This document shows positions 1 through 64,000 of a stretch of DNA of 64,000 nucleotides, piece by piece; the first letter of the stretch is position 1, and the number at the start of each line of letters is the position of its first letter. A model generated the notes under the pieces. That model was not told where the DNA came from and did not search any database. It saw only the letters and a program-made list of their open reading frames with translations. A program made the translations under genes and the position numbers. The DNA is from Octopus sinensis (taxonomy: Eukaryota), in NCBI RefSeq assembly GCF_006345805.1, contig NC_043004.1, forward strand, positions 98,890,001 to 98,954,000. The letters are read 5' to 3'.

Positions 1-1410
1 TTGTTGGTTGCGATGTCGAAGGTATTTCTCTTCTTCGTGATGTGATTGATGAGGGGGAAACAGTTTTTGTATTGTCCGCTGTTTTTCCTATCTTTTGGGT
101 TGAAGGTGGTGTGGGTAGCAGGGGTTTTCTTCCAGGTTTTGGGAGTGGTTGCTGTTGCTGTTGCCTATTTCTGATAGCAGTTGGGCACTCATATCTGAGA
201 TGTGCCTCACCGTTGCACAAATAGCATCGTGCCCTCCTGCCCTCCACCGCTACATACGATTTTTGGTCGTTTGCCAGTTGAACACTTGTTGGTAAATTGT
301 TTATTGCTTCTTGGGAGATTTAAAGCAATATTTTGAGCTTTTTACCAGTCCAGCTTTCCTCTGGAATGTCAGCTATTTCTAAAATATCTGCTTCTATATC
401 AAAGCAGATGGTCGATACCAGCCACTGGGTATCCACTACTGGAGGCACATTGTTTATTGTTACTTTCGTTACTCTGCGCCCAAGATAGCTAGGTGCCATT
501 GTTACCTGGTCTGTGCGCAGAGTAAGCATTGAAAACTTTTTTGTTAGTTCTTCCGTATGGAAGCGAACTTGCACGGTAGCAAATTTACTTCCCCAATTCA
601 CATAATTTCGGAATTTCCACACGGAAGAGAGGCACTTCTCAATCTTTTCTGTAGGTGGGCTTTCTAGTCTTTTTGTTTTGGTGTTGAGTATTCTGTAAAT
701 GATGGTCTTCTTTAGTGTTTCTTCTATGATGTTCCGTGGAATATGTAAATGTATTGTGTTGCCTTCTTTGGTGAGCAAGGATTTTGTGTCTTGTATTTGT
801 TGATGAGTAAATTTTAGGATTCTTCTTTTCGGTCGTATGGCTTCCGCAAAATTCGTCTTGTTTTTTGTGGAGGTGGTGGTGGTGATGTTTGTGGCTGAAT
901 CGTTTGTAGTAGTAGTAGATAACTGTGAAGTCGGTTGTTTACCAGTTTTTGAGTGGAGGTCGCGATGTTAGCGTTCATGCTTGCATTTTGTGCTTGTGAT
1001 GATTTCCCCCATTTCCCCTCCTTCATGAAATTGTGGTGAAAGCAGTATAGGGAAATCAATGTCGTAAGCGTTGCCAAGGAGGGTGTCGGTGTTGATGGTG
1101 GAATCATTGGTTGTCGTGACGAGGATTGGCCTTACGACCTTGGTTTTGTTGTTGTTGTTGGTAGTGGTATCGTTAGCAGAGGAAGCAGTTGTAGTAGCAG
1201 AAGCTGCTGTGGTGGTGGTGTCTGTGTTGATGGTGAAATCATTGGTGGCGGTGACTGTGGATGGCCTGGTTTTGTAGTTGTTGCTTTTGTTGATGCTGAT
1301 GGTGGTGGTGTGGTGGTGGTGGTGGTGGTGGTGGTGGTGTTAGTGGAGTTCAAACTGTCAGGTTCAGCGTTTGGTTGCAGGGAATCTTGCTCTTTTGTTT
1401 CGCCGTCATG
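1..1410 (-). pseudogene. Decayed ORF1 (gag-like, RRM-like region plus CCHC zinc knuckle) of a Tx1/L1-clade non-LTR retrotransposon; runs off the window start
   Basis: One minus-strand frame is open from ~967 to 1 except for a single TAA at 320-322. It reads ...RVTKVTINNVPPVVDTQWL...YVAVEGRRARCYLCNGEAHLRYEC..., with CX2CX4HX4C at 185-226. The upstream Thr/Pro-rich low-complexity part is frameshifted; candidate ATG at 1407-1409. Confidence 0.75.
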
Positions 1411-1689
1411 CTAACAGTATCAATGCAGGGAGAATGAAACGTAAACTCTGTGATTATGAAATAAGCTTCCTAAGCACACGGTCATGCTGGAGCAATGATT
1501 TCAACACACACAAACATCCAAATATATCACCACCATCTCTCTTGCATTTTTCAATTCTATGTCTCTTCCTAAGTCTCTCTTTCTTGCTCTTTATTTCCAC
1601 CTGGCATATCGTTGTATCTCGTCTAAAGTGAGACACCTATAGATCTATACCTGTATTATTCTCTTAACCTCTCATCAAATGACACAACA

Positions 1690-1945
1690 TCTCCTCCCTC
1701 AATACTACTTCCGCTATTCAAGTGGACTCTGTCTTGCAAGTGACTTGGTAATCTCACTGGTGCTAGTGCCATGAAAATGCACCCAGTTCACTCTGTGGTT
1801 AACCAAGTGGTTGGTGTCAGGAAGGGCATCCAGCTGTAGAAATCATACCAAGACAGACAAAAATGCTTGGAACAGTCCTCTGGCTTGTCAGCTCTTGTCA
1901 AACTGCCCAACCCATTCAGGCATAAGAAATAGATATGATGATGAT
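1690..1945 (+). mobile_element. RTE-LINE 3' UTR fragment with (GAT)n tail
   Basis: GTGGTTGGTGTCAGGAAGGGCATCCAGCTGTAGAAA...CCCAACCCAT followed by GATGATGAT; same motif as the 3' UTR at 61250-61715. Confidence 0.7.
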
Positions 1946-2825
1946 GATGACAATGACGATGATGACGACGATGACAACGACGACAATGATGATCATAATC
2001 ATGATGATGATGCTGACAACAATGATATGGTATTTATTTATCCACTACTTATTTTCAGCTTTCTGGCTGCATCCATGATGGGGCAAGGCTTCAAAACTTT
2101 GGTTGATCACAATATTGATGACAATATTGATTTTTAATCTGATACTTATCTTTATTGATCTTTCTTTCTTGAACAGTTTACAGAACGTAAAACGTACGCA
2201 ACATAAATAACATACTTTCTTTTTGTTTTAAACAGAGGTAAACATAAATATAGATACGGATACAGACAGAGACAAATATCCATATACATTTATTCATTTC
2301 GCATCCATTTTCTATGCTAGCATGGGTTAGATGGGTATCATTTGAGGCAGATTTTACAAAGAGATGCCCTACCTCGGCCACCAATTTTTACCTGTCACAA
2401 ATCAAGTGGGTTTTTTTTTCTTTAGAAGCCTCCAAAACACAGAGCAACAAGGAATGTCAACATCACCATCATTTTACTCAGACAGAGACAAGCATTAAAT
2501 ATAAACGTTCACACATTGTCTGACACTTATCCAATATGTCTTGCAGAGGGACTGAACCCAAGTCTATGTGGTTGACAAATGAACTTGTTAACTAATATGC
2601 ATAGATATATGTATATATAGGTACAAATAAGATGATAATTTATTTTTGAATGCAGAGACGCCTTTAGAACAGCAGAAGTATTGAGCAAATTACCCTTACA
2701 AAACAGAAAACTTTGTCAACAACCAGCTATATATACAGGGAGAATTCACGAATAAAACAAAAGATGAAGACAGGTGTATAGAAAACAAACAGATATATAT
2801 ATATATCCTTTGTTTATCTTTTTAT

Positions 2826-3250
2826 CTTTTACTTGTTTCAGTCATTAGACTGTGGCAATGCTGGAGCAATGCTTCGAAAGATTTTAGTTGAATGAAGCTA
2901 CCTGGTACTTATTCTATCTATCTCTTTTACCAGACTGCTATGTTATGGAGACGTAAACACCAGTGGTGTGTTTACGTCCCCGTAACTTGGTGTCAAGCAG
3001 TGATGGAGGAACAAACACAGATACAAGGACACACACACACATATATATATACATATATTTATGCATAACTGCAATGGGCTTCTTTCAGTTTCCATCTACC
3101 AAATCCACTCACAAGGCTTTTCTCTGCCTGAGGCTATAGTAGAAGACACTTGCCCAAGTTGCCATGCTATGGGGTTGAAACCAGAACCATGTGATTGGGA
3201 AACAAAGGAGTGAACCCAGACATATGAGGTTGGAAAGCAAACTTCTTACC
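2826..3250 (-). mobile_element. SINE family A (tRNA-derived, ~400 bp, internal TA/TG microsatellite), diverged copy
   Basis: Colinear similarity to the better copies at 19485-19888 and 42006-42412. Confidence 0.8.
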
Positions 3251-3581
3251 TATAATATGTGTATATGAGTGTAGACACATACACACACACACATACATGT
3301 TTCCCAACCTCACGGTTATGGTTTCAATATGTCTCCACACTATCGATTTGCAATAAGAAAATATGAAGTCCTATCAGAATTTACATGCCATGGACCTTTC
3401 TAACCATTCTATGATTCTATGCAGCACTTTCCTTGGATAATGGAACAGCAACTGCAACATCCAAAATATATTTTTTATTTTTATTCTCTTATTTTCCTTT
3501 ATACTTCCTATATCTCTCCCTTTCCAAAACAACTGCTTTTATTGAACTCTACTATTTCCCTCCGTTTAACTCTCTCATATT

Positions 3582-3629
3582 GTCTCTGATGAAGAGATAT
3601 CCTTCATATTCCCGAAACAACTGTAAGAC
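3582..3629 (+). ncRNA. Type I hammerhead ribozyme motif, slightly decayed, in a PLE pseudo-LTR-like fragment
   Basis: GTCT-CTGATGA-A-GAGATAT ccttc ATATTCCC-GAAA-CAACTG-TA^AGAC. Stem I GTCT/AGAC, intact core, stem III one mismatch from the palindrome CAGCTG. Confidence 0.65.
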
Positions 3630-3728
3630 TACCTTTTTCTCTTTATAAATGTCCTGGAAATTTCACACTGCCTTGGTTTTTCTGTCTCATTTAACATACA
3701 CATATGTATATACATACATATATATATG

Positions 3729-4129
3729 TAGGAGTGGCTTGCTTACCAACCACATGGTTCCGGGTTCAGTCCCACTGCATGGCATCTTGAGCAAGTGTCT
3801 TCTACTATAGCCTCGAGCCAACCAAAGCCTTGTGGGTGGATTTGGTTGACGGAAACTGAAAGAAGCCTGTCGTATATATGTATATATATATATATATATA
3901 TGTATGTGTCTGTATATGTTTGTGTGTCTGTGTTTGTTCCCCCAACATCGCTTGAAAACCGATGCTGGTGTGTTTACATCCCCCTAACTTAATGGTTCGG
4001 CAAAAGAGACTGATCGAATAAGTACTAGGCTTACAAAGAATAAGTCCTGGGGTCGATTTGCTCGACTAAAGGTGGTACTCCAGCATGGCCAATGTCAAAT
4101 GACTGAAACAATTAAAAGAGTAAAGAGAG
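3729..4129 (+). mobile_element. SINE family A
   Basis: GGAGTGGCT...GGTTCAGTCCC head, internal (TA)n, AAAGAGTAAAGAG tail. Confidence 0.85.
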
Positions 4130-4167
<38 letters not shown>

Positions 4168-4512
4168 CATTCATTATATATTCATTCTTAAACAAGAATG
4201 TTGTTGACAGTGACTTTGAAGTTTTTGTCAGTTAAGCCATCATCAGACTGCAGTCTGACAATACCTCAACTTTCCAAAATGTTGCTGTCTCTGTTGACAA
4301 TATTCTTGATTAAGAATAAACTCATATTTTACAAAAGTATAGAATAACTTCTGAGATTAATGTAAAACTGATTGTAGCAAGCTCGCAGAATCATTAGTAT
4401 CCCGTTGAGTACATATTCCTCCAAGGCTGACTTTGTCCTTTATTCTTTTGAGGTCAATAAAATAAGTACTAGTTGAATCAGTTCCTTCCCTCCCACAAAT
4501 TTGCTGCCCTTA

Positions 4513-4557
4513 CATCATCATCGTTTAACATCCGTTTTCCATGCTGGCATGGGTTGG
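4513..4557 (-). mobile_element. Extreme 3' end of the RTE LINE, abutting the U2 copy
   Basis: Reverse complement reads CCAACCCATGCCAGCATGGAAAACGGATGTTAAACGATGATGATG, matching the RTE terminus at 61660-61715. Confidence 0.85.
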
Positions 4558-4579
4558 GCGGGAAACGGTTGGGTGGGAG

Positions 4580-4762
4580 ATGGGCTGAATCCTGGAAGCA
4601 TTGCAATATCAGAACAACTTGTGGCAAAGGTGAAGCAAGCCCTTAACACTTCGCCTCGTTCTAAAAATCAGTTTAATATCGATGGCCCCAAATAGGGACC
4701 GTATTAGATATTAAGCTGATAAGAACAGATTCTACACTTTGATCTTAGCCAAAAGGCCGAGA
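4580..4762 (-). pseudogene. U2: U2 snRNA retropseudogene (nt ~7 to 3' end)
   Basis: Minus strand reads TCTCGGCCTTTTGGCTAAGATCAAAGTGTAGAATCTGTTCTTATCAGCTTAATATCT, the conserved U2 5' domain. It continues through an Sm-like site AAACTGATTTTTAGAA and 3' stem-loops (GCTTGCT...ATTGCA...CCAGGA). It has an extra A in GATCAAAG, and the branch-point pairing sequence GTAGTA is changed to GTAGAA. Confidence 0.9.
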
Positions 4763-4906
4763 TAGATAGATAGATATAGATATAGATAGATAAATAGGTA
4801 GATAGATAGATAGATATAGATATAGATATAGATAGATAAATAGATAGATATAGATATAGATAGGTAGAGAAATAGATAGATATAGATAGATAGATATAGA
4901 TAGATA

Positions 4907-5113
4907 ATCATCATCATCATTGTTCGACCGTGGTCGAGACAATGGAATTTACTATGTTACGCCAGACTTCACGGTCCATCATAGCATTACAGAGGTCCTG
5001 TTGCTGGATGCCTGTATCCCTGGAGATTACATCAGGGTAGGAGAGTGTGCGCCCTCTGGTATTGCGAGTAGATGGCTTCCAGAGGAGGAGAGTAGAAATT
5101 ACTTCTTTTTCAG
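4907..5113 (-). mobile_element. 5'-truncated RTE-type LINE: ORF2 C-terminus directly followed by a (GAT)n tail, inside a (GATA)n tract
   Basis: LLLWKPSTRNTRGRTLSYPDVISRDTG...AMMDREVWRNIV* resembles RTE-clade ORF2 C-termini; the stop codon lies in the tail. Confidence 0.75.
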
Positions 5114-5593
5114 ATAGATAGATAAACAGATAGATAGATAGACAGATATAAATAAATAGGTAGATAGATAGATAGATAGATAGATAGATATAGATAAATA
5201 GGTAGACATAGATAGATAGATAATTCACATATATATATGATAGATATGCATATGCTTGTGTGTGCATGTATATTTGCATTTGTGTGTTTGTGTGTGTGCA
5301 TGTGGCTGTGTCTGTGTGTCCAAAAACATTCTGTCGATAGATTCTATTAAATTTTGGAAATAAAATGTATTTCAATAAACATCGACATTATAATCATCTA
5401 ATGTGAGTATATATTTCGGTGGCATCAAATTTTTATATCTGATAGCATTTCCAATATCATTTATGTAAATAATAAGTGAAAATGGATTTAATACAGTACC
5501 CTGGGGGTGACGGGTAGCAATGCTACTGATTGTTGCTGGTTCACCAAATTTATTTACTTCTTTGTTAATTCCATTTATCTTTCTGCTGACTTA

Positions 5594-5624
<31 letters not shown>

Positions 5625-6307
5625 CCCCTCTCTCTCCCTCTTTCTCTCTCTCTCAGGAGCCAGCATCTATTTTTGTTGTTGGGTCATGTTAGGTTATGAT
5701 TAGCATATATGTGAATGACAGTGATCTTAGCAAGCTGGTAAGTCACTTTATTTCAGGAGAGACTGAGTGTGAAGGACCAGTTCACAAGTGATAGGTCTTA
5801 TGATATTGCCCTCTCGTCTGTTTATATAAGTTTATGTTGTTAAATGGGCTCACTGAGACCAGCAATTTTATTCTACTCATAAGAAATTTGAAGATGTGGC
5901 TACAAAGTTCTATACTATGGTCTGCCAGGAGGGCTTTTATACACAATATTATGAATAGTGCTAGCAAAATTGTTTAACACTAGGACCAAGATGCATTTGG
6001 ACCTTGGTGGGACAGGAAAAATATTCTTTTTTACTTTTTTTCACTCATTTGACTGTGACCACGCTGGAGCACCACTTTAAAGAGCCTTTTATTCAAAGAA
6101 ATTGACCCCAGGATTTATTCTTTGTAAGCCCAATACTTATTCTATTAGTCTCTTTTGCTGCACCATTAAGTTAGTGGGGCATAAACGCACCAACATCAGT
6201 TGTCAAGCGATGGTGGAGGGACAAACACAGACGTATATATATATATATATATATTATCTATTATATATATATATATGTTATCTATTATATATATATATAT
6301 TATTTAT

Positions 6308-6362
<55 letters not shown>

Positions 6363-6371
6363 TTATATATA

Positions 6372-6600
6372 TTTGTGGAGGTACATGGCTGAGTGGTTAG
6401 AGCAGTGGACTCGCGGTCAAAGGATCGCAGGTTTGAATCTCAGACTGGGTGATGTGTGTGTTTATGAGTGAAACACCTAAACTCAACGTGGCTTTGCCAG
6501 AAGGTAATGGCAAACTTATGCTGACTCTTTCATCACAACTTTCTCTCATTCTTTTCTCCTGCATCTTGCAGCTCATCTGCAAAGAACCGGCGTCTTGTCT
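6372..6600 (+). mobile_element. tRNA-derived SINE family D, 5' part
   Basis: GTGGAGG..ATGGCTGAGTGGTTAGAGCAG (A box) and GGTTTGAATC (B box); homologous to 51520-51897. Confidence 0.7.
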
Positions 6601-7061
6601 AAGTGGGTAACTTATATGCCAAGGAAACCTTGCTTAAGTTTCCGTCTATCAAATCCACTCACAAGAATTCGGTCGGCCTGAGGCTTATGTTTCATATCTG
6701 CATAAGCTGGGGCACTGCCTGAAACGGCTTAGTCGAACATATTGACCCCATTATATATATTTTAAAAACCTGGTGTTTTAATTCTATTGGTGTTGATTTC
6801 CAAACCACTAAGTGACATGATTGTAAGCAAGTCCTGGGGTCGGTTTTGCTTGACTAAAGACGGTGCTCCACCATGGCCACAGTCACATGACTGAAGCAAG
6901 TAAAAGAGTAAAGGAGTATATCATCATCACCATCATTTAACATCCGTTTTCCACACACATAAATACATATCCATGTATATGTTATATATATTTTGCTGCG
7001 TTTTGGGAGCATCATTACATCAATAATAATTAATACAGAAACAAAGTATGTTTTATATATA

Positions 7062-8377
7062 CAAGGTGGGGAAGAGAGGATGGGCGTTTTTGAAAAATTC
7101 GCAAAATCATTAATTTTATCTGCAAACAAATTTTATTGACATCAATGTATTTGTATTGAATTAGCAGTTGTCAAAATCAAATGTGGAAGACATCCATCAT
7201 ATGATGTCCATTTTCATTGATGCATTTCTGAAGGCGTTCTTGGAAGTTGGCCTCCAGTCTCTCCAGCATTGCTCTGTCAATCTGGGTGACTTCTATGTGA
7301 ATAGCTTCCTTCAAATTGTCCAATGTACAGGGCTTATGTGCATACACATGTGCCTTGAGGTTTCTGCACAAGAAATAATCACGCGTGGACAAATCAGGGC
7401 ACTGGGGAGGTCAAGGAATATCAGCAAACCTGGAAATTAGGTGGTCACTGAAGAGAGGGTGAAGAACGTCCGTTGATGCCCTGGCTATGTGGGCTGTTGC
7501 CCCTTTCTGTGGAAACCACACACACATTGAACAGGCATACGTTTTCGTCATAATTCAGACACAAAGAAGTTGTTCAACATCTCGATGTAACAGCATTTCA
7601 GTTATTGACTTCAAAAAAGTAAGGACCAACGATGGTAGCTTTTCCAACAGCACGCCAGGCCATCACTTTGGGCTGCTGTTTAGTGGTCTTTCATGTAGTT
7701 CTCTGGGATTTTGAAGAGCCCAGTAATGACAGTTCTGTTGATACATCGTGCCATTGAGACGAAAATGAGCTTCATCAATCATTAACAAAATGAGGTTGCC
7801 ATTTGCCTAAAAAATTGCTTCCATCTGACATGTGAGGTTAAGCTGCTGTGCATAGTGTCATGGTTTCAACTATTGCCCAGTGACCAATTTGTACAGGTGG
7901 AAATGCAGGTATTCATGCAAGATACACCTTACTGATTTATTATCGATGCCAGGTTCAGTGGAATGTATCTGAGTAGAGCGATTCAGACTCAAAGTTTGTC
8001 TGACAGGTTCCACATTTTCTGGGGTGTGTACCGTTTGTGGTGACCCCACCAGTTTCTTGTTCATTAGTGTACCTCGTGTATGAAACGTATTCACCCAACG
8101 TAAGGTTGTGTTTCAGGGGGGAACAGCCCAATTTTAATGAATTTTGAAGTGGCACCAAAACTCATGCTTAACTGCTATGACAGACTCGTTATTTTTCATG
8201 CAACTGTCATAGGCAAACACGTGATGCTCTATCATCCACAGCACCATGGAATCTCCAGAAAATAAAAAAAGATGCTAAGACACAACAGACCGAATGGTAT
8301 CTGTTGGATATAAAACCTTCCCACTGAGACTGAGTAATAGCCATTTCAAAAACGTCAGTCCTCTCTGCCCCACCCTA
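7062..8377 (-). mobile_element. Full-length decayed Tc1/mariner DNA transposon, DD41D (rosa/Visitor-like) spacing
   Basis: Imperfect TIRs (CAAGGTGGGGAAGAGAGGA..CGTTTTTGAAA at 7062; reverse complement at 8343-8377) flanked by TA. Transposase remnants: DEAHF, WFPQKGATAH (from WFQQDGA) and PPQCPDLSTRDYFL...LQKCINENGHH. 41 residues lie between the 2nd and 3rd catalytic positions. Stops and frameshifts are present. Confidence 0.85.
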
Positions 8378-8387
8378 TATATATATA

Positions 8388-8546
8388 TGTAATATAATAT
8401 GTGACAATTATTCGGTGTCATAATAGGACTCTGAGTTTTGGATGTTGGGGCTCAAATCTGCTCCGGCATCTTGTAAGTTATTAAGACATTCAAAAAATGC
8501 ATTTTTTATTATGGCAACCGAATAATTGTGACATATTATATTTACA
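8388..8546 (-). mobile_element. 159-bp fold-back element with ~39-bp terminal inverted repeats and a decayed hammerhead motif (8421-8483)
   Basis: 8388-8425 is the inverted repeat of 8507-8546. The interior on the minus strand reads TAATAA-CTTACAA-GATG...CATCC-AAAA-CTCAGAG-TC^CTATTA. Confidence 0.55.
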
Positions 8547-8758
8547 GATAAATTCCTCTATTTACATAATATCAAGGTCTCATCCATTCTTTTGTTGTCA
8601 TACCATTACTATTAATATATATATATATATATACACAGACACCCAACTAGACTGCAGTCTATTGACTGGAACAAGTTAAGCGATAAAAGATGTATACTAT
8701 ATATACATACCTCTATATACTTATCTATCATTCTAACCATGTATGTATGTATATATGC

Positions 8759-8801
<43 letters not shown>

Positions 8802-9039
8802 TATATATATCTGCTGCATCAAAAATCTTCAATGGCTGCATAACTACCATTTCAGCTATAACCCTGGAGCCCCAGTAATCTGTTACAGTACTTCCCTAGC
8901 GTAACTATTTGCTTAGACCACCTGTGAACAACATCTCCATACTTTGTGTGTGTATATATATATATATATATATTCTCCCCAGACACAGCAAAATATGCTT
9001 CAACACACAAACTCATATAAAGAATCTTGCAAACCAAAT

Positions 9040-9190
9040 CCAAAAACGAAATACAGTTCAAACTTATAGAAAATCAAAGACAAAGGCAGGTGTAGGAACA
9101 ACAAGCAAGTGTATTAGTTTGACACTTGGGAAAAATGGAAGAGACTTTTTCATTTCGAGCCTAGTGCTCTTCAACAGAAAGAAGAAGAGG
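9040..9190 (-). mobile_element. PLE pseudo-LTR-like fragment with variant hammerhead-like motif (9143-9181)
   Basis: Reverse complement CTGTTGA-A-GAGC acta GGCTC-GAAA; related to the motifs at 24128 and 24252. Confidence 0.45.
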
Positions 9191-9274
9191 AAATGAATAG
9201 GAGAAAGAAAAAAAATAAGGTGTTGAGTTTCAGTGGTCCAAAATGTGGATATGCGCTTGTTGTGTGTATGTATA

Positions 9275-9344
<70 letters not shown>

Positions 9345-9596
9345 GAGAGAGAGAGAGACAAGTGGACTGGCAGGCAAACAGGGCAACACGGACAGACAGT
9401 CAGAGAGAGTGAAGAGAGAGTGAGGGATGCATATACATGAGCTGGTATATATGTAAATTTATGAATGTGTGTGTGTGTATAAAATGTATGGATGTGTATA
9501 TAAAGGGATATGTATGTATATGAGTTTGTCAAAGCACACACAAACACACATGCACACATGTTTGTGTGTGCTTTGACAAACACATACACAAACACA

Positions 9597-9629
<33 letters not shown>

Positions 9630-9848
9630 ATACAGCATGTTAAGAAATCATTTACTTTAAGCACACACAGAGAATATTCAGACATCCTTTTGATACATCA
9701 AGTTTAGAATTTTAATCAACTATTTATTTTTTTAATATATTTTTTATTCATCATTATTATCATTATTTTATTAGTTTTTTTCTAATAAGTTTCTAAAAAT
9801 TTTCATCAAAACTTTATGATATATATGTATATATATATATAGAGAGAG

Positions 9849-9908
<60 letters not shown>

Positions 9909-10545
9909 CGATAGATCGATAGATAGATACATACATACATAGACAGATACATAGAGAGAGAGACACATAAATAGACATATATATATATAGATAGATAGAT
10001 AGATAGGTAGATGGATAGATAGATAGTCATATATATATGTAGGTATGTATGTATGCATATATATGAATATGTACACACATGCACACACACACATTCATAC
10101 ACACACACGCACACATATTCATACACACATATATGTATATATGAAAAAAAAACAGCGTTTTATCAATATAGTTCATTTAATTTCCTTTCATATATTTACT
10201 TTATATTCTTCACGCATTTCGCAATTTTATTTCTTTATTTAATTAAATGTTTATTTATTTCCTGTAAATCAAAATTCCCAGAAATATATATGCCTGATAT
10301 TGAAGTTATTTCAATTCATATTTTCTGATCCCCCCTTATATTTTTTTTATTATTTTAAAACCTTTACTTAAATTAATAAAAAAAAATTTACTCTGATGGT
10401 ATATATATGTAGACATATTTTGGTTAAAAAGTGTATCTCTGCATGTATGTGTGTAAATATACATATATATATATATTATATATATTATATATATATATGC
10501 ATATATATATATCTGTGTGTGTGTGTGTGCATGTATAATATGTAT

Positions 10546-10577
<32 letters not shown>

Positions 10578-10846
10578 TTACACACATACATGCAGATATA
10601 TATATATATATATAATATATATATATATAATATATATATAAGCATATATAGTACATATATATATTATTATATAATATATATATATATATATGCATATATA
10701 TATATCTGGTGTGTGTGTGTGCATGTATATATATGTATGTATATATATATATATATATATATGTATATTTACACATACATGCAGATATAATAAATATTAT
10801 ATATATAATATATATATATATATAAATATATTATAAGCATATATAA

Positions 10847-10894
<48 letters not shown>

Positions 10895-11133
10895 GCCTGA
10901 TGAAGCCTTCTGGCTTCACAGACCCCAGTAGAACCGTCCAACCCATGCTAGCATGGAAAACGGACGCTAAATGATGATGATATATATATGTGTGTGTGTG
11001 TGTATGTATGTAATACACATGAATTTTTACACATAAATGCGCATACATGTCTCTATCAATATACATATTTCCAAACAAAAGTTCACACAAGCATGCACAT
11101 TCACACATGCATCTTTACACAAACGCCCGCACG

Positions 11134-11167
<34 letters not shown>

Positions 11168-12040
11168 ATACACACACATTTATACAGACATAAGTACACA
11201 TTTATTGACTGAGTGGGTGATGCTGAAATTAAAATGTTATTACTATTGAGATTGGAAAAGTTTTTTCCTGCTATTTTTTTTTTTTTGTTCTTTCTTTTTC
11301 TTAATATCTCTCTCATATCATATCATATCATATCATATCATTCCATTTGATATTATTTATATATATTTCCCCATCAAATTGATAGACTATCTCTTTAACA
11401 CAACACGTTTCGCATTTCAGGGTCAGACATTTTTTTTATTAATACTATCATCATTATTTATTATTAGTTTTATATATTTTCATATACATAAATATATATC
11501 TATATATTTTATACACACACACATATATATATACATATATGCATTTATATATATGCACATTATTATATGAGCATATATATGTATTTGTCTTCATATATAT
11601 ATATATATAATTATATACATGTATGTATATGTATATATATATATATGTATATATATGTATGTATATGTATATATATATATATATATATACATATATAATA
11701 TATAAGATATATGTATATATATATGTATATAAATGTATGTATGTATGTATATATATATATATATATATATAAAATTTAGCAATTAAGGACAACTACTTAA
11801 TAAGGAAAACTTACAAGAAATTGTCAGGTAGATAGCGTAAAAACCTCATAAGAGAAAAAATTTCGAAAATAATATTCTTATTGAACATATTAATTTATAT
11901 ATAGAGGGCATTATACATACATGCCAGGAGGCATTCTACATACACGCCATACGCTAAGAGGGACAATCAGTCATTTCTACCAAAAATATTACTAATCCTA
12001 CCGAATGCAATTTTTCAAAGAAAGACATTTAAAAATATAT

Positions 12041-12088
12041 AGACCTGTATCACAGTGATTTCATACTTACGTAATCATCAGCAGGCCT
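12041..12088 (-). ncRNA. Type I hammerhead ribozyme (antisense arm copy)
   Basis: Exact reverse complement of 12378-12425. Confidence 0.8.
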
Positions 12089-12377
12089 GAATATACTATA
12101 AATAAACAACGACCCTGCTTCGCTTAAGCCGATCAGCTAACTGATCAACATCAACGAAGCACATGGGTGAATTATAGATACTATATCCGGATGAATGGCA
12201 AACTTTTACGAATTGCATTTCGGGAGAGGAAAAGTTTTTCGGAATAAAAATTTAGCAATTAAGGACAACTACTTAATAAGGAAAACTTAACAAGAAATTG
12301 TCAGGTAGATAGCGTAAAAACCTCATAAGCTGATCGGCTTAAGCGAAGCAGGGTCGTTGTTTATTTATAGTATATTC

Positions 12378-12425
12378 AGGCCTGCTGATGATTACGTAAG
12401 TATGAAATCACTGTGATACAGGTCT
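12378..12425 (+). ncRNA. Type I hammerhead ribozyme, copy 1
   Basis: AGGCCTG-CTGATGA-T TAC GTAA GTA T-GAAA-TCAC T GTGA-TA^CAGGTCT. 7-bp stem I, full core, GNRA-capped stem II, palindromic stem III; predicted cleavage after 12418. Confidence 0.8.
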
Positions 12426-12855
12426 ATATATTTTTAAATGTCTTTCTTTGAAAAATTGCATTCGGTAGGATTAGTAATATTTTTGGTAGAAATGACTGAT
12501 TGTCCCTCTTAGCGTATGGCGTGTATGTAGAATGCCTCCTGGCATGTATGTATAATGCCCTCTATATATAAATTAATATGTTCAATAAGAAATAATTATT
12601 TTCGAAATTTTTTCTCTTATGAGGTTTTTACGCTATCTACCTGACAATTTCTTGTTAAGTTTTCCTTATTAAGATTGTCCTTAATTGCTAAATTTTTATT
12701 CCGAAAAAACTTTTCCTCTCCCGAAATGCAATTCGTAAAAGTTTGCCATTCATCGGATATAGTATATATAAATTCACCCATGTGCTTCGTTGATGTTGAT
12801 CAGTTAGCTGATCGGCTTAAGCGAAGCAGGGTCGTTGTTTATTTATAGTATATTC

Positions 12856-12903
12856 AGGCCTGCTGATGATTACGTAAGTATGAAATCACTGTGATACAGG
12901 TCT
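12856..12903 (+). ncRNA. Type I hammerhead ribozyme, copy 2
   Basis: Identical to copy 1; predicted cleavage after 12896. Confidence 0.8.
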
Positions 12904-13333
12904 ATATATTTTTAATGTCTTTCTTTGAAAAATTGCATTCGGTAGGATTAGTAATATTTTTGGTAGAAATGACTGATTGTCCCTCTTAGCGTATGGCGTG
13001 TTATGTAGAATGCCTCCTGGCATGTATGTATAATGCCCTCTATATATAAATTAATATGTTCAATAGAAATAATTATTTTCGAAATTTTTTCTCTATGAGG
13101 TTTTTACGCTATCTACCTGACAATTTCTTGTTAAGTTTTCCTTATTAAGTAGTTGTCCTTAATTGCTAAATTTTTATTCCGAAAAAACTTTTCCTCTCCC
13201 GAAATGCAATTCGTAAAAGTTTGCCATTCATCCGGATATAGTATATATAAATTCACCCATGTGCTTCGTTGATGTTGATCAGTTAGCTGATCGGCTTAAG
13301 CGAAGCAGGGTCGTGTTTATTTATAGTATATTC

Positions 13334-13381
13334 AGGCCTGCTGATGATTACGTAAGTATGAAATCACTGTGATACAGGTCT
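13334..13381 (+). ncRNA. Type I hammerhead ribozyme, copy 3
   Basis: Identical to copy 1; predicted cleavage after 13374. Confidence 0.8.
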
Positions 13382-13810
13382 ATTATTTTTAAATGTCTTT
13401 CTTTGAAAAATGCATTCGGTAGGATTAGTAATATTTTGTGGTAGAAATGACTGATTGTCCCTCTTAGCGTATGGCGTGTATGTAGAATGCCTCCTGGCAT
13501 GTATGTATAATGCCCTCTATATATAAATTAATATGTTCAATAAGAAATAATTATTTTCGAAATTTTTTCTCTATGAGGTTTTTACGCTATCTACCTGACA
13601 TTTCTTGTTAAGTTTTCCTTATTAAGTAGTTGTCCTTAATTGCTAAATTTTTATTCCGAAAAAACTTTTCTCTCCCGAAATGCAATTCGTAAAAGTTTGC
13701 CATTCATCCGGATATAGTATATATAAATTCACCCATGTGCTTCGTTGATGTTGATCAGTTAGCTGATCGGCTTAAGCGAAGCAGGGTCGTTGTTTATTTA
13801 TAGTATATTC

Positions 13811-13858
13811 AGGCCTGCTGATGATTACGTAAGTATGAAATCACTGTGATACAGGTCT
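13811..13858 (+). ncRNA. Type I hammerhead ribozyme, copy 4
   Basis: Identical to copy 1; predicted cleavage after 13851. Confidence 0.8.
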
Positions 13859-13999
13859 ATATATTTTTAAATGTCTTTCTTTGAAAAATTGCATTCGTAG
13901 GATTAGTAATATTTTTGGTAGAAATGACTGATTGTCCCTCTTAGCGTATGGCGTGTATGTAGAATGCCTCCTGGCATGTATGTATAATGCCCTCTATAT

Positions 14000-14041
<42 letters not shown>

Positions 14042-14486
14042 TAATAACATTATATATTTGTACATGTACTTGTATGTCGATTTGAGAAGCAATAATAATA
14101 AAGAAACGAATTATAAAGAAAGGAAAGTAGAAAGATGAAGAAAACGAAAAGACGTAAATTTGGAAGAAGAATTGAAAAATGTTTCCCTCAAAATTGAATC
14201 CATTTATGTGAAGATGTAAAAGTTTAGTCACAAATACAAGAGCAACGGATTTTCAAACAATAACAACAATTAATGATGTTGTTTCTATTTTTATTGTTGT
14301 TGCTGTTACTGTTGTTATAATCCACTGTAACTATCTAGAAAATTTAATAATCGTATAAAGATAAACAATTACAGAAGCAATGGCATCAATAGGAACCGTA
14401 AGAAGTGTGACTACAACTGTGGTAAACACCTTTAGGTAATGGAAACATATAAAGGTACATCATTATCATCATCATCATCATCATAA

Positions 14487-14900
14487 ACACAGGAGTGGCT
14501 GTGTGGTAAGTAGCTTGCTTACCAACCACATGATTCCGGGTTCATTCCCATTGCGTGGCACCTTAGGCAAGTGTCTTCTATTATAGCCTCGTGCCGACCA
14601 AATCCTTGTGAGTGGATTTGGTAGACGGAAACTGAAAGAAGCCTGTCGTACATATGTATATATATATATATGTATGTGTGTGTTTGTGTTTGTGTGACTG
14701 TGTTTGTTCCCCCCAACATCGCTTGACAACCGATGGTGGTGTGTTTTCGTCCCTGTAACTTAGCGGTTCGGCAGAAGAGATCGATAGAATAAGTACTAGG
14801 CTTCCAAAAATAAGCCCTGGGATGATTTGCTCGACTTAAGGTGGTGCTCCAGCATGGCCGCAGTCAAATAACTGAAACAAGCAAAAATGAATAAAAGAGA
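14487..14900 (+). mobile_element. SINE family A
   Basis: CAGGAGTGGCTGTGTGGTAAG head through TGAAACAAG tail. Confidence 0.85.
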
Positions 14901-14904
14901 GTAT

Positions 14905-15175
14905 CATCATCATCTTCATCATCATCATCATTTAACATCCCTTGTCCATGCTGGCATGGGTTGTATGGTCTGACCAGAGCAAGTAAGCTGAAAGGCTGCA
15001 CCAGACTCCAATCTGATTTGGCATGGTTTCTACAGCTTGATGCCTTCCTAATGCCAACCACTCCGAGAGTGTAATAGCTGCTTTTACATGTCACCGGTAT
15101 GGGTGCCAGTCACAGGATACCAGTATCTGCCATGAATACAATTTCACTTGGCTTGACGGGCTTTCTTCTAAAGGG
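14905..15175 (-). mobile_element. RTE-LINE 3' UTR fragment
   Basis: (CAT)n-TTTAACATCC...CATGCTGGCATGGGTTG...GATGCCTTCCTAATGCCAACCACTCCGAGAGTG. Confidence 0.75.
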
Positions 15176-15278
15176 ATGGGTCTTGGAAACACACACAGAT
15201 GTATACATTCACATCAAGTAACACTTGTACACAAACATGCAGCACATCTGATCAGATATATATATATATATATATATA

Positions 15279-15811
15279 TTCCGCCTTGTCCAAAAATTCC
15301 TCTTCCGGACAATTTTTTACTTAAAAAAGGCAGCCCCATACATTTGCTCTCTCATTCATTCATCTAGCACCCGAGCGCAGATAAGTTTGAATGCTTATTT
15401 ATTTTCACTTCTCGATCGATCATGCATGCTTTCTTATCTATCTAACTATTTTTACCTAATTTCTCTATCTATCTAATTATTTTAACTAATTTATCCATTT
15501 CTCCTCTCGAATCAACCATCGTGTATTCGCCATCTTGAAGCCTGTTCCTTTAATACACTTCCGCCTTGTCCAAAAATTCCTCTTCCGGACAATTTTTTAC
15601 TTAAAAAAAGGCAGCCCCATACATTTGCTCTCTCATTCATTCATCTAGCACCCGAGCGCAGATAAGTTTGAACGCTTATTTATTTTCACTTCTCGATCGA
15701 TCATACATGCTTTCTTATCTATCTAACTATTTTTACCTAGTTTCTCTATCTATCTAATTATTTTAACTAATTTATCCATTTCTCCTCTCGAATCAACCAT
15801 CGTGTATTCGC
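15279..15811. repeat. Tandem duplication of a 280-bp non-microsatellite unit (~1.9 copies)
   Basis: TTCCGCCTTGTCCAAAAATTCC starts at 15279 and 15559; only a few substitutions between copies. Confidence 0.95.
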
Positions 15812-16044
15812 GGTGCACCCGCCCTGCCCACCCCCACCACCAATACCGGATATCTCTTTGCTCCATCTATACCGGATGTCACTTCTCCCACCACCATTAT
15901 AGGTGTCTACTCTTCGAACCCCTCTTCAACACGCTATTTCACCATGCATTACCCCTCTCTTGATATCCTACGTCTACTTGCCTAGAACCTGTCATCATTC
16001 TCTGAACCACCCCTCTCCACTGGTGCTCCCCTATATTTCTGCAC

Positions 16045-16302
16045 CCCCCCACATAAAAAAAGCACCATCCGAACGTGGCCGATGCCAGACCCCTCTGGCA
16101 CCTGTGCAGGTGGCACGTAAAAAACACCCACTACACTCGCGGAGTGGTTGGCGTTAGGAAGGGCATCCAGCTGTAGAAACACTGCCAGACTAGACTGGAG
16201 CCTGGGGCAGTCCCTAGCTCCCCAGACCCCGGTCGAAACCATCCAACCCGTGCTAGCGCGGAAAAACGGGACGTTAAACGATGATATGATGATGATGATG
16301 AT
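16045..16302 (+). mobile_element. RTE-LINE 3' UTR with (GAT)n tail
   Basis: Closely matches 61480-61715. Confidence 0.85.
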
Positions 16303-16500
16303 ATAGTTAATCCAAACAAGAAAGCACAAAAAAACCACAACAACGCAAAGATGTGGAACAAATATAGTATTATTGGACGCTCAGGAAAGAAGGAAAGAAG
16401 GAGGGTTTAACGTTTCGAGTGGAGCTCTTTGTCGGAAACATAGCAGAAGGAAAGATCCAGAGAAGGGAAGACAGAGGAAAAAAAATCGCCAACGGTACAC
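16303..16500 (-). mobile_element. PLE pseudo-LTR-like fragment with hammerhead-like motif (16405-16439)
   Basis: Reverse complement GTTT-CCGACAA-A-GAGC TCC ACTC-GAAA-CG-TT^AAAC; same family as 60805-61030. Confidence 0.55.
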
Positions 16501-17082
16501 ATGAGGTCATTTATATATACCATCACATATCAATTCACATACACACATACATCTATAACAAACATCCGTCCAGTCACACATACAGACACATCATGTCATA
16601 CACAGACACAAATACACTTCCCGTTGCACTTACACACACATCTGGTAATACATAGATGCAAACATACAGCCAGTAACCCATACACACACATTTGGTCATA
16701 CATAGATACAAACATACATCCAAGCACGCATACACACATACTTAAGGTGACAAACCCATGCCATTCATGCTTACACACACATATGCCTGCCTATATATAT
16801 ATATACACACACAGATATATATATATATATGCATATATACATGCACAAGCACACACACACACACACACGTGCACACACACACACACACACACAAACATCA
16901 TGTCATACATGAACACACAAGCACATACCAGTTAACACTGAAACACATTAGATCACACATCTACACTCATATCAGCTACTCACACTTACACAGAAACACA
17001 CACACACGCACACTCACACACACATTCACACACACACACACACACACACAAAAACCTCGACATCAAGTTACGATTCTACAAT

Positions 17083-17198
17083 GTTTGGTTTGAATTATAT
17101 AAATGCTATCATCACTTTCATCATCGTCATCATCATCATCATCATCATCATCACCATCATCACCACCACCATCATCATCATCATCATCGTCATCGTCG

Positions 17199-17234
<36 letters not shown>

Positions 17235-17935
17235 CCATCATCATCATCAGCACCACCACCACCAGCATCCTCATCATCATCCTCATCTGATTTGCTTTCC
17301 TCTCTTCTTCTCTGTATCATTGCCGTTTACCATCATCGTCAACAACAACACCACTTACATAATAATGCTTGTAGCCATCAATACACAGATGTACTGGATT
17401 ATACTTATGCATCATCAGATAGTTGCCTCTTACCAACACATTCAAGCATATGTTCACACGCACATACACACACACACACAGAGTGTGGCTTCAAGGTAAT
17501 ATGGATGACATCATCATCTTCATAAATATCGTTATCATCATCAGTGTTGTCTTTCCTACTCTTGTCATCGCCATCCCCATCATCATCACCATTTTCGTTA
17601 TCACCACCACAACCTCCATCGTCATCACCACCACAACCACCACCACCACCACCAAGCCACTGCCACCACCACCATCATCGTCATCGCCATCATCATCACC
17701 ACCACAACCGCCACCACCACAACCACCACCACCACAACCGCCACCACCACAACCGCCACCACCACAACCGCCACCACCACCATTATCGTCATCACCATCA
17801 TCATCACCACCACCACCAGCACCACCATCACCACCACCACCGCCACCACCATCATCAGTACCATCATCATCAGCATCAATATTATCGTTGTCATCATTGT
17901 TGTCATCATCAGCAACATCATCATCATCAACAAAA
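17083..17935. repeat. Compound (CAT)n/(CAC)n trinucleotide tracts
   Basis: Direct inspection. Confidence 0.95.
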
Positions 17936-18675
17936 ACAACAAAAGCAACACATCTTCAGTGTATATTTTCAACATGCTGTCATAGGTTTTGGATGGGTTA
18001 CACTGTGTGTGGTTTGGATCAACCAACTCAACTGAATACTTTTCCCATAATCAAGCAGCGTTAAAGACAAGCTGTCTTCTCTGTGTTTCTGTTGCCAGTT
18101 CCTCATGGACAACTGCTTCCTTCCAAACATCAGAGCCACTCTACAGTGAGAGTCATGGAAGTGGTCGCAGTAACACTGTTTACTATTGTTTGTAGTGCAG
18201 ACAACGAAGTACGTTGAACTGACAATGTCTTGTGGTTATTACTTCCGCTATATAAACGTGTTACATTAATAAACTTTCCTAATAATGTGATTCAAAAATA
18301 TAATTACCCGAAACTCTAGCAGAAAATTACCAAAATTCCTATAGGATTTCAAATGAATAAATTTCCATAGTTCATGTGGTTTACATCCATTATTTGACGC
18401 TAATATGTTTTGGACCAATCTGTATTAGTGAGAGAGGTTGTTTTTTTTTGTTGTTTTTTTTTTGGTTGAATACTCTTCTTATAATTAACTCTTAGTTGTT
18501 TTTGTCTTTTTTTTAAATAAGGAATATTATTTTTTCCCCCATATCTGTTCAAAAGCATGGAGCTTTTGAATGGAAGTGATGATTTCCTTTGATTGGAATG
18601 TCAATCTTCATGTACAAAGCAAGGAATGTAAGTATTTATACAGACACATATTCACACAAACATACTTACAAACAA

Positions 18676-18895
18676 GCGTGTCATCATCATCATCATCATC
18701 ATCATCATCGTCGTCGTCATCATCATCATCATCGTCGTCGTCGTCATCATCATCATCATCATCGTCGTCATCGTCATCATCATCATCATCATCATCGTCA
18801 TCGTCATCATCATCATCACCGTCGTCGTCGTCGTCATCATCACCATCATCATCATCGTCATCATCGTCATCATTATCTCCATCATCATCATCATT
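18676..18895. repeat. (CAT/CGT)n tract forming the expanded tail of a minus-strand RTE 3' end (to ~19010)
   Basis: Tract is followed by TTTAATGTC...CTGGCATGGGTTG. Confidence 0.8.
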
Positions 18896-19484
18896 TAATG
18901 TCTATGTTCCAAGCTGGCATGGGTTGAACAGGGTGACAGGAACCAGTGTATCCAAGGACTGCATCGTGCTCCCATGCTTTGGCATGGTTTTTATGTCTGG
19001 ATACCCCACCTAACACCAACCTGTTTACATCATGGTGTAGGGGCTTTTTCCGAACCATACGCACTATTGTGATTGCCATGAAGTTCACAGAACTCAAGCC
19101 TTGGAGTAGTTGGCGGGTCATCTTCATGCTAAGGGATGAGATTACAAAGTGAGAGATGAAACAGAGCAGGCTCCTGAAGAGAATGTGTGTGCATGGCTAC
19201 TCATGCACCTACATTCAAGCATACATGCATACATATGTATATATGATGGGTTTCTATACAATCTCCATCTAGCAATTTTCCTTACAAGTCATTGACTAAC
19301 CAAAGGCTACAGCAGAAGACACTTACCCAAGTTGCCATGGTATCAGACAGAACACAAGACCCATGTTAACAAAGAAAATACTGTAGCCACACAACCATGC
19401 CTGTGCCTAGCATAAATGGTAGTCTTCTGGTAAATTATAGCCTATACTCAAGATTCAATATCCAGTTCTTGCAAATTCATTTAC

Positions 19485-19888
19485 ATAGGCGCAGGAGTGG
19501 CTGTGTGGTAAGTAGCTTGCTTACCAACCACATGGTTCCGGGTTCATTCCCACTGCATGGCACCTTGTGCAAGTGTCTTCTACTATAGCCTCAGGCCAAC
19601 CAAAGCCTTACGAGTGGATTTTGTAGACGGAAACTGAAAGAAGCCCGTCGTATATATGTGTGTGTGTGTGTGTGTGTCTGTATGTTTGTGTGTCTGTGTT
19701 TGTCCCCACCAACATCGCTTGACAACCGATGCTGATGTGTTTACGTCCCCGTAACTAAGCAGTTCGGTAAAAGAGAGCAATAAAATAAGTACTAGGCCTA
19801 CAAAGAATAAGTGCTGGGGTTGATTTGCTCGACTAAAGATGGTGCTCCAGCATGGCCGCAGTCAAATGACAGAAACAAGTAAAAGAGT
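19485..19888 (+). mobile_element. SINE family A, near-complete reference copy
   Basis: ATAGGCGCAGGAGTGGCTGTGTGGTAAG (A box), GGGTTCATTCCC (B box), CCTTGTGCAAGTG core-like segment, internal (TG)n, ACAAGTAAAAGAG tail. Confidence 0.9.
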
Positions 19889-21280
19889 ATAAGACAGGTA
19901 ATGTTTGGGAGAGGCAGGAAAACTGCAGTTCACATCCTCGCATAACCTGTGGTTGAAAGAGATTATCACACATGCTCATAGATAGATCTGATCACTTATT
20001 GTCAAGAGACTTGCTATAAATTGCATTTATGTTTAGGATAAATAATTGCTTTAGTTGTGGAAACTTAATATTTTGCTGCTACTTAACATCTTCCTCTTTC
20101 TCGCTTGCACTATCTATCTTCTCCTCATACATGTACATGCAGTTTTCTCTCTTCCCTTTTATTCTATCAGTCGCTCACTCTCTATGCAATGATATGTGTG
20201 ACTGTTAAACTGTTTGCACAGGAAGAGAAATAAATAGAGAAATAGAACTTCAATAATATTGAGAATTTTATGCTATGAACATGTACAGGTTGCAGCCTAT
20301 GTCAGAAGAGACATGCACAGCTACAGACAGATAATGTCTCGTATATAACGTCTCAATATAGATATAGATAGCAATAGATATACTAATTAAGATTGAAGTG
20401 TTTTTATACCCCGTTTCAAGCAGGTAGATTAGGCACCGCAATGGAGCAATAGGTTTTAGATATGAGGCAAGGAAATGACATGGAAGCATGGTAACATTAA
20501 ATATATGGCTATTCATAGGAAAAGAAAAAAAATAATAATAATAAATGAATAAACTTAAAAAGGAAAAAAGAAAACTGAATTAAACTTTATTACCTTATAT
20601 TCCTTTATCATTCTTATTCTTGGCAAACTCATCGCAACATTTTAAGTCATCAGCAATAAAAGCGAATAGTTTATGGCTGTGAATTCTTGCTGAAATGTTC
20701 CGATTGTAAAGTGAATAACATATTTGGGAATTTGCAATCTGATTCAGAATCACATTCCAAGAAGAGTTAATGTTCATTTTTGGTACCTGCTTCTCTTTTT
20801 ACTTTTAAATTTCCACTGCCACTAATACCTCCACCACCACCACAACCATCCACACCATCACCATCCCAAAAACCAAAAGCCAGTACTAGTCGTACTACTA
20901 CAATGTTTCTTATCCTCAGAGCCACCAACAACGAGGAAAAGAATTACATGGTCACACAACATGCTAGAAATAGCAGCTGAATCTCACTCAGCTGACACTC
21001 AACTGTCTTATAAAAGGAAATGAACAGTGGATTGTGTAATGTAGTTCAAGTCTGAAAAAGAAGGATGGAATGTCTTTTATTATAGCTCTGCTTGAGGTTA
21101 AACAACATCACCTGCTGTGTACTAAAGACAATTCCTTCCCCTTCTCCTCCTTTGCCACCATATCCTCATCCTCATCATCATCATCATTGCCTGCAATAGC
21201 AGCCACCGCATCAGCAGGACTTTTACAAGCATTTCTGCCATTGCTTCAGAAAAATCAATGCCAGCTATAACTACCACCTC

Positions 21281-21678
21281 TTTTACTCTTTTACTCTTTT
21301 ACTTGTTTCAGTCATTTGACTGCAGCCATGCTGGAGCACCGCCTTTAGTCGAGCAAATCGACCCCGGGACTTATTCTTTGTAAGCCCAGTACTTATTCTA
21401 TCGGTCTCTTTTGCCGAACCGCTAAGTAACGGGGACATAAACACACCAGCATCGGTTTCAAGCAATGCTAGGGGGACAAACACAGACACACAAACATACA
21501 CACATATATATATATATACATATATATGACAGGCTTCTTTCAGTTTCTGTCTACTAAATCCACTCACAAGGCTTTGGTCGGCTCGAGGCTATAGCAGAAG
21601 ACACTTGCCCAAGATGCCATGCAGTGGGACTGAACCCAGAACCAGGTGGTTGGTTAGCAAGCTACTTACCACACAGCC
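21281..21678 (-). mobile_element. SINE family A
   Basis: Reverse complement of the 19485 copy. Confidence 0.9.
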
Positions 21679-22310
21679 ACACCATAACATCATTATAAAA
21701 AAAATCACCATCACCACCACCACCACCACCTCAGTATTACTGTATTTATTCCCAACCCACTTCTACCCACCTCATAACTTCATGATTCACCCAGATGCAC
21801 TACCACTATTTCTAGCACTTTCTGTCTCCCGCCATAACACTTTCACCCCTTCTTCAAAAATGTGAGCTACCTTTTAACTTTTCAATACTCAGAGACCGAT
21901 TCTTCTTTGCTTTCTTTCTCTGATACTTTTACTCCTCGTTTCCTAAGTAAAGACATGTCTCTTGTGATTCAAAGTCTTGCAAGTTGAATGGTAGCCACAC
22001 TAGTATTGGTGCCTTGTAAAATGCATCTAATGCCTACTGTGAAGTGGTTGGCATTAGGAAAGACATTCAGCAGAGGAATCCATGCCAAAATTAGACATTG
22101 GAGCATGATGCATCTCTTGGACTAGTCAGATCCTATCTAACTTCCAGCCCATACAAATGTGGAACCTGATCATGAAATGATGATGGTAATGACGATGATG
22201 ACAATGGCGGTGGTGGCGGTGTTGGTGGTGTTGGTGGTGGTGGTGGTGGTGAAAATGATGGTGATGATGATGGTGATGATGATGATGGTGATGATGATGA
22301 TATGATGATG

Positions 22311-22342
<32 letters not shown>

Positions 22343-22364
22343 GGTGATGATGATGGTGATGATG

Positions 22365-22396
<32 letters not shown>

Positions 22397-22824
22397 GGTG
22401 GTGGTGGTGGTGGTGGTGGTGGTGGTGGTGGTGGTGGTGAGGATGAGGATGGAAATAATATACATATATATATATATATACATGTGTGTGTGTGTGAGTG
22501 TGTATGCATGTATGAATTTTGTTTAAGTTCTTAAGGGAGTTCAAGCGAGTTGCTAACAAAGCAACAAGACTTTTAAAGATAAGACAGTTCCCGGTGTTTG
22601 TAAATATGTAGCTGTGTTTGGTGTATTGGTTGAATTATCAATGCATACACCCAAGAGTATGCGTCCGTTCACCTAAAGAATCTCGGGTGGAGAATCTCTG
22701 AAATGTCCTTCAAATTTTTGCTGAGCCACTCATAGGTTGGGTTTGGGGAATCTGTGTCAGTTTCTTTTGCTCTTCTTACTGAGTGGGCTTAAGGACTGCA
22801 TCCCCTACATATCTGGCCCTAGCA

Positions 22825-23150
22825 CCCAGAAAAAGAAGTGCCATAGAAATGTCGTTTGGTTTGCTCCACCCTTCTCACTCAATGTCAAGACTTGTGTGGG
22901 AAAGGTTTTCCTTAGATTAATAGACAAACATTTTACACACACACACACATAGATACAGGAATTTGTTTAACAGACACAACCTAAGAGTCTCCTTTAGTTG
23001 TGCACCTAACATAAAAAAGCATTTTATCAAGTACCCACAATACAAGGGAGGAGGCAGGTTGCTCTTGTAGGGTATATATCATAACTGTCCAGTAGGAGGC
23101 CAATGCAATGCTAAAGGGGTTTATCTATGAGGCTACCGTGATACCTAGAC
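22825..23150 (+). pseudogene. Penelope-like element ORF remnant (linker plus start of GIY-YIG endonuclease)
   Basis: KKCHRNVVWFAPPFSLNVKTCVGKVFLRLIDKHF...YRNLFNRHNLRVSFSCAPNI...CPVGGQCNAKG.IYEATV, motifs typical of PLE C-terminal regions; frameshifted. Confidence 0.75.
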
Positions 23151-24109
23151 CTAATATCCGTAATAACAGTATCTTTTTTTCTTCAGAAATGTAAACATAC
23201 CCAATCTGTTTCTTAAACGAGGGACATATTCATACGGCACAGAATGTTTTCACCTCAATAGACGTCACTGATTGGTTGAAATTGCAGAAATTGAAGAAAA
23301 ACAAAACAAATAACTGCAACCATTCTCAATTCTACCACCTCAGATGAAGACCAAACATTCACCTTCAACACCGATGGGATGACCAGCCCCATGCCATATG
23401 TTACCAGGAGTGCAAACAGGGTCTCATAATATGTTTATAAATATATTGGTTCAGCAAGTATTTCATTCAAGAAATCTTTACTTAACCACCCATCATCCTT
23501 CAGAGTCCCAGAAAGACTTTTTGTCACCTACCCTGGCTCGCCATGTGTGACACCTCAAAGATTAAGGGACCCCGTGTGATATCAGATGGAAATTAATTGA
23601 TTTTTTGGGGTCTGTGTATTAATGGAAGTGGCCGTTGTAAGATCTACATTGCAGAAAGAACCCAAATTATTAAAGACTAGAAGAAGCCTGGTACATTAAA
23701 CAGCCATAAAGAAGTGTTTTCTAAATGCATCCACTTCAAGCACTATTTACTAGAAAATTGGAGCTCCCCATTTGCTCATTAAACCTCTCTGAGTCTATAA
23801 AGGGTCTTCCCCACTCTGATTAAGGGGAAATAATCCATTCTCATTAACATTTTTTATGTATTCCTGAAGTTCTGAACATTTCCTCATGTCTGCGACATGA
23901 ATATTTTAAAATTTTGTATTCATATAGAATTTGACGAGCTGTCCACAAGGCGTTGTGGCTTTGTGTGTGTGTGAAACCTTGGGTAGCTCTATATAAAATT
24001 TTGTTGGAATAATTACTGCTCTACTTTTTAGAGTGTGCTTCTTTCTGATATATGCTTTTTTATTAACTATATATATATATATATTTGTGCATGTATGTGT
24101 ATTGTTTCC

Positions 24110-24385
24110 CTCCTTGTTTTTTTCTGTGTCCTTTTCTGTAGAAGAGCATAGGCTCGAAATGTAAAAGACTTTTTCACTTCCTGAGCATTATACTAATACA
24201 TCTGTTTGTTTTCCACACCACCTGTCTACATCTTTTGTTTTTTTCTTGAATCTGTTGAAGAGCGTAGGCTCGAAATGTAAAAGACTTGTTTTATTTATAT
24301 TCCTGAGCGACATACTAATACAATTGTGTGTTTGTACTCCACTTGCCTTTGTCTTTTGTTTATTTTCATAAAGCTTCCCGTTATA
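24110..24385 (+). mobile_element. Two tandem diverged PLE pseudo-LTR-like units (~116-bp spacing), each with a variant hammerhead-like motif
   Basis: CTGTAGA-A-GAGC ATAG GCTC-GAAA-TG-TA^AAAGAC at 24136 and CTGTTGA-A-GAGC GTAG GCTC-GAAA-TG-TA^AAAGAC at 24252. Confidence 0.6.
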
Positions 24386-24390
24386 TATAT

Positions 24391-24481
<91 letters not shown>

Positions 24482-25478
24482 CACACAGAGAGATAATCAT
24501 CATATTTTTCATGTTTTCAATGCCTGCATGGGTGAAATAGAATTTGTTGTTGGGGTAGAATTTCTACAGCCAGATGATTGCAGGATGAACTTATGTTATA
24601 AAACTTTGATTTAAGCCTACCTTTAGAATTATTATTGCGATGTTTCTTTTTAACTAAATAATGTGGAATGGTTGAGGTAAACTTGATTGCATTCACAATT
24701 GTTTTCACATTGCAAACTTGATCCAATATAGTAACGTCTCAGCAAATTGATGCTTGCATGCTGTTTTTATCTTAGATTAGCTTGAACACTGGATGATGTG
24801 GAGTTCCTCTGAAATACAGAGATAGCAGGACTCTGATTAATTCATAACCACCTTTGCTTTATCTAACACTGTATAAAAAGATCTGATGTACTTTCTATTT
24901 CCAAATATGCTTTGAAAATGCTGTGCTCCTTTCTATGTGGCAATGATAGAATGATTGATAGTGGTGGTGTAGGATTGTTTGTATGTGAAGATCTTACCTC
25001 ATTTGAACCATTGACTTTTAGCCATGTTGGATTCTAATATTACAAAGTAAATAACTCAAAAAGTATATAAATGTATATATGCATGTGAAAATGTGTATGT
25101 GTGTGCATATGAATATATGATTGTGAATGTGTATGTGCAATCATGTGTATGTGCATATGTGTGTGTGTGTGTTTGCGTGTGTACCTAATGTTATATGTGT
25201 AAATAATAAACACTTACATGCAAGCATATATATGTGTATGGCTCATGCAAAATATAAATACATTCATGCTAGCATACATACATATATATAATATATAATA
25301 TATATATATATTATATATATATATAATATATATATATAATATATATATAATATATATATATACATATATATAATATATATATAATATATATATATATATA
25401 TCTATATATATATAATATATATATATATAATATATATATAATATATATATATTATATATATATATATGTATAATATAT

Positions 25479-25545
<67 letters not shown>

Positions 25546-26699
25546 ATATACATACATACATACATGTGTGTGTGTATATATATCAATACACACATACACA
25601 TACAAAACCTAACACAGACACACACACTTTGATCATTGTTATTCTAAGCTCCTGTAACATTCATACGTACACACATACATACATCAGGCATGCACGTTAC
25701 GGCTGGGCCTTTCTGATCTTAATGGTAGTCAATCTACTGCCACCACGGTCGCACATTACTCTCCATCACACTCTACACACATCATATGCATGCTAGACAA
25801 ATATAAAAAAAATCTATTGCCGACCCTACTTGCACCCACCGCTAGGTGATTAACATGTCAGAGCAGCTAACCAATCATATCGCATCAAGAACCACCGAAG
25901 TGATAACTTTAATACCAGCTCCTTGCACCACCTCTCTTGCCCGTCTGTCTGCTTGCCTGCCTGCCCGCATGCTCCCTCTCTATCTCCATCTTTCTCTCCC
26001 TTTGCCTCTCTCTCCCTTTATTCTGTCCCCTCTGTAATTCTAGGTATATTGCTAAAGAAGCAGATTATTTATTAGTTTTGGGGATTTTTTAATAATTTTT
26101 TATTTTAACCTCTCACCAGAGAATCAAAGAAAAGCATACAAGAAATAAAAATAACACTACTACCTCTACTACTACTACTATATCTACTACTACCACCACC
26201 ACCACCACCACCACCACCGTCACCACCAATACCACCAATAATAATAACAACAATGACAATAACAATAATAATAATAGTAATAATAATTATAGTAATAATA
26301 GTAAAAATATGCTGCCTGAGAAAGTAAAGAAAATGCCAAAAACTAGAAAAAAAAAAATCTCTGCCTTCATGCAAAGCCATTCCAGACACAAACAAAAACT
26401 GAACATTCTTCTTCCCCTGCAGCGCCTTCTTTGACCAATTAACATGCCTCTCCCCATTCCTCTCATCCAGCAGCTCTCTGACATAGTTTGGCACACACTT
26501 TAATGCTGGGGTGTTTAATTGCTTTGCATTCTGCGATGGCGGCGGCAGCCTTTGCAAGATTACCTTATGACTCTCTGATTCCCAAGAGGTCCGAACTTTA
26601 AATTGATCCATCTCATGCTAATAACATTATAGGCTACAGGCAACTCACACTCACATACATACATCTACACACACACACTTGCATACACACACACACACA

Positions 26700-27445
26700 C
26701 ACACATTCAGACATATATACACACACGCATGCATCTCCACACACACACACATATACACACGCATGCATCTCCACACACACACATACAGACACATATACAA
26801 CGCATGCATCTCCACACACACATACACACACATATACACACGCATGCATCTCCACACACACACATACACACACATATACAAACGCATGCATCTCCACACA
26901 CACACATACACACACATATACACACGCATGCATCTCCACACACACATACAGACACATATACAAACGCATGCATCTCCACACACACACATACACACACATA
27001 TACACACGCATGCATCTCCACACACACTACAGACACATATACAAACGCATGCATCTCCACACACACACATACACACACATATACACACGTATGCATCTCC
27101 ACACACATACAGACACATATACAAACGCATGCATCTCCACACACACACATACACACACATATACACACGCATGCATCTTCACACACCCACATTCACACAC
27201 GCATGCATGTCCACACACACACACATATACAAACACATGCATCTCCACACACACACACATACACACACATATACACATGCATGCATCGCCACACACACAC
27301 ACGCATGCATCTCCATATACACACACCTACACACACATATACACATGTATGTATGCATCTCCACACACACATATACAAACGCATGCATTTCCACACACAC
27401 ACACACATATACACATGTATGCATCTCCACACACACACACACACT
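26700..27445. repeat. ~40-bp CA-rich minisatellite
   Basis: Unit CATATACA(C/A)ACGCATGCATCTCCACACACACACATACA(C/G)ACA, roughly 18 copies with degenerate ends. Confidence 0.9.
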
Positions 27446-28096
27446 AGTACATATTCTACTGTCCACCACCCTCTATCTGTCTTTATTTCCTTAAGTTTCT
27501 CTGTCCCTTTTTTTTCACTCAGTTTCCCTTAATCTGTTTACCTTCCTACTCTTCCTGTAATTCTGCTTTCCTTCCCTTGCTTTCTACCTCACCCTTTCTT
27601 CCCTCCTTAAATCACTCTCTCTCTCTCTCTCTAATCCTCATACTTTCATAATCTATCTACATATCTATGTTTCTTATATATAATTCCCTTTATATCCGTC
27701 TCTCTCACTGTCTACCTATCATCTCTCACTATCTTTCCATCTATCCCTTTGTCTAGCTAACTAGCAAGCAAGCTTGCTAACTTACCATCATGTAACCATA
27801 TCGCTACATATCTATTCATTAATACATTTACCTATCTATATATCTGGCTATCTATGATTATCATCTAACCCTGTAGCTTTGTTTCTATCTTTATTACTAT
27901 CTATCTTTCAGTGCATGCGTCTCTCGACATCCCTTCTTCAATCCCACTATTTCTCTCCACCAACCCCAGTATCTATCTGACTGTCTGTCTCTTTATCTAT
28001 CTATATATCTATCTATCTATCTGTCTGTCTGTCTGTCTGTGTGTTTGTCTTTCCGTCTTTTTAGCTATCTATCTATCTATTTATCTATGTACCTAT

Positions 28097-28154
<58 letters not shown>

Positions 28155-28191
28155 GTCTCTCTGTCTCTCTGTCTATCTATCTCTCTGTCCA

Positions 28192-28228
<37 letters not shown>

Positions 28229-28977
28229 CTTCTATCTATCTATCTAACTATCTAGTTTGTTAGCTTCACTTACCCTATTCCCCTCCCTAAAACAGCTTCC
28301 AGTTCCAAATTAACCTCTGTATGACAGGAGTTGGGTGAAAAATAATGCAATCTCCGATAGAGCACACCCTTCGTCACAAGGTCTGTTGACCTAATCATTT
28401 CTCTCCAATCGAAACTCATATTTTGCTGAACTTCCACCACACTTCTTCCCTTCACACACACAGACAGATTATCTCCCTTTCTTTCTAACTTTCCTTTTTC
28501 TCTTACAGATCAAATACATCCCAAAGATATAAAAAATAACCCCAAAAAACAAACTGTTCCCTGTACCCTCCCTTAAAATCTATTGTTTTATAAATGCTGA
28601 AGAAGTGGGTAGGATAGAAGCATCTAGAATAAGGTCTGCAAAGTGTAAGGAATGGTAATATTTTTGTTTTTATGTTATGTATTTATGCATACGTATAGAG
28701 GAGGGTATGTTGTGAGGGGAGAAATAAAGTGCAATTGTTCTCTTTAGCGTATTACGGAAATGTCTGATTATATAAACATGTATGCATATACATATGTAAA
28801 ATACATGCATACACTCACACTCATTTACAGACATATATATATATAAACACACATACATATTCATGTACATACATATACATGCACACATACACACACATAC
28901 AAATATAAATATATATATATATAGATATATAGATATACACATCTATATATATTTATGCATGAGTGTGTATACATATG

Positions 28978-29196
28978 TATACAAGGGGCTGAACATAGAG
29001 GGGACAAACAAGGACAGACAAAGGGATTAAGTCGATTACATCGACCCCAGTGCGAAACTGGTACTTTATTTATCGACCCCGAAAGGATTAAAGGCAAAGT
29101 TGACCTCGGTGGAATTTGAACTCAGAACGTAACGACAGATGAAATACCGCTAAGCATCTCGCCCGGAGCTCTAACGTGTCTGCCAGCTCGCCGCCT
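28978..29196 (-). mobile_element. SINE family B (~230 bp, GTCGACTTTGCCTTTCATCC central domain)
   Basis: Reverse complement begins GGCGGCGAGCTGGCAGA; B box GAGTTCAAATTCC. Confidence 0.85.
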
Positions 29197-29856
29197 TGTG
29201 TATATATATATATGTGTGTGTATGTATATATGTGTGTTCGTGTGTGTATATATATATGCATGCATATATATATGCATTCGTACTTGCACACAACCACACA
29301 CATGCAAATGTTTCTACGTGTAATGAAAGAAAAAAAAACCAACACAAAAGATGGCTTTAAATGTCCAATTATTTTTTTATGACTAGTCATTTCTCATATT
29401 TTTTAGATTGAAACTAATACTTAAAAACACAAGTTCATTTTAGCTCAAGTCAATATAGCATAAATACTTAATAATGGCCTGAAACGAAAATCAGAACAAT
29501 TTGTCTGACCCAATTAAACTGCAGAATACAAAATATCAACTCCACAGATTAACAGATCAAGGGTTTGAAAAATTTATTTATTTTAACGTAGTCTGGTATT
29601 TATTTTGAAATAGTCTGGAAGAACAGAGGCTAAAGTCTGATTTGTCAGATTCTACAGTTTTGGTGGAATTTTTACTGATGAATGCATACTGATGGAGAGA
29701 GAGAAGGGGGGGGAGAAAGAGAGACAGATAGACAGGCAGATAGATGGAGACCGTGCTCATGATGGGCTCTCCAAGACTGGTGAAGTTGATTCGGCCGATG
29801 TCAAGTTTGAATATCTCACTGGTAAAATAATATCTGATGATAGAATTTTTTCACAA

Positions 29857-30265
29857 ATAGGTGCAGGTGTGGCTGTGTGGTAAGAAGTTTGCTTCCAAAC
29901 CACATGGTTCTGGGTTCAGTCCCACTACATGGCACCTTGGGCATGTGTCTTCTACTATAACCTCAGCCCAACCAAAAACCTTGTGAGTGGATTTGATAGA
30001 TAAAAACTGAAAGAAGCCCATCATGTTTGTGTGTGTGTGTGTGAGCATGAGCGTGTCCGTGTTTGTCCCCTGCCACTGCATGATAACCAGTGCTGATGTG
30101 TTTATGTCCCCATAACACAGAGGTTTGGCAAAAGTGACTGATAAAATAGGTACCACACTTTACAAAATAGCAAGTATTGGGGTCAATTCGTTTGACTAAA
30201 ATTCTTCAAGGGGGTGCCCCAGCATGGCTGCAGTCAATTGACTGAAACAAGTAAAAAATAAAAGA
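29857..30265 (+). mobile_element. SINE family A
   Basis: ATAGGTGCAGGTGTGGCTGTGTGGTAAG head; colinear body. Confidence 0.85.
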
Positions 30266-30504
30266 TAAAAATCAATGTTCCGGGAAAGAAGGATTGAAGG
30301 AAATTTTTCCCGGCAGGGCTTGGTTCTATAAGGATGAGAGATAAGTAGGGTTAGCAATCTATTGTTAATGCATGTGGGCGGGCGGGCTTGGAGGTGGGTA
30401 AGCAAATGGTTAGAGAGTTGGACTTCTGATTACAAAATCATGGGTTCAAATCCTTGATTGAATATTGCTTTGTGCCATTGAACAGGGCATTTTATTTCAA
30501 GCTG

Positions 30505-31233
30505 TTCGACTCATACTGCGTCCACATACTCCCTCCACAACACTGATATCAAGAAATCCTCTTGCGAGCGTGACGTAGGCATCACTGTCAGCAGTGATTT
30601 GCATTGGACAAAGCATATCTCTAAAATTGTCAAGAAGGCCGAGGGTGTCTTGGCATCACTCAGCAAGACTTTTGTTAGCCGCTCTCCAGCCATCTATTTA
30701 AAACTGTATACAGCTATGGTACGACCACACTTGGAATTCGCATCATCAGTTTGGAATCCCTATCTTGCTCAGAACATTGACCTCCTGGAATCTGTCCAGA
30801 GACGTGCAACCAAACGCATACCCTCCATCAGACACCTACCATATTCTGAGCGCCTTGTTTCCCTGGGCATGGATTCACTGAAGCTCCGGCGTCTGGCGAC
30901 AGACTTGGTAAACACCCACAAGGTTATCAACCACCTCACCAACAACAACACTGAACACCTTTTTGATCTCCATGTGTCTAACACACGTGGACATGCCTAC
31001 AAAGTCAGAAAACAGCACAGCTCCCATGACTTTCGGAAACATTTTTTCACGCTCAGGGTTGCTGAAGCGTGGAATAAACTGCCTGCATCAGTTGTTGACT
31101 GCCATGACACTGCATCCTTTAAGGCCCTCATGCTTCCCGAAATCCGTCGAAACTACACCTGATTATATATACACTTTAGATGAGTTGTAGTGCACCTGAG
31201 CACTGTACACAATTATTATTATTATTATTATTA
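30505..31233 (+). mobile_element. 5'-truncated CR1-clade LINE: uninterrupted RT C-terminus, short 3' UTR and (ATT)n tail
   Basis: Frame ...ERDVGITVSSDLHWTKH...LYTAMVRPHLEFASSVWNPY...LESVQRRATKRI...LRRLATDL...TRGH...FFTLRVAEAWNKLP ends at 31162; ATTATTATT tail follows. Confidence 0.9.
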
Positions 31234-31512
31234 ATTCAGCTGAAAATGAAGACCAGGAAAATGTTAATGCAGTTCTCTTTCCCACATTCTCAAAGTTTCA
31301 TAGGATCAAGTGAGAGAGTCTGTGAGAGTGTCAATGTCAGCTCACAATAAACATAGGCACCTAAAACAATTAGTGAAGGCCTGGCATATGCTACCAGATC
31401 ATACTTGCTTGCGAACAATGTCTATGATTTTAAGCAAATAGCCAATCCAGACGAGCACAGTTATTATTATTATTATTATTATTATATTATTATTAGTAGT
31501 AGTAGTAGTAGT

Positions 31513-31577
<65 letters not shown>

Positions 31578-31772
31578 AGAAATCTACATAGAGAGAGGAA
31601 GCCAGCACATTTGTGAACCAGAGGTTGTAGTGTACTGGAGAGTGATCCTTTGAAAATTCAACCAAATTGCTTTCATAAAGATATCTTGGATGTCTCTGTA
31701 ACTTGTAGCAGTACCATCACAGATGAAGAATCAGACCCTTGTAGGTGTTCCTTGATTGCGCTTTGCAGATAC

Positions 31773-32168
31773 TCTCTTTTACTCTTTTACTTGTTTAAGT
31801 CATGTGACTGTGGCCATACTGGAGCACCATCTGTAGTCGAGCAAATTGACTCCAGGACTTATTCTTTGTAAGCCTAGTACTTATTCTATCTGTCTATTTT
31901 GCTGAACTGCTAAGTTACTGGGACGTAAACACACCAGCATCGGTTGTCAAGTGATGTTGGTGGGGGGACAAACACAGACACACAAACACACACACACATA
32001 TATATACATATACATACATGTGACAGGCTTCTTTCAGTTTCCGTCTACCAAATCCACTCACAAGGCTTTGGTTGACCCGAGGCTATAGTAGAAGAAACTT
32101 GGCCAAGGTGCCACGCAGTGGGACTGAACCCAGAACCATGTGGTTGGTAAGCAAGCTACTTACCACAC
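31773..32168 (-). mobile_element. SINE family A
   Basis: Colinear reverse-complement match. Confidence 0.9.
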
Positions 32169-32886
32169 ATCTTATCATAACTGGAGTATTTTCTTGCATG
32201 CAAGAGGAAGGTCAGACCTTGTGATATAGTTTCACATATGTTACGTGTGAAGGGTAGGATACTATCCTACCCAGAATCACTCCTGCATCTATGACATAAA
32301 ACTTGTCATTTTAAAGAATTCATATTTAAATCAAAACATTTCGCCATAATTTTATGAAAGTATCTTTTATTATGTTTTGTTCTAAACAGTAACTTAATAA
32401 CATATGTAAACAAACTTTTGTTTTATGTTTCTAGAACCATCAAATGTGTATTATATAATACAGACAAGAAAAGTAATATTTTGAACGCAGTATAGTCATG
32501 TAAACAGCAGAAAGACTAGCTGCTTGCTGACAACATTTTCTCTCATATAATGGTAAAATACCCATCTTTCTGCTGTTTCCATGGCGATACTGGTTCGAAA
32601 TATTACTCTCTTTTCTGTATGTTACTAACTTAACTATAACAAAGTTAATTATTTTATCAAATTTCTCCAAATCTTTAAGCATTTTCAAAGTTAACTTTAA
32701 CATGCCATGCATATGGTTATGCTGCTATTATGGTAACTGCTGAGTTAGTGAATGAACATGTATTTCTAAGGCTGCACAAAGAAGTAACTAACAACACTCA
32801 TGAGCAATTAGTAAAAGATTTTATTATTGCACATAGAGTTTTAACTGTATTGGTCTTTTACAAATAATAAGAACAATAATTACATA

Positions 32887-33288
32887 CTCTTTTACTTGTT
32901 TCAGTCATTTGACTGCGGCCATGCTAGAGCACCACCTTTAATCGAGCAACTTGACCCCGGGACTTATTCTTTCGTAAGCCCAGTACTTATTCTATCGGTC
33001 TCTTTTTGCCGAACCGCTAAGTAACGGGGACGTAAACTCACCAGCATCGGTTGTCAAGCAATGCTAGGGGGACAAACACAGACACACAAACATACACGCA
33101 CACACATATATATACATATATATGATGGGCTTCTTTCAGTTTCCGTCTACCAAATCCACTCACAAGGCATTTGTCGGCCCGGGGCTATAGCAGAAGACAC
33201 TTGCCCAAGGTGCTATGCAGCGGGACTGAACCCGGAACCATGTGGTTCATTAGCAAGCTACTTACCACACAGCCACTCCTGCACCTAT
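32887..33288 (-). mobile_element. SINE family A
   Basis: Colinear reverse-complement match. Confidence 0.9.
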
Positions 33289-33567
33289 ACTGGGAGAGAT
33301 GGAAAAATTGCATTTCACCTTTTATATCCTCGGATGCAGATATATGATTTTGATGAAGTGGGGATAAAGCAATTTATTCACAGATCTAACTCCTGACTAC
33401 CAACACAGAAGATTTCAACACCTTCTTCCTTGTCTCAATGAGACACATTACATTTTATGACAATTCGACAAGTCCACCATTTTATCATACAAGGGTGCTA
33501 ATGTCTATCCTCACAACATCATCAAAAGAAGTTACTTATGAGATATTGCGTGAAGGTTTAGTTTGGT

Positions 33568-33977
33568 TTGCGAGCTGGCAGAAGCGTTAGCACACCGGGC
33601 AAAGTGTGTAGCCGTATTTCGTCTGCCGTTACGTTCTGAGTTCAAATTCCGCCGAGGTCGACTTTGCCTTTCATCCTTTCGGGGTCGATAAATTAAGTAC
33701 CAGTTACGCACTGGGGTCGATATAATCGACTTAATCCGTTTGTCTGTCCTTGTTCGTCCTCTCTGTGTTTAGCCCCTTGTGGGTAGTAAAGAAATAGATA
33801 TTTCGTCTGCCGTTACATTCTGAGGTCAAATTCCTCCGAGGTCGACTTTGCCTTTCATCCTTTCGGGGTCGATAAATTAAGTACCAGTTACGCACTGGGG
33901 TCGATATAATCGACTTAATCCGTTTGTCTGTCCTTGTTCGTCCTCTGTATTTAGCCCCTTGTGGGTAATAAAGAAAT
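33568..33977 (+). mobile_element. SINE family B head-to-tail dimer with 14-bp target-site duplication
   Basis: Second unit restarts at TATTTCGTCTGCCGTTAC (~33798); AGGTTTAGTTTGGT at 33554-33567 and 33978-33991. Confidence 0.9.
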
Positions 33978-35298
33978 AGGTTTAGTTTGGTCTGTTTAAG
34001 AACCTGGCGATGTCTGCACAAATGGCTCTGGCAAGAGTGGAAGCACAATTCACTTGGCTGTCTTCCAACACTCTGCCAGGCAAGAGGTGAGGCATGTGAA
34101 CTGGTCAACCAGTGTCAGCACTCAGCATAAAGTTTTAGCAATAAGAGGCGCTTTATGAATCATACAATGGATTGATGTTAATTAGTTGCATAATAGACCA
34201 ATCATATGATAAAACTGTTGTGGTTTGCTCATAATGTCTGACAATGTATCCAGGGATTCAGTTTTGAATCCCTGCTAGAAACACATAGATGGATTATCTC
34301 ATTCAAATTTTTATGTTTATGTTTTTGTTTTGCAAGATTCCTGATATGAAATTGTGTGTTGAAACAGATATTGTTATACTAGTTCTTCATTTCTGCTTTA
34401 TTCTTATTCTTATTTTAGTGACCTTTGTTGAAATCTTCCATTATACATCTTGTGACCTCTTCAATGACTGTCCATCCCACATGTCTCCCCCTTGTTCTGC
34501 TCAATTTCTTTGAATTTAATTCTGCTTAATCAGTGAGGATCTAAGTTAAACAATAACTGATAATGCCTCCGAGAAATGCATGAGCATAATAATTTCACAT
34601 TTCCTTCTCAATAAACATGACATCTTATGCCTAGTCTGAAGTAAACTACTATATATGTATTTTCACATTATTTCTTTGGCAAATATTACAACTTTCAACG
34701 AGTATTGAAGTGCCAAGGTTTATAAAGGAGGAATTAACTAAAAGACTAGCAATCATTATATAATGCTGAAATATCAAATGTCAAAGTTATCTAAGGCAGG
34801 TTTTGAACTCAAGATCATAACAGTTATAAGTAAATATTTCTCAACATTTATTCCTCCGCCCTACTATTTCTTCCACTCTACCATCTTGTTGATGTTAAAT
34901 AATGTCAGATTCAGTAATAGAAATTCTTGATTACAGATTCTTTTCAATTCTTTGTTTTGGTGTGGTGAAGTTTTTCTTTCCAATTCTTAAAATACAAAAT
35001 TTATGAAACTATGATATTTTCATAAACTCCAGATAAATTAAATTAAAAAAAAAAAATACATATATTAAATCAAATAATTTTGAAAGAAAAAGTACTATTG
35101 AAATGCAAACATAAAATTGAAATTCATTAAAACAAACCCTGAAAGTTGTATCAGTCTGAATCAATAAAAATATTTTACTTGTATATTTATATTTTTCATT
35201 TCTTCAACTCAACTTGTAACTGATGAGATACACATGAACCATGTATGTATATATATATTTATATATAAAGATATATATATAATACATATATATATATA

Positions 35299-35332
<34 letters not shown>

Positions 35333-36131
35333 CATACATACATGTATATATAGAAATACTATCTGTATGTGACCTGGGTTGTAAATATACAATGAATGAA
35401 AGATTTTGATACATAACACATAATATATATGAAATATAATGAAACAAAATTGAATATAGCAACATACATATGTGTTTGAAATGGCTAATATATAACTAAA
35501 CTCTTCCAGGTTGTATTTGTTTTAGTTTCAACAACATGATGTCAGAGCAAGAGCAAAATTAGATGCTAAACAAACAAATAGTAATATACTTCAGTTCTTC
35601 ATTTAAATTTTTGATTTAAGTTCAACTATGAAATTTCAGGGATGTCCCCCCCCTTCCCCGACCGAAGTCTTTCATTCTTGCTTTTCAAAATTTCATTGAT
35701 TTGAAAATGAAATGAAATGATATGAAATTTAATTTTAAATTAAATACCATGTGCGGTTGGTGAGGGGTGGTTAACTGTGAATTGAATTGCAAATACATGT
35801 TTACAGTTGAACGAAAGTTTAAGTGTGTAGGTATAGATATAAGGGTGTGAAAATAATGATGTAGCAAAATGAATTTCATTGGCATGAAGAGCAAGCAGTA
35901 ATTATACCAAGCTGCAAATATGAAAATATAGGTTCAAACCCAACAGGGTGAATATATTTCAGTCTCTTTTATGTAATGTTTACATCTAAGCTTTTTGAGG
36001 ACTAATACCAGAGTGTTAAGCACAGTAGGCCAGCCCCACAATGTGCACTCCCTTCTTTCAGTTTTATTGTAAGAAGATCCTTCCCCAATTTTTTTCTACA
36101 TTCTCTGACTGTCACCTTCATTATGCTATCT

Positions 36132-36532
36132 TTTATCTTCTACTGGTTTCAATCATTAGACTGCAGCCATGCTGGAGCACTGCTTGGAAGGATTTTTAGT
36201 TGAATGACTCAGTCACAATACTTAATTTTTTTTCCTTTTTTGCTAAATCTGGTACTTATTTTATCAGTCTCTTTTACCAAACCGTTATGATACAGGGAGG
36301 TAAACACACTAACACCGGTTGTCAAGTGGTAGCAGGAGACAAACAGATACAAAGAAACACACACTCACGCATGCACGTGTGCACACACACACACGCACAC
36401 ACACACACACACACGATGGGCTTCTTACAGTTAACTCTACCAAATCCACTCACAAGGCTTTGGTCAACCCAAGGCTATATTAGAAGACATTTGCCCAAGG
36501 TACCACATGGTGAAACTGAACCTAGAACCATG
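36132..36532 (-). mobile_element. SINE family A, diverged
   Basis: Colinear reverse-complement match. Confidence 0.75.
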
Positions 36533-36544
36533 TTCTTTACTTTT

Positions 36545-36917
36545 CTACTCTAGGCACAAGGCCCGAAATTTTGAGGGAGGTGGGGCTAGTTGATTAGATC
36601 GACCCCAGAATGCAACTGGGACTTAATTTATCGACCCCAGAACGCAACTGGTACTTAATTTATTGACCACAGAACGCAACTAGTACTTAATTCATCGACC
36701 CCAGAACGCAACTGGTACTTAATTTATCGACCCCAGAACACAACTGGTACTTAATTTATCGACCCCAGAACGCAACTGATACTTAATTTATCAACCCTGA
36801 AAGGATGAAAGGCAAAGTCGACCTCGGTGAAATTTGAACTCAGAAACGTAGAGACAGATGAAAAACTGCTAAGCATTTTGCCTGCCGTGCTAACATTTCT
36901 GCCAGCTCACTGCCTTG
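36545..36917 (-). mobile_element. SINE family B variant with an internal 32-bp x6 tandem expansion (36601-36792)
   Basis: Unit GACCCCAGAACGCAACTGGTACTTAATTTATC at 36601, 36633, 36665, 36697, 36729 and 36761. Confidence 0.9.
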
Positions 36918-37871
36918 AACCATGTTGTTCTTACCACACAGCCATGCCTGAGTCTGCTTGCTGAAAAATGCAGTCAAAAGCTATAATTTGCCTACAAGGC
37001 ATTTATAATTTGATGATAATGTATATCACTGAGTAAATCAGCCACCAGGGGAACTTTGGTGTATTTCACACCAAATCATGTGACAGTTCATAACACAACA
37101 GAGGCCCTTCATCTCATCATCCATCCATTCATGCCCTCCACTTTTTATTTTTCTGGGCATGACTACCCCTGCTTTCCTTAGCACTAAGTTTTCATGTATT
37201 TTAATTTGTATTAAATTTTTTTAAATTGTTATTTGTGATGTCTTGATTTTAGCACCTTAGCCTAGCTTGCCCAGTGCATTGAACTAACCCTGCTTTCTTC
37301 GCTTTTGGAAAATGTACATGTATATTTAATTTTAAAATTGAAATTCTTCCAAAAGAAGACCATTAGCTTGATTGGCAAAATTTCAGTCATCAACAACATT
37401 AACTATCATATAAACATTAGCACCAGCTAATAGGGAAGTGTCTATGTGGTTTCTTAACTTGCTAGAAATAGCAGCCAAATTTCTCAAAAACCAGACCTAG
37501 CTGTCTGAAAAAAAAAAAAACAAGGACGTAGATAATAGAGTTCTAAATATGCCTATCAAACAGGATGATCATAACTGGAATGTCTTTGATCATGGGTTTA
37601 TCTGATTAGTGCTGACCAGGGGATAAACAACTGCAGCAACAATAAAGACTACCTCTGGCCAAACTGGGAGTTGCTACATGATGTCCCAAACTAGTAGAAA
37701 TAGCAGCTAAATCTCTTTCAATTCACAGCCTTTTGTCTTTAAAAAGAAAGTACACATTGACTAAAGTTTCTCTTGGATAATTGTCTGAATAGAAGATGAG
37801 AATGTCATGGCTGGAATACCTTTGTTCCCAAACATAAAGGATTAGGGCTGACAACTGTGCTATTTGTCTCT

Positions 37872-37975
37872 GCTTTCTTTTACTACTACTACAACAACTA
37901 CTACTACTACTTCTGCTACTACCACCACCACCGCCGCCGCTGCCGCCACCACCACCACCACCACCACCACCACTA

Positions 37976-38007
<32 letters not shown>

Positions 38008-38044
38008 ACTACTACTGCTACAACTACTACAACTATTGCTGCTG

Positions 38045-38078
<34 letters not shown>

Positions 38079-38182
38079 CACAACCACCACCACCACCACT
38101 ACTACTACTACTCTACTACTACTACTACTACTACTAACTACTACTACTACTGCTACTACTACTACTACTACTGCTGCTGCTG

Positions 38183-38219
<37 letters not shown>

Positions 38220-38222
38220 ACT
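37872..38222. repeat. Compound (ACT/ACC/GCT)n trinucleotide tract
   Basis: Direct inspection. Confidence 0.95.
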
Positions 38223-38264
38223 GGTAAAAAACTGGCACTCCATTGTTTATAACAACAAGGGTTC

Positions 38265-38556
38265 TAGTAGGTTGAACCAATTGAACAGCCTGCTTAGGTA
38301 ATGTACGTGCAAGTAGCTGAGTACCCCACAGACATGCATACCCTTAATGTAGATCTCACGGAGATTCAGCAGGACACAGAATGTGAAAAGGCTGGCTTTT
38401 TGAAATACACATACATTTTTGTCAGCTGAGTGGACTGAACCAATGTGAAACAAAGAGTCTTGCTCAAGGACACAAGGCACTGCTGAGAATCAAATTCATG
38501 ACTTTATGATCATGAACCAGATATGACCCCTAAGCACTAAGCCACGTGCTTTCACA
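38265..38556 (-). mobile_element. tRNA-derived SINE (family E head and core) sharing its 3' tail with family D
   Basis: Head GTGAAAGCACGTGGCTTAGTGCTTAG; GTCCTTGAGCAAGAC core; tail homologous to 51560-51690. Confidence 0.65.
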
Positions 38557-38924
38557 CTGCATTGATATCTGTTAGTCTGAACTCCAATCCTTCTGTTGAG
38601 ACCTGCCTGACACACCAGCTTGTTTTTGTTGTCATGCCTGTAGAGGCCCAGCCATCAGTGGGGGTACATGACCGATAGAATAAGTACTAGGCTTACAAAG
38701 AATAAGTCCTGGATTCGACTTGCTCAGCTAAAGGCAGTGCTCCAGCATGGCTGCAGTCAAATAACTGAAACAAATAAAAGAATAAAAGGATCTGCTTCCT
38801 ACAGATTTCAAAAGTAATTATCAATTACATTTCTCTAAGCAATCTGAGCTTGAAAGGCCTTAAAAGCTCATCAGAACTTTTCTTCCATCTCTGAAATAGC
38901 TCACAAAGAGAACATTTCTTTTTC

Positions 38925-39555
<631 letters not shown>

Positions 39556-40492
39556 CTGAAAACGAAAAAATAAATAAGATATTATTTTATAAAGAAAATT
39601 CCCCCAAACTTAAGACAATATTTCCCTTTCAAGACTCAGTTATATGGTATTTGTTTTTCCTTTGTATAATTATCTTTTCGAATTGACATTTTGAGGCCCT
39701 CCCTTTCACTCCAAATAATTTGAAGATTTTTATTTAAATATTTATTTTGCCAGAAACCTATCACTTACAAACTCACCTTTCATATCTTAGCATAAAATAA
39801 CATTATTTTTTTTTTTACTTTTGCACTATGAAGGCTTGAGAGATTAATTAACAGTGCTTTCCATTTTTCTTTTACTCTCAAGATATATGAAAATCAAAAG
39901 AACTAATCTTTGTGAAAAATGTGAATAGTGTTACAAATAAATTTGAACAAAAACAAAAAAAAAACGATAAACATCTACATATTGTTCAACCAACAGAAGA
40001 AAATGTTTTACAATTACCACACATAATCTCATCCACCCCAACCTCACTTCCAACACCACTGATACCATACTAAAGATAAAGAATTTCTGTGAATTGAGAT
40101 TCAAATCCAAATATTTTGATAATAAAATGAAAGAAGTTTCATTTATTATTAATTTCTGGCAGAGGCTCAAATGTTTGAAATAAGTTGATTTAATTAATCT
40201 TACTTTCTATGTAACATGCTAATGAGGGAGCACATATATGGGTACTCAGCTAGCTAGTAAAAGCTACCAAATTTTCCTCAGATCTCACAATACCATCTTT
40301 AAATAAAGAAAGATACATTTAACAATGCTGTTTCCATATTATACAGGACAGTCATGGATGGAAGTCTTTTCGTCATAGGTCTACTGATTTGAAGTTGATT
40401 TTGGCCAAACATTTCACCATTTGTTTTTCTTACAGATCAGTTACAAGCAAAAGGGCCTCATTTATGAACTTTTTCTTATATCTTCCCTTTGC

Positions 40493-40821
40493 TCTCTTTT
40501 ACTTGTTTCAGTCATTTGACTGCGGCCATGATGGAGCACCACCTTTAGTCAAGCAAATCGACCCCAGGACTTAATTTTTGTTAGCTTAGTACTTATTCTA
40601 TTGGTCTCTTTTGCCGAACTGCTAAGTTACAGGGACGTAAGCACACCAGCATCGGTTGTCAAGCAATGTTGGGGAGACAAACACAGACACACAAACATAT
40701 ACACACACACATACATATGTATATATATATTATATTGTGTGAAATCTGATTTAGTATTTCTAAATTGAATTTTTTCCCTGTAAATTTGGATTATATTCCC
40801 TCAAATAATTATATATATATA

Positions 40822-40873
<52 letters not shown>

Positions 40874-41062
40874 ATATACATATATATATATACATATATA
40901 TGACAGGCTTCTTTCAGTTTCCGTCTACCAAATCCACTCACAAGGCTTTGGTCGGCCCAAGACTATAGTAGAAGACACTTGCCCAAGGTGCCACACAGTG
41001 GGACTGAACCCGGAACCATGTGGTTGGTAAGCAAACTACTTACCACACAGCCTCTCCTGCAC
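40493..41062 (-). mobile_element. SINE family A with expanded internal (TA)n
   Basis: Both halves are intact, separated by ~200 bp of TA-rich sequence. Confidence 0.85.
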
Positions 41063-41369
41063 CTTCTTGAATTATTTATTATCTTTTTGAAGCAATTGTA
41101 ACTCTGGTGAGGAAGTGGGAAAGGAATCAGGGCTGTGTTCTGAATACTTGCAACTGGGAGATGTGATTACAAAGAGGTCCCTTCACTGGGTTCTTCAAAA
41201 CATTGATGTTTCTTGAATTTCCCAAAGAATGGCAATAACTACGATTGCTTAAAACTTTCTTGAGTAATAGGAAGTGTAAAGACAAATTCCATCAGGGATA
41301 CAACAAACATACACCCTGACAATATATATATACAGATATATACATCAATATGCATGTATGTATATATAT

Positions 41370-41600
41370 ATTTCTTTACTGCCCACAAGGGGCTAAACAT
41401 AGAGGGGACAAACAAGGGCAGATAAACGGACTAAGTCGATTACATCGACCCCAGTGCGCAACTGGTACTTAATTTATCGACCCCGAAAGGATGAAAGGCA
41501 AAGTCAACCTCGGTGGAATTTGAACTCAGAACGTAACCGCAGATGAGATACGGCTACGCATTTCGCCCGCCACGCTAACGTTTCTGCCAGTTCGCCGCCT
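41370..41600 (-). mobile_element. SINE family B
   Basis: Reverse complement of the 33568 unit. Confidence 0.9.
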
Positions 41601-42005
41601 ATGTATATATATATACATGTATGTATATATGTTCGCATGTATGTATATATACACATTAATATGTGTGTATACAGGTGTGTATGTGTGCGCATGTAAATTC
41701 TGATGATATCTGAAATAATATGCAACAATACTGTTAGCTGTAGGCGATTTCATATTTTAATAAGATGCATTGAAAGGTTTTGATATATAGGAGAGAAAGT
41801 GTTTAGGTATCTACATAATATTATACACAGATATATGGGTGAATAGGTACATAGATGCATAAGTGTGTGTGTGTGTGTGTGTGTATACATCTACACAGGT
41901 ACATATACCTGCATCCATTCACCTAGCCATCTACCCATACCTAAATACATAGTGCGATATTACATAAATCTGCTTAGCTTATTTACTTGAAATATATATA
42001 TATAT

Positions 42006-42412
42006 ATAGGCACAGGAGTGGCTGTGTAGTAAGTAGCTTGCTAAACAGCCACATGGTTCCGGGTTCAGTCCCACTGCGTGGCATCTTGGGCAAGTGTCTT
42101 CTGCTATAGCCCCGGGCCGACCAAGGCCTTGTGAGTGGATTTGGTAGACGGAAACTGAAAGAAGCCTGTCATATATATGTATATATATATATATGTATGT
42201 GTGTGTGTTTGTATGTCTGTGTTTGTCCCCCTAGCATTGCTTGACAACCGTGTCTGTGTTTACGTCCCTGTCACTTTGCGGTTCGGCAAAAGAGACCGAT
42301 AGAATAAGTACTGGGCTGACAAAGAATAAGTCCCGGGGTCGATTTGCTTGACTAAAGGTGGTGCTCCAGCATGGCTGCAGTAAATTACTGAAACAAGTAA
42401 AAGAGTAAAGAG
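42006..42412 (+). mobile_element. SINE family A
   Basis: Near-complete copy. Confidence 0.9.
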
Positions 42413-43630
42413 TATATATATATATACCTCATCCATAGAATTGAGCATTCTCTCTGTAAATTGTGCACAGGCTACTTTTAATATATGTCTGTATGTGCAT
42501 ACATAAAACATGAGAGGGAGAAGCAGAAGACAGAGCAGGAGATGGGGAAAGAGTTAAAGGTACCATTCTATAGTAAATGCTGTGGCTCAAAGATGCAAGA
42601 AACATCGTCATCATTGTTATCATCCTTATCAATAAGGAAAAGGGTTTTAAACAACAATTACAAATATGAGTCATTCAACCAGCAAGAAATAGTTGTCAAA
42701 TTGCCCTCAATCACATATTAGAAAATGTGGTCTTAGCTTCTCAGCACATGAGTAAAAGGTGGGATAATCCAGCTTGGAATATCTTTGGTCACAGGTCAGC
42801 CTGACCAGGTGCAAATAATGGAAAAAGTCAAGGGTACAACAAGCCAATGTAGGAACCTCTACTTGGGGTCCCTAAGTGCTAGAAATAGTAAACAAATGTT
42901 CCTCAGACTGCGTTCTACCACATTATAAAAAAACAATGCTTTGAGAAATCGAATTCTAGACACACAAAGCTTGTAGGAAACATGTGGTCTCAGTTAAAAT
43001 GTTTTAGAACATAAGCCTGTTTATGTCAGACCTAAGGCTACACAATAACAAAGTCTTTTTACAACTACACTGATTATTTGTAAAATCAGAAAATGGCTCA
43101 AATATTGAGCCTTATATGTCACTGTTTCATATCAATCTAGTACTTCACTCTTTCTCCTTTAATCCAGCCATATAAGGCCCTAAATATTTCACCTGTTTTA
43201 AGTCAAAAAAGACTAGATCTGAGCTCTCATACCTATCCTACAATGTCATTTAAAAAACAAATCCTGAAGCTATGAGATGATACATGATTAATTTAAATAA
43301 TATGAATTACATTGCACTACTTTTGACAGAGTAATCTAAATATTAAGGGTTAAATATTACTTAATTGATCAAACCTGAAAGGATCAGAGGCTAAAATCAA
43401 CCATTGCAGGATGTAATTTTAGAATACAAAGAGGCTCAACTAAATACTGTTAGTGATGTTGTCTCAGGCTCTCTCAGTTCTGCCAATTGAATGACCTCAT
43501 AACAACTACAATACAACAAAAAGATGTTTTTAATAGACAAGAAGATACTAGAGATAACAGCTTTGTTAGTTTATCATGTTAGTTAATTGAGCCTGGTGTA
43601 TTTATATGCTGAAAATAACTAAATACCAGT

Positions 43631-43681
<51 letters not shown>

Positions 43682-43913
43682 GACAAACTGTGGGTGACAC
43701 AGCTGGGTATCAGGATAGGAACTATGGTTTGACAACCAATGGAGTTGAAGAGGCCCAAGGGAGCTCCACAGCTGGCTTAGAAGTAGTGAATATGAATCCT
43801 AGACTGGATATGGCCTGAAAGTAGTGGATATGAACCAAAGAGTGGTCCCTGTGGAAAAGGCTAATAGCTTAGAAGATAGGAGAATATAAAAAATCATATC
43901 TAGAGTAGGTGAA

Positions 43914-44370
43914 GTGGATGATTGTAATGGAAGTACTAGAAATATTAGTTGTGATTGTGCAAGATACAGGGTCTGTCCACTTGACTGTGATTGTAAACAT
44001 AAAAATATCGTATACAGATGTAAGATTACCTCAGTGAATAGAGAATATTTCTATATAGGAGCTAGCTCATGTTATATTAAGCAGAGAATTGCCAATCATT
44101 TAAGTTCATTTAGAAATAGGGGCAAAATGAATACTACCAGATTTAGTAAACTAATTTGGGCACTTAAAGATAGTAACAAAGTATTTCAATTACTTGAGAA
44201 ATTATTAGTAAAGCAAAACCTTATAGAATAGGCAATAATAGATGTAACTTTTTTGTGGAGAAAATGTACCAAATTTTCTTTTCTAAATATACTATTATCA
44301 ATGCTAGACAGGAATAGGCTTTGACATGTCCACATTGTATTAAACATACATTTAAACAATTTAAAGAAAC
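43914..44370 (+). pseudogene. Penelope-like element GIY-YIG endonuclease C-terminus, decayed
   Basis: CDC...CPLDCDCKHKNIVYRCKI...FYIGAS...KQRIANHLSSF...TRFSKLIWALKD, then a frameshifted GNNRCN...INARQE..LTCPH. Confidence 0.8.
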
Positions 44371-44978
44371 ATAAATTATCAGCTTTAGTACTTATACTAG
44401 TTAATATAATGATTGTGATAATTAATGACCTTTTTTGCGAATAATGCTAAAATAATTTTAGTAACAATAATAATATTAATTGAGGGTATAAACACAAACA
44501 TAAGTGAATTACCTGTGAATGAATAATGTACCCTATACAGTAAAATGTAAACAAGACTACTAAACTTGCTTGTAATATGAATGAACATTTTATAAACCCC
44601 AATTCCACTATAATACCAATATAGGTGATTATAAAGTCAAAATTCAATTTGATTTAAAAAGTGACATAATAACCCTCAACTGAATACCAATGCAGAAAGC
44701 TTATTTGAATTAGTTCACTTTGAAAACATCACAAGTGATGAACCCTTGATAAAATTGCAGTGACTAGGATGCATAACTGCATTCTGAACAATGTGTAGAC
44801 GCTGCAATTGAAAGATATGTTGGTCATTGATATATATATACGCTGTAGAATACTTTTTTTAATAAAATGTTTTGGATGTGAATAAATCTCCACCCTCCTC
44901 TTCATTTTCAATTATATACACGTGCACACATACATATGTGTGGATGCATGTATGTATGTATAAATATATATATATGTT

Positions 44979-45022
<44 letters not shown>

Positions 45023-45616
45023 CATTTATACATGCATATAAGTTTATAGGTGTGTGTGTGTATGCATGATACATACGTATATAATCCTCCTCATCATCAT
45101 CATCATTTCGAAGTTCATTCTTCTATAATTGTATTCATCAGATGGTATTTGCTGAAGCAGATTTTCTATTGCTGCATGCTCTCCCTGTTGCCAACCTTCA
45201 TCTGTTTCCAAGTAAGGTTATATCACTTTATAGCCAAACACATTTTGACAGTGACACTTCCTTGTTTACATTTACCCATATTCTAATAATGGTTTCTTGA
45301 GTCTTCAGAAGCAGAATGCTTCACTTATAAGTGAAATGTTTTCTTTTAGCAAGAGGCTGCCCACATCCCACTTAAAGATACATAAACTGTAGCAAGTGGA
45401 GATGTATGCAACTTGCTCAGAGATACAATACAAAAGCTTTAGTAAAGCTGGAACACATTACCTTGTGCTCTCTTTGATATGATACAACTCATACTAAACA
45501 TTTTACCTTGCAATACCTCTTTCAACAGATTAGCTACCTACCCAGACACAACAGGTGACCTATCTCTCCTCTGTTTACTTCTAGATATACTAGAATTTTC
45601 CCATAAAATTTAGAGA

Positions 45617-46098
45617 TTCTCTTTTACTTGTTTCAGTCATTTGACTGTGGCCATGCTGGAGTACCGCCTTTAGTCGAACAAATCGACCCCAGGACTTATT
45701 CTTTGTAAGCTTAGTGCTTATTCTATCAGTCTCTTTTGCCAAACCGCTAAGTTACGGGGACATAAACACACCAGCATCGGTTGTCAAATGGTGTGTGGGA
45801 GACAAACACAAACATCACTTGACAAATGATGCTGGTGTATTTACATCTCCGTAACTTAGCGGTTCGGCAAAAGAGACCGATAGAATACACACACACACAA
45901 ACGCACACACACATATATATACATATACATATATTTAATGGGCTTCTTTCAGTTTCTGTATACAAGTTCCACTCACAAGGCTTTTGTTGGCCCGAGGCTA
46001 TAGTAGAAGACAGTTGCCCAAGGTGACAAGCAGTGGGATTGAATGCAGAACTATGTGGTTGGTAAGCAAGCTATTTACCACACAGTTACTCCAACGCC
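45617..46098 (-). mobile_element. SINE family A with an internal inverted segment (~45817-45885)
   Basis: Both halves are present; CTTGACAAATGATGCTGGTG...GAGACCGATAGAATA occurs in the opposite orientation in the middle. Confidence 0.8.
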
Positions 46099-46831
46099 TA
46101 TATCCTTCTCATTTTTCAAAAAGTTTAACTTCATATTTTTGTTAAATCCCTTTCACAAAAACCTTGATATGCAAAAATTGAGACTCTAAGCACAAAGAAT
46201 GATATATATATGCTAATCCAGAGGAAATTAAAGAAAAACAAGATAGAGAGTATTTTTTTTTTTCTTTAGCTTTACTTTTTTCTTTCTTTCATAAATTGTT
46301 AGAAAATAGATAAAGAAATTTTTTTTGTAAAGCTTGAGTAAAAACAAGAATATTTTAGAGAGAAATATGTGATGTATGTACAGAATGCAAATGAACCAAA
46401 AGACATGGTGATAATTCTTAGAGAATACACATAAACAGGAGGTGGAAAATATGGATTGAAAACTTGACAAATACCTGAGAAGCAATCAACAGATATTGGC
46501 AAAGAATTGACAACAAATCTGTGAAAATCCAGATTTCAGACAACCTTCCCACCACACACACACATGTGCATGGATTCTTGCCAGATGCATAAAACTAAGC
46601 AGAAAAGTTTGAGGTTGAAGAAAACTATCTGGTTCCATGTTCAATCTCACTGAATGGCACTTTGGGCGAGTGTCTTTTATTGGAGTCTAAGATTGATCAA
46701 TGCATTTTGAATGTAATTTAAAAGACAGAAACTGTAGAGAAGCCTAGATATTGTTGTTGTTCAGTTCCAGGTCAGTTCTGCTCCAGCTGATTTATGCTCA
46801 AAGGCACTTTAACCCATAATTATTCTGCTTG

Positions 46832-47280
46832 TTATTTTCCAGGCAATTGTGTTAGGTCTAAGTATTGTGGTGTATGCGAGAGATTTGAAATAGAGTCATC
46901 TACCTTCTCTTCGTCGATGCAAACCTCCTCAGCGGTAATGCACCGTTCCACATGGCCCGACCCAAATACTAGAAATATCAGCTGCTTTTCCCCTACCTTG
47001 ACATAGCACTCACATGTCCAGCTCTGTTGGCTACCCCAATCGAAAAGGCCCAATGCTCCCCTGCCTGCATGCATGTCACTCCTGCCCCTTCCTCTTCCAG
47101 TCACCCCCAAGTTCCAGTCAGCTTCCCAGCTGCTGATGTCATCCCACAAGTACAAACTTGGTACAAATTCTGCACATATTTCAGACTTGCATGAATAATT
47201 CTGTGCGCATCCAAATCCAAACTGTGTTCTTGTTGTTATTATAGACACACGATGTCCTTCATTTAGAAAATTGTGAACTT
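46832..47280 (-). CDS. Candidate coding (terminal) exon of an unidentified protein; Cys/Trp-rich
   Basis: ~150 stop-free codons of non-repetitive, GC-richer sequence ending in TAA at 46832-46834; no family recognised. Confidence 0.35.
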
Positions 47281-47509
47281 TTCAACTGGCTCTGATTTTC
47301 TGACAAGTTCCATTTGCGGTTATATTTTAGGATTTAGGAGAAAGCACCTTGAGTTCCAAATACTTGTTATTTATTATGCAATTTAAATCATCAGAATCAC
47401 ACACACATACACGCACACAAAGCGTTTTGTATCTAAACTATACTAATGTTTCATTTTTAGATTTAATTTGCAAGATTCTTTATATGAGTTCCTGTGTTGA
47501 AGCACATTC

Positions 47510-47938
47510 TGTTGTGTCTGGGGAGAGTCATTTTCTTTTTGTGCCTTATAATGTAACATACTCACCGGCAAAATTTCCACTTATTTCATATTTTTTATTT
47601 TCCTAAAATTTTCGTTGCTTCTTGCAACCTTTCCAATAGTCTTGACTCTGTCGGTTATTTACACTGCATTCCTTTTTGTTTGTTTGTGCGCATGTGCATA
47701 CACACACATATACTTACTTATTTACGCACATGCATGCATAGGCACACACACACACATGCACACAAACAAACCAAAAGGAACACAGTGTAAATAACGAACA
47801 GAGTCAAGACTAGTGAAAAGGTTGCAAGACGTAACAAAAATTTTAGGAAAATAAAAATAAGAAATAACTGGAAATTTTACCGGTGAGTGTGTTACATTAT
47901 AAGGCACAAAAAGAAAATGACTCTTCCCAGACACAACA
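47510..47938. repeat. Long imperfect palindrome (~190-bp arms, ~55-bp spacer), probably a fold-back/MITE-like element
   Basis: TGTTGTGTCTGGGGAGAGTCATTTTC... at 47510 is mirrored by ...GAAAATGACTCTTCCCAGACACAACA ending at 47938. Confidence 0.85.
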
Positions 47939-49244
47939 AAATATATTAATGTTATACATTAGGAAAAATAATGCTGTTGCTAGGAATTGAACTACACTTC
48001 AGTTATTTACCAACAAAATGTATTAAGCTTTGTACTGCACAGAGTTTTTAATTTGAACTTCTTTAAGTAAAGACAATGCAGAAGTATGGTATGAGAGAGA
48101 GAGAGAGAGAGGATTAAAAGTGCACTGTGAGAGGGAGCGCAAAATGAAGGGCGCATGGAGAGGAGAGAGAGAGAGAAAATTGAAAGACGCATTGAGAGAG
48201 AATGAAGGAGAGAGGAAGAAAGAGAGAGAGAGAGAAATGAAAGTGCACTGAGAGAGAAACAGAGAGAGAGAGAGAGAGAGAGAGTCCATTTTTATTTCTT
48301 TGAGAAGGCAAAATAGAAACAGAGAAAAGAAAAGTAGCCAAAATATAGGTAGAGAGAATAGGGATAAATAGAAGGAAACAGTGAAGAAAAAAGGGAGAGA
48401 GAGAGAGAGTGAAAGTGAGAGAGAGAGAGAGTGAGAGAGAGAGAGACAGAGATAGATGGGGAGTGAGCTGCATAGGAACAGTGAATAAAGAGTAAAAGAG
48501 AGTAAAAAATGGTTGAATGAGAATGAAAAGTAAAGACAGCCAAAAATAAAAATACAAATAAATAAGTAAATAAGAAGATAAAGTCATAGATTAGACAGAT
48601 TAACAGAACGAAATAAAAGAGATATTGGATTGAGTCGGTGTCCTAAACCTTGCCAGAAACAAATTGCCGAACATAAAACTGAGTGAAACCATCACAGATA
48701 AAATAGTAATCTTCGAAAAGTTCACTTCTGTACCTTTACATGTCTCTCTACTGAACAAAATGGCCGAAGTTACAACATAAGAACTGTATGCTCCAGTTCC
48801 CTCTGGTGAAGCATAAAAGTACTATAAAAACATGTAGGAACTTGTTATCTTTTGACCGGTAGCTAAATACCATTTTATTTTCCTAACATTTGCGTTGGAA
48901 ATGATTGAATAAAGATGCGGATCACTTTCCTTGTGTTTATAATACGATAAGGTCTTAGCATTTTTATTTTGTTTGCTTTTACGTGGGTGTTTTTTTTTAC
49001 ATTTATTCGTTTATTTATTTATTTTCTCCAGAGTTAAGGAATGACAGCCATCAGTGTTTCTGAGTTTAGTCTGGCTAATGACATCACGGCACCGATGCAG
49101 TGCATATTTTGGTCCTGGCTAATTTAATGAACAAACAAGAAACTACAGATTAGATTTTTTTTTTGACTGGAGTCGTAAATATATCATGTAATCTTCGTTG
49201 ATAGCCTTTAACGGGGGGGGGAGGAAGTATTAGTGAACACTGAC

Positions 49245-49715
49245 TGATCATGCTGGTGGTGGTTATGGTGGTGGTGGTGGTGATGGTGGAGATGTTACTG
49301 GTGTTGAGTGATGGTGGCAGTGGTGGTGGTGATGTTGGAGCCATTGGTATTGATGCTGATAGTAATGATGGAGGTGATGGTGGAGATGTTACTGGTGTTG
49401 AGTGATGGTGGCAGTGGTGGTGGTGATGTTGGAGACGTTGGTATTGATGCTGATAGTAATGATGGAGGTGATGGTGGAGATGTTACTGGTGTTGTGTGAT
49501 GGTGGCAGTGGTGGTGGTGATGTTGGAGCCATTGGTATTGATGCTGATAGTAATGATGGAGGTGATGGTGGAGATGTTACTGGTGTTGTGTGATGGTGGT
49601 AGTGGTTGTGGTAATGTTGGAGACGTTGGTATTGATGCTGATAGTAATGATGGAGGTGATGGTGGAGATGTTACTGGTGTTGAGTGATGGTGGTAGTGGT
49701 GGTGATGTTGGAGAT
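49245..49715. repeat. 94-bp tandem repeat (~5 units), GGT/GAT-rich
   Basis: Equivalent positions at 49308, 49402, 49496 and 49590. Confidence 0.9.
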
Positions 49716-49717
49716 GT

Positions 49718-49945
49718 TGGTAAGCTGGCAGAACCGTTAGCACGCCGGGTGAAATGCGTAGCTGTATTTCGTCTGCGTTACGTTGTGAGTTCAAATTCCG
49801 CCGAGGTCGACTTTACCTTTCATCCTTTCGGGGTCGATAAATTAAGTACCAGTTAGGCACTGGGGTCGATGTAATCGACTTAATACCTATGTCTGTCCTT
49901 GTTTGTCCCCTCTGTGTTTAGCCCCTTGTGGGTAATAAAGAAACA
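49718..49945 (+). mobile_element. SINE family B inserted into the 94-bp minisatellite
   Basis: Complete unit; minisatellite-like sequence resumes at ~49946. Confidence 0.9.
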
Positions 49946-50045
49946 GGTATTGATGTTTATGGTAATGATGGAGGTGATGGCGAAGATGTTGTTAGTGTTG
50001 AAAGTGATGGTGATTGTGATGATGTTAGTGGCATTAACAATGATA

Positions 50046-50084
<39 letters not shown>

Positions 50085-50657
50085 ATAATGGTGGAATCGC
50101 GAGAGCTATGTTGTTACAGAGAGTTATGGTTGCGATGGTAATAGTAATAGTAGTCGTGGAGGGGTGAAGGTTTATGTTAGGGGTGTCGATGGCATGGGGC
50201 TGATTAAGGAATTGGTGGCTATCGGAATGTAGGTAGTGATGAATAAAGGTGGTAGTATAGTGCTCTGATTGATAATCTACACCAGGATTGTTACCCCGTT
50301 TTGGGTAGCCCTCTTTGCTAGTGGTGACATTATTGGGGTGAAGATGGGAGTAGCAGTTGTGTTAGATGAGTGGCATAGTAACTAGTACTAGTGGTGATGG
50401 CTTCACTCTCAGTAATAATATTGCAGTTTGTAACAAAATGGTTGCATTGTTATTAACGATGAAGGCACAACTATACATGTGTGCCCCACACCACCAACTT
50501 TGTTTCTTTATAATTTTCAGAAAATGGATATTTTTTTATGAAATTTTCTACAAGCTCTTTTCAGATCATGTAAAATACAATTATATTGGAATTTAATGTG
50601 GGAAAATAGAAAAGAAAATGGTGGGTGTGCAGACATACATAATGACACATCACATAT

Positions 50658-51077
50658 CTCTTTTACTCTTTTACTTGTTTCAGCCATTTGACTGTGGCCA
50701 TGCTGGAGCACGACATTTAGTCGAGCAAATCGACCTCAGGACTTATTCTTTTGTAAGCCCAGTACTTATTCTATCAGTCTCTTTTGCTGAACTGCTAAGT
50801 TACGGGGAAGTAAACACACCAGCATTGGTTGTCAAGTAATGTTAGGAGGACAAACACAGACACACAAACATACACACACGCACACACACACACACAGACA
50901 CACATATATATATATGCATATATACGCTGGGCTTCTTTCAGTTTCCATCTACCAAATCCACTCAGAAGGCTTTGGTCAGCCCAAGGCTATAGTAGGAGAC
51001 AATTACCTAAGGTGCCACACAGTGGAACTGAACCCGGAACCATGTGGTTGGTAAGCAAGCTACTTACCACACAGCCA
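50658..51077 (-). mobile_element. SINE family A
   Basis: Colinear reverse-complement match. Confidence 0.9.
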
Positions 51078-51519
51078 AATATATATATATATATATCTAC
51101 AAAATAAAATTCAAGAATAATGGAAAAATTATGTGATGGATACGCATCTTTTTTTTTAATTGATTATTTATTTTCACACTAGATTCAAATTTAATCATAT
51201 TCTACACACCTGAAAGGCTTTTTAGACGATTTCATTAGAAAAATGTCTATTTTTCTGAAAGTAATGTGGCATATTGCTTAGATAGGACTTGATGTGTTGG
51301 AACGATGATGACTGTGTTCTGTCCTATTAATAAACCAAAATCATCATTGTTTAATTAACATTTATTGTTATAGAAATATTCTAAACTATTTACATTTTTA
51401 CATTGTTGCTTGATAGTAGTGCATAAAGATGTGCTAAATTGAATGTAATTTGTACTTAAATAACTTACTAATAGAAGAAATTATCTTTGTGTGTGAAGCA
51501 GGAATTATATATATAGGAG

Positions 51520-51897
51520 CACTCTGTCAGTTACGACGATGAGGGTCCCAGCTGATACGATTAATGGAACAGCTTGCTCGTGGAATTAACGTGCAAGTGG
51601 CTGAGCACTCCACAGACACGTGTACCCTTAACGTAGTTCTCAAGGAGATTCAGCGTGACACAGAGAGTGACAAGGCCGGACCCTTGAAATACAGGTACAA
51701 CAGAAACAGGAAGAAAGAGTGAGAGAAAGTTGTCGTGAAAGAGTACAGCAGGGTTCACCACCATCCCCTGCGGGAGCCTCGTGGAGCTTTAGGTGTTTTC
51801 GTTCAATAAACACTCACAATGCCCGGTCTGGGAATCGAAACCACGATCCTACGACCGCGAGTCTGCTGCCCTAACCACTGGGCCATTGCGCCTCCAC
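51520..51897 (-). mobile_element. SINE family D, full length
   Basis: Reverse complement starts GTGGAGGCGCAATGGCCCAGTGGTTAGGGCAG...GGTTTCGATTCCC (A and B boxes). Confidence 0.85.
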
Positions 51898-52285
51898 GTG
51901 AAGCATGAATACCACTTTGTTCACCATAGACGAAGAATCCTTCAACATGGGGCTGAGTTTTGACCAAGGAAACTTGTCAATATAAAGGGTTTGTTGTCTG
52001 TAATTCTGAAGTGCACCAATCTCTTTTGTCGGTGACTAAGAATTGGCTGGCTACTTATTTGTATGGTGAGAAGTGAAGATAATGTGTCCATGGTACGTGC
52101 TTGGAGAAGAGCAGTAATGACAAAGTAGTAATTCTTTTTAACACAGGTCGAACAGGGACCGAGATTCCTGAAGTATTCTGTATTTTCTGAAATCTTCTCA
52201 AACCTCTATGATTATTCTGATACACTCTCGAATAACCAGTTCAGCATGGGAACCTCATGGAATACTGTAGAATATAGGATGATAT

Positions 52286-52425
52286 TACAGTTCTGTATTT
52301 AAGAGATGAGGAATTATGTACATTATTTACATTTGATGGATATTTGTCCTCATTTTGTTTGTTGCGTAGTGGTTAAGAGCATAGGCTACTGACCCCAAGA
52401 TTCTGAGTTTGATTCCAGGCAGTGA

Positions 52426-52473
<48 letters not shown>

Positions 52474-52617
52474 TAACATCAAAAAATACCTTAAGAATGA
52501 GAACCCAGGTTCAAAATTTCCCCAAGACCTGATGAAGGCTGGAGGGTATATTAGCCGAAATGCTATGTTAACAAAAAACAAGATGAGGCCAAATATCCGT
52601 CAAATGTAAATAATGTA
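52286..52617 (+). mobile_element. tRNA-headed SINE-like element with (AAT)n, decayed hammerhead motif and an inverted copy of its own 3' end
   Basis: 52286-52363 is the reverse complement of the 3' end (52570-52617 and beyond). A box TTGCGTAGTGG at 52362; B box-like GAGTTTGATTCC at 52405. CTGATGA-A-GGCT...AGCC-GAAA at 52529-52560. Confidence 0.7.
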
Positions 52618-53548
52618 TGGGGTGATATTTTTAGAAACAAATTGGTTGGATAATCAGGGGATGTGATCTGACCTAACAGTAGTCTGAACCTAGTCCCTGA
52701 ATGCAAGAGGCCAAGAGAAGCATGACTGAACAAGTCATTGTTCAAGTGAAAAATGGAATTTGAAAAGGAAATGGTCAGAAAAATCCCTATAATTGTATAC
52801 TTTTAACAATGACATTGTTCATTTTTTGTGGCATCAACAGCAAATAGCTGCTGCAATCTCTACAGTCTACATAGGGTTCATTTTCACAGCTTGGCTTCAA
52901 AGTTCCCTGAGGCATCCTCTGATTCAACTGGGTAAGTCACCTTACCAGCAATTGCACACTCTAAGATTTTAGGTCTAGTAAGGCTTGCACAGCACTTCAC
53001 AAACCCTCTCAACCCTACTGACATGATCCAGAATAATATCAAGGGAAGATATCCAGTGCCAATAATGGTTGCTGTTGCAGAAATGTAGAAGTGCCTCAAT
53101 TTCAAATGTAAGCAAGGTTCCCTAGAATGTTCACTGACTACTTTTTATAGATATAGATATATATAAGAATATTTTGACAATGCAATACTCCTACTAATAC
53201 AACTACTAATAATATTACTACTCATACTACTACTGCTACTTCTACTAAGTTCCACTCTCTCAATTGTTACCACCCTATTGTAACCAGCTTTTACCCTTTC
53301 TACTTAAACATCCCAATCTTTCCCCCACTTTCCCCATACAATAGCTATTCTTCAAGTGCTCTGTTTGTTATTTCCAGCAATGGCTCTGACAAAGGTATCA
53401 TTAATTTTCTTAGGTCCTTCGATTTACCTCAATAGACCAATAGAATAAGCTTATCTATAATGACTACTGGAAACAACTGTAAGCCAAATTTGCTATAATA
53501 AAGGAATCATATGTAATGACCATTATCTTAACTTGTCTCTTATGTGTG

Positions 53549-53572
<24 letters not shown>

Positions 53573-53580
<8 letters not shown>

Positions 53581-54345
53581 CCAATTAAGGACTGAACACG
53601 AAAAGTGGACAGTCAACATGCTAGATATAGATGTCAAATCGCCATTCTCCACAAAAGATTATGTTCTCAGATCAAACTCAGCACAAAACCAAAGCAATAA
53701 ACAAGTGAAAATATACGAAATAAAATAATTACCCATGTACTGACCCATGTATATATAAATATTTTAATCTCCGGATTCTTTTTTAATATGCTAGACCACT
53801 GGTCTTAATTGATAAATATCAATTTCTACCCTTAATTAATTTTATATAAATAAATATGTTCTCTAACCGATAAATTGACTGCTGCTAATTATTAGCTGCA
53901 GGCTGGTTTTCTCGGGTCTCAACGCGCCAAAGTAAAGGCATTTGAAATATATATTCGAATGTAATAGGCTGAACTCCATGCACGCGATACTTCGGTATCG
54001 TGTTTGCATCTAGTCCAGCAAATTGCATTTATAACGGACCATGCTGATGAAGGCTGCAGTTATCCTTGCGGATAATAATAGCCGAAACTGATCAGTACAT
54101 GGGTAATTATTTTATTTCGTATATTTTCACTTGTTTATTGCTTTGGTTTTGTGCTGAGTTTTGATCTGAGAACATAATCTTTTGTGGAGAATGGCGATTT
54201 GACGTCTATATCTAGCATGTTGACTGTCCACTTTTCGTGTTCAGTCCTTAATTGGTATATATAAATATTTTAATCTTCGGATTCTTTTTTAATATGCTAG
54301 ACCACTGGTCTTAATTGATAAATATCAATTTCTACCCTTAATTAG

Positions 54346-54350
<5 letters not shown>
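53573..54350 (+). mobile_element. Second hammerhead-containing element (506-bp unit, ~1.2 copies) with inverted 5' arm
   Basis: 53573-53743 is the reverse complement of 54092-54262. 53749-53840 is directly repeated from 54255. (TA)n flanks both sides. Confidence 0.88.
54039..54102 (+). ncRNA. Type I hammerhead ribozyme with long stem II
   Basis: CCATG-CTGATGA-A-GGCT gcag TTATCC ttgc GGATAA taat AGCC-GAAA-CTGATCAG-TA^CATGG; predicted cleavage after 54097. Confidence 0.85.
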
Positions 54351-54386
<36 letters not shown>

Positions 54387-55124
54387 CATCCAAGCTAAAT
54401 TGGATGTGCTGTTGATGACAATTCTGACTGTTATGAACACCCTGTGAATCATCTTATTTAGATGACAATTGTTAAAAATCACAGACTATATCAGCTGATG
54501 AAATTGTTGTCTGCATCAATGGATAGCACTACTGCATCATGTTATTTCACCGTAAAATGAAGATCATCAGCAGTAGCTAGCTGAACACCAAATGCCAGAT
54601 CAAAATTAACTGAAATCAATATGGTATTGAGCCATTGAGCTGTGAATAAATTAGCTATTACTGATAGAAGCAGATTTTGACATGAATATTAATTAACACA
54701 TCCAATTTAGGATGGATGTACAAATTAATATTCTCTGCATGCAGCAGAGGTTAGACAAAATCCCAGAAAAGAGAGGTGAACACAGGAATCTTGGTTCCTG
54801 AATGACCTGTGTTTAAAAGAATTATTTCATCTCCAATGCCCTTCTCGAAGCATGTACCATGGACGCAATATCCTCACCTCTCACCAAACAAATAAGTAGC
54901 CAACCAGTCAAAAACAAATTGGCGGCATGAGTAAGATACACAGATGGCAAGACCTTTCAACAGGCATATTTTATTGGTTGCAGTTCTGCTTTGGGTTATA
55001 GGAATCTTAAACTATGATGTACATTGCATTAACCTCACATCTCAAATGAAGATCATCTTTGCTCTTATTAATGTAACTATTTGCTATATTTGCTTCTAGC
55101 ATACCACTACAGTAATCCCTCACC

Positions 55125-55380
55125 TATTGCCGGTGGCACGTACAAAGCACCAACCAATTGTGGCCGTTGCCAGCCTCCCCTGGCACCTGTGCCGGCGGCA
55201 CGTAAAAAGCACCCACTACAATCACGGAGTGGTTGGCGTTAGGAAGGGCATCAATTGTAGAAACACTGCCAGATCAGACTGGAGCCTGGTACAGCCTCCT
55301 GGCTTCCCAGACCCCAGTTGAATCGTCCAACCCATGCTAGCATGGAAAGCGGACATTAAACGATGATGATGATGATGATG
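55125..55380 (+). mobile_element. RTE-LINE 3' UTR with (GAT)n tail
   Basis: Matches 61480-61715. Confidence 0.85.
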
Positions 55381-55574
55381 ATCGCGGGTGTTACATTCCA
55401 AAATCTTATGTGGTAGGTGAAAGTATGCAAAGTAGAAACAGTACTGTACTGCATATACTTTTATCCTTTTCATATTTTGTATGTACTTATTTTATTATAA
55501 ATGCAAAACAACATCATAACCATGCCTCCTGAGTTTCGTTTTCCATATAATAAGTGTGATTCTTTGTTTACACT

Positions 55575-55990
55575 CTTTTACTCTTTTACTCTTTTACTTG
55601 TTTCAGTCATTTGACTGTGGCCATGCTGGAGCACCACCTTTAGTCGAGCAAATCGACCCCGGGACTTATTCTTTGTAAGCCCAGTACTTATTCTATCGGT
55701 CTCTTTTGCCGAACCGCTAAGTGACGGGGATGTAAATACACCAGCATCAGTTGTCAAGCAATGCTAGGGCGACAAACACAGACACACAAACACACACACA
55801 CATCTATATATATATACATATATACGACAGGCTTCTTTTAGTTTCCGTCTACCAAATCCACTTACAAGGCATTGGTCAGCCCGAGGCTATAGCAGAAGAC
55901 ACTTGCCCAAGATGCCAAGCAGTGGGACTGAACCCGCAACCATGTGGTTGGTTAGCAAGCTACTTATCACACAGCCACTCCTGCACCTAT
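55575..55990 (-). mobile_element. SINE family A
   Basis: Near-complete copy. Confidence 0.9.
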
Positions 55991-56065
55991 GTATTTCCTT
56001 TAAATATATTTTAATTAATGTGTTATACAGTGCAGTACTGTATAACACATTAATTGTTATACAGA

Positions 56066-56400
56066 GAAGGTGCATGGCTCAGTGGTTAGAGCGTCGAGCT
56101 TACGATCGTGAGTTTGTGAGTTCAAATCCCGGACTGGACTGCATGTTGTGTTCTTGAGCAAGACACTTTATTTCATGTTGCTCCAGTTCACTCAGCTGTA
56201 GAAATGAGTTGCAACATCACAGGTTCCAAGCTGTATCAGCCTTTGCTTTTCCCTTGGATAACGCAGGTGTCATGGAGAGGGGAGGCCAGTATGCATGGGT
56301 GACTGCTGGTCTTCCATAAACATCCTTGCCCAACTTGTGCCCAGGAGGGTAACTTTCTAGGTTCAATCCCACGGTCAGTCATGACCAAAGCGGGTCTCAC
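56066..56400 (+). mobile_element. tRNA-derived SINE (family E)
   Basis: ATGGCTCAGTGGTTAGAGCG (A box), GAGTTCAAATCCC (B box), TTCTTGAGCAAGACACTTT core. Confidence 0.75.
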
Positions 56401-56769
56401 CAACAGTGCAGTTCTGTACTCTATTAATTTATTAATTTCTAGGTGTGAAAATGCTTATTTTACTACAAAAATAATTAAAATCTAAAAAAAGTTATAAATG
56501 CCTATTGGTCATGGAAACCCCGTGATATACTGAGGAGTCCACAATATGAATTTACATATATTAGCCAGAAAAATCCATGATGTTCTGAGCGTGTAATAGG
56601 TGAACTGTGATGTACTGAGAGCACAAAAGGTGAACCACAATATGATGAATGGATTACTGTATACAGAAATAGCAAACAGGTATGAAAAAATGTAACTGCT
56701 GTAGTATACTTCTGGCGATTTGCTGTGTTTGAGAAGAAATATCAAGCTAAGTAAAATTGTAGTTGTGGC

Positions 56770-57060
56770 CAGAACGGGTGACACATGAGATGTGTAAAAG
56801 ACACCCATTCTGGTAAAATGTAGAGGGCATCCATACTGGTGACATGTAAGAGGCACCTGTGCCAGTGACATGTAAAAGACACTCAGTATGCTTTCTGGAG
56901 TGGTTTGCATTGAGACGGACATCCAGCCATAGAAACCAAGCCAAAACTGACTGGAGCCAGGGGTAGCATTTTAGTTTGCCAGCTCCAGCCAAACCGTCTT
57001 ACCCATGCCAACATGGAAAATGGATGCTAAATCATGATGACGACGACGATGATAATGATG
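56770..57060 (+). mobile_element. Diverged RTE 3' UTR
   Basis: CACCTGTGCCAGTGACATGTAAAA...CCCATGCCAACATGGAAAATGGATGCTAAA followed by (GAT/GAC)n. Confidence 0.7.
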
Positions 57061-58633
57061 ATGGGGGAGGGGAACAGGAGGAGGAGGAGGAGGACGATGG
57101 CGACGACAACGATGACGACGACTACGGCGATGACCATAAAAATTAATGTTATTCAAACAACATTGGATTTGGATATATTATGGGACAACATGCAGCCTAA
57201 AATCATTCCAACGTCACAAAACAAACCCAATTAACCAAAATAGCCACTGTGGTAACCTGCAATGTTCTGCCAGCACAATGTTGGTGACCCAATGTTAAAA
57301 AGTGCAGCCAAACCAATAATCTTCCACATTGGTAACTTGGATGTTTAAACAAGTTATCAACAACGATAACTTTCAGAGACAGAGAAATGGCTCTGATTAA
57401 ATTTGGGAGAACAGTATGCAGCTGAATTCAGTTTAACAAAGCATTCATTACCCTTACCTATCAGTCTTATCTTGATTCAACATGTCTTGTTCTAAACGGT
57501 AGTGTATGATCTGAGAGAGATTCAGTTACTATTTGTAGCAGATCAAATGCTAATGAAAAGACAACCTCGTTGTTTTGACAATTGCAATGAATGTAGAAAT
57601 TGCTTTCTAACAATGGTTTTATAATCGATGTGGGTTACTGTGTATGCAGTATCTCCCAGCAAAGAGTAGCATGTGCTATGGGCCCATAATTTTCAGGGGC
57701 ATCACGCTAAATGCTTTATTACTGTTTTAGTATTATACTGTTATACTGCTGTCAAAATTTATGAATGACTGGGTGCTTAAATTTGATCAAATACTCAAAT
57801 ACTTTTGGGACCCAATACACATTAAAATAAATTCTTAAAAGCTATGAATTCTGATTCACTGATTCTGCAATTGCTTTATTACCATAGTACTATATTACCG
57901 TCAACTTTTATGAGCAACTTGGTACTTAAGGTTGATTCAATATTCGGAACACTTCCAAGATCCAATGCATTTTGAATTTAACAAATTACGATAATCAAAT
58001 TGAATGGCAGCAATAAATAGGAACACTTACTTCATTTTTGTTAGAAGCTAATTAATAGACTAAAGCAGTCAATTCTCCTATTTTGATGCACTGAACTTGT
58101 TGTTCAATAATTGAGCTTGATTAATATTTTTCTCATGAATAAGATCGTTTGAACGAATCAGATTTTTAACAATATATTATGAACACCATAATGCTAACTG
58201 CCTCATCAAATCAATTCGGGATTTTTATGCAGTTTAGAAATGTTTTATAGGGAGCAGTTTTCACTTTTACTTTATGTTGTAAAGCAAACCTGTGGAGTAA
58301 ATATGCTGAAATAATTAGTCATGTTTTTAGCATTAGAGCCAACACTCCAATTTTTTTGTTTTGTTAATGTTATATCAGGAGATATTTCGGTTGTAAATGT
58401 TGGTTTTAAATTGTGGGACATGGTGGCCAGCAATTTCTGAGGGGTTGGTAAGTCACTTATATCAATTTCAGTGCTTAACTGCAACTTATTTTATCAACTA
58501 GGAACAGATGAAAGGCACAGTTGACATAGGTGCAATTTGAACTCAGAGATAAAATACCACTTAGTATTTCCCCTGGCAAGCTAATGATTCTGTTAGTTCA
58601 CCACCTTTTTATACTTTTTTTTCTTTTATCTCC

Positions 58634-59035
58634 TTTATTTTACTTGTTTCAGTCCTTTGATTGCAGCCATGCTGGAGCACCACCTTTAGTCAAAAAACAT
58701 CAACCCCAGGGTTTATTCTTTGTAAACCTAGTACTTATTCTATCAAGCTCATTTTGCTGAACCACTAAGTTGTGGGGACGTAAACACACCAACATCGGTT
58801 GTTAAGTGATGGTTGGGGGACAAACACAGGCACACACATATACACATAAGTACATATATACAACAGGCTTCTTTCAGTTTCCACCTTCCAAATCAACTCA
58901 CAGAGCATTGGTCAGCCCGAAGCTATAGCAGAAAACACTTGCCCGAGGTGCCACTCAGAGGGACAGAACCCAGAATCACGTGGTTGGGAAGCAAGCTTCT
59001 TACCACACAGCTATGCCTGTTGCTAAAGTAACAAT
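58634..59035 (-). mobile_element. SINE family A, diverged
   Basis: Colinear reverse-complement match. Confidence 0.8.
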
Positions 59036-59281
59036 GCTATGTATTAATTAATGAATTCACATAATATTATAGTATTTAACCATTGTGTCTTTAGGTTTGT
59101 TCAAACAGAAACAAAAAATCTATAAAAGAAACGTGCCAACCAATTCAAATTATCTATATAACTTACCACGCCTAAGCTGTTGTCTTGCAGGATTAACTAT
59201 CTACATGTTACAGACATGTCATCTCCAGGTAAATAACAACCTTTACATAAAATAATAAATACTAAAATCACTGTAGACATT

Positions 59282-59581
59282 TCACCACCACCACCACCAC
59301 CACCACTGCCACCACCACTGCCACTACCACCGCCTCCACCACCACCACCACCACCACCGCCACCACCGCCACCACTGCCTCCACCACCACCACTACCACC
59401 ACCACCACCATCACCACCACCACCACCACCACCACTGCCACTACCACCGCCTCCTCCACCACCACCACCACCACCACCACCACCACCGCCACCACTGCCG
59501 CTACCACTGCCTCCTCCACCACCACCACCAACCACCACCACCACCACCACCACCACCACCACCACCACCACCACCACCACT
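59282..59581. repeat. (CAC)n-dominated trinucleotide tract
   Basis: Direct inspection. Confidence 0.95.
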
Positions 59582-59908
59582 GTACCAGTTGATCAATATA
59601 CATTAGTCCTAAACAGATTAATCCTCAGAAATAATTATAATTATCTTCTCCATTGAAATACACATCCAGCAAACGAAAGGTGTTAGCATGTACCAGCCCA
59701 GGGTACAGGTAGATCTATGTATCCATCATTAAAAATAGACAATCTCATTCACAAGAATAAGAGTGATCCAAACAAATAACAGAGTTTCTCCTTGTGTTTT
59801 TTTCTTCTTTTTTTGTTATTTTGGACTCTTTGTAACATTTACTTAGTTGCAGAAATTGATTTTGAACTCGTGTGTTACTGGTGTTGATCCTAGTAGTAGT
59901 AGCAGTAT

Positions 59909-59972
<64 letters not shown>

Positions 59973-60334
59973 GGTGGTGGTGGTAGTAGTAGTGGTATTG
60001 GTAGTGGTGGTGGTGCTGCAGGTGGTGGCGGCAGCGGACTGGTGATGGTGGTGGTGGTGGTGGCTGTGGTAGCAGCAACAGTTGTAACAGGAGTAGTAGT
60101 AGCAGCAGTAGTCGTAGGAGTAGTAGCAGCAGCAGCAGTGGCAGTATAAGCAGTAGTAGTAGTAGTAGTTGCTGTTTGATAATATTGTTTCTTATGGCAA
60201 AAAGAATGGTGAGCTGCCAGAGTCGTTAGCATGCCAGAGAAAATGGTAGAATGCTTCGGGGCATTTCTTTTGGCATTACATTTTAATTTCAAATTCCACA
60301 AAGGTCTATTTTGCCTTTAAATCCCTTTAGGGTC

Positions 60335-60740
60335 ATCATCATCATCCTTTAACTTAACATTCGTTTTCCATGCTGGCATGGGTTAGATGGTTTGACTGTG
60401 GTCTGGAGAGCCAGAAGGCTGTACCAGGCTCCAATCTGATCTGGCAAGGTTTCTACAGCTGGATGCCCTTCCTAATGCCAATCACTCCGAGAGTGTAGTG
60501 GGTGTTTTTTACATGCCACCAGCATGGGAGCTAGTCAGGTGGGTCTGGTAGTGATCACATTCGGATACTGCTTTTTACTTGCCACTGGCACAAGAGCCAG
60601 TCAGGGGTTACTGGCATCAGCCACGATCGGATGGTGGTTCTTACATGCCACCAGCATAGAAGCCAGTCTGGAAGGCCTAGCATCAATCACATGCTTTTTA
60701 TGTCAGGGCCTACTTGCATCACCCATGTTCAGTTGGTGCT
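60335..60740 (-). mobile_element. Diverged RTE 3' UTR including the internal ~60-bp repeats
   Basis: (CAT)n...CATGCTGGCATGGGTTAG...GGATGCCCTTCCTAATGCCAA...repeated TTACATGCCACCAGCA. Confidence 0.75.
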
Positions 60741-60804
60741 GGCTGATCACAAATTTCAGTGATTCTTACCTACATATATGTCCATCCCCCATATATACAT
60801 ATAT

Positions 60805-61030
60805 ATGTGACCTCGTGTGTACCGTTGGCGATTTTTTTTCCTCTGTCTTCCCTTCTCTGGATCTTTCCTTCTCTGGATCTTTCCTTCTCCTATGTTTCCA
60901 ACGAAGAGCTCCGCTTGAAACGTTAAACCCTCCTTCTTTCCTTCTTTCCTTCTTTCCTGAGAGTCCAATAATACTATATTTGTTCCACGTCCTCGTGTTG
61001 TGTTTTTTTGTGCTTTCTTGTTTGGATTAA
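60805..61030 (+). mobile_element. PLE pseudo-LTR-like fragment with hammerhead-like motif (60894-60928)
   Basis: GTTT-CCAACGA-A-GAGC TCC GCTT-GAAA-CG-TT^AAAC; same family as 16303-16500. Confidence 0.55.
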
Positions 61031-61047
61031 CTATATATATATATATA

Positions 61048-61715
61048 TGTGAGAATGGATGAAGATAGGTGTGTGAAAAAGTGCTACACCCTGGCAGTTG
61101 AGGGGACCTGTGGAAGAGGTAGACCCAGAAAAACCTGGGTCGAGGTGGTGAAGCATGACCTTCGAACTCTAGGTCTCACCAAGGAAATGACCAGAGACCG
61201 AGACCTATGGAAGTATGCTGTGCGTGAGAAGACCCGGCAAGACCAGTGAGAACAATCAAAATCAAATCATATATCAGAAAGCAGGGGTTAAGTGACCCAT
61301 CCGTTCGTGTCCGCTGTCAGCCTCGTCTGGCACCCGTGCCGGTGACACGTAAAAGCACCGTCCGCTCGTGGCCGTTTGCCAGCTCTGTCTGGCAACCGTG
61401 TCGGTGGCACGTAAAAGCACCATCCGTTCGTGTCCGTTGCCAGCATCGCCTGGCCCCGTGCCGGTGACACGTAAAAGCACCATCCGTTCGTGGCCGTTCG
61501 CCAGCTCTGTCTGGCACCTGTGCAGGTGGCACGTAAAAAACACCCACTACACTCGCGGAGTGGTTGGCGTTAGGAAGGGCATCCAGCCGTAGAAACACTG
61601 CCAGATCTGACTGGGCCTGACGAAGCCTTCCAGCTTCACAGACCCCAGTTGACCCGTCCAACCCATGCTAGCATGGAAAGCGGACGCTAAACGATGATGA
61701 TGATGATGATGATGA
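61048..61715 (+). mobile_element. 5'-truncated RTE-clade LINE: ORF2 C-terminus, 3' UTR with four ~61-bp repeats, and (GAT)n tail
   Basis: RMDEDRCVKK...GTCGRGRPRKTWVEVVKHDL...DRDLWK* (61049-61249), repeats at ~61297-61540, tail at 61693-61715. Confidence 0.88.
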
Positions 61716-61875
61716 TATATATATAACGGAGTAAACACATAAATGTGAAATAAGGTGGAAAAAAGAGTACTCAAATGCCAGTGGTAGAGTAATATGCTTT
61801 ATTTAAAGCAGCAGAAAATTCAACAAAACCTGTTACTCTGAGTTTCCCGTTGCTGTTCATCGGACAGTTTTTGCT
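61716..61875 (-). mobile_element. Short PLE pseudo-LTR-like fragment between (TA)n tracts with hammerhead-like motif (61830-61867)
   Basis: Reverse complement CTGT-CCGATGA-acagcaacgg-GAAA-CTCAGAG-TA^ACAG; stem II does not pair well. Confidence 0.5.
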
Positions 61876-61995
61876 ATATATATATATATATACATATGTA
61901 TATTTATAGATCTATTTGAATAAATGAATAGAAACGGTTTTTCTGATAATTTTTTTCACTTTAATAATTAAATGTTTTTAAACTTATTCTTTTAT

Positions 61996-62216
61996 TCTTT
62001 TGTTTGTTTCAGTCATTTGACTGTGGCCATGCTGGAGCACCGCCTTTAGTCAAATTAATTGACCCCAGGACTTACTCTTTGTAAGCCTAGTCCTTATTCT
62101 ATCGATTTCTTTTGCTGAACTTCTAAGTTACTGGGACATAAAACACACCAATATTGGTTGCCAGATACACAAACATATACATACATACATACATACATAC
62201 ACACATACATACATGC

Positions 62217-62252
<36 letters not shown>

Positions 62253-62392
62253 GATGTTTCTATCCACCAAATCTACTCACAAAGCTTTGGTTGGCCTGAG
62301 GCTGTAGTAGAAGACACCTGACCAAGGTGCCATGCAGTGGAGCTAAACCCCGAACCATGTGGTTGGTAAGCAAACTACAGCCATTCCTGTGT
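61996..62392 (-). mobile_element. SINE family A, diverged
   Basis: Colinear reverse-complement match. Confidence 0.8.
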
Positions 62393-62814
62393 CTATCTAA
62401 TTATTAGAGTGGAAAACTTATCAGAAATGCCATCTCTCTTCATTTTTTCAAATATATAATACTATATCAAGGACTTTTAATTTCTTATTCTACAATATAT
62501 ATTTATACACATATATGCACACACACATGCACATGTACATGGATACACACACACACACATATATACAAGCATGCATGCTATCAGTTCTTGCTCAATGTAG
62601 CTCATATGTTCTTCGGACGTGTGCCTTCAAATGGAACAACATAATGCGGAACAAATTCTTTTCTAGTCTAGGCACAAGGCCTGAAATTTTTGAGGAGGTG
62701 GGGGCCAGTCAATTAGATTGATCCCTGGACGCAAGTGGTACTTAATTTATCAACCCTGAAAAAATGAAAGGCAGTCAAACACAGCAGAATTTGAACTCAG
62801 AGCATAAAGACAGG

Positions 62815-63210
62815 CAGATGAGATACTTTCTTTACATGAAAATGTCACATGGATCATAAGAGACTATCTCTGCATATACTGCATAGCAGATGAGATACTT
62901 TCTTTACATGAAAATGTCACATGGATCATAAGAGAATATCTCTGCATATACTGCATAGCAGATGAGATACTTTCTTTACATGAAAATGTCACATGGATCA
63001 TAAGAGAATATCTCTGCATATACTGCATAGCAGATGAGATACTTTCTTTACATGAAAATGTCACATGGATCATAAGAGAATATCTCTGCATATACTGCAT
63101 AGCAGATGAGATACTTCCTTTACATGAAAATGTCACATGGATCATAAGAGAATATCTCTGCATATACTGCATAGCAAATGAGATACTTTCTTTACATGAA
63201 AATGTCACAT
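62815..63210. repeat. 72-bp tandem repeat (5.5 near-identical units)
   Basis: CAGATGAGATACTTTCTTTACATG... at 62815, 62887, 62959, 63031, 63103 and 63175. Confidence 0.95.
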
Positions 63211-63664
63211 ACATTATAGGATAATAACTCTACCTATGTGACATAAACAGATGGGATAACATCTTTTACAGACATATGATGACATAGAAATGGTATTAGA
63301 TCTGAAACATAGTGAAAGCACAACCATCTTACATCCACAATCTCTCCTATCATCATTACTACCATTAGCAATGTCATCTTGACCATTATCATCATTACCA
63401 TCGCCAACCGCCGCGGCCGCCACCACCGCCATCATCATCATCATCATCATCATCATCAGTATAATCAGTATTGAAATTGGTTTGGTCTGAAAGCAGCAGA
63501 ATCACAAATAGTTGGCACCAGAGTCAAGACAGATGCCAATGCTGTAGGTTTACAGTTGCTAAAGTGATTTATTGTAACATTTGACCCAACTAAGTAATCT
63601 GAATATTAAATTCACTTCGATAATGATTATATACCAAGCACTGACTGTATCATTGAGATTGTAA

Positions 63665-64000
63665 TGGAGGTGGTGGTGGTGGTGGTGGTGATGGTGGTGG
63701 TGGTGGTGGTGGTGGTGGTGGTGGTGGTGGTGGTGGCAGTGGTGGCAGTAGTGGCAACAGTGGTGGCGACAATGGTGATCGTGGCAGCAGCAATGATGGT
63801 GTTGGTGGTGGTGGCGGTGGTGTTGGTGGTAGTGGTGTTGGTGGTGGTGGTGGTAGTGGTGTTGGCGTTGGTAATGGTAGCAGTAGTAATATTGCTGGTA
63901 ATGGTGGGAGCCGATGGTCCTAGTGATAGGGATTGTGGTAACTGTAATGGTGGTGGTGGTGGTGGTGGTGGTAGTGGTGTGGTGGTGGTTGTGATGATGG
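63665..64000. repeat. (GGT)n-rich low-complexity tract
   Basis: Direct inspection. Confidence 0.9.

What the first reader, a model, noticed from the sequence alone, without database searches (positions are those of the whole stretch)
4513..4762. U2 snRNA-RTE LINE chimeric retrocopy
Seen: on the minus strand a nearly full-length U2 (from nt ~7) is followed after a ~22-nt linker, in the same orientation, by the last ~45 nt of the RTE element with its (GAT)n tail. The U2 has a lesion in the branch-point pairing motif, so it is unlikely to be functional. Established: snRNA-LINE chimeras (mainly U6-L1) are known in vertebrates and arise by template switching or RNA ligation. Inference: an analogous U2-RTE chimera in a mollusc, showing that this RTE machinery retrotransposes cellular RNAs. 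No clear target-site duplication is visible.
Basis: partly seen in the sequence, partly recalled or inferred. Interest (0 to 1): 0.7.

Follow-up and report, generated by a model that had tools for sequence, protein, structure and literature searches.

The report
U2 snRNA copy fused to SINE/RTE tail
An octopus genome window holds a dead copy of the U2 splicing RNA joined at its 3' end to the last 49 bases of an abundant RTE-type SINE. It most likely formed when a retrotransposon's reverse transcriptase jumped from the SINE RNA onto U2 RNA, an interesting but not unprecedented kind of event.

Summary
Rfam finds one U2 snRNA in the window, on the minus strand at 4575-4769 (148.5 bits). Real U2 similarity starts at U2 nt 7 (window 4762), next to a (TATC)n microsatellite. 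A 13-nt linker follows (up to about 18 nt), then 49 nt (4513-4561) matching the 3' tail of a SINE-like repeat: a hairpin plus (GAT)n. That repeat has 11 other copies in the window and at least 7 in 20.7 kb of Octopus sinensis.

- The tail donor is a SINE family of at most about 320 bp with an RTE-like tail, not an RTE LINE found here. The adjacent RTE LINE fragment (4907-5110) has a different 3' end.
- The extra A in AUCAAAGUG and the C in CAGCUU occur in intact U2 genes and are not lesions. Three real lesions remain: GUAGUA>GUAGAA, CUGAUA>CUAAUA and Sm AUUUUUG>AUUUUUA.

Best explanation (about 0.62): a single template-switch chimeric retrocopy made by RTE-type machinery. Chance adjacency of an independent tail insertion is about 0.002.

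Not excluded:
- a copy of an uncharacterised U-snRNA-derived "SINE/U" family (about 0.2)
- two separate insertions (about 0.12)

There is no target-site duplication. I could not reach an empty site or a second copy with these tools.

The parts
4575..4762 (-). U2 snRNA-derived segment, from U2 nt 7 to about the natural 3' end. Lesions: U>A at 4731 in the branch-point recognition sequence, G>A at 4705 in stem IIa, G>A at 4662 in the Sm site. Seven non-canonical pairs in the Rfam alignment.
   Evidence: Rfam RF00004, 148.5 bits. Compared with two intact U2 genes of the same sequence type, L007 and L008. Sequence read.
4562..4574 (-). Linker ACCCAACCGTTTC between the U2 model end and the start of tail homology. 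Origin unresolved: pre-U2 3' extension, extra nucleotides at the jump, or slippage.
   Evidence: No significant similarity to the SINE upstream region (p=0.33). An 11/15 direct quasi-repeat and a 10/12 inverted match to neighbouring tail segments are about what chance gives.
4523..4561 (-). 5'-truncated unique part of the SINE/RTE-type tail. Includes the conserved hairpin CCATG/CATGG (4539-4552).
   Evidence: Matches 11 other window copies and at least 7 O. sinensis copies. Hairpin is 95.7% paired across 15 copies, with one compensatory pair.
4513..4522 (-). (GAT)3G trinucleotide-repeat terminus, the 3' end of the retrocopy.
   Evidence: The same repeat ends all SINE copies and the RTE LINE fragment.
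4763..4906 (.). (TATC)n microsatellite abutting the 5' end of the U2 part. It replaces any snRNA promoter and hides the 5' junction.
4907..5110 (-). Separate 5'-truncated RTE-clade LINE 3' fragment. ORF end is ...DREVWRNIVNSIVSTTVEQ*, followed by (ATG)n. Its tail differs from the one joined to U2. It is flanked on both sides by (TATC)n.
   Evidence: 80% nt identity over 199 nt to the 3' end of L004, whose 818-aa ORF has Exo_endo_phos_2 and RVT_1 domains.
5111..5250 (.). Upstream half of the (TATC)n microsatellite that the RTE fragment interrupts.

Best explanation
The locus is a dead chimeric retrocopy made in one retrotransposition event.

Proposed steps:
1. An RTE-type reverse transcriptase nicked the target DNA.
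2. It primed on the (GAU)n end of an RNA of the abundant octopus SINE family, or of its partner RTE LINE.
3. It copied the (GAU)n repeat and the stem-loop it recognises, 49 nt in all.
4. It then switched template onto the 3' end of a U2 snRNA, possibly a 3'-extended pre-U2, which would account for the 13-18 nt linker.
5. It copied U2 up to about nt 7, and the cDNA was joined to the chromosome beside or inside a (TATC)n microsatellite.

The copy has no snRNA promoter, lacks the first 6 nt, and has mutations in the branch-point recognition sequence, stem IIa and the Sm site. It therefore does nothing today.

Shown: the parts, their order and orientation, that the tail belongs to the SINE family, and that the U2 copy is defective.

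Inferred: the template switch, the identity of the enzyme, the source of the linker, and that it was a single event.
For: - There is one U2 in the window, and its natural 3' end faces the tail in the same orientation.
- The tail is 49 nt, 48/49 to a tail consensus resolved towards this copy, and 45/46 to an O. sinensis copy.
- It contains the whole conserved hairpin plus (GAT)n.
- 5'-truncated tails of 30-140 nt are common in this family.
- Tail density is 11 per 64 kb. An independent same-strand insertion whose 5' end lands within 20 nt of the U2 end therefore has a probability of about 0.002 (my calculation).
- The U2 part differs from intact U2 genes of the same sequence type at only 3 invariant positions in about 100 nt. 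The tail differs by about 2% from its nearest copy. The two parts could be the same age.
- The SINE family looks recently active: a 156/156 identical copy sits at another locus in O. sinensis.
- RTE LINEs are reported as active in octopus (PMC9115989, PMC13282606).
- Template-switch snRNA chimeras are established for L1 and for a fungal LINE (PMC4494074 discussion, PMC4476161, PMC2104539).
Against: - No target-site duplication is present. Other SINE copies here also show none that I could see, so this is uninformative rather than contrary.
- The 5' junction lies in a microsatellite and cannot be read.
- No second U2-tail or other cellular-RNA-tail chimera was found in the window or in 41 kb of fetched O. 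sinensis and O. vulgaris DNA.
- No orthologous or paralogous empty site was available.
- No RTE LINE carrying this exact tail was seen.
- U2 stops at nt 7, whereas the snRNA part of L1 chimeras is, as I recall and did not check here, usually full length.
Confidence: 0.62

Rival explanations
1. The locus is one copy of an amplified U2-headed, RTE-mobilised short retroposon family, like SINEU. The family would have been founded by a template-switch event like the one above and then propagated from a master copy.
For: - The structure is a small-RNA head plus a LINE-type tail that keeps the full recognition hairpin and (GAT)n, which is the architecture of a SINE.
- The automated O. vulgaris repeat annotation lists a class 'SINE U' (1 family, 369,490 bp, 19 recent insertions) and 'U-L1' (52,753 bp) (PMC13282606 main text and supplement).
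- SINEU families with U2 heads exist in crocodilians (PMC4494074).
Against: - There is no second copy in the 64-kb window or the two fetched octopus loci (about 41 kb), although the tRNA-less SINE family itself is dense there.
- The 'SINE U' recent insertions average about 730 bp, unlike this roughly 250-bp unit (my arithmetic). That class is uncurated and may simply be snRNA gene repeats.
- A U2 head carries no internal promoter.
- A search of translated junction ORFs against 5.8 billion proteins found nothing.
Confidence: 0.2
2. Two unrelated events produced the locus. A U2 pseudogene, either a tailless retrocopy or a decayed or duplicated gene, later received a heavily 5'-truncated SINE tail just downstream by chance, or because both were drawn to the same microsatellite-rich target.
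For: - Short 5'-truncated tails of about 30 nt and about 93 nt occur alone elsewhere (copies ending at 6925 and 10984).
- Insertions of this family cluster at microsatellites (copies at 39212, 10984 and 61702), and another RTE fragment sits 150 nt upstream. The site may be an insertion hotspot.
- There is no TSD around the whole unit.
- A 13-18 nt non-homologous linker separates the parts.
Against: - The probability of same-strand adjacency within 20 nt is about 0.002 at the observed tail density.
- The tail starts just past the natural U2 3' end, as expected for a template jump.
- There is no promoter or 3' flank context of a real U2 gene.
- The two parts show similarly low divergence.
Confidence: 0.12

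Closest known systems
U6 (and rarer U1, U2, U4, U5) snRNA-L1/Alu chimeric retrocopies of mammals (Buzdin 2002 and Garcia-Perez 2007 as cited in PMC4494074; PMC4476161; PMC6789731)
   Same: An snRNA copy sits 5' of a 5'-truncated retroelement 3' part in the same orientation. The junction is at the snRNA 3' end. The copy is non-functional. The event is explained by template switching, or by RNA ligation before reverse transcription.
   Different: The tail here is a specific hairpin plus (GAT)n of an RTE-type SINE, not a poly(A) L1 or Alu end. The host is a cephalopod. U2 is truncated at nt 7. No TSD is present. A 13-18 nt linker separates the parts. RtcB-type ligation needs a 2',3'-cyclic phosphate, which U6 has and U2 is not known to have (my background knowledge).
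SINEU families of crocodilians (Kojima 2015, PMC4494074)
   Same: A U2-derived 5' part is fused to a retroposon 3' part. Template switching onto U2 is the proposed origin.
   Different: SINEU are multi-copy families mobilised by Tx1-Mar LINEs, with a preference for Mariner-N4 targets. Here there is one copy, an RTE-type tail, and a microsatellite context. Family status was not tested.
Bipartite and tripartite chimeric pseudogenes of Magnaporthe grisea made by the MGL LINE (PMC2104539)
   Same: They show that template jumps onto small cellular RNAs occur with LINEs other than mammalian L1.
   Different: The host is a fungus, and the LINE clade and partner RNAs are different.
Ceph-SINEs and other SINEs with RTE-derived tails (PMC5786205; Malik and Eickbush 1998, as cited in PMC9115989)
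   Same: A small-RNA head is joined to an RTE-derived 3' tail, which is the structure that lets RTE machinery mobilise a non-coding RNA. The window is full of such SINEs.
   Different: Their heads are tRNA-type with internal Pol III promoters, and they are amplified. The U2 head here has no internal promoter, and no amplification was seen.

Membership tests
U2 spliceosomal snRNA (Rfam RF00004), functional gene | Covariance-model score above the gathering threshold | tested here: met
   148.5 bits against a threshold of 46.
U2 spliceosomal snRNA (Rfam RF00004), functional gene | Intact 5' end AUCGCU and branch-point recognition sequence GUAGUA | tested here: not met
   The first 6 nt are replaced by (TATC)n. 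GUAGUA is GUAGAA, changed at 4731. The intact genes L007 and L008 have both features.
U2 spliceosomal snRNA (Rfam RF00004), functional gene | Sm site AUUUUUG and intact stems | tested here: not met
   The Sm site reads AUUUUUA (4662). Stem IIa has G>A at 4705. Seven non-canonical pairs are present, against 1-2 in intact genes.
U2 spliceosomal snRNA (Rfam RF00004), functional gene | Upstream snRNA promoter (PSE) and downstream 3' box | tested here: inconclusive
   The 144 bp upstream are pure (TATC)n, followed by an RTE fragment, so no promoter context is plausible. No cephalopod PSE or 3'-box consensus was available to scan with.
snRNA-retroelement chimeric retrocopy (template-switch type) | The snRNA lies 5' of a 5'-truncated retroelement 3' end, in the same orientation, with the junction at the snRNA 3' end | tested here: met
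   U2 ends at about 4575-4580 and tail homology starts at 4561, both on the minus strand.
snRNA-retroelement chimeric retrocopy (template-switch type) | The 3' terminus is the one used by the mobilising LINE | tested here: met
   (GAT)n and the conserved hairpin are shared with 11 window copies and at least 7 O. sinensis copies. The RTE LINE fragment ends in the same trinucleotide repeat.
snRNA-retroelement chimeric retrocopy (template-switch type) | A target-site duplication flanks the whole chimera | tested here: not met
   No direct repeat lies across the unit. The 5' flank is a microsatellite. I saw no obvious TSD at the other SINE copies inspected, so the test has little power.
snRNA-retroelement chimeric retrocopy (template-switch type) | An empty orthologous site lacks both parts together | not testable with these tools
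   No octopus genome could be searched by DNA. Exact-protein look-ups of window ORFs failed. The immediate flank is unique, so no paralogous empty site exists.
SINEU (snRNA-headed SINE family) | A U1- or U2-derived head | tested here: met
SINEU (snRNA-headed SINE family) | A multi-copy family with a shared junction and shared diagnostic changes | tested here: inconclusive
   There is no second copy in the 64-kb window or the two fetched octopus loci (about 41 kb). That sample is far too small. An uncurated 'SINE U' class exists in O. vulgaris.
SINEU (snRNA-headed SINE family) | Mobilised by Tx1-Mar LINEs with a Mariner-N4 target preference | tested here: not met
   The tail is RTE-type (GAT)n and the target context is a microsatellite.
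RTE-clade LINE 3' tail | The 3' end is shared with an autonomous RTE LINE (APE + RT ORF running into a short-repeat tail) | tested here: inconclusive
   No LINE with this exact tail is in the window. The SINE's last 148 nt form one open frame...SRTVQPMLAWKTDVKR*, ending in the tail's TGA. They align weakly (p=0.014) to the RTE fragment ending ...STTVEQ*. That fragment's relative L004 has APE and RT domains.

The most novel reading that the evidence does not exclude
The locus is a member of a so far uncharacterised U2-headed retroposon family in octopuses that RTE machinery mobilises. It would be the real content of the automated 'SINE U' class. That would be the first SINEU-like family outside vertebrates and the first with an RTE partner, and it would catch a Pol II snRNA being turned into a SINE head.
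Probability: 0.18. Interest if true: 0.55.

Novelty: new member of a known kind. Interest (0 to 1): 0.35.

Why it matters
LINEs that recognise a specific 3' tail, such as RTE, are thought to create SINEs by jumping from their own tail onto a small cellular RNA. Such founding events are rarely seen outside mammalian L1. A U2-tail chimera in an octopus would be a natural snapshot of that step, in a genome where RTE elements and their SINEs are abundant, look recently active, and are discussed in connection with brain biology.

It would also give a practical marker. U-snRNA copies with RTE tails could be used to date and quantify trans-mobilisation by RTE machinery in cephalopods.

As a single dead copy it has no functional consequence for the animal.

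Tried and rejected
1. I searched 5.8 billion predicted proteins with the 64-aa ORF spanning the junction, hoping to find paralogous or orthologous chimeras. There were no candidates.

2. I scanned JGI metagenome contigs for a U2 5' motif followed 161-221 nt later by AAYGATGATGAT. The only result was two contigs of one plant-type genuine U2 gene with a chance GAT run in its 3' flank.

3. Exact-protein look-ups of window ORFs, meant to locate the window or its orthologue, found nothing on record.

4. Proteins related to the neighbouring RTE fragment gave two non-octopus contigs, L003 and L004. They lack this SINE, so they confirm only that the fragment is an RTE.

5. I looked for a paralogous empty site. 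The 380 bp downstream are unique in all the DNA held.

6. I considered a tripartite chimera of RTE fragment, U2 and tail. I rejected it because the RTE fragment ends in its own (ATG)n tail, is separated from U2 by 144 bp of microsatellite, and has the same microsatellite on its other side. It is a separate insertion.

7. I tested whether the linker is a slipped or snapped-back copy of the tail. The 11/15 direct and 10/12 inverted matches are about what chance gives in this region.

8. I tested whether tail homology extends into the linker. It does not (p=0.33).

9. A literature search for the U2 sequence string found nothing. The question was settled instead with two intact U2 genes found as eukaryotic contamination in MAG contigs.

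Full report
**What is there**

On the minus strand the region reads, 5' to 3':
- (TATC)n, 5250-5111
- an RTE LINE 3' fragment ending in (ATG)n, 5110-4907
- (TATC)n, 4906-4763
- a U2-derived segment, 4762-4575
- a short linker, 4574-4562
- 39 nt of retroposon tail, 4561-4523
- GATGATGATG, 4522-4513
- unique DNA

Rfam's U2 model gives the only hit above gathering score in the 64-kb window: 4575-4769, 148.5 bits, E 1.4e-30. A permissive scan adds only spurious microRNA hits on microsatellites, and no other snRNA or tRNA piece. ARAGORN finds no tRNA.

**How damaged is the U2?**

I looked for intact U2 genes carrying the same unusual AUCAAAGUG. Two turned up as eukaryotic contamination in MAG contigs: L007 at 167 bits and L008 at 173 bits. 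Both have a full 5' end, GUAGUA and an intact Sm site. They also carry CAGCUUAAUAUCUGAUACGG.

The extra A and the C in CAGCUU are therefore normal variants of this U2 type. They are not decay. Against these genes, the first roughly 100 nt of the window copy differ at three invariant positions:
- GUAGUA>GUAGAA (4731)
- CUGAUA>CUAAUA, which breaks stem IIa (4705)
- Sm AUUUUUG>AUUUUUA (4662)

The Rfam alignment marks seven non-canonical pairs, against one or two in the intact genes. Six 5' nucleotides are missing, and 144 bp of microsatellite sit where a promoter should be. The copy is dead. It is not very old, at about 3% change at conserved positions.

**What is the tail?**

The 39-mer before the GAT run has a second match in the window at up to 3 mismatches. 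A 20-mer from the tail matches six further sites (seven with this one). Shuffles give none. BLAST of the region against the window finds 11 other tails at 82-93% identity.

Extending those copies shows a unit of at most about 320 bp with internal subrepeats of about 60 bp and no coding capacity for a LINE. It is a SINE-like family. It is not an RTE LINE.

Local alignment to a tail consensus, whose three ambiguous positions I set to this copy's own bases, gives 49 nt (48/49) at 4513-4561. The 45 nt upstream of that show no similarity beyond shuffles (p=0.33). The linker is thus 13 nt after the Rfam model end, or up to about 18 nt if mature U2 ends a few bases after stem-loop IV.

The 49 nt include a hairpin, CCATG/CATGG. 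It is paired in 95.7% of cells across 15 copies and has one compensatory A-U to G-C change (modest support, 14 of 500 shuffles reach it).

**Is the tail really RTE-type?**

The neighbouring fragment 4907-5110 is 80% identical over 199 nt to the 3' end of contig L004. L004's 818-aa ORF has endonuclease and reverse-transcriptase domains. The ORF of the window fragment runs into its (ATG)n tail (...STTVEQ*). That arrangement matches what I recall of RTE-clade LINEs. No clade-level test was run.

This tail differs from the one joined to U2. Even so, the last 148 nt of the SINE consensus form one open frame...SRTVQPMLAWKTDVKR*, which stops in the TGA of its own tail. They align weakly to the RTE fragment (p=0.014). 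The SINE 3' part therefore most likely derives from the 3' coding end of another RTE LINE. That is an inference, because no such LINE was seen.

**Organism**

An RT-like ORF in the window (30482-31159) has its best matches in Octopus sinensis and O. vulgaris proteins. A 20.7-kb O. sinensis locus, L005, carries at least 7 copies of the same tail. One is 45/46 identical to the U2-linked tail, and one SINE copy is 156/156 identical to window 61557-61712. The window is octopus DNA, and the SINE family looks recently active.

Published work reports active RTE LINEs in octopus (PMC9115989), and SINEs at about 11.7% of the O. vulgaris genome (PMC13282606).

**Mechanism**

The arrangement is what template switching during target-primed reverse transcription predicts:
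- a tail with its recognition hairpin and repeat
- truncated on its 5' side
- joined in the same orientation to the natural 3' end of an abundant nuclear RNA

Independent adjacency is unlikely. With 11 tails per 64 kb, the chance that a same-strand tail begins within 20 nt of the U2 end is about 0.002 (my calculation). The two parts show similar low divergence.

The linker could be the 3' extension of a pre-U2, extra nucleotides at the jump, or slippage. Its weak direct (11/15) and inverted (10/12) resemblance to nearby tail segments is no more than chance.

Ligation before reverse transcription, as shown for U6 (PMC6789731), seems less likely. U2 is not known to carry the cyclic phosphate end that reaction uses; this is my background knowledge and was not tested.

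**What is missing**

- There is no target-site duplication.
- The 5' junction is buried in microsatellite.
- The downstream 380 bp are unique, so no paralogous empty site exists.
- I could not search an octopus genome by DNA. The junction-ORF protein search was empty. The metagenome scan returned only a plant-type U2 gene. Exact look-ups of window ORFs failed.

Single event versus two events, and one-off versus family, therefore remain open. The automated O. vulgaris annotation lists a 'SINE U' class (369,490 bp, one family, 19 recent insertions averaging about 730 bp) and 'U-L1'. This keeps the family reading alive at about 0.2.

**Comparison and verdict**

The closest known things are:
- U6/U2-L1 or Alu chimeras of mammals
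- MGL chimeras of Magnaporthe
- crocodilian SINEU, which have U2 heads but Tx1 partners (PMC4494074, PMC4476161, PMC2104539)

This locus works like the first group but uses an RTE-type SINE tail in a cephalopod. I file it as a new member of a known kind, at moderate interest (0.35). The interest would rise if genome-wide searches show recurrent U-snRNA capture or an amplified family.

Noticed in passing
window 55040-55385, 61380-61716, 16000-16302, 60337-60650, 14920-15230 and others: An abundant SINE-like family of at most about 320 bp with a variable number of roughly 60-bp internal subrepeats (GGCACCTGTGCCGGTGGCACGTAAAAAGCACC...). No tRNA-like head is detected by ARAGORN or Rfam. One copy (61557-61712) is 156/156 identical to a copy at another locus in O. 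sinensis (L005 3975-4130), which suggests very recent activity.
   Followed up: partly
SINE consensus; for example window 55225-55371: The last 148 nt of the SINE read as one uninterrupted frame (...SRTVQPMLAWKTDVKR*) that stops in the TGA of its own (GAT)n tail. The SINE 3' part appears to have been lifted from the C-terminal coding end of an RTE LINE.
   Followed up: partly
window 39060-39420, 10700-11060, 61700-61730, 4763-5250: 5'-truncated SINE or RTE copies sit inside or beside microsatellites, (AT)n, (ATAC)n or (TATC)n, often with the same repeat on both sides. Either the RTE machinery prefers such targets, or RTE ends seed microsatellites, as reported for Lepidoptera (Tay 2010, cited in PMC9115989).
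   Followed up: no
window 17129-17248, 18683-18892, 22275-22396, 63431-63457: Long (GAT)n / (ATC)n arrays of 100-200 bp, far longer than ordinary SINE tails. They may be expanded retroposon tails.
   Followed up: no
window 43890-44228 (+): An ORF with a weak GIY-YIG nuclease domain match (E 1.9e-4, just under the Pfam cut-off). It is probably a Penelope-like element remnant.
   Followed up: no
window 2-319 (-) and 30482-31159 (+): A CCHC zinc-knuckle gag-like ORF runs off the window start. Separately, there is an RT-C-terminal-like ORF whose best relatives are annotated O. sinensis and O. vulgaris 'uncharacterized' or jockey-like proteins (71-79% identity).
   Followed up: partly
L007 1-3241 (JAIXRC010000034.1, labelled Cryomorphaceae MAG) and L008 (Bacteroidota MAG): Contigs filed under bacterial MAGs carry intact eukaryotic U2 snRNA genes. 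L007 also has 10 tRNA genes in 3.2 kb. This is eukaryotic contamination of the bins.
   Followed up: partly
window, many sites (for example 10030-10102, 10711-10779): Dozens of sub-threshold Rfam 'mir-297', 'mir-466' and 'mir-3149' matches fall on (TA)n/(CA)n-type microsatellites. These are artefacts of low-complexity sequence.
   Followed up: yes

What the first reader, a model, noticed from the sequence alone, without database searches (positions are those of the whole stretch)
11771..14007. Tandem array of 478-bp hammerhead-ribozyme units: candidate cephalopod retrozyme / circular-RNA element
Seen: a non-coding 478-bp unit, ~3.5 times in sense and ~1.2 times inverted, inserted in (TA)n. Each complete copy has a full type I hammerhead: stem I AGGCCTG/CAGGTCT (extendable by TATAT/ATATA after a 2-nt bulge), core CTGATGA and GAAA, stem II TAC-GTAA-GTA, palindromic stem III TCAC-T-GTGA and a UA cleavage triplet. 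A long hairpin lies just upstream (GCTTCG 12784-12789 / CGAAGC 12822-12827). Established: tandem type I hammerheads with short palindromic stem III occur in Penelope-like pseudo-LTRs and in animal non-LTR retrozymes (e.g. newt satellite 2, Schistosoma SMalpha, cricket pDo500). Some act as dimers, and retrozyme transcripts are cut into monomers that can circularise. Inference: read-through transcription would be cut after 12418, 12896, 13374 and 13851, giving ~478-nt monomers or circles spread by a PLE reverse transcriptase. The near-identity of the units implies recent amplification. I do not recall such an element being described in octopus but cannot check. Caveat: stem II closes with U-U rather than the usual G-C.
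Basis: partly seen in the sequence, partly recalled or inferred. Interest (0 to 1): 0.93.

Follow-up and report, generated by a model that had tools for sequence, protein, structure and literature searches.

The report
Hammerhead-ribozyme tandem repeat (animal retrozyme)
This is a non-coding ~480-bp repeat in which every copy carries a complete self-cleaving hammerhead motif: a well-formed new example of the known animal "retrozyme" class, whose layout suggests a Penelope-like retrotransposon copied it into a (TA)n microsatellite.

Summary
A 478-bp unit lies 3.5 times head-to-tail at 12328-14007. A 1.18-unit inverted copy lies just upstream at 11771-12327. The whole block splits a (TA)n tract.

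All five copies of the relevant segment hold a type I hammerhead. It has the full core, a 7-bp helix I, a 4-bp palindromic helix III, and a weak helix II with a U.U pair at 10.1/11.1. A descriptor search finds only these five in the window, against about 0.02 expected per 64 kb. No Rfam hammerhead model scores it.

The U.U pair has a published precedent in the axolotl retrozyme motif HHR_Amex2, which cleaves efficiently only in dimeric constructs. Two copies are predicted to fold as a double hammerhead. The unit is 32% GC, non-coding and strongly self-paired.

The layout matches the published insertion signature of Penelope-like elements: partial tandem, inverted 5'-truncated copy upstream, (TA)n target. 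A second, unrelated hammerhead element at 53.6-54.4 kb has the same layout. A decayed GIY-YIG endonuclease remnant at 43.7-45.0 kb is also flanked by (TA)n.

The copies differ almost only by private 1-nt indels, so covariation cannot be tested. Cleavage, RNA circles, copy number and host species remain untested.

Verdict: a real new member of a known kind, of moderate interest.

The parts
11471..11771 (.). Left (TA)n-rich microsatellite, the target tract. The perfect (TA)12 run at 11748-11771 abuts the element.
   Evidence: TRF; perfect tracts
11771..12327 (-). Inverted copy of 1.18 units. In its own orientation it runs from unit position 198 at the junction to about 281 at the left end. Its 3' end faces the left (TA)n.
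   Evidence: BLAST to doubled unit; alignment A1
12041..12088 (-). Hammerhead motif of the inverted copy. Predicted cleavage on the minus strand lies between 12048 and 12047.
12112..12169 (-). Long hairpin of the inverted copy.
12326..12329 (.). Head-to-head junction joining unit position 198 (antisense) to 388 (sense), with a 2-nt AG microhomology. It is not a symmetric palindrome.
12328..14007 (+). Sense tandem array of 3.5 units of about 478 bp, running from unit position 388 to about 158. It crosses the predicted cleavage junction four times with the junction intact.
12378..12425 (+). Hammerhead 1. Helix I is 12378-84 paired with 12419-25. The core CTGATGA is 12385-91. Cleavage is predicted after 12418. 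The distal helix I extension covers 12371-75 and 12426-30.
12775..12832 (+). Long hairpin about 25 nt upstream of the next hammerhead. The folded 61-nt segment 12775-12835 gives -30.5 kcal/mol, z = -5.9.
12856..12903 (+). Hammerhead 2, with cleavage predicted after 12896.
13254..13311 (+). Long hairpin, copy 2.
13334..13381 (+). Hammerhead 3, with cleavage predicted after 13374. A 1-nt deletion disturbs its distal helix I extension.
13730..13787 (+). Long hairpin, copy 3.
13811..13858 (+). Hammerhead 4, with cleavage predicted after 13851.
14006..14037 (.). Right (TA)16 tract. The array ends inside the unit's own TATATATAAATTA stretch.
53568..54363 (+). Context: a second, unrelated hammerhead element. 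It has 1.2 copies of a 506-bp unit (53749-54363) and an inverted partial copy upstream (53568-53743), with (TA)n on both sides. Its PLE-type hammerhead lies at 54039-54102, with cleavage predicted after 54097.
43676..44982 (+). Context: a decayed, 5'-truncated Penelope-like element remnant between two (TA)n tracts. It holds a GIY-YIG endonuclease ORF at 43890-44228.

Best explanation
The block is a non-autonomous, non-coding retroelement of the metazoan non-LTR retrozyme kind.

**Proposed mechanism (inferred)**
1. Transcription across the array gives a multimeric RNA.
2. Each hammerhead is weak on its own. Helix II is 3 bp plus a U.U pair, helix III is short, and in the monomer's minimum-energy fold the core is sequestered.
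3. Neighbouring motifs pair through the palindromic helix III (AUCACUGUGAU) to form a double hammerhead. This cuts after the A of GUGAUA^C and releases monomers of about 480 nt.
4. The monomers fold into a compact, 63%-paired structure. A host RNA ligase could close them into circles.
5. A Penelope-like element's GIY-YIG endonuclease and reverse transcriptase nick a (TA)n tract.
6. Both nicked strands prime cDNA on U/A-rich stretches of a circular or uncleaved multimeric template, as in twin priming.
7. One cDNA gives the 3.5-unit sense array. The other gives the 1.18-unit inverted copy. They are joined at 12327|12328 by a 2-nt microhomology.
8. One such event explains why all copies are practically identical.

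**Shown:** the anatomy, the motif, the predicted folds, the insertion layout and the PLE remnant.
**Inferred:** transcription, cleavage, circularisation and the priming model.
For: - **Array and inverted copy:**
- **Hammerhead motif:** complete core and three helices in all five copies, against 0.023 expected per 64 kb.
- **Dimer fold:** the predicted minimum-energy fold of two copies is the double hammerhead, at -30.7 kcal/mol against 2 x -11.5 for monomers.
- **Unit fold:** -127.7 kcal/mol, z = -6.4. The unit is 63% paired and 32% GC.
- **No coding capacity:** ORFs are 57 aa or shorter, and the one searched (57 aa) has no homologue.
- **Retrozyme literature:** metazoan retrozymes are type I hammerheads in low-GC tandem repeats of 150-450 bp, and their RNAs accumulate as linear and circular monomers. 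HHR_Amex2 has a U.U pair at the base of helix II and cleaves much better as a dimer (PMC7229834). Family consensus lengths span 51-972 bp, and most families have at most 7 repeats (preprint 10.64898/2026.07.22.740005).
- **PLE literature:** PLE insertions are partial tandems with an inverted 5'-truncated copy upstream, and prefer (TA)n (PMC8557442).
- **Same layout elsewhere in the window:** a second element has this layout and a textbook PLE-type hammerhead, with an unpaired A between positions 9 and 10.1, a G10.1-C11.1 pair and a palindromic loop 3 (features per PMC4209133).
- **(TA)n association:** perfect (TA)n tracts cover 2.2% of the window, yet 6 of 6 boundaries of the three elements abut one.
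- **PLE remnant:** the GIY-YIG ORF has 1606 relatives. The one long relative with any Pfam signal, P0146, carries an RT-like region followed by a C-terminal endonuclease.
- **Template state:** the array crosses the cleavage junction intact four times, so the template was a circle or an uncleaved multimer.
Against: - No Rfam hammerhead model scores the motif, even on 91 nt at E <= 10. The PLE-type motif of the second element is missed as well, so these models seem insensitive to such short variants.
- The hammerhead fold is not the minimum-energy fold of a single copy, and its stability is unremarkable (z = -0.4).
- Helix II lacks the usually conserved G10.1-C11.1 pair.
- No covariation is available. 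The copies are identical in the motif, and no relative of the unit was found anywhere reachable.
- The unit shares no sequence with the PLE remnant in the window.
- That PLE family shows no hammerhead core in the related contigs.
- Indel-only differences and the inversion cannot be separated from assembly error without reads.
Confidence: 0.72

Rival explanations
1. It is an internally deleted Penelope-like element, or a solo pseudo-LTR array, and not an independent retrozyme family. On this view the hammerhead-bearing terminal repeat of a PLE was left after loss of the ORF, and the tandem and inverted layout is just the usual PLE insertion structure.
For: The layout and the (TA)n target are those of PLE insertions (PMC8557442). 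Retrozymes are reported to be sister to PLE pseudo-LTRs (preprint), so the boundary between the two is thin.
Against: - There are 3.5 + 1.18 copies of a short unit with no ORF remnant.
- The hammerhead is of the canonical type, with a 4-position helix II and a 7-bp helix I. It is not the PLE minimal type, which has a long helix II, an unpaired nucleotide after A9 and a short helix I (PMC4209133).
- It shows no similarity to the PLE remnant in the window.
Confidence: 0.15
2. It is an ordinary satellite or minisatellite that grew by unequal exchange within a TA-rich region, and the hammerhead-like motif is a chance match with no catalytic role.
For: Rfam does not recognise the motif. Helix II is weak with a U.U pair. 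The single motif is not the minimum-energy fold. There is no covariation evidence.
Against: - The chance expectation is about 0.02 per 64 kb and about 2e-4 per unit.
- Core, palindromic helix III, helix sizes and the U.U variant all match described animal retrozyme hammerheads.
- The inverted copy with a microhomology junction, and the identical layout of a second hammerhead element, are not what unequal exchange produces.
Confidence: 0.08
3. The tandem copy number or the inverted segment is an assembly artefact of a single or dimeric unit, such as a chimeric or mis-collapsed long-read consensus.
For: Differences between copies are about 20 private 1-nt indels and one substitution, which is typical of long-read consensus error. 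PLE-type insertions are known to cause assembly problems (PMC8557442).
Against: - The inversion junction is asymmetric, joining unit position 198 to 388. That is unlike a missed-adapter palindrome.
- The same inverted-plus-tandem layout recurs in an unrelated element 40 kb away, and it is the expected biological structure.
- Even a single or dimeric unit would still be a hammerhead-bearing element.
Confidence: 0.05

Closest known systems
Metazoan non-LTR retrozymes (Cervera & de la Pena 2020, PMC7229834), for example the 350-390 bp repeats of the mussel Mytilus galloprovincialis
   Same: Type I hammerhead in every unit of a short, AT-rich, non-coding tandem repeat. The monomer RNA is predicted to be highly self-paired. 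It co-occurs with Penelope-like elements. The mussel hammerheads also lack most of the conserved nucleotides of the usual loop 1-loop 2 contacts.
   Different: The unit of about 480 bp is above the 150-450 bp first described, though inside the 51-972 bp later reported. Helix III has 4 bp, which is longer than the usual 1-2 bp. There is no sequence similarity to check against. Expression and circles are untested here.
Axolotl retrozyme Rtz_353 with the HHR_Amex2 motif (PMC7229834)
   Same: A U.U mismatch at the base of helix II, a weak helix II, and a likely weak loop-loop contact. HHR_Amex2 cleaves 22% as a monomer and much better in dimeric constructs, which is what the dimer fold predicts here.
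   Different: A different host lineage and unit length (350 bp against about 480 bp). Helix III here is a 4-bp imperfect palindrome, not 2 bp plus a tetraloop.
Newt satellite 2, Schistosoma SM-alpha and cave-cricket pDo500 hammerhead repeats
   Same: The classical tandem repeats with type I hammerheads, transcribed and self-cut into monomers. The newt motif works as a double hammerhead.
   Different: These are high-copy satellite or SINE-like families with G10.1-C11.1. The genomic copy number here is unknown.
Penelope-like element pseudo-LTR hammerheads (Cervera & de la Pena 2014, PMC4209133) and PLE insertion architecture (Craig et al. 2021, PMC8557442)
   Same: Partial tandem, an inverted 5'-truncated copy upstream and a (TA)n target. 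The helix III is palindromic, which implies dimeric action.
   Different: There is no RT/EN ORF. [quoted passage not shown] The second element at 54 kb does have those features.

Membership tests
Metazoan non-LTR retrozyme | Type I hammerhead with a complete catalytic core in all tandem repeats | tested here: met
   The identical 48-nt motif with CUGAUGA, GAAA, A15.1-U16.1, A17 and three helices is present in all 4 sense copies and in the inverted copy.
Metazoan non-LTR retrozyme | Head-to-tail repeats of a few hundred bp (150-450 bp originally; 51-972 bp across families) | tested here: met
   Period 478 bp, 3.5 copies.
Metazoan non-LTR retrozyme | Low GC content (below 45-50%) | tested here: met
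   The unit is 32% GC, against 37% for the window.
Metazoan non-LTR retrozyme | No protein-coding capacity and no LTR organisation | tested here: met
   The longest ORF inside the array is 57 aa, and this ORF, the only one searched, has no homologue among 5.8 billion proteins. The structure is a simple tandem with no terminal repeats flanking an internal region. Primer-binding-site and polypurine-tract motifs were not searched for specifically.
Metazoan non-LTR retrozyme | Monomer RNA predicted to be stable and highly self-paired | tested here: met
   -127.7 kcal/mol, z = -6.4. The circular fold gives -121 kcal/mol with 63% of bases paired.
Metazoan non-LTR retrozyme | Self-cleavage of the transcript at the hammerhead site | not testable with these tools
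   Only folding predictions are available. The double-hammerhead fold is the predicted minimum for two copies.
Metazoan non-LTR retrozyme | Accumulation as linear and circular monomeric RNA | not testable with these tools
   No transcriptome data are reachable.
Metazoan non-LTR retrozyme | Dispersed genomic copies, as evidence of mobility | not testable with these tools
   There is no other copy in the window. No animal genome collection is on hand. Pattern scans of metagenome and viral contigs gave only chance hits.
Metazoan non-LTR retrozyme | Co-occurrence with Penelope-like elements in the genome | tested here: met
   The GIY-YIG ORF at 43890-44228 (Pfam E = 1.9e-4, 22.1 bits against a 22.6-bit cut-off) has 1606 relatives. 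One long relative, P0146, shows a weak RT region plus a C-terminal endonuclease; P0145 and P0055 gave no RVT_1 hit. The evidence is a decayed remnant, not an intact PLE.
Hammerhead ribozyme (Rfam Hammerhead_1 and related models) | Conserved core: C3-A9, G12-A14, A15.1-U16.1, and H17 not G | tested here: met
   CUGAUGA ... GAAA ... U-A^C, read directly from the sequence.
Hammerhead ribozyme (Rfam Hammerhead_1 and related models) | G10.1-C11.1 pair closing helix II | tested here: not met
   The pair is U.U. A natural precedent with measured activity exists in HHR_Amex2.
Hammerhead ribozyme (Rfam Hammerhead_1 and related models) | Score at or above the family's gathering threshold | tested here: not met
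   There is no hammerhead hit at the gathering threshold, and none at E <= 10 on 2.4 kb or on 91 nt. The PLE-type motif at 54 kb is also missed.
Hammerhead ribozyme (Rfam Hammerhead_1 and related models) | Covariation supporting helices I-III | not testable with these tools
   All five copies are identical in the motif, and no relatives were found.
Penelope-like element insertion | Partial tandem with an inverted 5'-truncated copy adjacent upstream | tested here: met
   The inverted 1.18 units lie directly upstream of the sense array, with 3' ends facing outward. The description is in PMC8557442.
Penelope-like element insertion | Insertion into a microsatellite, (TA)n preferred | tested here: met
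   Both ends abut perfect (TA)n. Such tracts cover only 2.2% of the window.
Penelope-like element insertion | ORF encoding an RT and a GIY-YIG endonuclease | tested here: not met
   There is no ORF of this kind in the array. It can therefore only be a non-autonomous passenger.

The most novel reading that the evidence does not exclude
The locus is a frozen record of one retrotransposition event. In this reading, a circular (or uncleaved multimeric) retrozyme RNA was copied by rolling-circle, twin-primed reverse transcription at a (TA)n tract nicked by a Penelope-like GIY-YIG endonuclease. That would be direct structural evidence, from an invertebrate, of which machinery moves animal retrozymes and how tandem arrays arise in a single step. 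The practically identical copies would also mean the family is active now, so the animal's tissues should hold abundant hammerhead-derived circular RNAs of about 480 nt.
Probability: 0.35. Interest if true: 0.6.

Novelty: new member of a known kind. Interest (0 to 1): 0.42.

Why it matters
Animal retrozymes are a recently recognised route to abundant circular RNAs. Which retrotransposon moves them was left open in 2020 and has since been argued mainly from vertebrate phylogeny.

This locus adds a clean example.

It also shows the Penelope-type insertion signature on a retrozyme: a (TA)n target, a twin-primed inverted copy, and microhomology junctions. That makes the mobilisation model testable genome-wide.

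The hammerhead itself is a natural U.U 10.1/11.1 variant with a 4-bp palindromic helix III. That makes it useful for studying regulation of cleavage by dimer formation.

Tried and rejected
1. **Rfam.** I searched the whole window at the gathering threshold, then 2.4 kb, then 91 nt at E <= 10. There was no hammerhead hit, only noise from miRNA and sRNA models on TA-rich sequence.
2. **Exact and gapped DNA pattern scans of metagenome and viral contigs.** The exact stretch from the core through helix II to GAAA gave nothing. The gapped pattern gave three hits, L001-L003. On inspection these lack helices I and II and are chance matches.
3. **A protein search to recover other genomic copies.** I looked for a spurious 57-aa ORF of the unit among predicted proteins of public assemblies. 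There was no hit.
4. **Similarity between the retrozyme units and the 3' region of the Penelope-like remnant.** Only TA-rich noise came up.
5. **A hammerhead core in three related contigs of that remnant, L004-L006.** None was found.
6. **An snRNA-type promoter.** I compared the unit with the upstream region of the window's U2 gene. That upstream region is a (TATC)n microsatellite, so the comparison says nothing.
7. **Shared blocks between the two hammerhead elements.** TATATAAATWAATATGTTC and GTCCTTAATTG lie near the element ends, but they are short, AT-rich and not collinear. I do not count them as homology.
8. **Identifying the host through the sequencing-run accessions of the related contigs.** They are not mentioned in the paper library.
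9. **tRNA-like parts.** None were found.
10. **The word-index protein search with the GIY-YIG ORF.** It found nothing. The exhaustive HMMER search did find relatives.
Full report
**1. What is there**

Tandem Repeats Finder reports one array at 12328-14012 with a period of 478 bp, 3.5 copies and 98% matches. I aligned the region to a doubled unit, numbering the unit from the C that follows the predicted cleavage site, so that 12419 is position 1. This gives the following layout:
- The sense array starts at unit position 388 (window 12328) and ends at about position 158 (window 14007-14012).
- An antisense copy covers 11767-12329. In its own orientation it runs from unit position 198, at the junction, through a full turn to position 281 at the far left.

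The block abuts perfect (TA)n runs on both sides, at 11748-11771 and 14006-14037.

**2. How the copies differ**

Among the sense copies BLAST finds no mismatches, only gaps. The inverted copy has one mismatch. In the multiple alignment the variable columns reduce to about 20 single-base indels and one real substitution. Nearly all of them are private to one copy.

This is the error profile of a long-read consensus, so the real copies may be identical. Two things follow. The window carries no covariation information. And near-identity should not be read as a measured young age with any precision.

**3. The hammerhead**

The 48-nt string AGGCCUG-CUGAUGA-UUAC-GUAA-GUAU-GAAA-UCA-CUG-UGA-UA^C-AGGUCU occurs identically four times on the + strand and once on the - strand. 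Its parts are:
- **Core:** all conserved positions are present (C3-A9, G12-A14, A15.1-U16.1, A17).
- **Helix I:** 7 bp including one G.U pair. It can be extended by 5 A-U pairs after a 2-nt bulge.
- **Helix II:** U-A, A-U and C-G closed by a GUAA loop, with a U.U pair at 10.1/11.1.
- **Helix III:** 4 bp with a 3-nt loop. Read differently, it is the imperfect palindrome AUCACUGUGAU.

A descriptor search over both strands of the window finds only these five sites. In 300 second-order Markov simulations of the window, the mean was 0.023 hits. I wrote the descriptor after seeing the motif, so it is not a blind test. Even so, a chance origin inside a 478-bp unit is very unlikely.

Against this, no Rfam hammerhead model reports the motif. 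That holds at the gathering threshold, at E <= 10 on 2.4 kb, and at E <= 10 on 91 nt. The same is true for the second hammerhead in the window, which matches the published description of Penelope-type motifs point by point. I therefore read the Rfam result as low sensitivity to these short variants, not as evidence of absence. It remains a failed membership criterion and is listed as such.

**4. Folding**

- A single motif does not fold as a hammerhead in the minimum-energy prediction. UGAU of the core pairs with AUCA of helix III, and stability is ordinary (z = -0.4).
- The hand-drawn hammerhead fold costs -9.5 kcal/mol, against -11.5 for the minimum.
- Two copies together are predicted to fold exactly as a double hammerhead. 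Both helix II hairpins form, and the extended intermolecular helix III has 5 + 5 bp around a U.U pair. The energy is -30.7 kcal/mol, against 2 x -11.5 for two monomers.
- The whole unit folds at -127.7 kcal/mol (z = -6.4). The opposite strand gives -97.1 kcal/mol (z = -5.3).
- As a circle the unit gives -121 kcal/mol with 63% of bases paired.
The 61-nt segment 12775-12835 that holds it folds at -30.5 kcal/mol, z = -5.9.

This is the pattern described for dimer-dependent hammerheads. They are silent in the monomer or circle and active in the multimer.

**5. Comparison with the literature**

- **Cervera & de la Pena 2020 (PMC7229834)** define metazoan non-LTR retrozymes as follows. They have type I hammerheads in low-GC tandem repeats of 150-450 bp. 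They lack LTRs, primer-binding sites and polypurine tracts. [quoted passage not shown] Examples come from a coral, a mussel and the axolotl.
[quoted passage not shown] That motif cleaves 22% as a monomer and much more efficiently in dimeric constructs.
- **A 2026 preprint (10.64898/2026.07.22.740005)** reports family consensus lengths of 51-972 bp and a maximum of seven repeats in 75% of families. It counts a retrozyme as active when all its repeats carry the hammerhead.
- By these criteria the present array qualifies on every feature that can be read from sequence. It is 32% GC. Its ORFs are 57 aa or shorter, and the 57-aa ORF that I searched has no homologue.

**6. The insertion layout points to a Penelope-like element (PLE)**

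Craig et al. 2021 (PMC8557442) describe PLE insertions as partial tandems. [quoted passage not shown] The block has exactly this layout.

The details fit a twin-priming type of target-primed reverse transcription:
- Both outer ends are 3' ends of their copies.
- Both outer ends lie in U/A-rich stretches of the unit that could anneal to a nicked (TA)n. These are ...CUAUAUAUAAAUUA on the right and ...GCUAAAUUUU on the left.
- The inner junction joins the two 5' ends, unit positions 198 and 388, with an AG microhomology.
- The junction is asymmetric. That argues against a simple palindromic assembly artefact.

The sense array crosses the predicted cleavage junction four times with the junction intact. 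The template was therefore either a religated circle or an uncleaved multimer. One such event would yield identical copies at once. The priming model is an inference from anatomy and published models, not a demonstrated mechanism.

**7. Supporting context in the same window**

- **A second, unrelated element at 53568-54363.** It has 1.2 copies of a 506-bp unit and an inverted partial copy directly upstream, with (TA)n on both sides. Its hammerhead lies at 54039-54102. The motif has a 5-bp helix I, an unpaired A between positions 9 and 10.1, a G10.1-C11.1 pair, a long helix II, and a 2-bp helix III with the palindromic loop UGAUCA. These are the features listed for PLE hammerheads in PMC4209133. 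The 76-nt stretch 54030-54105 that contains this motif folds at -24.8 kcal/mol, z = -3.8.
- **A GIY-YIG endonuclease remnant.** An ORF at 43890-44228 matches the Pfam GIY-YIG domain at E = 1.9e-4 and 22.1 bits, just under the 22.6-bit cut-off. The element it belongs to, about 43676-44982, is again bounded by (TA)n. An exhaustive HMMER search finds 1606 relatives. Of the three long relatives scanned at a lenient threshold, only P0146 shows an RT-like region followed by a C-terminal endonuclease: RVT_1 E = 0.019 and GIY-YIG E = 0.0023. P0145 and P0055 gave no RVT_1 hit. Related contigs L005 and L006 also match the RT-EN linker in the right order. L004-L006 are 76-80% identical to the window over parts of 43700-44918, with L005 covering 43926-44918.
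- **The (TA)n association.** Perfect (TA)n tracts of 6 or more repeats cover 2.2% of the window. Yet all six boundaries of these three elements abut one.

**8. What could not be done**

No animal genome or transcriptome collection is on hand. The following therefore remain untested:
- the genomic copy number and the flanks of other copies;
- covariation in the helices;
- transcription, cleavage and circularisation;
- the host species.

The window is consistent with an AT-rich animal genome. It has a U2 snRNA match, transposon remnants and many microsatellites. Paper searches found no work that describes hammerhead repeats in octopus or other cephalopods. The only cephalopod mention among the hammerhead papers concerns Naiad PLE remnants. 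This is absence from a partial library, not proof of novelty.

**9. Verdict**

It is a new member of a known kind, the metazoan non-LTR retrozyme, and not a new kind of element.

What goes slightly beyond the known is the clear Penelope-type insertion signature on a retrozyme, seen twice in one window. This bears on the open question of how these elements move.

I score interest at 0.42. My confidence in the retrozyme reading is 0.72. The main rivals are a PLE deletion derivative (0.15), a chance motif in an ordinary satellite (0.08) and an assembly artefact (0.05).

Noticed in passing
window 53568-54363 (hammerhead at 54039-54102, + strand): A second, unrelated hammerhead element. It has 1.2 copies of a 506-bp unit and an inverted partial copy upstream, with (TA)n on both flanks. 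The hammerhead is of the Penelope-like type: an unpaired A after A9, a G10.1-C11.1 pair, a long helix II and the palindromic loop 3 UGAUCA. The inner junction carries a 9-nt duplication, ACCCATGTA.
   Followed up: partly
window 43676-44982 (+), ORF 43890-44228: A decayed, 5'-truncated Penelope-like element remnant with a GIY-YIG endonuclease ORF, bounded by (TA)n on both sides. It has 1606 relatives in the protein library. Related contigs L004-L006 are 76-80% identical. No hammerhead core was seen in its 3' region.
   Followed up: partly
window 52529-52575 (+): A degenerate look-alike of the 54-kb hammerhead (CTGATGA-A-GGCTGG...TAGCC-GAAA) without convincing helices I or III. It is probably an old decayed copy.
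   Followed up: no
window 54515-54575 (- strand): A hammerhead-like string with a perfect 6-bp helix I (CUACUG/CAGUAG) and the core CUGAUGA...GAAA. However, it has G at position 17 and almost no helix II. It is likely a chance match or a dead copy.
   Followed up: no
window 4575-4769 (- strand): A full-length U2 snRNA match (148.5 bits). Its upstream 200 bp is a (TATC)n microsatellite with no recognisable promoter region, so it may be a pseudogene or a retro-copy.
   Followed up: partly
window 15279-15811: A 281-bp unit repeated 1.9 times at 98% identity, starting directly after a (TA)11 tract (15257-15278). It has no hammerhead core. It could be another partial-tandem insertion of the Penelope type.
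   Followed up: no
window, e.g. 3690-3983, 21530-21862, 40901-41050, 50814-51104, 55768-56154: A dispersed repeat appears many times on both strands. It is recognisable by the pseudo-peptide SFSFRLPNPLTRLWSARGYSRRHLPKMP. It is probably a SINE-like family, often next to TA/CA microsatellites.
   Followed up: no
window 2-319 (- strand): An ORF fragment with a weak zinc-knuckle match (zf-CCHC_3, E = 0.006). It may be a gag remnant of another retroelement running off the window start.
   Followed up: no
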